Source: Wallemia ichthyophaga EXF-994 (lineage: Eukaryota > Fungi > Basidiomycota). From it: a stretch of DNA of 32,000 nucleotides. Positions 1 through 32,000 of this stretch are shown piece after piece. Location: positions 450,001-482,000 of the forward strand of contig NW_008806280.1 of the NCBI RefSeq assembly GCF_000400465.1, given 5' to 3'. The position numbers and the translations under genes are program-made. How positions within the stretch are numbered: the first letter of the stretch is position 1; each line of letters begins with the position of its first letter. The notes beneath the pieces are model-generated. The model was not told the DNA's origin and searched no databases. It worked only from the letters and a program-made list of their open reading frames with translations.

Positions 1-2141
1 AATAAAGACTCTCCTAAAAAATTCAATAACCCAATCTCCAAATGAAGAGGTGGAAGTGCGTATCAGATTGTCAGCTTCTTCAGGCGTCAATGGTGGATCG
101 TTTGCTTCACGTCCTTCAGGGAACGATGTCTCGACAGGGCTGCTTACTTCGATTGGTGCACACCCATCCAAATCCATAGGATTGACTGACTTGCGACGGT
201 GAGCATCTACCTCATCCGAGCCTTCAGATGTAGCATCACCAATCCTGACAGAATGAAGGGACGTGATAATAAACATGCACGTAGCGATTGTTTTGGTGGG
301 ATCATTCATATCTATGCCTGGTAACGAGAACTCCAGCAGTGGAAGAAGATCTTTGGCACCTGCATAATATTTGGAGCGTGAGACGAGGTGTGGTGCGACA
401 GTTGAGAGTGCAGTTATTACAGCTGATGTACGGTGTGTTTCTGTGAGTGCTTCTAGTGACGGATAAGCGCGTTCCATGAGAGCAGGGTAGATGAGATCAG
501 GTTCAAGCAGTGCTAAGTTGCGCAGGCAGCTCTGTGTGTTAGTGATTGAGATCGGGTCCTGATACTTGCGTTAGAGTACATACGATGTAGCGAACAATCC
601 TACCTTAGAAAACATAGAGAGTAAGGCAACTGTACGTAATGAGTGCACAAACTCCTTCTTCATTTGCTTCGTCAAGCGCCATTGAAGGGGAGTTTTGCAG
701 TCAGGCTTCTGCTCATCATTCCACCTTTCCAGAAAGAGCGAGGAGGTATCGGAAATGAAATATGTTAGTGCGAAAGTGTGGGCTCCCCAATTCGAAGGAT
801 GGAAGTATGTCTCAGTGTTGAGGATGAGCTTGTTTAGAGCATCGAGTGCCTTTGAGCCACCGAGGTGTTTGTTGAATGCACTTGATCCACCGACTGTTGG
901 AGCACTGAGCTGATTCTTAGACTTGTTGACGGGAGTTTCGGAAATTGGTGTGCCAGCGGCCGATGAAGCAGCCACGCCAGCATCCTGCGACATGGAGTAG
1001 ACCAGAATAATAGCCAGTGAAAAGGTTCTATTTGTTGGCTTCTTCAAATTAAGTACATTCTGGCTGATCTTTCCATCTGGACCTAGTGTGTCACCTCCTC
1101 TCAGCTTTCCAACAGCAATGTTGAAAGACGACAAAGCCTTTTGCATGACAGTATCAAATTGAGCTTCAGTGAGAATACCAATGTCTTTCCTAATGCCCTT
1201 CCAGCTGCTGTCGGCAGATTTGTCTTTGGGTGGACGGCCGACACTTGGTATATCTGAAGGGGCTGGAGCAAGAGAATCGATAAAACGTGGGTCACTGATG
1301 GAAGGGTCGAGGTGCTTCTCGGTCAAGCGAGCGACGAGGTCGAGATGCTGATCATCAATATGAGAGGAATTAAAAGTCTCCCAGATTCTGAAAGTGATAG
1401 GCAGCCAATACTGTGGGTGAGACAAGGGCAAAAACTGGACCAAGAAGGCCTGTGTGGAGATGATGGAATCAACCGAGGAACCATCCATCTGTGGCAATAT
1501 CGTATCGAGCATGTTTTGGTACTCGGAAGGGTGGAAGAAGCGTTGAGCGTATTCAGTGAGGGTGAGAAGGTTATTTGTGATGTTTTTGCGGCTAGTTTCA
1601 CGCTGCTTAGGGAAAAGCTCTGTGGATAGAATATCATAAAGTGGTTTCCAGGGCAAGACAATGTCCTTGATAGAAATTCTCTTCTTGGAGCTTATAAGGG
1701 ACATTAAGCGATTAGCGAATAAGTTAATGAAACGGCCATCCATCCCAGGGGTGACGAGTAGCTGGTAATAGAGACGCGTAAGCTGCACTCTTCGTTCCCT
1801 GGTCATAGGATACTTGAGGGATAGCCAGGCCTGGAGTCTATGATCCCAAATGCTGAAGCTGATGTCCCAGTCATTGGCTTTGGCAGCATTGATGAGCTTG
1901 TGAATGATATGGTCCAATCTCGAGTCCATTTCTTCAAGGGATTCAACTTGATAAGGAATGTGCTTAAATTGGTGCGTGGCTTTGACCCTCGAGTCCTCAT
2001 CGCGGCCAGCAGAAGGCTTCATCTCATCCTCCGTGAGATCGATTTCTGAGTCCGTGGAATCGTCGCTGCTGTAGTCTTCTATGTCTGTCCTGCTGTGGCG
2101 TTAACGGGGAGTTTGTGTGCTAATTACAAATATAATTACAT
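1..2141 (-). CDS. BLM10: Proteasome activator Blm10/PA200 (PSME4), 5' part; gene runs off the left edge
   Basis: The 483-aa ORF 571-2022 has Blm10-like segments (LQAWLSLKYPM, ETYFHPSNWG). A 45-nt intron at 603-559 (GTAGGA..TATCAG) rejoins to DPISIT..ETHRTSAV..LPGIDMNDPTKT, which stays open to the window edge. The probable start is a split AT|G across a 50-nt intron at 2139-2090. Confidence 0.88.
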
Positions 2142-2488
2142 GTTTGATGGTATTGCTCAACGATTACGTAGGTGTCCCCGAAATGGGGATTCATCAAGGC
2201 GAAAACAAAGTAGCAAATAAAATACTTAGATTTCTTCTGATAGGAATCCTGGATTATTTTACTTGAAATTTACTTGAATTTATTGCTAGGGTTATTGAGC
2301 GTAAAATTCGATTTTGGCGGCCAGTCTTCTCTTTTCAACAACCACGCTTGAAATTGCGTATAACATTGTAATTTCAAGGCGGTGGTTATAAAGCCAACGC
2401 TGGCAGTGAAAAGTGGATTGATCCTCAGCGCTGCCCACTCTTCACTGCCAGCGTTGGGCTGTTTGTAAGAGTGAGTTGAAAGCATATA

Positions 2489-2574
2489 CAGCCAGATGAT
2501 GAATAAACGCAAATGGGAATCTCTCTGATAAATTTCATGAACCGATAAACATTTATTTGCTAACTGAATCGCTG
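2489..2574 (+). ncRNA. Box C/D snoRNA, SNORD79 (U79/Z22)-like, predicted LSU rRNA 2'-O-methylation guide
   Basis: Box C ATGATGA is at 2496-2502, D' CTGA at 2525-2528 and D CTGA at 2564-2567, with a terminal stem CAGC/GCTG. The guide TGGGAATCTC (2514-2523) complements the conserved LSU motif GAGAUUCCCA. The D'+5 rule points to the A in GAG-A-UUCCC (about A2326 in yeast numbering, recalled). Confidence 0.85.
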
Positions 2575-2700
2575 TCGACGTGATTTTTATTTTGCTAACT
2601 GGCTTTTCACAGCGTGCCTTAAAGGGCGTGAATGGTGAAGGTGCTCACGGCGGCTATTTGAAATGTAAGTTGAACTCCCCCTCAGCAACCCAGATAGAGA

Positions 2701-2830
2701 CAATGATGACTGAGATCATGCACCACACATAATGATGCTTAGTACTTGTCAGTAACCTTTGTTAGCTCAAAGTGACAAGGACTGAGCGTCCACTTGATGA
2801 GAAAACGATCCGCTGCGTTCTTGCTGACCG
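2701..2830 (+). ncRNA. Long box C/D snoRNA: 5.8S rRNA A43 methylation guide plus bipartite 18S helix-34 antisense element
   Basis: Box C ATGATGA is at 2703-2709, D' CTGA at 2782-2785, C' TTGATGA at 2794-2800 and D CTGA at 2824-2827. The guide CGCTGCGTTCTT (2811-2822) complements 5.8S AAGAACGCAGCG. An internal hairpin (CTTGTCA..CTTTG/CAAAG..TGACAAG) is present, and the RNA is flanked by a 19/20-nt intronic inverted repeat (2681-2699 / 2831-2850). Confidence 0.85.
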
Positions 2831-2930
2831 CTCTATCTTGGGTTGCTGAGATATTATAATCACAATCTAACAAAGTATTTGCAGTGTTCTTGAAAGAAAT
2901 TTATATGATATCGTTAACATTATTCAAAAA

Positions 2931-3244
2931 TTACATGTTATCATTATTCTTGTCCTTGATTGATGCTTTCCTATTGATACCTTCACCAGTTCTAGCTCTT
3001 TTTTCCATCTACGGCAATCGCCGTTAGTGACGTCATTTTCTAAGGGATCTATCTAAACTCACCGCTTTCCTCTCGTTCTGCCACATATTCTCTGTGAAAA
3101 GTCTTATTCCCTCACTGTCTGAATCCACGATCGTCAGCAACAACGCCACACTGCAGTCCACTTCCGCTACCCACACTTTTTCTGTGCATGTACGTCGATT
3201 GACGCTGGAGGCGGTGGGGTTTTCAATACTGGATGCTCGGACAT
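2931..3244 (-). CDS. Putative 67-aa microprotein, 3 coding exons (3244-3175, 3118-3063, 3008-2931)
   Basis: Two canonical introns: 3174-3119 (GTGGGT..GCTGAC..TTCAG, 56 nt) and 3062-3009 (GTGAGT..ACTAAC..CGTAG, 54 nt). The spliced frame is open from ATG to TAA: MSEHPVLKTPPPPASIDVHAQKKYSEGIRLFTENMWQNERKAMEKRARTGEGINRKASIKDKNNDNM. Confidence 0.6.
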
Positions 3245-3861
3245 CTTAGATAGTCAAGAAGAAGGAGCTATCTCCACACTGTACCTGTGACGTATCTCGT
3301 TAAACGTAGCAAGAGCATGTGGAGGTCTAAGATGTTTTTATGATTTTTATAGAGCTATTAATTATGTCAATTTAATGCCTTACTTGGTCCAAACGGTGTG
3401 CTGATTTCTTGCAGTTGCATATCGAGTCTCACGTATATGCAATCTCAGGGTGAGTTAGATGCCGAAGGTACGCCCATCCAGGCACATTGTCTATAATCCA
3501 CAGGAGTTATTAATCACGCCTATTTGTTATGACACATCCAATCTTCGCATTCTACGTAATCAAAACGCAGTAAACTTTTTATTAGATGGTCCGGGTGGTT
3601 TGACTTGAGAGACTCTGGGTGCATTTCAGGTAGAAATGAAATGTTGGGCAGCCTCTGAGATTAATAAGCATGCCAGAATGTATAAAATTCCACTCGGTAA
3701 GATCATCAGCAAGCCAGATTCAGTGAACGGGGAAAGATGTGAAGTAAACTACTTTCAAATAATTCAAACCAAGAAATATAAACAATCTATCTTAGATTGT
3801 CTTGTTTCATACACATATATAACACATCTCTACGACAAATTCGCAATGACGCCATACCCTT

Positions 3862-4952
3862 TTACGCAGTTTGTATATCCAACTTTACAATATTTCTAGT
3901 CCTATTAAAGATGTCGTTGAAATAATAGCATCCAAAAGCACCGAAAGCAGCACCACCGAGGTGAGCGGCGTGATCGAGCAGCTTCCATCCAGCGAGCAGG
4001 CCAGCGACGTCGAAACCTACCATAGCCATTACACCGGTGGAGATAGGAAAACCGAAGAATGGCAGGAAGATTAAATTGACTTTGATGTCTGGGTTGCTGT
4101 ACGCACTCATCACTAGTGTCGAGTAAACTGCACCTGAGGCACCTAAAGACGGCATTAGAGAGCGCTGCAGATACTTGGTAGCACTGATAGATGCGAGATT
4201 CGACATGCATCCCGCCGAGAGATACAGTGAGAGCCACTTAAACACTGCCGTCCCTTCGACTGTATCCGCGTGCTGCTGTCGTTCGAGGAACTTGAAGCTG
4301 AGGGGACCAAACGAGTAAAGAGCGAGCATGTTGAAGCCCAAATGAGCTATGCTTCTGTGGCTGTCGCAATTGTTAAATTTTTCCGCGTACTAAAGTTAAC
4401 ATACCTAAATACACTCGTAAGCATGGTATGAAGAGGTGAGTTGTACGAGTGGAGGAAATGGCGCGCCATATATCTTTGTACAGCTGGATGGGGAATCTGC
4501 CATCCAGCAAAGACTACCGTGTTGAGAGCGATTATAGCAGCAACACTTCGCTGACCATCAGTCATTGCGAGTAAGTCTTGAATGGGTCAATTAGCCAATT
4601 TCAATGCAAACTAGGATATTTGCCCACTCTCGCTTGCCAGAATGTAAACACGCTGTACGGTTTCAGGCATTGAGTGTATTTTATCCAGACCTGCCTGGAG
4701 CTTACTAGCCAGATTCATCTCCTTGATAGTCTTCAAGCGGCCAGAAGTGATACCTAACCAATTACTGCTCTGCTTTTCTAGGTGATCAGTCTGCCAGTTG
4801 GTGATCTGAGAAGCAGCAACGACAGAGAAGCCAGACAAGGACAAGGCGAATACAGCGGATTTACCGATTGGGATGAAAGGTCTGTTGTTGCCACCGAAGC
4901 CGAAGCCACTCTTTCCGGCGTATCTCTGTGCAAGCCTGGCGGAGAAGAACAT
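3862..4952 (-). CDS. PCP1: Mitochondrial rhomboid intramembrane serine protease (Pcp1/PARL-like)
   Basis: Three exons, with introns at 4627-4577 and 4404-4361. Motifs FSHRSIAHLGFNM, catalytic GASG and DHAAHLGGAAFG are present, and the N-terminus is basic and presequence-like. Confidence 0.88.
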
Positions 4953-5135
4953 GGTGGTAGCTGTGATAGCAGTGGCCGATAAATTTCAATTCCTTTGTAA
5001 TTTTATAAAGAAATCCCAAAGAAGCTGTCCAAATGAACTGACGTATGCGGATTCGCTCGTACGATCGACTTTCATCATCTGTAACTGGAAAAAGAGGAAA
5101 TGTTAAAAAGGAAATCAAGCAGCGGATTTTTTGGG

Positions 5136-6063
5136 ATGGTGTCTGTTAGGTGAGTGTAAGAGTAGCCATAACCACACCGCTCACCTGCCAAATTTGACAG
5201 AAATTGCACTCTAATCTACACAACAACGACTTTCTTATGTTACGCAGCATCTGCATACGCAGCCTTTAATCTACTCACAATTTCATGTCCACATTGCACT
5301 ACTTCCCCTTCCAACACCCACAACACTTCAACCTCCATTCTGGACAGCGCAGACGCACAAGCCAGGCTTGGTGCTAGACTGCTATTCGTATCCATCTGGT
5401 ACGCATTCACTATGCTAGTCGCCTCCTCTTTTGGCTTCTGCGGTGTCGTAAACGTTAGTTACATCACCAACTTACGAATTTAATTTAATCTTATCCACAG
5501 GAAAGCATACGCACTCTAAAGCTATTCCGTATGATGAGCTCTATCGACGTTATTCTCTCCTTCCTACTTACATTCCTCCTCGGCCCTATCGGCTTGACGT
5601 TGTCGATCAAAGACTTTGTTTGTGACGCACCTACAAAGATTGAGAGCAATCACTGCTGGGATGTCTGGAGGTCGTCGGTGTACAGATTCATCGGCCTTAC
5701 TCTTTTTATTATCGTATTTAAGGTGGGCTTGGTTTGTTGTGTTGAAAACTGCAAATTCTCATGTCTTTCTAACAGGTCTACCTTCTTGGATGCACGCATG
5801 TGTATATCAGACAATGTCAGCTAAGGCAGCGCAAGCTCAGACCTAGGCCTTCAATAGTACTTGTCCCACCACCACAATCCTCCACCACTCAACAGGTCGC
5901 GGGCTTCGTTGTACCTTCACCAACCCAGAAACACAAGAGATCGCACTCAATCAAGCAAGGCGGATTCCAGCAGGACGGAGGTCCAATAGCTCTAGCAATC
6001 AGACCAGGAGAAGGTCTGCTCCCTAATCACAGTTTCACAGATCAATATGAGCTGCTGACATAG
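5136..6063 (+). CDS. Four-transmembrane (tetraspanin-like topology) protein, about 258 aa
   Basis: Introns at 5150-5200, 5454-5500 and 5723-5775 join four exons into one open frame of 777 nt. It has four hydrophobic segments and two Cys in the loop between TM3 and TM4. Confidence 0.72.
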
Positions 6064-6079
6064 CAAAATCATATTTTTA

Positions 6080-6220
6080 TTCATCTTCCAGCCTCTGTAT
6101 ATCAAAGACCCCAACAACAGCAATATTTAATACGATCCTTAATAGCCTGTATACTTTATAGTTCCATTCATCTTTCAGCCTCTGTATATCAACGACATAA
6201 ACACACCAGCAATATTTAAT
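6080..6220. repeat. Imperfect direct repeat of about 52-54 bp between two convergent gene ends
   Basis: TTCATCTTCCAGCCTCTGTATATCAA..CAGCAATATTTAAT at 6080-6131 and TTCATCTTTCAGCCTCTGTATATCAA..CAGCAATATTTAAT at 6167-6220. Confidence 0.85.
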
Positions 6221-6301
6221 TTCCTACGTATGTTTATGATGAGCATGCTTATAAGGATACTGAGCATAAATGCCGATTACAATAACTCAAAATACTCAAA
6301 T

Positions 6302-6903
6302 TTACTCAAGTGGAATATCAACTTCACCCTCCTTGATAGCCTCGATCAAGTCGTGTGGTTGCTTTCTGTCGACGGTGCAACCAACAGATTGGCAAGTACC
6401 CAAGACTTGCAAGACGGTGCCTGCCAAGTTCTTTGAGAGGGATTTGTAAGCCAAAGTTCTAGCAATGTTGATAATCTCGTCCAATGGAATTGAGCCAGAG
6501 TGCTTGACGTTCTTCTCCTTCTTTCTGTCACGTGGTGGCTCCTTCAAAGCTCTAATGACCAATGAGGAAGCTGAAGGAACGATAGCGACTTGAGCTTGAC
6601 GGTTTTGGACGGTGAGTTGAACGGTAACACGCAATCCCTTCCAATCACCGGATGCCTTGGCGATATCTTCACCAATCTTCTTTGGTGACTGGAGTGTGTG
6701 TTAGAATACCGGTCTGCGTAGAGCAACTCAAGCTCACAAGACCGAGTGGACCTGTATAAAACATGTAAGCATTTTATCACTAAACTTGAAAACACTGCAA
6801 ACTCACCAATCTTTGGTGCGAGTGCGGATGATGCACCAACTTCACCACCAACGGCACGGAGGTAGATGATCTTTACCTCATTTGGATCGATCTTTGGGGC
6901 CAT
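6302..6903 (-). CDS. RPL12: 60S ribosomal protein L12 (uL11)
   Basis: [33 protein letters not shown]|PLGL|[38 protein letters not shown]. Introns are at 6806-6752 and 6737-6689. Confidence 0.97.
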
Positions 6904-7248
6904 CCTGATGAGCTGTGTGAGCTATGTGTGCTGGCGAAATTGATAGTAGGTGTATGTGGGTGGACTGTGGATGCTCGCTGAGGTCGCTGTGGTTGCTATG
7001 GAGTACTGTAGACTACCTTAAACTCCCTCATTATCCTTTCATCCACCCCAGCTACTATTCCAATTTTTAACTTACGTTGCTCAGTAAATATCGCTAGTCA
7101 AGAAGATTTGGCCCAGTTGGCGGAGTGCGTCGTCGAGATAAAAAATTATTTCTCTCGAAGAAGCGAATAAATAACTTGATCATGTATTTGGCGGTAATAC
7201 AGTGAGTGTATTGTGTGTATTGGGTCTATGTATGTGTCCTTCTTCTGC

Positions 7249-8487
7249 TCAAAGGACTTTGGATGGTATAACGAACATGAGGTGTTCGCTGCTATTGATT
7301 GGGCCACCGTAGAACGACTCAAAGAATCCCTGTGTGTTTGTGTGTCAGAATTACTGCTTACTCTCCCCTCTCTCCTCTCACATAGAAAGCTAAGCAGCTG
7401 TTGTTGCATATTCCTAGTGCAAACACGCCAAATTAAGCCAGATTCTTCAATGCTAGCCACCTACCTACCTATAAAAGCCTTTGACGCCAGCTCCGGGACT
7501 CCAAATAGTTTTATTAGCTGCCGGCTATCGACAATGACCTTGGCTGTAGCGCCTATTGGGAGAGTTGAGAATGTGCATTGCGTTAATTCCATCCACACCT
7601 TCCCTAGCCTGAGTTTCCTGGCCTTGGAATGTCGTCCTCACACCGACGTTGTCGTTGAGAATGCTGAATTCCAGCACCCCCTTCCAATCTGCTGTAATAG
7701 AGACGAAGTTGTCCAGTATCCGCAGTTTCTCGAGGACAGTCTTGAGCTTGGACATGTTGGGTAATTGTATTGTAACCTGCACGTGCGTCATCAGCGCTAT
7801 CACGGTGCTTCCAATGAGCGACAAACTGACATCTTTATCGGGAGTCTCTGGCCGGACAAAGGCATTGACGTATATCTGCTTCTGTGGCCTGCACGGCACG
7901 TCCTGCTCGATAGTGAAACGACTATTGTAGTGGCTCTATTGGGGAGTTTGAGTGTGTCTTACTTGTAATAAGCAATATCTCACCCACCAATGTACTTATA
8001 GACAGATTAAGCGTAGGTATAGCGCCCTTCTTCATAAGCCTGAGCAAAACGTTATCGGATTCGTGTGCTGATTTGATCGCTCTAAAGAGGTGCTCCATGC
8101 TGACTTCAATGTGTACCTCGTTGTTGTTGCTGCTCTCGCACCTGTATTCGCTGAATAGCGTGTTCTTCGTACTGTTAGTCTTGGCTTCTGGCTTAAGATC
8201 AGGCTCAATGACGCACTACGTTGAGCTGTCTGAAGCGCGTTGAGATTGCTGAAACGAAGCACACAGCTCACAACTCACAGCCACGATTTGACGGTCGTGT
8301 CTACGCCGCTCTGTCCTACGTAAACCGCGTCGTGCGTAAACCTAACTATTGCATGTCCATTGCCCAGCAGCTTAGCGAATGCTTGAGTTATCTGCGTAAA
8401 CAGCTTCACGTTATAGATGATGCATCTGAACTGTGCGCTGTTTCAGCCGTGCTCTCCCTAATTTACCCCCGCTCCTCTCACTCGCAT
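7249..8487 (-). CDS. HUS1: Checkpoint clamp (9-1-1) subunit Hus1/Mec3, multi-exon
   Basis: The spliced reconstruction reads MR|FRCIIYNVKLFTQITQAFAKL..W|LQLNV|NTLFSEYRCESSNNNEVHIEVSMEHLFRAIKSA..LPNMSKLKTVLEKLR..EHLMFVIPSKVL*, matching the Hus1 family pattern. Some internal junctions are approximate. Confidence 0.8.
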
Positions 8488-8645
8488 ATCGTCGTGGTAC
8501 CTTATCAAGACTCGAAAATCCATTTATAATTACATTTCTTATCATCGAATAAAGCATTGGCATTAGCATTGTTAGTTGCATCTAGTATCGTCACTTAAAT
8601 TGTGCCTTCTTTTTCATCTTTTAACTTGTTTTTTCACTCATCTTT

Positions 8646-10832
8646 TCAATCTGAAGTCTCAGACTCAGAAGCATCTTCCCCATACACACCAAATGTACGA
8701 GCAGAAGTAGTTGGCGACATTGGCGGTGTGCCAATATCTCCATATACATTCCTAAGGCGAGCATACGTTGGATTCTCATTGACACTATCCAGACTAGGTT
8801 GGCGACTACTTCCCTTCTCCCTGTTTCCACTCCCACTCCTGCCCTGTCCTTGATTGTACACGTGACGCATTGAGACCGGTTGTGGTTTAGGTTGCGCTGT
8901 GCTTGTCCCAAATCTGCCTGGAGATCCTCTCCCACTCAGCACCGAAGACGGCTCGAATGCGGAGGTGAGTGATTTCGGGAGTATTGGCCTCGCGCGACCG
9001 GGTCCACTTGTTCCGCTCGGTGCTCCTGCAGCAGCTGAGGCACTAGCAGGACTAGTCAAGCCCGCCTCATTTTCGCTCTTTTCATCAATATCAAACTGAT
9101 CGTCTTCGTCATCATCATCGTCATCTTCGTCAGCATCATCATCATCACCGTCCTTCTCGTGATCTCCAACTCCATTATCACCATTCTCTTCATTCTTGAA
9201 TTCAGCGTGTTTAGGGCCCTCCTCCACGACAACAAAGGATTTCTGACGCGCACGTTCATTCCAGTGTAGAGTACGACTGAGCGACGAGAACCAATCGGAT
9301 GACTGTTTATCAGCACATATGGTAGGACAAGGATACTTGGATGCAGTCACCTTAATATGGTCACCCTGCTTCAGCTCGACTCTGCCTCTGCCATCGAACG
9401 ATGCCCAGGCAGTAGAACGAGAGTTAAACGGTACGCAAATGCGCAACTCCATCGAATCAGGCAGGAGCATTGGTCTGAAAGACAACGTATGAGCACATAT
9501 AGGGCTTATTAAAAGAGCCGGTATTTCTGGATGCACGAGACTACCACCTGCACTTAACGAGTATGCGGTCGACCCCGTTGGAGTAGATACGCACAAACCA
9601 TCAGCTTGTACTGTCGTCAGGTGGTTCTCATCTCCGAACAGCTCCAACATGGAAACATATGGTGAGGGACCTCTGTCGACTACGAGATCATTGAGCACGT
9701 TGAATGTCTCAACGGGACGCGTCGTGTAACACATTATTTCCTTGTCGCGCTTCTTCGCTGTCACTGGTGGCGTGTTGCCCTCCAGGGCATCCCATCCTTT
9801 TCCTTCTACGTTGCGCATCAGTATTTCGCCAGTAGCACCACGACGGAAGGCTGGTCTACGCGCATTAGCAGATTGCGGATCTTTTTGTCGGTACTCGGAT
9901 CTAGGGGATGCATTAGCGGACTGTAACTGTCATTTATACGAATATGGTCTATCTACCCACCTATAAACCGTGCACGTAAACCTCATTCGTAAATTCACCC
10001 TAATGCCATCATCGACAATGCTATTGATCACCTTCTCCGAGTTTGTGAAATCAAAATTCGTTAAGAATCCAAGACTTCCGAGGGAGAATGGCAGCACGGG
10101 TGGGACGGTAGTCTGGAAGAGCCAGCTGGCAAACAACACAGTACCATCGCCACCGAGAGTGATTACGAGATCGAAAAGGTGGGGACTGTTGGTGCACATA
10201 TCAGGTGTCCAGAAACGCAGCTGTCCTTCGTGTGGATGCTGTGAAGATTTGCTTTCTGGTGAAATGCTCGTACTGCTCAGATTAGCAGAGAGATCTGAAC
10301 GACTTTGTGAACGTGGAGAGAACAAATGTGGATAGTCCTCTCTAATACCGGCAACATTGAATCGTTTCGAAGTGCGTAGCTGACTGTCTACGTAAACAAT
10401 CATTCCATGTCCTTTGAGATCGTCTCTAGGGGTATTCATCAGATAGAGCGCCAATTTACGAGTCTGACGTATAAGTTGATGATCTCTAGCTTTAGTGATG
10501 ATCATAACTGACTTGATTTTGCTCTTAACTCTCGCTCGGCCGAGCTGCTTGGACATTTCACGCACTCCGACGGCCGTCTCTGCGAGCTGCCGAGTGAGAT
10601 TCTGGCGATCGTGTGCAGCTTCATCGGAATCGTCCATTTCACCTTCGACTTCCCCCGCTATGCTCTCTAGCACTTGATTATTGCTGCCGACGAGATTTGG
10701 GGCTATCTGAAGGTTATCGTGTGGAGTGCGCTTGTCAAAGTCTGTAACCGTTGCCGCGCAGTGGTCGAGGTATGAATGCAAAAGACACGGGCTTGCTAGT
10801 GCTCTATCGCTGGACTCTTGCGTCTTCTCCAT
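8646..10832 (-). CDS. UTR1: ATP-NAD kinase (Utr1/Yef1-like)
   Basis: Motifs GGDGT, LGSLGFL, LNDLVVDRG, ADGLCVSTPTGSTAYSLSAGG and PICAHTLSFRP. One 60-nt intron at 9960-9901 (GTGGGT..GCTAAT..CCTAG). The first in-frame ATG is at 10832; the ORF-track start is a GTG. Confidence 0.93.
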
Positions 10833-10917
10833 CGGCGTTCGAGTGGCGTATGTTTTGCGTGCGAGATGAGCAGATGACGGTTGGAGATTAAGAAAGGTAA
10901 AATATAAAAACACTTTA

Positions 10918-12818
10918 CTACAAAAATCTAGTCACCCATTCACCAGTGACATCCCAGCGAGAATTCATCGCGCGTGTGCTGACGTATTTGACAAAGTGCA
11001 GCAATCCAGCATCACGTAGTACGATGTGCAAGCGATTGAAATGGGGTGGGAGAGAGAGCAATGGCGCGTCCTCGTCGCCATCACCGCTATCGCCATACGT
11101 AGCTTCGTCGCTGTCTTCCTCGCCATTCAACCAAACGTCCCATCCACCAACGGCGCCTGATTGCCAGATATCGTCATTGTCCGTCAGATTCAGCCCAACA
11201 TCCAATCTAGACGTCTCTGATGTACTCTTTTCGCCTCTTGCCAGAGTGTAGTCCAATCCCGGACGAAATCTTCGGCTTTCGATGAGATGTGTTTCGGGGA
11301 TTGAGGAGGTGAGTATTGAGAGGAGTGCTCTGAATGGCTTGCTAGCAAATAGTCTATTGACTCTCGCAAACAGATCATCGTTATCGTGTCTCGTCAGCGA
11401 TACATAGCGCTGTATGTGTGGCGGTCCGACGAGCTTCCAATCATTATCCTCGCCTGTTGTGTGAGAAGGTATCTTGTAGCTAGTGCCGTAGTTGTTTTTC
11501 TCTACGCGTTTGCTTCTCGCCACGCTGTCTACTTGATCGCGCCTCTTTATCTGCTCGTGGAGTGCGTTTGCAATGTCTTCCTTGAGGACTGAGGTGAGGG
11601 TGAGCCAAATAGCTAACCAAACAAGACCACCACATACAATCTGTCAGAAGCACGTGAGAGTCTTCTAGAAACTTGCTCTGAAGTAATTCTATGGTCTTGA
11701 TATCAAGATACATCGGATTAACGAGTTGCTGGAGCTCATTGACCTCCTCATCATCCAGTTTCTCGGGGATATAACTTGGCGCTTTTTCGGAGTCACCATA
11801 TGAAGTTAATGGACGGAGAGCAGCTGCGTACTGCGTGTGTGAGCTTCGACAAAAGTAAGACATAATAACCCACCAACTGCTCAAGCGAGCTCTTGGTCAA
11901 TTCAGGCTGCGCGCCCTCATACTCCTCTTCTTCAGGTACAGGGCGATGGAACCATCCACTAATAGATATACGCTGGCCAACTCCCCCACTAACCGATTTA
12001 TGCTGCAGTTTCGGGTGGAAAGCGACTTCTTCGACAGAGTGGAATGAGTGTCCAGGCTGCACCTCGAAGAAAGCAAACTGGTTGAATGACGGTGGGATAC
12101 TGACGCTTGGTTTCGGTGCAGGTGTTGTGGGATTTGTTGGTGGTGAGCTAAGCGGGTACAGCTCAAGTGCACCACCGAATTGGGGCTCCCATGCCGGTTC
12201 TGGGAGTGGGAGGTAGAGGATAAATGATATTCTGCGTGTGCCGATGACATCATCGTGATTGAGAAGATCTGCGTAGGGCGTTAGAGTGGTTTGCACAAAC
12301 ATAACCCAAACCCACGGCAGCCAGAACCGTAGTTGTTCGTCGACATATCCGTCTTTACTCCAGAGAGTGGCCCACACCCTGTCACCTCCCTCAGAAAGCG
12401 TCTGAATTGGGCTGAATAGAGCATGTTGCGCAGTGTGAGCAGCGTGGGCAACTCAGCGCGCTCGTCTTCAGGAAGAAGATGAATGTTCGAGAAGTCGCCG
12501 CTTTGTGTTATCTGCAAGCGCTTAATACAGTCCACTGACCTAGAACGAACCCACCTTGTATATATCCGTTTCCTTCTCCTTGAAACTCAGCTTCAATAGC
12601 TCTTCTCGAGCCTTGAGTAGGAGTTTTTCTTCGAATAGCTTTGGAATCACTGCGTGCTTGTAGGGCGAAGATTGCTTGTATGCCGCGCGATAGTCTTGAG
12701 CACTGGATGGCGCAAATAGCCCGTCGCTGAAATATTCACTAACATCTTCAATCGCTGTCTTGTTAGTGCTGCTAGTGCTGCTATCTGACTTTTGTTTTTT
12801 AGCTGCAGGTTCTGCCAT
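10918..12818 (-). CDS. TPA1: Ribosomal uS12 prolyl 3,4-dihydroxylase Tpa1/Ofd1/OGFOD1
   Basis: The multi-exon join reads KETDIYK|ITQSGD..GPLSGVKTDMS..GC|HLLNHDDVIGTRRISFILYL..FFEVQPGHSFHSVEEV..RISISGWFH, giving the 2OG-Fe(II) HxD..H motif, followed by the Ofd1 C-terminal domain. Confidence 0.92.
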
Positions 12819-12909
12819 TGGTGGGTGTATTGAATGTGAAGAGAGAAGACAGCGTAAAATCATTCAAAAGGCACATTTACAAGGCTAATATATACTACAA
12901 ACACATTCC

Positions 12910-15121
12910 TCACTTGAAATACTCCTCAAACCACTGCAGCGTAGCTTCGAAGCCGGCCGTCTCAGCCTCCACCGAGTCGAGAGGATGGCCAGTGCGATTG
13001 AAAGTGAGCATATCAACAATCTTCCGCGAGGCTTTAAGAGCGTGAAACCAGTGTCTAGTCTGCATATTCGGTACTCGCTGGTCATCACACCCTGCCAAGA
13101 GGAGGGTAGGAGCGGTAACGGAGGCAGCTTGGTGGAGAGGCGATAGCGCATCCATCCGTCTATACTCCTCCGCCGATGGAGCCTGTCCACTCACACTGCC
13201 CCTCCCGCTCAATCCACTCTCCACAAAGCACCAGTCTGGAATATCGCTCTGTGTAGCATTCGACGCGAGGCTGATGACTGGATTGCGCATGACAGCAACT
13301 GCAAAGCGCTTTGGATGTTGTGCTGTGAGGTGAGCCGCGAGGAAACCGCCATGCGAGCCACCATAAGCACACCACCGACCTGACTCCACCCCGTACACTC
13401 GTTCAGCCATATCCATAGCTGCGAGGCAGTCGGTGACATCATGCTCTCCCACATGCCCGAGTAAGCTGCGCAGATAGCCGCCGCCATACCCTGTCGATCC
13501 GCGGTAGTTGGGCAGCACCACCGTCATACCTGCTGCCGCAAGAGCTGCTAGGGCGGGTGAAAACATGGGCACGCTCGATGAGTGCGGTCCGCCGTGCGGT
13601 AAGATTATTCCCCGCTCCGTCTTACCCGTGGGTGAGTAGAGAATCCATGACTTGGTGCGAGCATCAAACTCTACGGCGAGCGTGCTGAGTATCTGCTCGA
13701 ACGCACGACTGGTGTGGCGGTGCAGCGTCTTCGTTTGCCCTTGCGCTGCATCGTGCGCGCCCACCCCACTACACACCAGTATTTGCTGCGCAGCGGTGAA
13801 GGTGGATTGCGAGATAATCGCACGAGATCCGAACGCAGCGAGACAGTCCAAGCTACTATGGGAGGAGCGTGAGGTGTGGGATTGCTGCGCGTCTGCAAGA
13901 ATGCTAATATCCTGCACATCTTCACCGATCAACTCAAAACGAAGAACAGTCTTCCTACTACCGAGGATAGACGTGGCAAGCAAAGCGTCGTTCCCCCCAT
14001 CAACTTCATCCCAGAGAAAGGGTTCGTAAGGGAGCTGATCAATGTAAAGGCCTGGATCGTTCGTGTCATGCCTGTTAATCCTCGACCAGCCCATGCCATA
14101 AGGGTTGCCGTCGGTAGTGATGCACTCCACCCTGCAGTTGCTCGCGTGTGGACCGTCAAGCTCGTTAGAGAGGAACACAACCACGTGCCTGCCGTTGCTG
14201 AGGGTGGTGCACCGTGGGCTGCGTACTGAGCGAGATGCATCGGACAGCTGCGTTGTGCGTCTAGTGTCCACATCCACCGCATGTATCGCGCTAGGTCGGT
14301 TCTGGCAGTATATTATACCCAAGCGGCTCTCGTCGTGTTGGTTGGCGTAGGCTGTGAATATTACCTCCTTCTTACTCCGCCCGAATTGCGGCTGGCCGAG
14401 AGAGTGGGTGGGCAGGTCAGCTGTTACTTCTACGGGAAGGTATGGTGTGTCTGGTGTGTGTAACTGGTCTGCCTTGTCTAAATCCATGTAGTAAACGCGA
14501 GGCTGCTGCAGCGTAGGTGGGAACTGCTCGCCCCTACCAAAGTATCAGCCTCAGGTCAACATACACACAAACCACCCACCATGACGGCACATAACGGCGT
14601 TTTTCGAAGAGAGAGACAGCGTCATCATCTCCATCGCTCTGCTTACGTCTGTCGGCTGTGTACACCAGCGCACGTCCACACGGCGACCATCTAACACGAC
14701 CGAAAGTTGGATCAGCGCAGAAGAGGCCGTGGGAGGTAGTGACGTTTATGGAATGCGTCCGATGACCAGATTGGAGGTTGTAGATATCGACATACAGCGT
14801 TTTCTTTCCGTCGCTGCCGCTGCTGCCATTCAAAGTGCGCAATATGGCCTGGCGGTTTCCGTGCTTGTCGACAGCTTGGTCGGTGACGTCAACGAGCTCA
14901 GCAGCGGTGGAGTGGATAGATTCATCTGAGTCGTTGAGGAGGAGCGTCCGCTGTGTCTTCACTTTCGTTTGGCGCTGTGTGTGGGGTTGTGTCTGGGTGA
15001 GATGGGCTACGTATGCATGGTTGGCGCTGCTGGAATCACCGAGTGGACGTAGCTGTGCTGATGTTACAGCCGGTGAATCGTAGAGTTGGTTAAATAGCTT
15101 GCGCGTGTGTGTGTGCGCCAT
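12910..15121 (-). CDS. Acylamino-acid-releasing enzyme (APEH, S9 family serine peptidase); possible upstream start at 15238
   Basis: Catalytic triad motifs GGSHGG (Ser), DDQRVP (Asp) and GHPLD (His), plus PHGGPH and PNYRGSTGYG. One intron (about 14575-14530) joins the ORFs 14534-15430 and 12910-14487 as SW|GEQFP. Confidence 0.9.
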
Positions 15122-15454
15122 TAGATGATGGTGGTATCTCCTCAAGACAGAATCTGAGGGGATGGTGCATTTTGAGCGTGTGGAATGGGCGCTATAGCGC
15201 AAGGGCTGCTTTATAATGCTGTTTAGCCTAATATTCATGGACGTTTGAAATTTTTCACGTAAACGTAACAGATGAAAGAAGTTGTCAAAGAATCCAATTC
15301 TGATACCCAAATCAAGCTGTACATTCTTCACAGGACTGTCGCATCTCCCTCTAAGCCACCTCCAGCATCTTGTTTCGCGCCGATTCAACAGCTTCCTCTT
15401 CTGGGCATTGGCGGTGGTTTGCGGTGTCATTCACCTCTTCCAAAGCTAGAAATC

Positions 15455-16109
15455 ATGCCAGCGACAATTCAAGTTATCTTTGAGCACATAAAAGGCGTAA
15501 TCGCGTCGACAAACGGCACGCTGTACCAGACATGCAGACATCTTTACGAAGCCGGACTCCCGCTCGCATATGGCATTATATACGGCACAAAGGTGGCGTT
15601 AGAAGATGCGAGTGAGGAGAAGTACACAGAGCACCTCCGTTTCCTGAGCTTTATCGCTGATATGCGACATTCGCCCGTGTCTCAGGCTGTGCGCGAGGTG
15701 TTTGTCAATCTGGAAACACCGGAGTTCCCAAAGTGCTTTTCAGTCTTGATCTGGAAATGTGCAAGTATTTACATCGCCTCGTCAATCTCTAGTGTTTGCA
15801 CGTGTCCATTAGGAATTTGGCTGCGTTCAGCGATTATACTCGTTTGAGAAGCTCAATTCACTCACACTGCACATCCGTATACCTTTGGGCCCATCTACGC
15901 CGCAGTTGGCGCAACTGCTCTACGTCAAATACCCGAATTTGGAACACATAAAGTTGTTTGGGAACATCCATACGGATTTCAACGAAGAAAGCGAGTGGGA
16001 TTTATATAAATATGGGCTGGTTGAGTGCATGAAGCGTCTCAACCGGAAACATAAGCTGAAAACAATCGTGTTTGCTTCGTACGACGATCTTTACGGGACG
16101 AAGACTTGA
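15455..16109 (+). CDS. Hypothetical protein, about 200 aa, faintly F-box/LRR-like
   Basis: A 52-nt GC-AG intron at 15761-15812 (GCAAGT..CATTAG) joins two ORFs in frame (WKC|EFGCVQRLYSFEKLNSLTLH). LYQTCRHLYEAGLPLAY resembles the end of a degenerate F-box helix. Confidence 0.55.
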
Positions 16110-16359
16110 GATTTGTGTGGACTCTATGAGAGTTGTTGATTCAACAACTTGTACGCTGATGAGAGTGTTACGAGGGAGGCGAATACAGACTGGAACATGA
16201 TATTGAACATGTCCGAGGATAACATAGAGTTCAAGCTGTGGAGAGCGAGGTACAAAACAATGAGGAGTACTGGAGGAAGATGGTGGTAAGAGGAGGAGTC
16301 GACAGAGTAAGAAAGTAAGACACGATATAAATATAAAGATACGACTATTACTGCAATTG

Positions 16360-17152
16360 CTACTGCTGGCCAGGTATGAAGCCATCGCGAAGCATGCGTT
16401 CAAGGCGCGCAACTTCATCGGCCGAAGAAGCCTCGATGATTGACTTGCGGATGTTTTCTCTGTCTTGAGGGGTGAGTAGTCTACCCTTGTGCTCGTGTTG
16501 GTGCTGGTGCTGCTGACCACCTGGGATAAAGGTGTTATCATGCTGTGTGTGGTCATCGGAAGCTGATTTTAAGGATGTAATTTCAAGAGCAGCGGCTGTG
16601 GGTCTGCCATCGTCCGTTTCGAACGTGTCTTTAGCGAGACTGCGCTCTTTATCAGACACTCTCTCGTAGTCCAATACGCGTAGTTTGGGGAGGATGTACA
16701 CGAGCCAGAGCCTGTACCTGGGGGATTCAGTTGCCGGGTTGAAGCGGAGGTCGAGGAAGGTGAGGCCGGGGTGGTTTGCGAGCGAGTTGAGCTCGCCAAG
16801 TTGGAGTCGGTTGTGGTCAGCGATGAGCGAGGATAGCCTGGGAGTGGATTTGGAGATGCTCGGGGATATCGACTGAATCAGGTTATGGGAAAGGATGAGC
16901 GAGTTGAGATTGAGGAGGCGTGGGAGGAGGGGGATGGAGTGGATGAGATTGTGAGATAGCAGAATCGTCGACAGCTGGTCCTTGGTTGCACCGAGATTCT
17001 CAATTGAAGGTATTTTCAGTCCACTGAGGTTCAGTTCATGCGAGGGTTCGATTGGACTTATCCTGACTAGTAATTTATAAGCCTCGTGGATATTTAATAG
17101 CTATACACTTACTTGGTGTGCTCGCTAGTAATTCTGAAGTGATTTGAACCAT
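16360..17152 (-). CDS. LEA1: U2 snRNP protein A' (Lea1/SNRPA1)
   Basis: MVQITSELLASTP|IRISP..ELNLSGLKIPSIENLGATKDQ, leucine-rich repeats, and YRLWLVYILPKLRVLDYERV..RLERMLRDG. There is an intron at 17112-17067. Confidence 0.93.
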
Positions 17153-17417
17153 GACAGTCTTTGAAGAGAAACCACGACGATGGGCTTGAAATTTAATAGG
17201 CAGCTCTTCAAGTGGGCTGTTGGCGGTGGGAATATCAGTCACAGCAGTCACACCAGTCACACCAGTCACAGCAACCACAGCAGCCACCCCGTGCGTACAC
17301 ACCACTCTCCTCCATTCCCTCTGACGCCATCTCCAGCCGCACCGGCAGTACGTTCGCAGCCACAGGACTTCACAAGCGCACTCCAATACCCACGACGACG
17401 CTGACCATCTCCTTCAC

Positions 17418-20231
17418 TTGTCCCGTGGCCGTAGCTCTACTCCCACCACACAGCGAGCCACACAGGCGCTGCTAGCGATGGATGCACCCGCCACTCCTTC
17501 TACCCCATTTCCTCCAGCCACTCCCTCTACATCCGCCCACCACGACCGCCACGCTCTACTCCACCGCATACGCCTCTACGCCCGCGCACACGACGTACCC
17601 GGAGCGTTACGCGAGCTGAACGCGATATTTAGCACGCAAAGCAGTGTAGTGTATCGTCGACAGTTGTTCCCGGACGCGCTCACGGTGAACGCGCTGACTG
17701 TGTTTATGGAGGAGGTATCGCACAGCGGGAGTATCAGCAGCCTCGCCCTCCTCCAGCTAGTGCTCGACGAGGAGCTGCTGCTGAAATCGCGCACACACAC
17801 TCTCCTCCAGACTCCCACCATACGGCGTCCACTGGGTTACGGCGAGCTCGTCCGCCCACTCTACCGCGCCCTCTTCCAATCCCCTCTGCGCGAGCTAGCT
17901 GGGGCTGTAACGAGCGATGCGCACGCAGAAATACTCATGATTATCGCTAATGCCCGCGAGAGCTACACGGCTGCCGCGCAAGGCATCTACGAAACACTTG
18001 TTGCCCGCTCTCTGCGCGTAAGTGAGGGCAGTGCGCGAGTACTCATGCACCATCTCATCAAAAAGGGTGACGTGAACGGTGCCAAGACTGTCTACTTCAC
18101 TATAGAGTCACCTGCGTTGGAGACGAAGAAAATGGTCGCTAGGGCGTATGCACGCGACGGGGACACGCGCGCATTAGAAAGCTTGGACGGCGTAGGCAGT
18201 GGGAGTGGTGGTGTGTCGCACACAACCACCCTCATCGCACATGCTCAGCGCGGCCATCTGGACACGGTGCTGAGTGTGTACGCGGGCATCCGCCACCCGA
18301 GCGCGAAAGACAGAGAAGCCGTGCTGTTGTGTTACGTGCAGCGAGACGATCTGGAAGGTGCGTTAGGCTGGGTGCGCAAGGTGGAAGGAGAACGGGGTAC
18401 TGGTCGCGGTGCAGGCGCAAGTGCAGGGCTCAGTCGGCGATCGATCTACACGCGTCTGCTCACTCTCTTCGTCCGTCGACTCGATGTCGATGGGGCGATG
18501 GAGGTGGTTGACATGATGCGTGCCGAGCACCTACCCGTGCGACTGGACCACTATGCGCAGCTAATCGCACTACACGCGCGGCGGTGTGACGATGCAGCTG
18601 CCCTGCACACTCTCCACACTATGCACCTTTCTCCCTCCCTCGAATGTTGGAGCGGGGTGATGAATGCACACGCAAACGCTTGCAACTGGCACAGCGTTAT
18701 AGGGGTATACAAGCGAATCCGCGCTCGTTTCCGTCTCACTGCACCCACTTGCAACACTCTCATCAAGGCGTACGTTATGTTGGGCAGTGCGTTCGAGAAT
18801 GTGCTCGCAGTCGTACGCGATATGCTCGCCATGGGCGTGCGTGGCGATGAGACGACATTTGCGCTTGTTATGCAGAGCGCATGCGATATGGGACGTATCG
18901 ACGCAGCCACCGCGCTACATGAGGAACATTGCAAATGGAGTGAAGAGGGTCTCGTGCACCCACCTAACGCTATTCACTACACTATCCTTATCGCTGCTTT
19001 ATTGCGCGTTGGGCAGTTCGCAGATGCGCGCAAGTGGTATGGACGCATGAAGGAAAAATTTGTTCAACCTGATTCAGTCACTTATGGCGTGATCCTCGCT
19101 AGTTATCTCGCGCGTGGCGGCGAGGAAAACGTGCAGGTAGCTAAAGTTACCCTGGCCAACTTATTAGGTCAGGAGGAGAATGAGTCGCGCAGCAATCTCA
19201 ATAGCAGTCGCACTGGCAATGGCAATGGTAATGGCAATAGCAATAGCACTCCCACTCGCGCTAGCTGGATGGAGGCCAGCAGATCGCACTCGCGCACACT
19301 CTCCAATGTCCTCAGGCCATTCCTGCAGAACTACGGTAAGAAATTCACGCCTGAGCTTGCTCGTGAGACGTTTGAGTATATGGCTGATATCGCCGACGGG
19401 GCTGGGGACATAACCAACTTGACCATGCTAATGGATGGGTATCGTCGCGTGGGCAACTATGCAGTAGTGGACGATATCTGGGGAAGCATACTAGGCAGTG
19501 CGGGGGAGCGGGAAGGACATTCAAAGCATTCAACTCAGTCAACTCAGTCACAGCCACCCCGCAATACGCTGTGCCTCCCGCTATCAATTTACATGGACAG
19601 CCTGACCATGCAGCACAGACTGACAGACCTTCATGATACTTTCCGTGTGGTGCGCGAACGCGGATTTGCGTTGGATGCGCATAATTGGAATCATCTGGCT
19701 GTTGCTCTCGCCAAACTTGGAGATATCCGGCTCGCTTTTGCGGTGCTCGAGCGGATCGTGCGCGTTTATGTTACCAAGCGGCGTAAGGGGGTGTATAGTT
19801 GGTATGACACGGAGGAGAAGGAGGAAAAGGAGAAAAACGAGAGCAACAAGGAGAAGGAAAATCAAGTAGACGACACACCACAGCCGAACAGAGCAGCAAT
19901 ACGCCGGACAAACACCACAGGCATGCGACAAGACCGGGAGAAACGGAATGGTGATATCGTTCCACTGCTGCCATCACCCACGCCACGCAATGAACACAAC
20001 GTACACAATGCACAAATTGATCTGCTGAAATACATGGATGACATAGAAGCAGAAGGCGGGAACCAGATGAATTGGCACGCGCATCATCGCACACTCGAGG
20101 TACTCGTGCAAGTAAGGCAGAATATGTCGCCGGCTGAGTGGATGGATGTGCAGGCGGAGTATGTCGGTGCGTCCTGGGCAATACGGCGCCACGAAGCGAG
20201 GAGAGGTGGAGAAAGCTGGGGAGAGGAGTGA
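17418..20231 (+). CDS. Pentatricopeptide-repeat (PPR) protein, probably a mitochondrial RNA maturation/translation factor; true start uncertain (ATG 17478, or 17180 via an intron)
   Basis: The 937-aa ORF has repeated 35-aa PPR-like units (TCNTLIKAYVMLG, TTFALVMQSACDMGRIDAA, IHYTILIAALLRVGQFADA, VTYGVILASYL, NWNHLAVALAKLG). Confidence 0.85.
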   Translation: MSRGRSSTPTTQRATQALLAMDAPATPSTPFPPATPSTSAHHDRHALLHRIRLYARAHDVPGALRELNAIFSTQSSVVYRRQLFPDALTVNALTVFMEEVSHSGSISSLALLQLVLDEELLLKSRTHTLLQTPTIRRPLGYGELVRPLYRALFQSPLRELAGAVTSDAHAEILMIIANARESYTAAAQGIYETLVARSLRVSEGSARVLMHHLIKKGDVNGAKTVYFTIESPALETKKMVARAYARDGDTRALESLDGVGSGSGGVSHTTTLIAHAQRGHLDTVLSVYAGIRHPSAKDREAVLLCYVQRDDLEGALGWVRKVEGERGTGRGAGASAGLSRRSIYTRLLTLFVRRLDVDGAMEVVDMMRAEHLPVRLDHYAQLIALHARRCDDAAALHTLHTMHLSPSLECWSGVMNAHANACNWHSVIGVYKRIRARFRLTAPTCNTLIKAYVMLGSAFENVLAVVRDMLAMGVRGDETTFALVMQSACDMGRIDAATALHEEHCKWSEEGLVHPPNAIHYTILIAALLRVGQFADARKWYGRMKEKFVQPDSVTYGVILASYLARGGEENVQVAKVTLANLLGQEENESRSNLNSSRTGNGNGNGNSNSTPTRASWMEASRSHSRTLSNVLRPFLQNYGKKFTPELARETFEYMADIADGAGDITNLTMLMDGYRRVGNYAVVDDIWGSILGSAGEREGHSKHSTQSTQSQPPRNTLCLPLSIYMDSLTMQHRLTDLHDTFRVVRERGFALDAHNWNHLAVALAKLGDIRLAFAVLERIVRVYVTKRRKGVYSWYDTEEKEEKEKNESNKEKENQVDDTPQPNRAAIRRTNTTGMRQDREKRNGDIVPLLPSPTPRNEHNVHNAQIDLLKYMDDIEAEGGNQMNWHAHHRTLEVLVQVRQNMSPAEWMDVQAEYVGASWAIRRHEARRGGESWGEE

Positions 20232-20389
20232 ATAGGAATGTTCATAATATAATATATTCAAATATTCAAATAAAAGTAATTTTTAATTCGAGGAATGTTA
20301 GTGCGTGCGTGGTGAGAATGCATCTGAAGCTAGGGGACGTGCGCGGAGGCGAGGTCGATCCGATACGGCCAACAAGTAGAAACGCAGAT

Positions 20390-21808
20390 ATGAGCAACAA
20401 CAGCAACTCACACAGCACATCGCCCATTGAACGTGAAGGGAGTGTAGAGAATGAAACGATGACTGCCAGCGCACACGGCGCACACGGTGCTCACAGCAGC
20501 GCACAGCCATCCCCACCTATACCACAAACAGCACCACTTAACGTATCGAAAGAGCAATCACCAGCAGTCTCAAACATAGTCAGAAAGAAGCTCGGAGGAT
20601 TCGTCGGATTCGCCAATCTGCCAAACCAAGTACACCGCAAGTCTGTGCGCAAGGGATTCTCATTCACTTGCATGGTCGTAGGTGAATCAGGATTGGGCAA
20701 GTCGACGCTGGTGAACACGTTGTTCGAAACTAGCTTATATCAGCCAAAGACACTGCCAGAGTTGGGCTCCGAGTTGAGTTCTACGGTTGGTATAGAGAAT
20801 ATATCAGCAGATATCGAAGAGAATGGCGTAAGACTAAAGTTGACAGTGGTGGATACGCCTGGCTTTGGTGACTTTATCAACAACGACAGCTCCTGGGATC
20901 CTATAGTCACCTCAATCGAGTCGAGATTCGATCAATACCTCGAACAGGAGAACCGAGTTAACAGGGCAAAGCTCAACGATAACCGCGTTAATGCTTGCAT
21001 ATACTTTATTCAACCAACAGGACACTCGCTCCGTCAAGTTGACATAGAGTTCATGAGAAGATTGCACACGAAAGTAAATTTGATACCAGTAATCGCAAAG
21101 AGTGACACGCTTAGTGAGGAAGAGGTTGATTCTTTCAAGAGACGCATTCTAGCAGACATTGAATATCACAAGATCGAGATATTCAAAGCACCTGCGTATG
21201 AGATGGAAGATGATGAGACAATACAAGAAAACAGTGAAATTGAATCAAAGATACCATTTGCGATTGTTGGCTCAACGCAGACGATTCAAACAGGAGACGG
21301 TAGAAGTGTTCGCGGTAGATCATATCCATGGGGTGTTGTTGAGGTTGATAATGAGGAACACTGTGACTTTACAAAGTTAAGACAAATGATGATTAGAACA
21401 CACATGGAGGAGTTGAAGGAGAATACCGGGATTCTTTACGAGAATTACAGATCAGAGAAGATGTTGGCTATGGGAGTTCAACAGGATGCAACGGTGTTCA
21501 AGGAGGTTAACCCAACAGCCAAGGCGGTTGAAGAGAAGACCTTGCACGATGCCAAGCTTAGCAAGATGGAAGCAGAGATGAAGCTGGTTTTCCAACAAAA
21601 GGTACAAGAGAAGGAAGCAAAGCTGAGACAAAGTGAGGAAGAACTCTACGCGAGACACAGGGAGATGAAGGAATCGCTAGAGAAGCAAAGAGGGGAGTTG
21701 GATGATAAGAGGAGGAGATTGGAGTCGGGTAGGCCACTGACACCGGAGAGAGGTGGAGGCGGAGCGCAATCGACGCAGAAGAAGAGCAGAGGGTTTCTAC
21801 GTTCATAA
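20390..21808 (+). CDS. CDC3: Septin, Cdc3 group (alternative in-frame ATG at 20318)
   Basis: Motifs VGFANLPNQVHRK, GESGLGKST (G1), DTPGFGD (G3), AKSD (G4) and GRSYPWG, followed by a C-terminal coiled coil. Confidence 0.93.
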   Translation: MSNNSNSHSTSPIEREGSVENETMTASAHGAHGAHSSAQPSPPIPQTAPLNVSKEQSPAVSNIVRKKLGGFVGFANLPNQVHRKSVRKGFSFTCMVVGESGLGKSTLVNTLFETSLYQPKTLPELGSELSSTVGIENISADIEENGVRLKLTVVDTPGFGDFINNDSSWDPIVTSIESRFDQYLEQENRVNRAKLNDNRVNACIYFIQPTGHSLRQVDIEFMRRLHTKVNLIPVIAKSDTLSEEEVDSFKRRILADIEYHKIEIFKAPAYEMEDDETIQENSEIESKIPFAIVGSTQTIQTGDGRSVRGRSYPWGVVEVDNEEHCDFTKLRQMMIRTHMEELKENTGILYENYRSEKMLAMGVQQDATVFKEVNPTAKAVEEKTLHDAKLSKMEAEMKLVFQQKVQEKEAKLRQSEEELYARHREMKESLEKQRGELDDKRRRLESGRPLTPERGGGGAQSTQKKSRGFLRS

Positions 21809-21869
21809 GGTGGAGTAGAATTAGTCAAATGTAGCAAATTTTAACTTTAATTTAAATGAATAACAAGAA

Positions 21870-23240
21870 ATGATTTTGTTGATTACGTCGATGAAGTGGT
21901 TAAAGAGCAAGGTAGAAGGGAATCTGGATAGGTGGATAGAGGATAAGAGTGAATATAATCTATATAACATAATAAATATAATAAACGATGATAACGTTAA
22001 GGATTTGGTTAAATGCGTTAAAAGTAGATTGAAGACGGAGTATATGGACATGGAATACTTGATGTTGGTATTGGTGGAGGTGGATATATTCGCAGCAGCT
22101 ATAAATAATGCAAAGACTATCTCGGTAATCGTTGATTATAATGAGCTGTTCATTAAACTCTACTTGAAGTTGATCAACTCAAATCACTTGATTGTTGAAT
22201 CATTTGAACACAAGTATCAACCCATTTTGATCTTATACGATGGTCTATTTGAACACTCTTATTCCTCTCATCAATTAGCCCAAATTAATCTAACCAATTC
22301 AGTCAAAGTTTCACTTGAATTGCTCAACAATTGTCTCATTTATAATAAGTTAGACGTGGTCGAATTCACTGATAGTTATAAAGCATGTCTTGATTTCCAC
22401 AATACTTACAAAGACTCCTTAAACACCTTACAGCTCACCGCCTCCTCCTCACGCCTACAACGCGACCAGTCCATCGCTTTCTCCATCGATTGTTACAAGA
22501 TTGCTGGTATTCTGGACGACTACAGAGACACTTACACCCCAGATGAACTCATTTTACACCACACTCGCGCCCTTATCGAAGAAATTCAAAACAGTCTCAA
22601 TGAATACCACCATCTATCCCTCCACATCAAGCAAGACGAGGAATTGCATCTCGTTACTCAGCAATCCATTCACGATACACGCTTCGATAGGTCTAAACAT
22701 CCACCCACACCCACACATTCACTTCACTCACTCCATTCACACTCCCAATCTCACCATCAACACTCATCTCAACAATCCTTCAGTTTTGAAAGGATTCCTT
22801 ATAGCACTTCGATTCCATCCGATTTAGGTGGCAGCAGCATGTCCACTCACATACCAATTGCTTTTGAGTTGGCTAATAAGGGTAAGCTGGGTCTGATGGC
22901 AAACATGGTAAATAGAAGTAACGACTACGATATCATCACTCCCCTTCCAACGCACAAATCAATTCAGAAAAGAAGACAGCTCGATGATTATCACCCTGGG
23001 AATAGCTACAACGACCAAAACCAAGATAATGAACATGACTACGATTATGACTACGAACACGACCACGAGCATGACCAATCCACCTCTCCCTCTGAGTATT
23101 ATCAACCTTCACAACAACTCGAGGTTGACCATGATATTCAACAATACCACGACCAAGAGCATCACCATGACATGTTCCAAGACTGCTCTCCATATGCTGG
23201 CATCGTAGAGTGCACCACCCCGACAAGACCCACAAAGTAA
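21870..23240 (+). CDS. Hypothetical protein, possibly a highly diverged VHS-GAT (Lsb5/Tom1-like) adaptor with a His/Gln/Asp-rich tail
   Basis: An intronless 456-aa ORF with a helical N-terminus. The middle (NSVKVSLELLNNCL..EFTDSYKAC..DELILHHTRALIEEIQNSLNEYHHL) has GAT-like spacing. The family call is weak; the CDS call is stronger. Confidence 0.6.
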   Translation: MILLITSMKWLKSKVEGNLDRWIEDKSEYNLYNIINIINDDNVKDLVKCVKSRLKTEYMDMEYLMLVLVEVDIFAAAINNAKTISVIVDYNELFIKLYLKLINSNHLIVESFEHKYQPILILYDGLFEHSYSSHQLAQINLTNSVKVSLELLNNCLIYNKLDVVEFTDSYKACLDFHNTYKDSLNTLQLTASSSRLQRDQSIAFSIDCYKIAGILDDYRDTYTPDELILHHTRALIEEIQNSLNEYHHLSLHIKQDEELHLVTQQSIHDTRFDRSKHPPTPTHSLHSLHSHSQSHHQHSSQQSFSFERIPYSTSIPSDLGGSSMSTHIPIAFELANKGKLGLMANMVNRSNDYDIITPLPTHKSIQKRRQLDDYHPGNSYNDQNQDNEHDYDYDYEHDHEHDQSTSPSEYYQPSQQLEVDHDIQQYHDQEHHHDMFQDCSPYAGIVECTTPTRPTK

Positions 23241-23348
23241 AATAAATCAAAATGAATTCAAGTAAAAGTATTTTTGTTGTGCTATTATCATTACTATGCC
23301 ACTTGCAAACCACCTAATTAACTCCTGTGTCTGACTGTACCAACTCAT

Positions 23349-25137
23349 CTATCTCCTGCCTCTACCTCTACCACCTCTCATACCGCCCCTGCCTCTCATT
23401 GCAGATTGAGCAGTCTGGCGATCGATTGGTGGACCTGGATTCTGACCTTCAGATTGAGGATTACGGATAGTTTCATCTACAGAGAGAACCAAACAGGCTG
23501 CTTCAGATGCACTAGCAATAGCGTTCATCTTGACAAGAGCAGGTTCCCAAATGAATTGCTCTACACTATTACCGACTCCTTCAGTCTCAATATCGACACC
23601 TGCCCAATAATCATTCTTTGCATGCTGCATGCGCAGCTTATTGAGTATATCAGTAGCGTCGAAGCCAGCATTATCGCAAAGTTGACGGGGTATGCCTTCT
23701 AATGATTTGGCGAAAGCAGCTATAATTAATTGTTGCTTTCCTTCAATAGATCTACTGTAATCTCTTAATCTCTTTGACAGCTCCATCTCAATTGCACCAC
23801 CACCACCAACGATAGTGCTGTGTTTGATGGTTCTCCGAACAATCATGATTGCGTCGTGCAAAGATCTTGCCACTTCAGCAATAAACTGCTCAGCACCACC
23901 ACGTAAGATGATAGTGCATGTTTTAGTAGCAGGGCATTCAGTGAAGATGTTGAAACGGTCTGAACCAATTTGACGCTCTTCAAAGCGACCACAACTGCCG
24001 AGGTGTTTGTTTGTGTCAATATCTGAGACTGTCGACTGGACTGATCCACCGAGTGCTTGAGTGACGCGCTTCATGTCGTCTGCAGCTACTCTACCAGCAC
24101 AGAAAATATCCCTGTCTGCGAAATACTGCGTTGCAAGATCACCAATTGGGAGTTTTGATAATACGACCTTTGCACCTGTGTTGACGATTGCTTCCAGTTT
24201 CTTGTAGATAATGTCCCATTCAGCATCGACAATCTTTTGATACTCGCTCACATCCTCCACTCTCACCTCAGCATTGTCCTTCTCAGCCTTAAGTTCGAGC
24301 TCCACGTTGAGACAGAGAATGGTTGGGTTAGTGAAGGATTTTGGCTGTTGTTCGAAACCTGCGTAACTGAAAGTTTTCTTGAAGGCGACACCTTTAACGA
24401 GTAAAGAGTCCTGCATACCACCACCAGGAACCTTCTTAACACCGATGTAGTCTTGGTTGAGGTCGTCCTGGTTAAGACACATGACGGCATCGACAGCCAT
24501 ATTGGTGAAGAAGGGTTTGTAGTTCTGGATAAGTTTAGAAGACATACTGGTAGCAGCGCACTTAAGGAGATGCTGTCTAAATTGAGTTGGATCAGATTTA
24601 TCGATTGGGATTCCCAGCTTCTTTATCTCATCGAGGGCGACTTGAGTTGCTTTTCTATAGCCCTTCATGATAATATAAGGATTAACGCCGTCTTCAATGA
24701 ATGACTTGCACTCTCGGAGCATTTCACCGGCCAAGAGGGTAACTGAAGTAGTTCCATCACCAACCTCAGCATCTTGAGCGCGGGCGATGTCAACGAGTGA
24801 TTTAGCAGCTGGGTGGACAATCTCAAGCAGCTTGAGGATCGTTGCACCGTCGTTGGAGATTGTAGCCTCGCCTCTGTTGCTGACTATCAGCTTATCCATG
24901 CCACGTGGACCGAGAGTGGAAGCCACACAGTCGACAACAGCCAAACAAGCGCCAATATTAGACAGCAGCTGTCCTTTTCCCTGTGAGCTGTCTGTGCCAT
25001 CTAATCGAAGACGTCAGAAGGTTTGAGTGGTGGGGATTCTGCTCACCTCTGAGGAGAATTATCGGTGGTTGCTGGTATATCTGTTAAATGTAATCCAATT
25101 ATACTGGAAATCTCACCATCATTCCTGGCAACGACAT
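23349..25137 (-). CDS. CCT7: Chaperonin CCT/TRiC subunit eta
   Basis: MSLPGMM|..PPIILLR|[16 protein letters not shown], with motifs [19 protein letters not shown] and [15 protein letters not shown], and an RGG-rich C-terminal tail. There are two 5' introns. Confidence 0.96.
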
Positions 25138-25257
25138 TTTTATTCTTCGTCGCTTGGTCGTTGAGAAGAAGGCTCAGCTTACAGCACGCACGCACAAATC
25201 AAATATCAAATTCATCCATCTACGCGTGTTCTAATGCTATTTACGCGTCTTCTAGAA

Positions 25258-26331
25258 CTAATCTACGTCTTCTGATTGTACGTTATCTGATGGACCAATT
25301 GTACCGCCAAACGAGCCTGGCATGTTAGTTGTGGGGTCAGAGCTGCGACGAGGGCGTTGAGTGTGAGTGTGAGTGTGAGTGTGAGTATTCTCCCGCCGTC
25401 TATCCCACTCTTGCCTCTCCATTGCGACGCTGTACCTGCAAATCGGACACGTGCCATTGATATTGAGCCATCCAGCGAGACACTGTGGGTGAAACGCGTG
25501 GCTACACGGCATGGCCATCCACTCATCGCCCACCTTGAAGTCCTCTTTGCATATTGAGCAGTCTGTGATTTCCTGCGCGCGTATCCAGCCCATATCAGCT
25601 AAACCACGCTCGAGTCGCGCAATACGCTCATCTGATGCGGGTATAACGGAGGATGTCTGCTGATTCTCCATTAATTCATCAACGAACCTATCAAATGCAC
25701 CCTGCGATAGTATGTAGTCACCGAAACGCGCTTCTCCACCGCTAAACGACATTGAAGGCACATCACTCGATCCGAGCAGAGACGACAAGAGGTTTTGGAT
25801 GTAGCCACCGATGTTATTGTTGTTGGTGTTATCACTGCTGCTGTCTGGCCGCGTACTCGAGTGTATTGGTGGTGGCTGGAATGAATTGGCGAGGAAGTCG
25901 CTCAAAGTGGGGTTCTCTAGGTTGCGTGCGTCTTGTGTATTCTCTGGATTCTCTGTGTCGTGCCTGTTCTCTGTGGCCTGCCCTCCAAACGAGAAGGTCA
26001 TGGGATTAGCGCCACTGCCTATCATCACATAACCGCGTCTGCTGGCTGGATGAGTGGCTGAGTTGGCGGGTGGACTGGGTGGAGTGAAATGTGAATGCCC
26101 TGAGTGCGCTGATCGCCCAGATCGCCCCGATTGCGCTCGTTGCACACGTTGTCCACCAAAGAGCCCCCTCATGAACTCCTCTATTGGATTTATAGTGTTG
26201 TACTCTGGCGTGCTCACCTCCGTGCCCGGGATATCATGACGTATCTCCTCAACGAACTCGCTCTGGCAGCGGCTACAGACTCCGCCAACCAGCCTCCCTT
26301 GAGATGTACACGCGTGGCAGTAATATTCCAT
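25258..26331 (-). CDS. RING-H2 E3 ubiquitin ligase with an N-terminal zinc ribbon (RNF126/RNF115-like)
   Basis: N-terminal YCHAC..CSRCQSEFVEEI, and C-terminal CSICKEDF..MPCSHAFHPQCLAGWLNINGTCPICR. Confidence 0.9.
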   Translation of the reverse strand: MEYYCHACTSQGRLVGGVCSRCQSEFVEEIRHDIPGTEVSTPEYNTINPIEEFMRGLFGGQRVQRAQSGRSGRSAHSGHSHFTPPSPPANSATHPASRRGYVMIGSGANPMTFSFGGQATENRHDTENPENTQDARNLENPTLSDFLANSFQPPPIHSSTRPDSSSDNTNNNNIGGYIQNLLSSLLGSSDVPSMSFSGGEARFGDYILSQGAFDRFVDELMENQQTSSVIPASDERIARLERGLADMGWIRAQEITDCSICKEDFKVGDEWMAMPCSHAFHPQCLAGWLNINGTCPICRYSVAMERQEWDRRRENTHTHTHTHTQRPRRSSDPTTNMPGSFGGTIGPSDNVQSEDVD

Positions 26332-26408
26332 TTTTATTTTATTCAATCGCCACGACTTGGTGGTTGATCACTAACCACCATCACCCGCTTATCGGTGAGA
26401 ACCACTAA

Positions 26409-29133
26409 ATGGCGCCAGCTTCTCCCACACGCAACTACGCCATTATAATCGATGCTGGATCATCTGGCTCCCGGTCCCAGATCTACAGCTGGGAATTGGG
26501 TCGACGTGGGGACGCGCAATACGCCCACGCGCTTCTCCCCAACGTCGAGCTGGGCTTGGGCCGCGGAGCACCAGGAGATACCCTCGGCGACGCGCCGTCT
26601 CCTTCGGGCTGGAAAGTTGAGCCAGGGCTCAGCGCGCTTTCCCCGACCGCTTCCACCCTCGAGCTTTATCTGCGTCAACTCATCCAGCCCGCTCTCGATC
26701 TCCTTCCGCCCAGCGCTCGCCCCACAACCCCCGTCTACGTCCTCGCGACTGCCGGGATGCGTCTTCTCGCCCCGCAGCAAGCTCACGCCCTCCTCTCGAG
26801 CGCAGACGACGCTCTCGCCGCTATTCTGCCTCACCACCGCGCCCACTTGTCCTCTCGCATCATCTCTGGCGAAGAAGAAGGCTTCTTCGGGTGGCTCGCT
26901 GTCAATTACCTTATGGATGGCTTCGTCGACAGGCACGGGAGGCAGCCGCAGCTGCAGTCACCCGCACACTCTCACTCCTGGGGCTTCCTCGATATGGGCG
27001 GCGCATCGACGCAGATCGCTTTCGAGCCGACGCGCGGGTGGGGTGGAGACGTAGCCCGCGAGAAGGATGACGGTCTGATCGACTTCAATCTACGCATGTC
27101 CGATGGCACTCACCGCCCGTACACGGTGTTCGTCGCGACGTGGCTGGGCTACGGCACCAACCAGGCGCGCGACCGCCACGTGCGCCACCTGATCAAGCAG
27201 AAGGAGAGTGTCAATGAGAGCGATACAAACAAAATCAATAGCATATCCTACACAGACACTGTCGCAGACGCGGAGGCACCCGACGACGACGACAGTCTGC
27301 ATATACCCTCAACGCAGGCACCTCAACTAACGATCGAGGATCCGTGTCTACCGCGCAACTTGGACGTGGTCGATGTGTACACATCGCACAACATCCACGG
27401 CACAGGCTCCTTTACGGGGTGTTTGCGCGCATTGGAGCCCCTCCTCGAGCGGGAAGCCTTCTGTCCACACCCACCCTGTCTGTTCGGTGGGCAGCGTGTA
27501 CCACCTATAGACTTCTCCCTCGACCGGTTCGTCGGAGTGAGCGAATATTGGTTCTCGTCCGAACATCTTTTCGGTCTAGGCGGCGCATGGGATCTCGTAC
27601 GCTTCGAGAGGGCTGCCGAGGAGTACTGCGCGCAAGACTGGCACGCTCTCGAGCGAGAGTGGAAGCAGGGAAACGTTACTGGCACTAGCGGTAAGTGGGG
27701 CGACCAGATCGACCTCCCACGCCTGCGTATGCAGTGTTTCAAGGCGAGTTGGATCGTAGAGGTGCTGCACCAAGGTGAGTCAAGGGAGTAATCAAGACAC
27801 ATGAGCTAACAATAAGCCACTCGCAGGCATAGGCATTCCGCGTATCGTAGATCCTGGAGGTAACATCACCACCGCCGATCCTCTCACAGAGGCCAACGAG
27901 AAGGCGGGTCAGAAAGGGCTGCGCTATGGCGAGGGTGAGCGGGAGCAGGAGCAGGCACCCTCACACGCTCCCTCGCACGAACCCATATTCCAATCGGTGA
28001 ATGCCATAGACAGTGTACCAATTTCATGGACACTAGGCTCAGTACTCCTCACAGCATCTGGATCGCAGTCGCCTTTCCTCGCCTACAGCACCAACACTCC
28101 ACACAGCACCTCGGACGACATATTCACCTTCACCGGTGTGAATGGCAAGCTGCTAGCGCTGGAGAGTAGGACGGGTGTGCGTGCGGTGTATGTGTTGGCT
28201 GCACTCGCCCTCCTTCTGCTAGCAGTAGGGTGGTATGCGTGGTATGTGTATCGCAGACGCTCGCGCAGACGCCGCGACAGTGACAGCGACAGTAATGTGC
28301 AGCGATACACCGCCATACCCACCCAGATGGAGGAGGGTACTGAGGCGATCTCGCTCAACGACGTGGGGCACAAGGCATACTCGCACAAGAGTCGCAGTGG
28401 GAGTGGGAGTAGTTTGGGCAGTTTAGCAAGTGTGGGTAGCAGAGGTGCTGCCGCTATCGGCAAACTGCAGCGGTCCGTGCGTCGCCTCGCTAGAATTATG
28501 CCAGGCTGGAGTTGGAGCTGGCGAGACTGGACTAAACCATCTGCTCCCCGCTCGCGCACACCGAAGCTGCGCTATAGCGGTGGTTTGCCCTCGGATCCTA
28601 CCAGTCAACCCCTCCAGCACACCTCGAGCAGTCCGGCCATCATGACTATCAAGAGTGCCCCTTCAACGCCCAAACGTGGCTCGTCGCGGCTGCACGCATA
28701 CAAAAACAGCCAGAATGTGGATGTGGACGTTGGTGGGGTTGGTAGTGGTGGTGTAGATGCAGGTGTAGGTGTTAGTGGCAGTGCGATCAACGACAAAAGC
28801 ACAAACACAAAGAAACAACCACACGCGACTGGTTTGGGATTATTTAGAAACCCTCTTGATAGATCGAGCAGTAGTGTTCACGTCGATCAACTGGGCTTCC
28901 AACAGCAACAACAGCAACAGCAACAGCATCCTTCATCCCAACTCCAACTGAATCCACCACAAACCCTCGCCTCTCATCCCTCAAATCCCTCGCACCCCTC
29001 TCACACCCCTCCTCGAGCTAGTCTCAGCAGTCGGAATAACTCCAGCGCTAACCTCACCACGCTCGTTAGTCGTTCCACTTCCTCTGCCAAGCTTAACAAT
29101 ATGGGTATTGTGCAGGATGACTATTTCGTGTAG
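26409..29133 (+). CDS. YND1: Golgi apyrase (GDA1/CD39 family, Ynd1-like)
   Basis: Apyrase conserved regions IDAGSSGSR, ATAGMR, ISGEEEG, DMGGASTQ and SWTLG. An intron at 27775-27826 joins the two ORFs. A C-terminal TM helix is followed by a basic stretch and a long cytosolic tail. Confidence 0.92.
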
Positions 29134-29273
29134 TGTATGACTATTGTTATGATTATTACATATGTACAATGGGGTTTGTGGGTGTATTAATGCTGATTGT
29201 ATGCCTGTGTTTTTCTTACGTCGTGGTACTTGAGGGATGGTTAGATGTTGCACTAACCAACACACGCGTTGAC

Positions 29274-30833
29274 TTACTCTTCGGTATTAGCATCAGCATT
29301 AGCATTAGCATCAGCATTAGCGTTAGCATCACCATCAGCATTACCATCACCATCAGCATTACCATCACCATCAGCCTCAGCCTCACCATCACCATCGCCA
29401 TCCTCACCACCCTCCACCTCACTCTCTTCCCCACTGCCGTCAAATTCACCTTGATCGACAGAGTTTCTCAAACGGCTAGTATAGCTATCGCCTAGAGAAT
29501 GAATCATGAAATGCTCTAAAGCGTCGACAGATGAGCCATTCAAAGAGAGAGCATGACCGATGAGTTGGTGAGGGGAGAGGGAGTGAGCGTAGAACTCGCA
29601 AGTGTGTTTGAGGGTGTCACACAGCTTAGCGAGGTATGTGTGCAAGAGATGAGTGAGGAGGCTGACTGGTGTGGTGGTGCTAGAGGTGAACCCAGTGTGG
29701 AGAACGGTGGCCACTGCGACCTTATGGAGCACGCTGCCGGCCACATTATCATCGAGGGTGCCGGGCTGGCTGCTAAGCGGGTCTAGCATTGATGAACCCC
29801 ATTTGTAGCTGTCGCTGTCGCTCTCACCCTCGCCCTTATCGCCACCTTCACCTCCCTCACTCCCACTCCCGTCTATGTCCATATCGTCGCTCTCCTTGTC
29901 GCACGACTTGTTGAGACTGGTGAGCAGAGACAGCTGCGTGCTGAAGGAGGACTGCAGTGATGAGGGCATGTGTGGGGGGATGACGAAAGGAGTGGAGTAG
30001 GTGTGCGAGGGTGGTGCACATGGCATGCCATTCCGCACGCTCTCTTTGTACGATGGGGAGTCGATGAGAAGTGAGCAAGTCTTGGGAGTGGAAGTGTTGT
30101 CTTGATTTGTACTATCTTCCTCGTGAGTAAAAAACAGTTGCCAAGGCTGCTCTATCTCGTCTTGATCGATATGTCTCATATCATTACCGCGTAAAATAGC
30201 CATTGAATCTGAAAAAGGGTTGGATAATGTGGTCGTTGGGAATGGTGTCGGTGAATGTGTAGGGGAAACGGATCTAATCACAGCGTTGCTGTCCAATTTG
30301 CGCTTTTTGTGGGGACGTTTGTGGATGGGTTGAGAGGGAGTGAGTGATCTGCCAGCGCCAACATCGTCATCCTGCAATAAAGAGTTTGGAGAATCAGGAA
30401 TAAACTCTAATAACTGAGAAGACTTAGTTTCCAAGTGAATAGCATGTGATCTGAGTGGGTGATTTGGATCAGTATTGTACACTAAGCAATTAGTCCATAT
30501 CAAGTCCAAATCTGATTTGAATTGTTGCTTGTGTTTATATTGGCGCTGCTTAATCTTCTTGGTTATAGTGGACAGGTCCATTGGGTGGGTAATAACCAAA
30601 TGATAGTCAGGCGCTTCAAATTTCCTAACAGGTTTTCTAAAGGCGAAAGAAGAGGAAGATGATTTGAGCTGGTCGATAACCTTATCAAGCAATTCAAACC
30701 ACTCGTTGTTTATAGATGGCTGCTGGCTTGTCGTTGCATTCGACAGCTGCCGTATTTTACTAATAAGTGACTTATAATCCACGCCAATTTCAAATAAACT
30801 CAATTCCTTATTCAAATATTTCGTTGAAGACAT
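29274..30833 (-). CDS. SPT7: SAGA subunit Spt7-like protein (bromodomain plus histone fold), 519 aa
   Basis: Bromodomain AFRKPV..APDYHLVITHPMDLSTI..FKSDLDLIWTNCLVYN..HPLR, a histone-fold-like segment (VATVLHTGF..VSLLTHLLHTYLAKL) and an acidic repeat tail. Confidence 0.78.
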   Translation of the reverse strand: MSSTKYLNKELSLFEIGVDYKSLISKIRQLSNATTSQQPSINNEWFELLDKVIDQLKSSSSSFAFRKPVRKFEAPDYHLVITHPMDLSTITKKIKQRQYKHKQQFKSDLDLIWTNCLVYNTDPNHPLRSHAIHLETKSSQLLEFIPDSPNSLLQDDDVGAGRSLTPSQPIHKRPHKKRKLDSNAVIRSVSPTHSPTPFPTTTLSNPFSDSMAILRGNDMRHIDQDEIEQPWQLFFTHEEDSTNQDNTSTPKTCSLLIDSPSYKESVRNGMPCAPPSHTYSTPFVIPPHMPSSLQSSFSTQLSLLTSLNKSCDKESDDMDIDGSGSEGGEGGDKGEGESDSDSYKWGSSMLDPLSSQPGTLDDNVAGSVLHKVAVATVLHTGFTSSTTTPVSLLTHLLHTYLAKLCDTLKHTCEFYAHSLSPHQLIGHALSLNGSSVDALEHFMIHSLGDSYTSRLRNSVDQGEFDGSGEESEVEGGEDGDGDGEAEADGDGNADGDGNADGDANANADANANADANTEE

Positions 30834-30859
30834 GGTGATGGTTACGCCCAACATCCATC

Positions 30860-31489
30860 ATGGCCATCTCCAAAATAAAGGCAGCGATCAGATCTCACCA
30901 CAGGCGCTTAGATAAGGGCGTTGATGAGGAGACCAAGCAGTCCATCTCCAGGAAACTCGATGGCCTCAATTACGAGCTCAATAAGGTCAAAGAAGATGAG
31001 CTCTCAAGGAAAATGAGCTCGAGATATCACAAGATTAAATTTATCGAGAAGAGGAAATTGTTTAGATTGATTAATTCTATTAAAAATAATAAAATTAATA
31101 AGAATGACACTCACCCGGATTCGAAGCGAGCTCTATTCAAATACAGGCAGCAACTCAACTACATAATAAACTACCCAACGAATATCAAGTATATTTCTGT
31201 CCTTCACTCACCCTCCAACTCGGCAGACACAAAATCCAGACAAGAAAAACTTGATGACGTTGAGTCAAAGATGAATGCAGGCGATATCAGCAGTACTCCA
31301 GAGCTAATTGTGTTTAAGAGTCTTCAATCTGACAATGTCAACGAGGTAGAGGGGAGTAAGGGGAGTAAGCAGAAGCCCCAGACGCAGGAATCCCAGAAAT
31401 CCCATAAATCCCAAAAATCCCACCACCATCAGCCATCAGAAGATTCAGATGACCAAGCCAATCTCTCCGCTGACGATTTTTTCGAATAG
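30860..31489 (+). CDS. EFG1: rRNA-processing protein Efg1
   Basis: Motifs SKIKAAIR, KMSSRYHKIKFIEKRK and LNYIINYPTNIKYIS, and a C-terminal DDFFE motif typical of the Efg1 family. Confidence 0.88.
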   Translation: MAISKIKAAIRSHHRRLDKGVDEETKQSISRKLDGLNYELNKVKEDELSRKMSSRYHKIKFIEKRKLFRLINSIKNNKINKNDTHPDSKRALFKYRQQLNYIINYPTNIKYISVLHSPSNSADTKSRQEKLDDVESKMNAGDISSTPELIVFKSLQSDNVNEVEGSKGSKQKPQTQESQKSHKSQKSHHHQPSEDSDDQANLSADDFFE

Positions 31490-31543
31490 ACCACTTGAAT
31501 GTAATTTTATATTTATTTACCGTAGAAAGTGAGACACTTGACA

Positions 31544-32000
31544 TCACACCACATCCCCCTCGCTTTCGCTCTCGCTGTCAAAGTGCAGCTGCAGGCCTTG
31601 TGTGTTTCTCTTGGCGAACGTGTATCCATCGCCGCATGGCGGGTGGGGGATAGGCAGGAGGAGTACAGTCCAGTGTCTACGAGAGGCTGTCAGAGAAGGG
31701 GAGAAGAGCGCCACATACCCACCTGCGACCGCCACCAATGTTGAAAAAGAGCGACAAGTTCTTCGCCCACCCGAAGTCGTAGGGGTTGATAGCAGTGTAA
31801 GCAGGCTGAAGCTGGGTAGTGAGAGAATGTGTGAGTATGAGTGTGCACCATATCTCAAATAAGCAACTCACGCCATTTCTTCGATCCCGCCTCACAGCTT
31901 TTCTGTACGCTCTATGATCCTCGTACTCGACACTAGTGAGGCCTTGAAACACGAGCGAGAGCTGCCACGCAGCCATTACACCGACAACGCTTCCAATAAG
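31544..32000 (-). CDS. DHHC palmitoyltransferase, C-terminal part (Pfa4-like); gene runs off the right edge
   Basis: The spliced join reads VMAAWQLSLVFQGLTSVEY..NG|LQPAYTAINPYDFGWAKNLSLFF..GR|RHWTVLLLP..GDGYTF, matching the post-TM4 TTxE-like, PYDxG..N and GDG motifs of DHHC enzymes. The DHHC motif itself lies outside the window. Confidence 0.7.

Follow-up and report, generated by a model that had tools for sequence, protein, structure and literature searches.

An intronic box C/D snoRNA of Wallemia ichthyophaga is best explained, in our moderately confident reading, as a double-guide methylation RNA, one guide being directed at the equivalent of 18S Gm1271 and the other at 5.8S Am42/43, with an extra base-pairing arm that is restricted to one clade. 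An earlier note on this DNA had singled out the element ACTGAGATCATGCACCAC, directly after box C of an intronic basidiomycete C/D snoRNA, as a bipartite 18S guide, possibly of the snR4 kind. The element is where it had been placed: it occurs once in the window (the whole stretch of DNA analysed, 32,000 nt long), at 2709-2726 on the + strand, and starts with the final A of box C (ATGATGA, 2703-2709). Its two blocks turned out to differ, the longer one being a classical guide and the shorter one an accessory arm kept in some Wallemia lineages only.

Host gene and anatomy of the snoRNA

The host intron is bounded by splice signals that were read directly (GTAAGT ... CAG, 2665-2883, + strand), and the snoRNA would be spliced out from it. 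The host gene is transcribed divergently from the proteasome activator gene Blm10. Its exons flanking the introns are diverged, i.e. unconserved, in the sister species (L027), and it appears to be of the non-coding type typical of fungi.

In the minimum free energy (MFE) fold, the snoRNA is closed by a 17-bp terminal stem, the 5′ strand (2684-2700, +) pairing with the 3′ strand (2831-2848, +). An equivalent long stem, built from differing sequence, is found in each orthologue. Box C (AUGAUGA, 2703-2709, +) was read directly; it is AUGAUGA in the AT-rich lineage (L001) and GGGAUGA in L027. Box D (CUGA, 2824-2827, +), also read directly, is present in all orthologues. The flagged element is held in an 18-nt spacer (2710-2727, +), which is followed by a D′-like box. 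After it come 2 nt, an internal hairpin (2734-2790, +; MFE fold, arms 2734-2743/2781-2790 and 2745-2751/2773-2779), 4 nt and a box C′, UGAUGA (2795-2800, +), which reads UGAUGA in L027 and UGAUUA in L001 and was aligned to box C of the Aspergillus fumigatus snoRNA Afu_294. The hairpin bridging D′ and C′ is supported by covariation: between the window and L027, 8 of its 17 pairs differ, of which 7 still pair, 2 by double-sided change. Two motifs within it were tried as boxes and rejected. CUGA at 2782-2785 as a D′ box is a strand of the covarying hairpin and reads CUGG in L027; UGAUGC at 2733-2738 as a C′ box is on the opposite hairpin strand and reads CGAUGC in L027.

A 28-base block, GATGACTGAGATCATGCACCACACATAA, is shared identically by L027 and the window, whereas the two have drifted apart in the terminal stem, the hairpin and the spacer preceding the second guide. 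At the gathering threshold, Rfam gave no match in the whole window. Relaxed (lax-filter) scans gave sub-threshold matches only, which were taken as alignments and not as family membership.

The host gene carries a second intronic box C/D snoRNA, at 2487-2575 (+) inside the preceding intron (2465-2611). It has AUGAUGA at 2497, a guide AAAUGGGAAUCUCU followed by a D′ box CUGA, and a box D CUGA at ~2565. It matches SNORD79 below threshold, with 30.3 bits where 47 would be needed; both the sister species and the AT-rich lineage have kept it, and it is probably a 25S Am guide of the U79 / Neurospora crassa CD14 type. The first exon of the host gene also contains, shortly 5′ of the splice site at 2465, a perfect 17-bp inverted repeat (2394-2410 / 2441-2457, +; CCAACGCTGGCAGTGAA / TTCACTGCCAGCGTTGG, with a 30-nt loop), which is mostly retained in L027 (about 4760-4815, minus strand). 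An Rfam match to mir-2 at this repeat is at chance level.

Orthologous loci

Protein searches with Blm10 and NAD kinase as queries did not find Wallemia relatives, and an exhaustive representative search with Blm10 gave, within the genus, only the protein of W. ichthyophaga itself. Orthologous loci were reached via the 90% cluster members of Blm10 and RPL12. Several ORFs of the window match W. ichthyophaga proteins exactly, and its CCT7 is 93% identical to that of W. hederae and 87% to that of W. mellicola. A second W. ichthyophaga strain is syntenic, with 99.2% identity across 20.8 kb and an identical snoRNA. L027 represents a sister species, whose Blm10 shares 93% of the protein and 80% of the DNA sequence, with the snoRNA in a syntenic position. 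In the AT-rich Wallemia lineage (L001-L004 and L014; GC 31%, Blm10 79% identical in protein), the locus and both guides are kept.

This Wallemia-like lineage (L001-L008, L014) turns up in more than one metagenome assembly of ENA and Logan, and its loci are collinear with the W. ichthyophaga region. Its GC content of 31% compares with 49% for the window and 42% for W. mellicola. Five other loci (L009-L013) came from a metagenome-wide pattern scan in which both guides were required (CATGCACCAC N55-85 CGCTGCGTTCTT); since none of the five has C/D boxes, they were rejected as chance matches.

In the W. mellicola loci (L017-L026, L028), neither guide was found, and this third lineage is unscorable at this locus. 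The order Ofd1 - NAD kinase - Hus1 - RPL12 - rhomboid is maintained there (about 7875-9540), and after rhomboid comes a pseudouridine synthase gene, in place of the snoRNA host gene and Blm10; the synteny break coincides exactly with the snoRNA locus. At the Blm10 loci of two more distant fungi the snoRNA was not found either.

RPL12, one of the two genes used to reach these loci, encodes uL11 (6302-6903, minus strand) and has two short introns around a middle exon of just 14 nt. This exon encodes the remainder of a split Gly codon and Pro-Leu-Gly-Leu (GPLGL in all), and the spliced product of 165 aa matches annotated W. ichthyophaga proteins exactly.

The D guide and 5.8S rRNA

The second guide, CGCUGCGUUCUU (2811-2822, +), is separated from box D by one base and is invariant in all orthologues. 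It is complementary over 12 bp to AAGAACGCAGCG, which we take to be the 5.8S sequence at this place, its position numbering being uncertain by 1. U2819 is the fifth base 5′ of box D (2824-2827), hence at D+5, and faces the first A of the second AA of the target. The guide would thereby direct a 5.8S Am known from fungi and plants: in N. crassa it is the methylated 5.8S-A42, with CD29 as its guide, and in Arabidopsis it is Am47, for which snoR9 is the guide. A weak Rfam match relates the Wallemia RNA to Afu_294, which bears the same 5.8S guide. The suggestion that the D-box guide targets 5.8S methylation agrees with this known site.

The 18S guide and its degenerate D′ box

The 18S segment facing the flagged element, GGTGGTGCATGGCCGTTCTTAGTT, is a universal eukaryotic 18S primer, so the native Wallemia 18S almost certainly carries it. 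Within the element, CAUGCACCAC pairs 10/10 with 18S G1268-G1277 in RNAduplex, for −17.8 kcal/mol on its own. With U2716 included, the D′ guide UCAUGCACCAC (2716-2726, +) faces G1268-G1278, giving an antisense length of 10-11 bp. It is invariant across all Wallemia orthologues, and the six positions after it (2727-2732) are 6/6 identical in L027. These positions span CAUA (2728-2731, +), the degenerate D′ box, which is CUUA in L001. C2723, paired with G1271, is the fifth base 5′ of CAUA, so that the guide would set the G1271-equivalent (human G1328, Arabidopsis G1275) at D′+5.

The relaxed Rfam scan aligned 2697-2768 to plant snoZ221/snoR21b (RF00300), with 16.5 bits against a gathering threshold of 44. 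Formally this sub-gathering score is a failure, yet such scores are usual for fast-evolving snoRNAs compared across phyla. The RF00300 consensus reads GuGAUGA-ugugGAgauAG-UCAUGCACCAC-U-CUGA, i.e. it has a canonical CUGA one base past CACCAC, at the offset that CAUA has in Wallemia. The Rfam models of snR40 and SNORD32 had no match in the window, relaxed scan included. Through their 5′ antisense element, Arabidopsis snoR21a/b are the assigned guides of 18S Gm1275, which was mapped by RiboMethSeq and corresponds to yeast Gm1271 and human Gm1328. In the fungal snR40 family (CD_43) the D′ guide directs methylation at 18S-1271, and in yeast snR40 the C at D′+5 is essential for Gm1271. By this likeness in sequence, the 10-nt block would be a classical methylation guide of the snoR21b type, with which fibrillarin/Nop1 would 2′-O-methylate the 18S G1271-equivalent, as it does for yeast snR40, human U32A and plant snoR21. 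The earlier note had judged a role in Um1269/Gm1271 methylation a poor fit, and here our result differs, snoR21b sharing both the guide and the D′ placement while being a guide for the mapped Gm1275/Gm1271/Gm1328. Other registers would place methylation on G1270 or on U1269, the latter being the snR55/U33 site; we infer that methylation occurs, and on G1271 rather than U1269. Around G562, in what we presume to be the 18S sequence there, the Wallemia guide matches ~6 bases, which makes the second snR40 target unlikely.

The D′ box itself is the delicate point. Against CUGA, CAUA of the window matches at 2 of 4 positions and CUUA of L001 at 3 of 4, a single substitution from the plant box, and the G of CUGA is missing in every Wallemia sequence, so that D′ activity is an assumption. 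The objection that no properly spaced D or D′ box follows the element was therefore half right: there is no consensus CUGA, but the conserved CAUA/CUUA stands at the offset of the CUGA of plant snoR21b and is joined by the hairpin to a good C′ box, with which the hairpin would juxtapose it.

The missing G also lends itself to another explanation, namely that D′ is inactive and the RNA a pure helix-34 chaperone or blocker, whose 18-nt pairing holds the 5′ strand open or gates the access of other helix-34 snoRNAs. The bipartite pairing is long (about −24 kcal/mol with the arm described below), and competition at helix 34 has been discussed in the literature for snR40, snR55 and snR4. We nevertheless hold this explanation to be the least probable of those weighed here. 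The D′-like element is conserved, its offset is precisely the canonical one, and the hairpin sets it beside a good C′; strongly divergent D′ motifs can be active, and often are; and yeast, plants and humans share the conserved Gm1271/1328/1275, for which Wallemia needs a guide. The methylation guide is thus retained as the preferred reading of this block.

The accessory arm

Upstream of the D′ guide, the arm ACUGAGA (7 nt, 2709-2715, +; its first A belongs to box C) is complementary to 18S U1283-U1289. RNAduplex reproduced both pairings given in the earlier note, 10/10 for the guide block and 7/7, with one G-U, for the arm. The loop between them needs a correction. It had been described as GCCGU looped out opposite a single U; the CCG of helix 34 is indeed unpaired, but U2716 can wobble with G1278, which leaves a 4-nt bulge, C1279-C1280-G1281-U1282, with nothing opposite (5 nt without the wobble). 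Guide and arm together form a duplex of −22.9 to −24.1 kcal/mol, to which the arm contributes ~5-6 kcal/mol.

How often would such a complementarity arise by chance? A test based on energy proved uninformative, since many random spacers simply prolong the guide helix without a break, and run-length counting was used in its place. Random 7-nt spacers reach at least 7 contiguous Watson-Crick or G-U pairs in 2.7% of cases when 18S 1278-1292 is allowed as target, in 7.2% for 1278-1300 and in 12% for 1278-1310; in duplex energy, 11-19% of them equal the arm. The arm begins with the final base of box C, a position that is bound by protein in the snoRNP. If A2709 is reserved in this way, 6 pairs are left, a number reached by chance in 12-37%. 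As 3-12% of random spacers match the run length and 11-19% the energy, the complementarity of the arm taken alone is barely, and only marginally, above chance.

Conservation adds to this. In L027 the arm is 7/7 identical, as compared to 65% identity at unconstrained positions (p about 0.05) and to 4/9 in the analogous spacer before guide 2. In the L001 lineage, AAAAAGUUU takes the place of the arm between box C and the 18S guide, the guide being followed by U-CUUA; an equivalent of the arm was not found there, the longest run of complementarity to 18S being 5, at an unrelated place. The arm is thus probably constrained in one clade, and neither ancestral nor indispensable to the snoRNA. The earlier note had named loss of its pairing arms in orthologues that keep the D-box guide as the outcome that would speak against it. 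This is what the AT-rich lineage displays for the arm, missing there alongside both guides, and not what is seen in L027, where the arm is kept.

The sequence GACTGAG is present twice in the snoRNA, at 2708-2714 and at 2780-2786. The second ACUGAG copy (2781-2786) pairs with GCUUAGU (2737-2743), which mimics 18S UCUUAGU. Because ACUGAG is duplicated and the partner of the copy mimics the rRNA target, the arm could alternatively form an intramolecular hairpin with 2738-2743.

All this leaves a possible, though less probable, alternative in which the RNA is the same methylation snoRNA but its 7-nt arm has no rRNA-pairing function, the match being due to chance, to a short divergence time or to an intramolecular role. 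The arm may be neutral, or conserved for another reason, given the marginal chance level, the single sister species and its absence in L001. The proportions of random spacers equalling it (3-12% in run length, 11-19% in duplex energy) fit this alternative, as does the L001 snoRNA, which does without the arm and has both guides and both box pairs; the evidence of constraint comes from one independent comparison, with L027. As to an intramolecular role, the second ACUGAG copy and its partner sit in the covarying hairpin, and in L027 the partner, GCUCAGU, would pair with the arm even better. But a helix between the arm and 2738-2743 would trap the guide and D′ in its loop and compete with the hairpin, whose covariation is clear. 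The 7/7 identity of the arm, against 4/9 in the spacer before guide 2 and ~60-65% in intron and stem, also goes against a lack of function, and conservation combined with the 3-12% chance of complementarity makes a pure accident unlikely, the argument being a post hoc one.

We therefore keep a methylation snoRNA with an extra base-pairing arm as the preferred reading. Extra base-pairing denotes short (4-8 nt) stretches of rRNA complementarity flanking a methylation target (van Nues et al. 2011, PMC3116282; van Nues & Watkins 2016, PMC5389607). Such elements are less conserved than the guide and patchy among lineages (van Nues et al. 2011, PMC3116282), are located mostly between D′ and C′ or in an unused guide slot (PMC3116282), and have been described for snR40 and snR55 at the same 18S site (PMC3116282). 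In the predicted duplex, the arm of Wallemia pairs with 1283-1289; it is outside the guide linked to D′, and 4-5 nt of rRNA separate its pairing from the guide duplex, on the downstream side. In vivo, ACUGAGA (six or seven bases of it) would extend the pairing over the 4-nt rRNA bulge (CCGU) to U1283-U1289, and would stabilise docking on helix 34, which is strongly structured. It may also aid the snoRNA in competing with other helix-34 snoRNAs, and the acetyltransferase would not be recruited.

The acetylation reading

The bulge left by the two blocks is exactly CCG(U), with the acetylated C, and this is the attraction of the reading proposed earlier: a bipartite guide like snR4 would loop out C1279-U1282 for acetylation by Kre33/NAT10 at the C1280-equivalent, and 5.8S would be methylated through the D guide. 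The rRNA segments covered by the blocks overlap those paired by the two guide sequences of snR4, GS2 (1264-1271) and GS1 (1286-1290). Moreover the helix-34 guide slot is empty in basidiomycetes, a survey of fungal snoRNAs having no snR4 family member in Basidiomycota, and the arm is kept in the sister species L027.

The architecture is another matter. In yeast snR4, the first five nucleotides, which precede box C, make up GS1 and pair with 18S 1286-1290. GS2, the partner of 1264-1271, occupies a loop that adjoins a conserved helix on the 3′ side of C′. The two are brought together by a pseudoknot, and rRNA 1272-1285 (13-14 nt) stays unpaired, presenting C1280 (Sharma et al. 2017). In the Wallemia RNA, a GS1 was sought at the 5′ end (2684-2702), where we found a strand of the 17-bp stem and no complementarity to 18S 1283-1290; the arm is 3′ of box C. 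Downstream of C′ (2795-2800) no GS2 was found, only the 5.8S guide and box D, and the block pairing with 1268-1278 lies between C and D′. In place of a 14-nt unpaired rRNA loop, the predicted bulge is of 4 nt (1279-1282) or 5 nt. An snR4-like architecture is thus not borne out in the position of GS1, in that of GS2 or in the size of the rRNA loop.

An acetylation guide is made very unlikely by these and other features. The architectural hallmarks of snR4, snR45 and U13 are all absent. The bulge, of 4-5 nt, comes from a quasi-continuous helix, the two blocks are contiguous between C and D′, and the 5′ end is a terminal stem. snR4, which binds Kre33 and Sni445, is an orphan as regards methylation, whereas on sequence both spacers of the Wallemia RNA resemble ordinary methylation guides. 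Since the 10-nt block is a genuine Gm guide whose D′ element lies at the canonical distance, the 18S duplex should be occupied by fibrillarin and Nop56/58. The arm is missing from another Wallemia lineage, in which a conserved acetylation would need the arm or a substitute. Finally, in yeast guide sequences alone are insufficient for recruitment, and Sni445 must bind near box D. A slight probability remains with an acetylation role because no relative of snR4 is known in basidiomycetes or beyond, its homologues having been identified within fungi only. Equally improbable is a dual function, by which, in the W. ichthyophaga/sister clade, an snR40-type guide with an acquired second block would not only methylate G1271 but also offer C1280 to Kre33/NAT10. 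If true, it would fill the helix-34 acetylation-guide slot outside Ascomycota with a minimal architecture unlike that of snR4; only if the acetylation reading holds is ac4C guidance in helix 34 outside ascomycetes concerned at all.

For the methylation reading that we prefer, the interest lies elsewhere. As judged from sequence comparison, the Wallemia RNA would join, as a basidiomycete representative, the conserved guides for 18S Gm1271/Gm1328 and 5.8S Am, and it illustrates the recombination of two known guides into one RNA. The series formed by plant CUGA and Wallemia CUUA and CAUA makes a degenerate D′ recognisable by comparison alone. Of two related lineages that share the guide, one has the arm and the other does not, so the contribution of such an arm to the methylation of a structured site is measurable.

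Comparison with known systems

The 18S half of the snoRNA is closest to snoR21a/b of plants, snR40 and U32A/SNORD32A, which likewise have UCAUGCACCAC between box C and D′ and the same G at D′+5. In the plant snoR21b consensus, even the GAgau between box C and the guide resembles GAGAU of Wallemia. The Wallemia RNA differs from snoR21, snR40 and U32A by its D′ box (CAUA/CUUA instead of CUGA), its long hairpin between D′ and C′ and its 17-bp terminal stem. Its second target also differs, 5.8S as opposed to 25S U898 for snR40.

The 5.8S half resembles snoR9, N. crassa CD29 and Afu_294, in which the antisense element CGCUG(C/U)GUUCUU adjoins the D or D′ box as it does in Wallemia. The guide with which it is partnered varies by lineage: it is directed at U2 snRNA in N. 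crassa, at another rRNA site in Afu_294 and at 18S Gm1271 in Wallemia.

snR4 and snR45/SNORD13 have in common with the Wallemia RNA that they are box C/D RNAs, and the rRNA segments of snR4 GS1 and GS2 are overlapped by the Wallemia blocks flanking the CCG of helix 34. They differ from it in the position of the blocks, in the loop (13-14 nt, against 4-5 nt) and in the canonical methylation-guide geometry of Wallemia, which is without any sequence or structural similarity to either.

With the class of van Nues and colleagues, the arm shares its shortness, its place beside the target, a weaker conservation than that of the guide and an occurrence limited to some lineages. It departs from that class in occupying the same spacer as the guide, abutting box C, and in skipping four rRNA bases that include the acetylated C.
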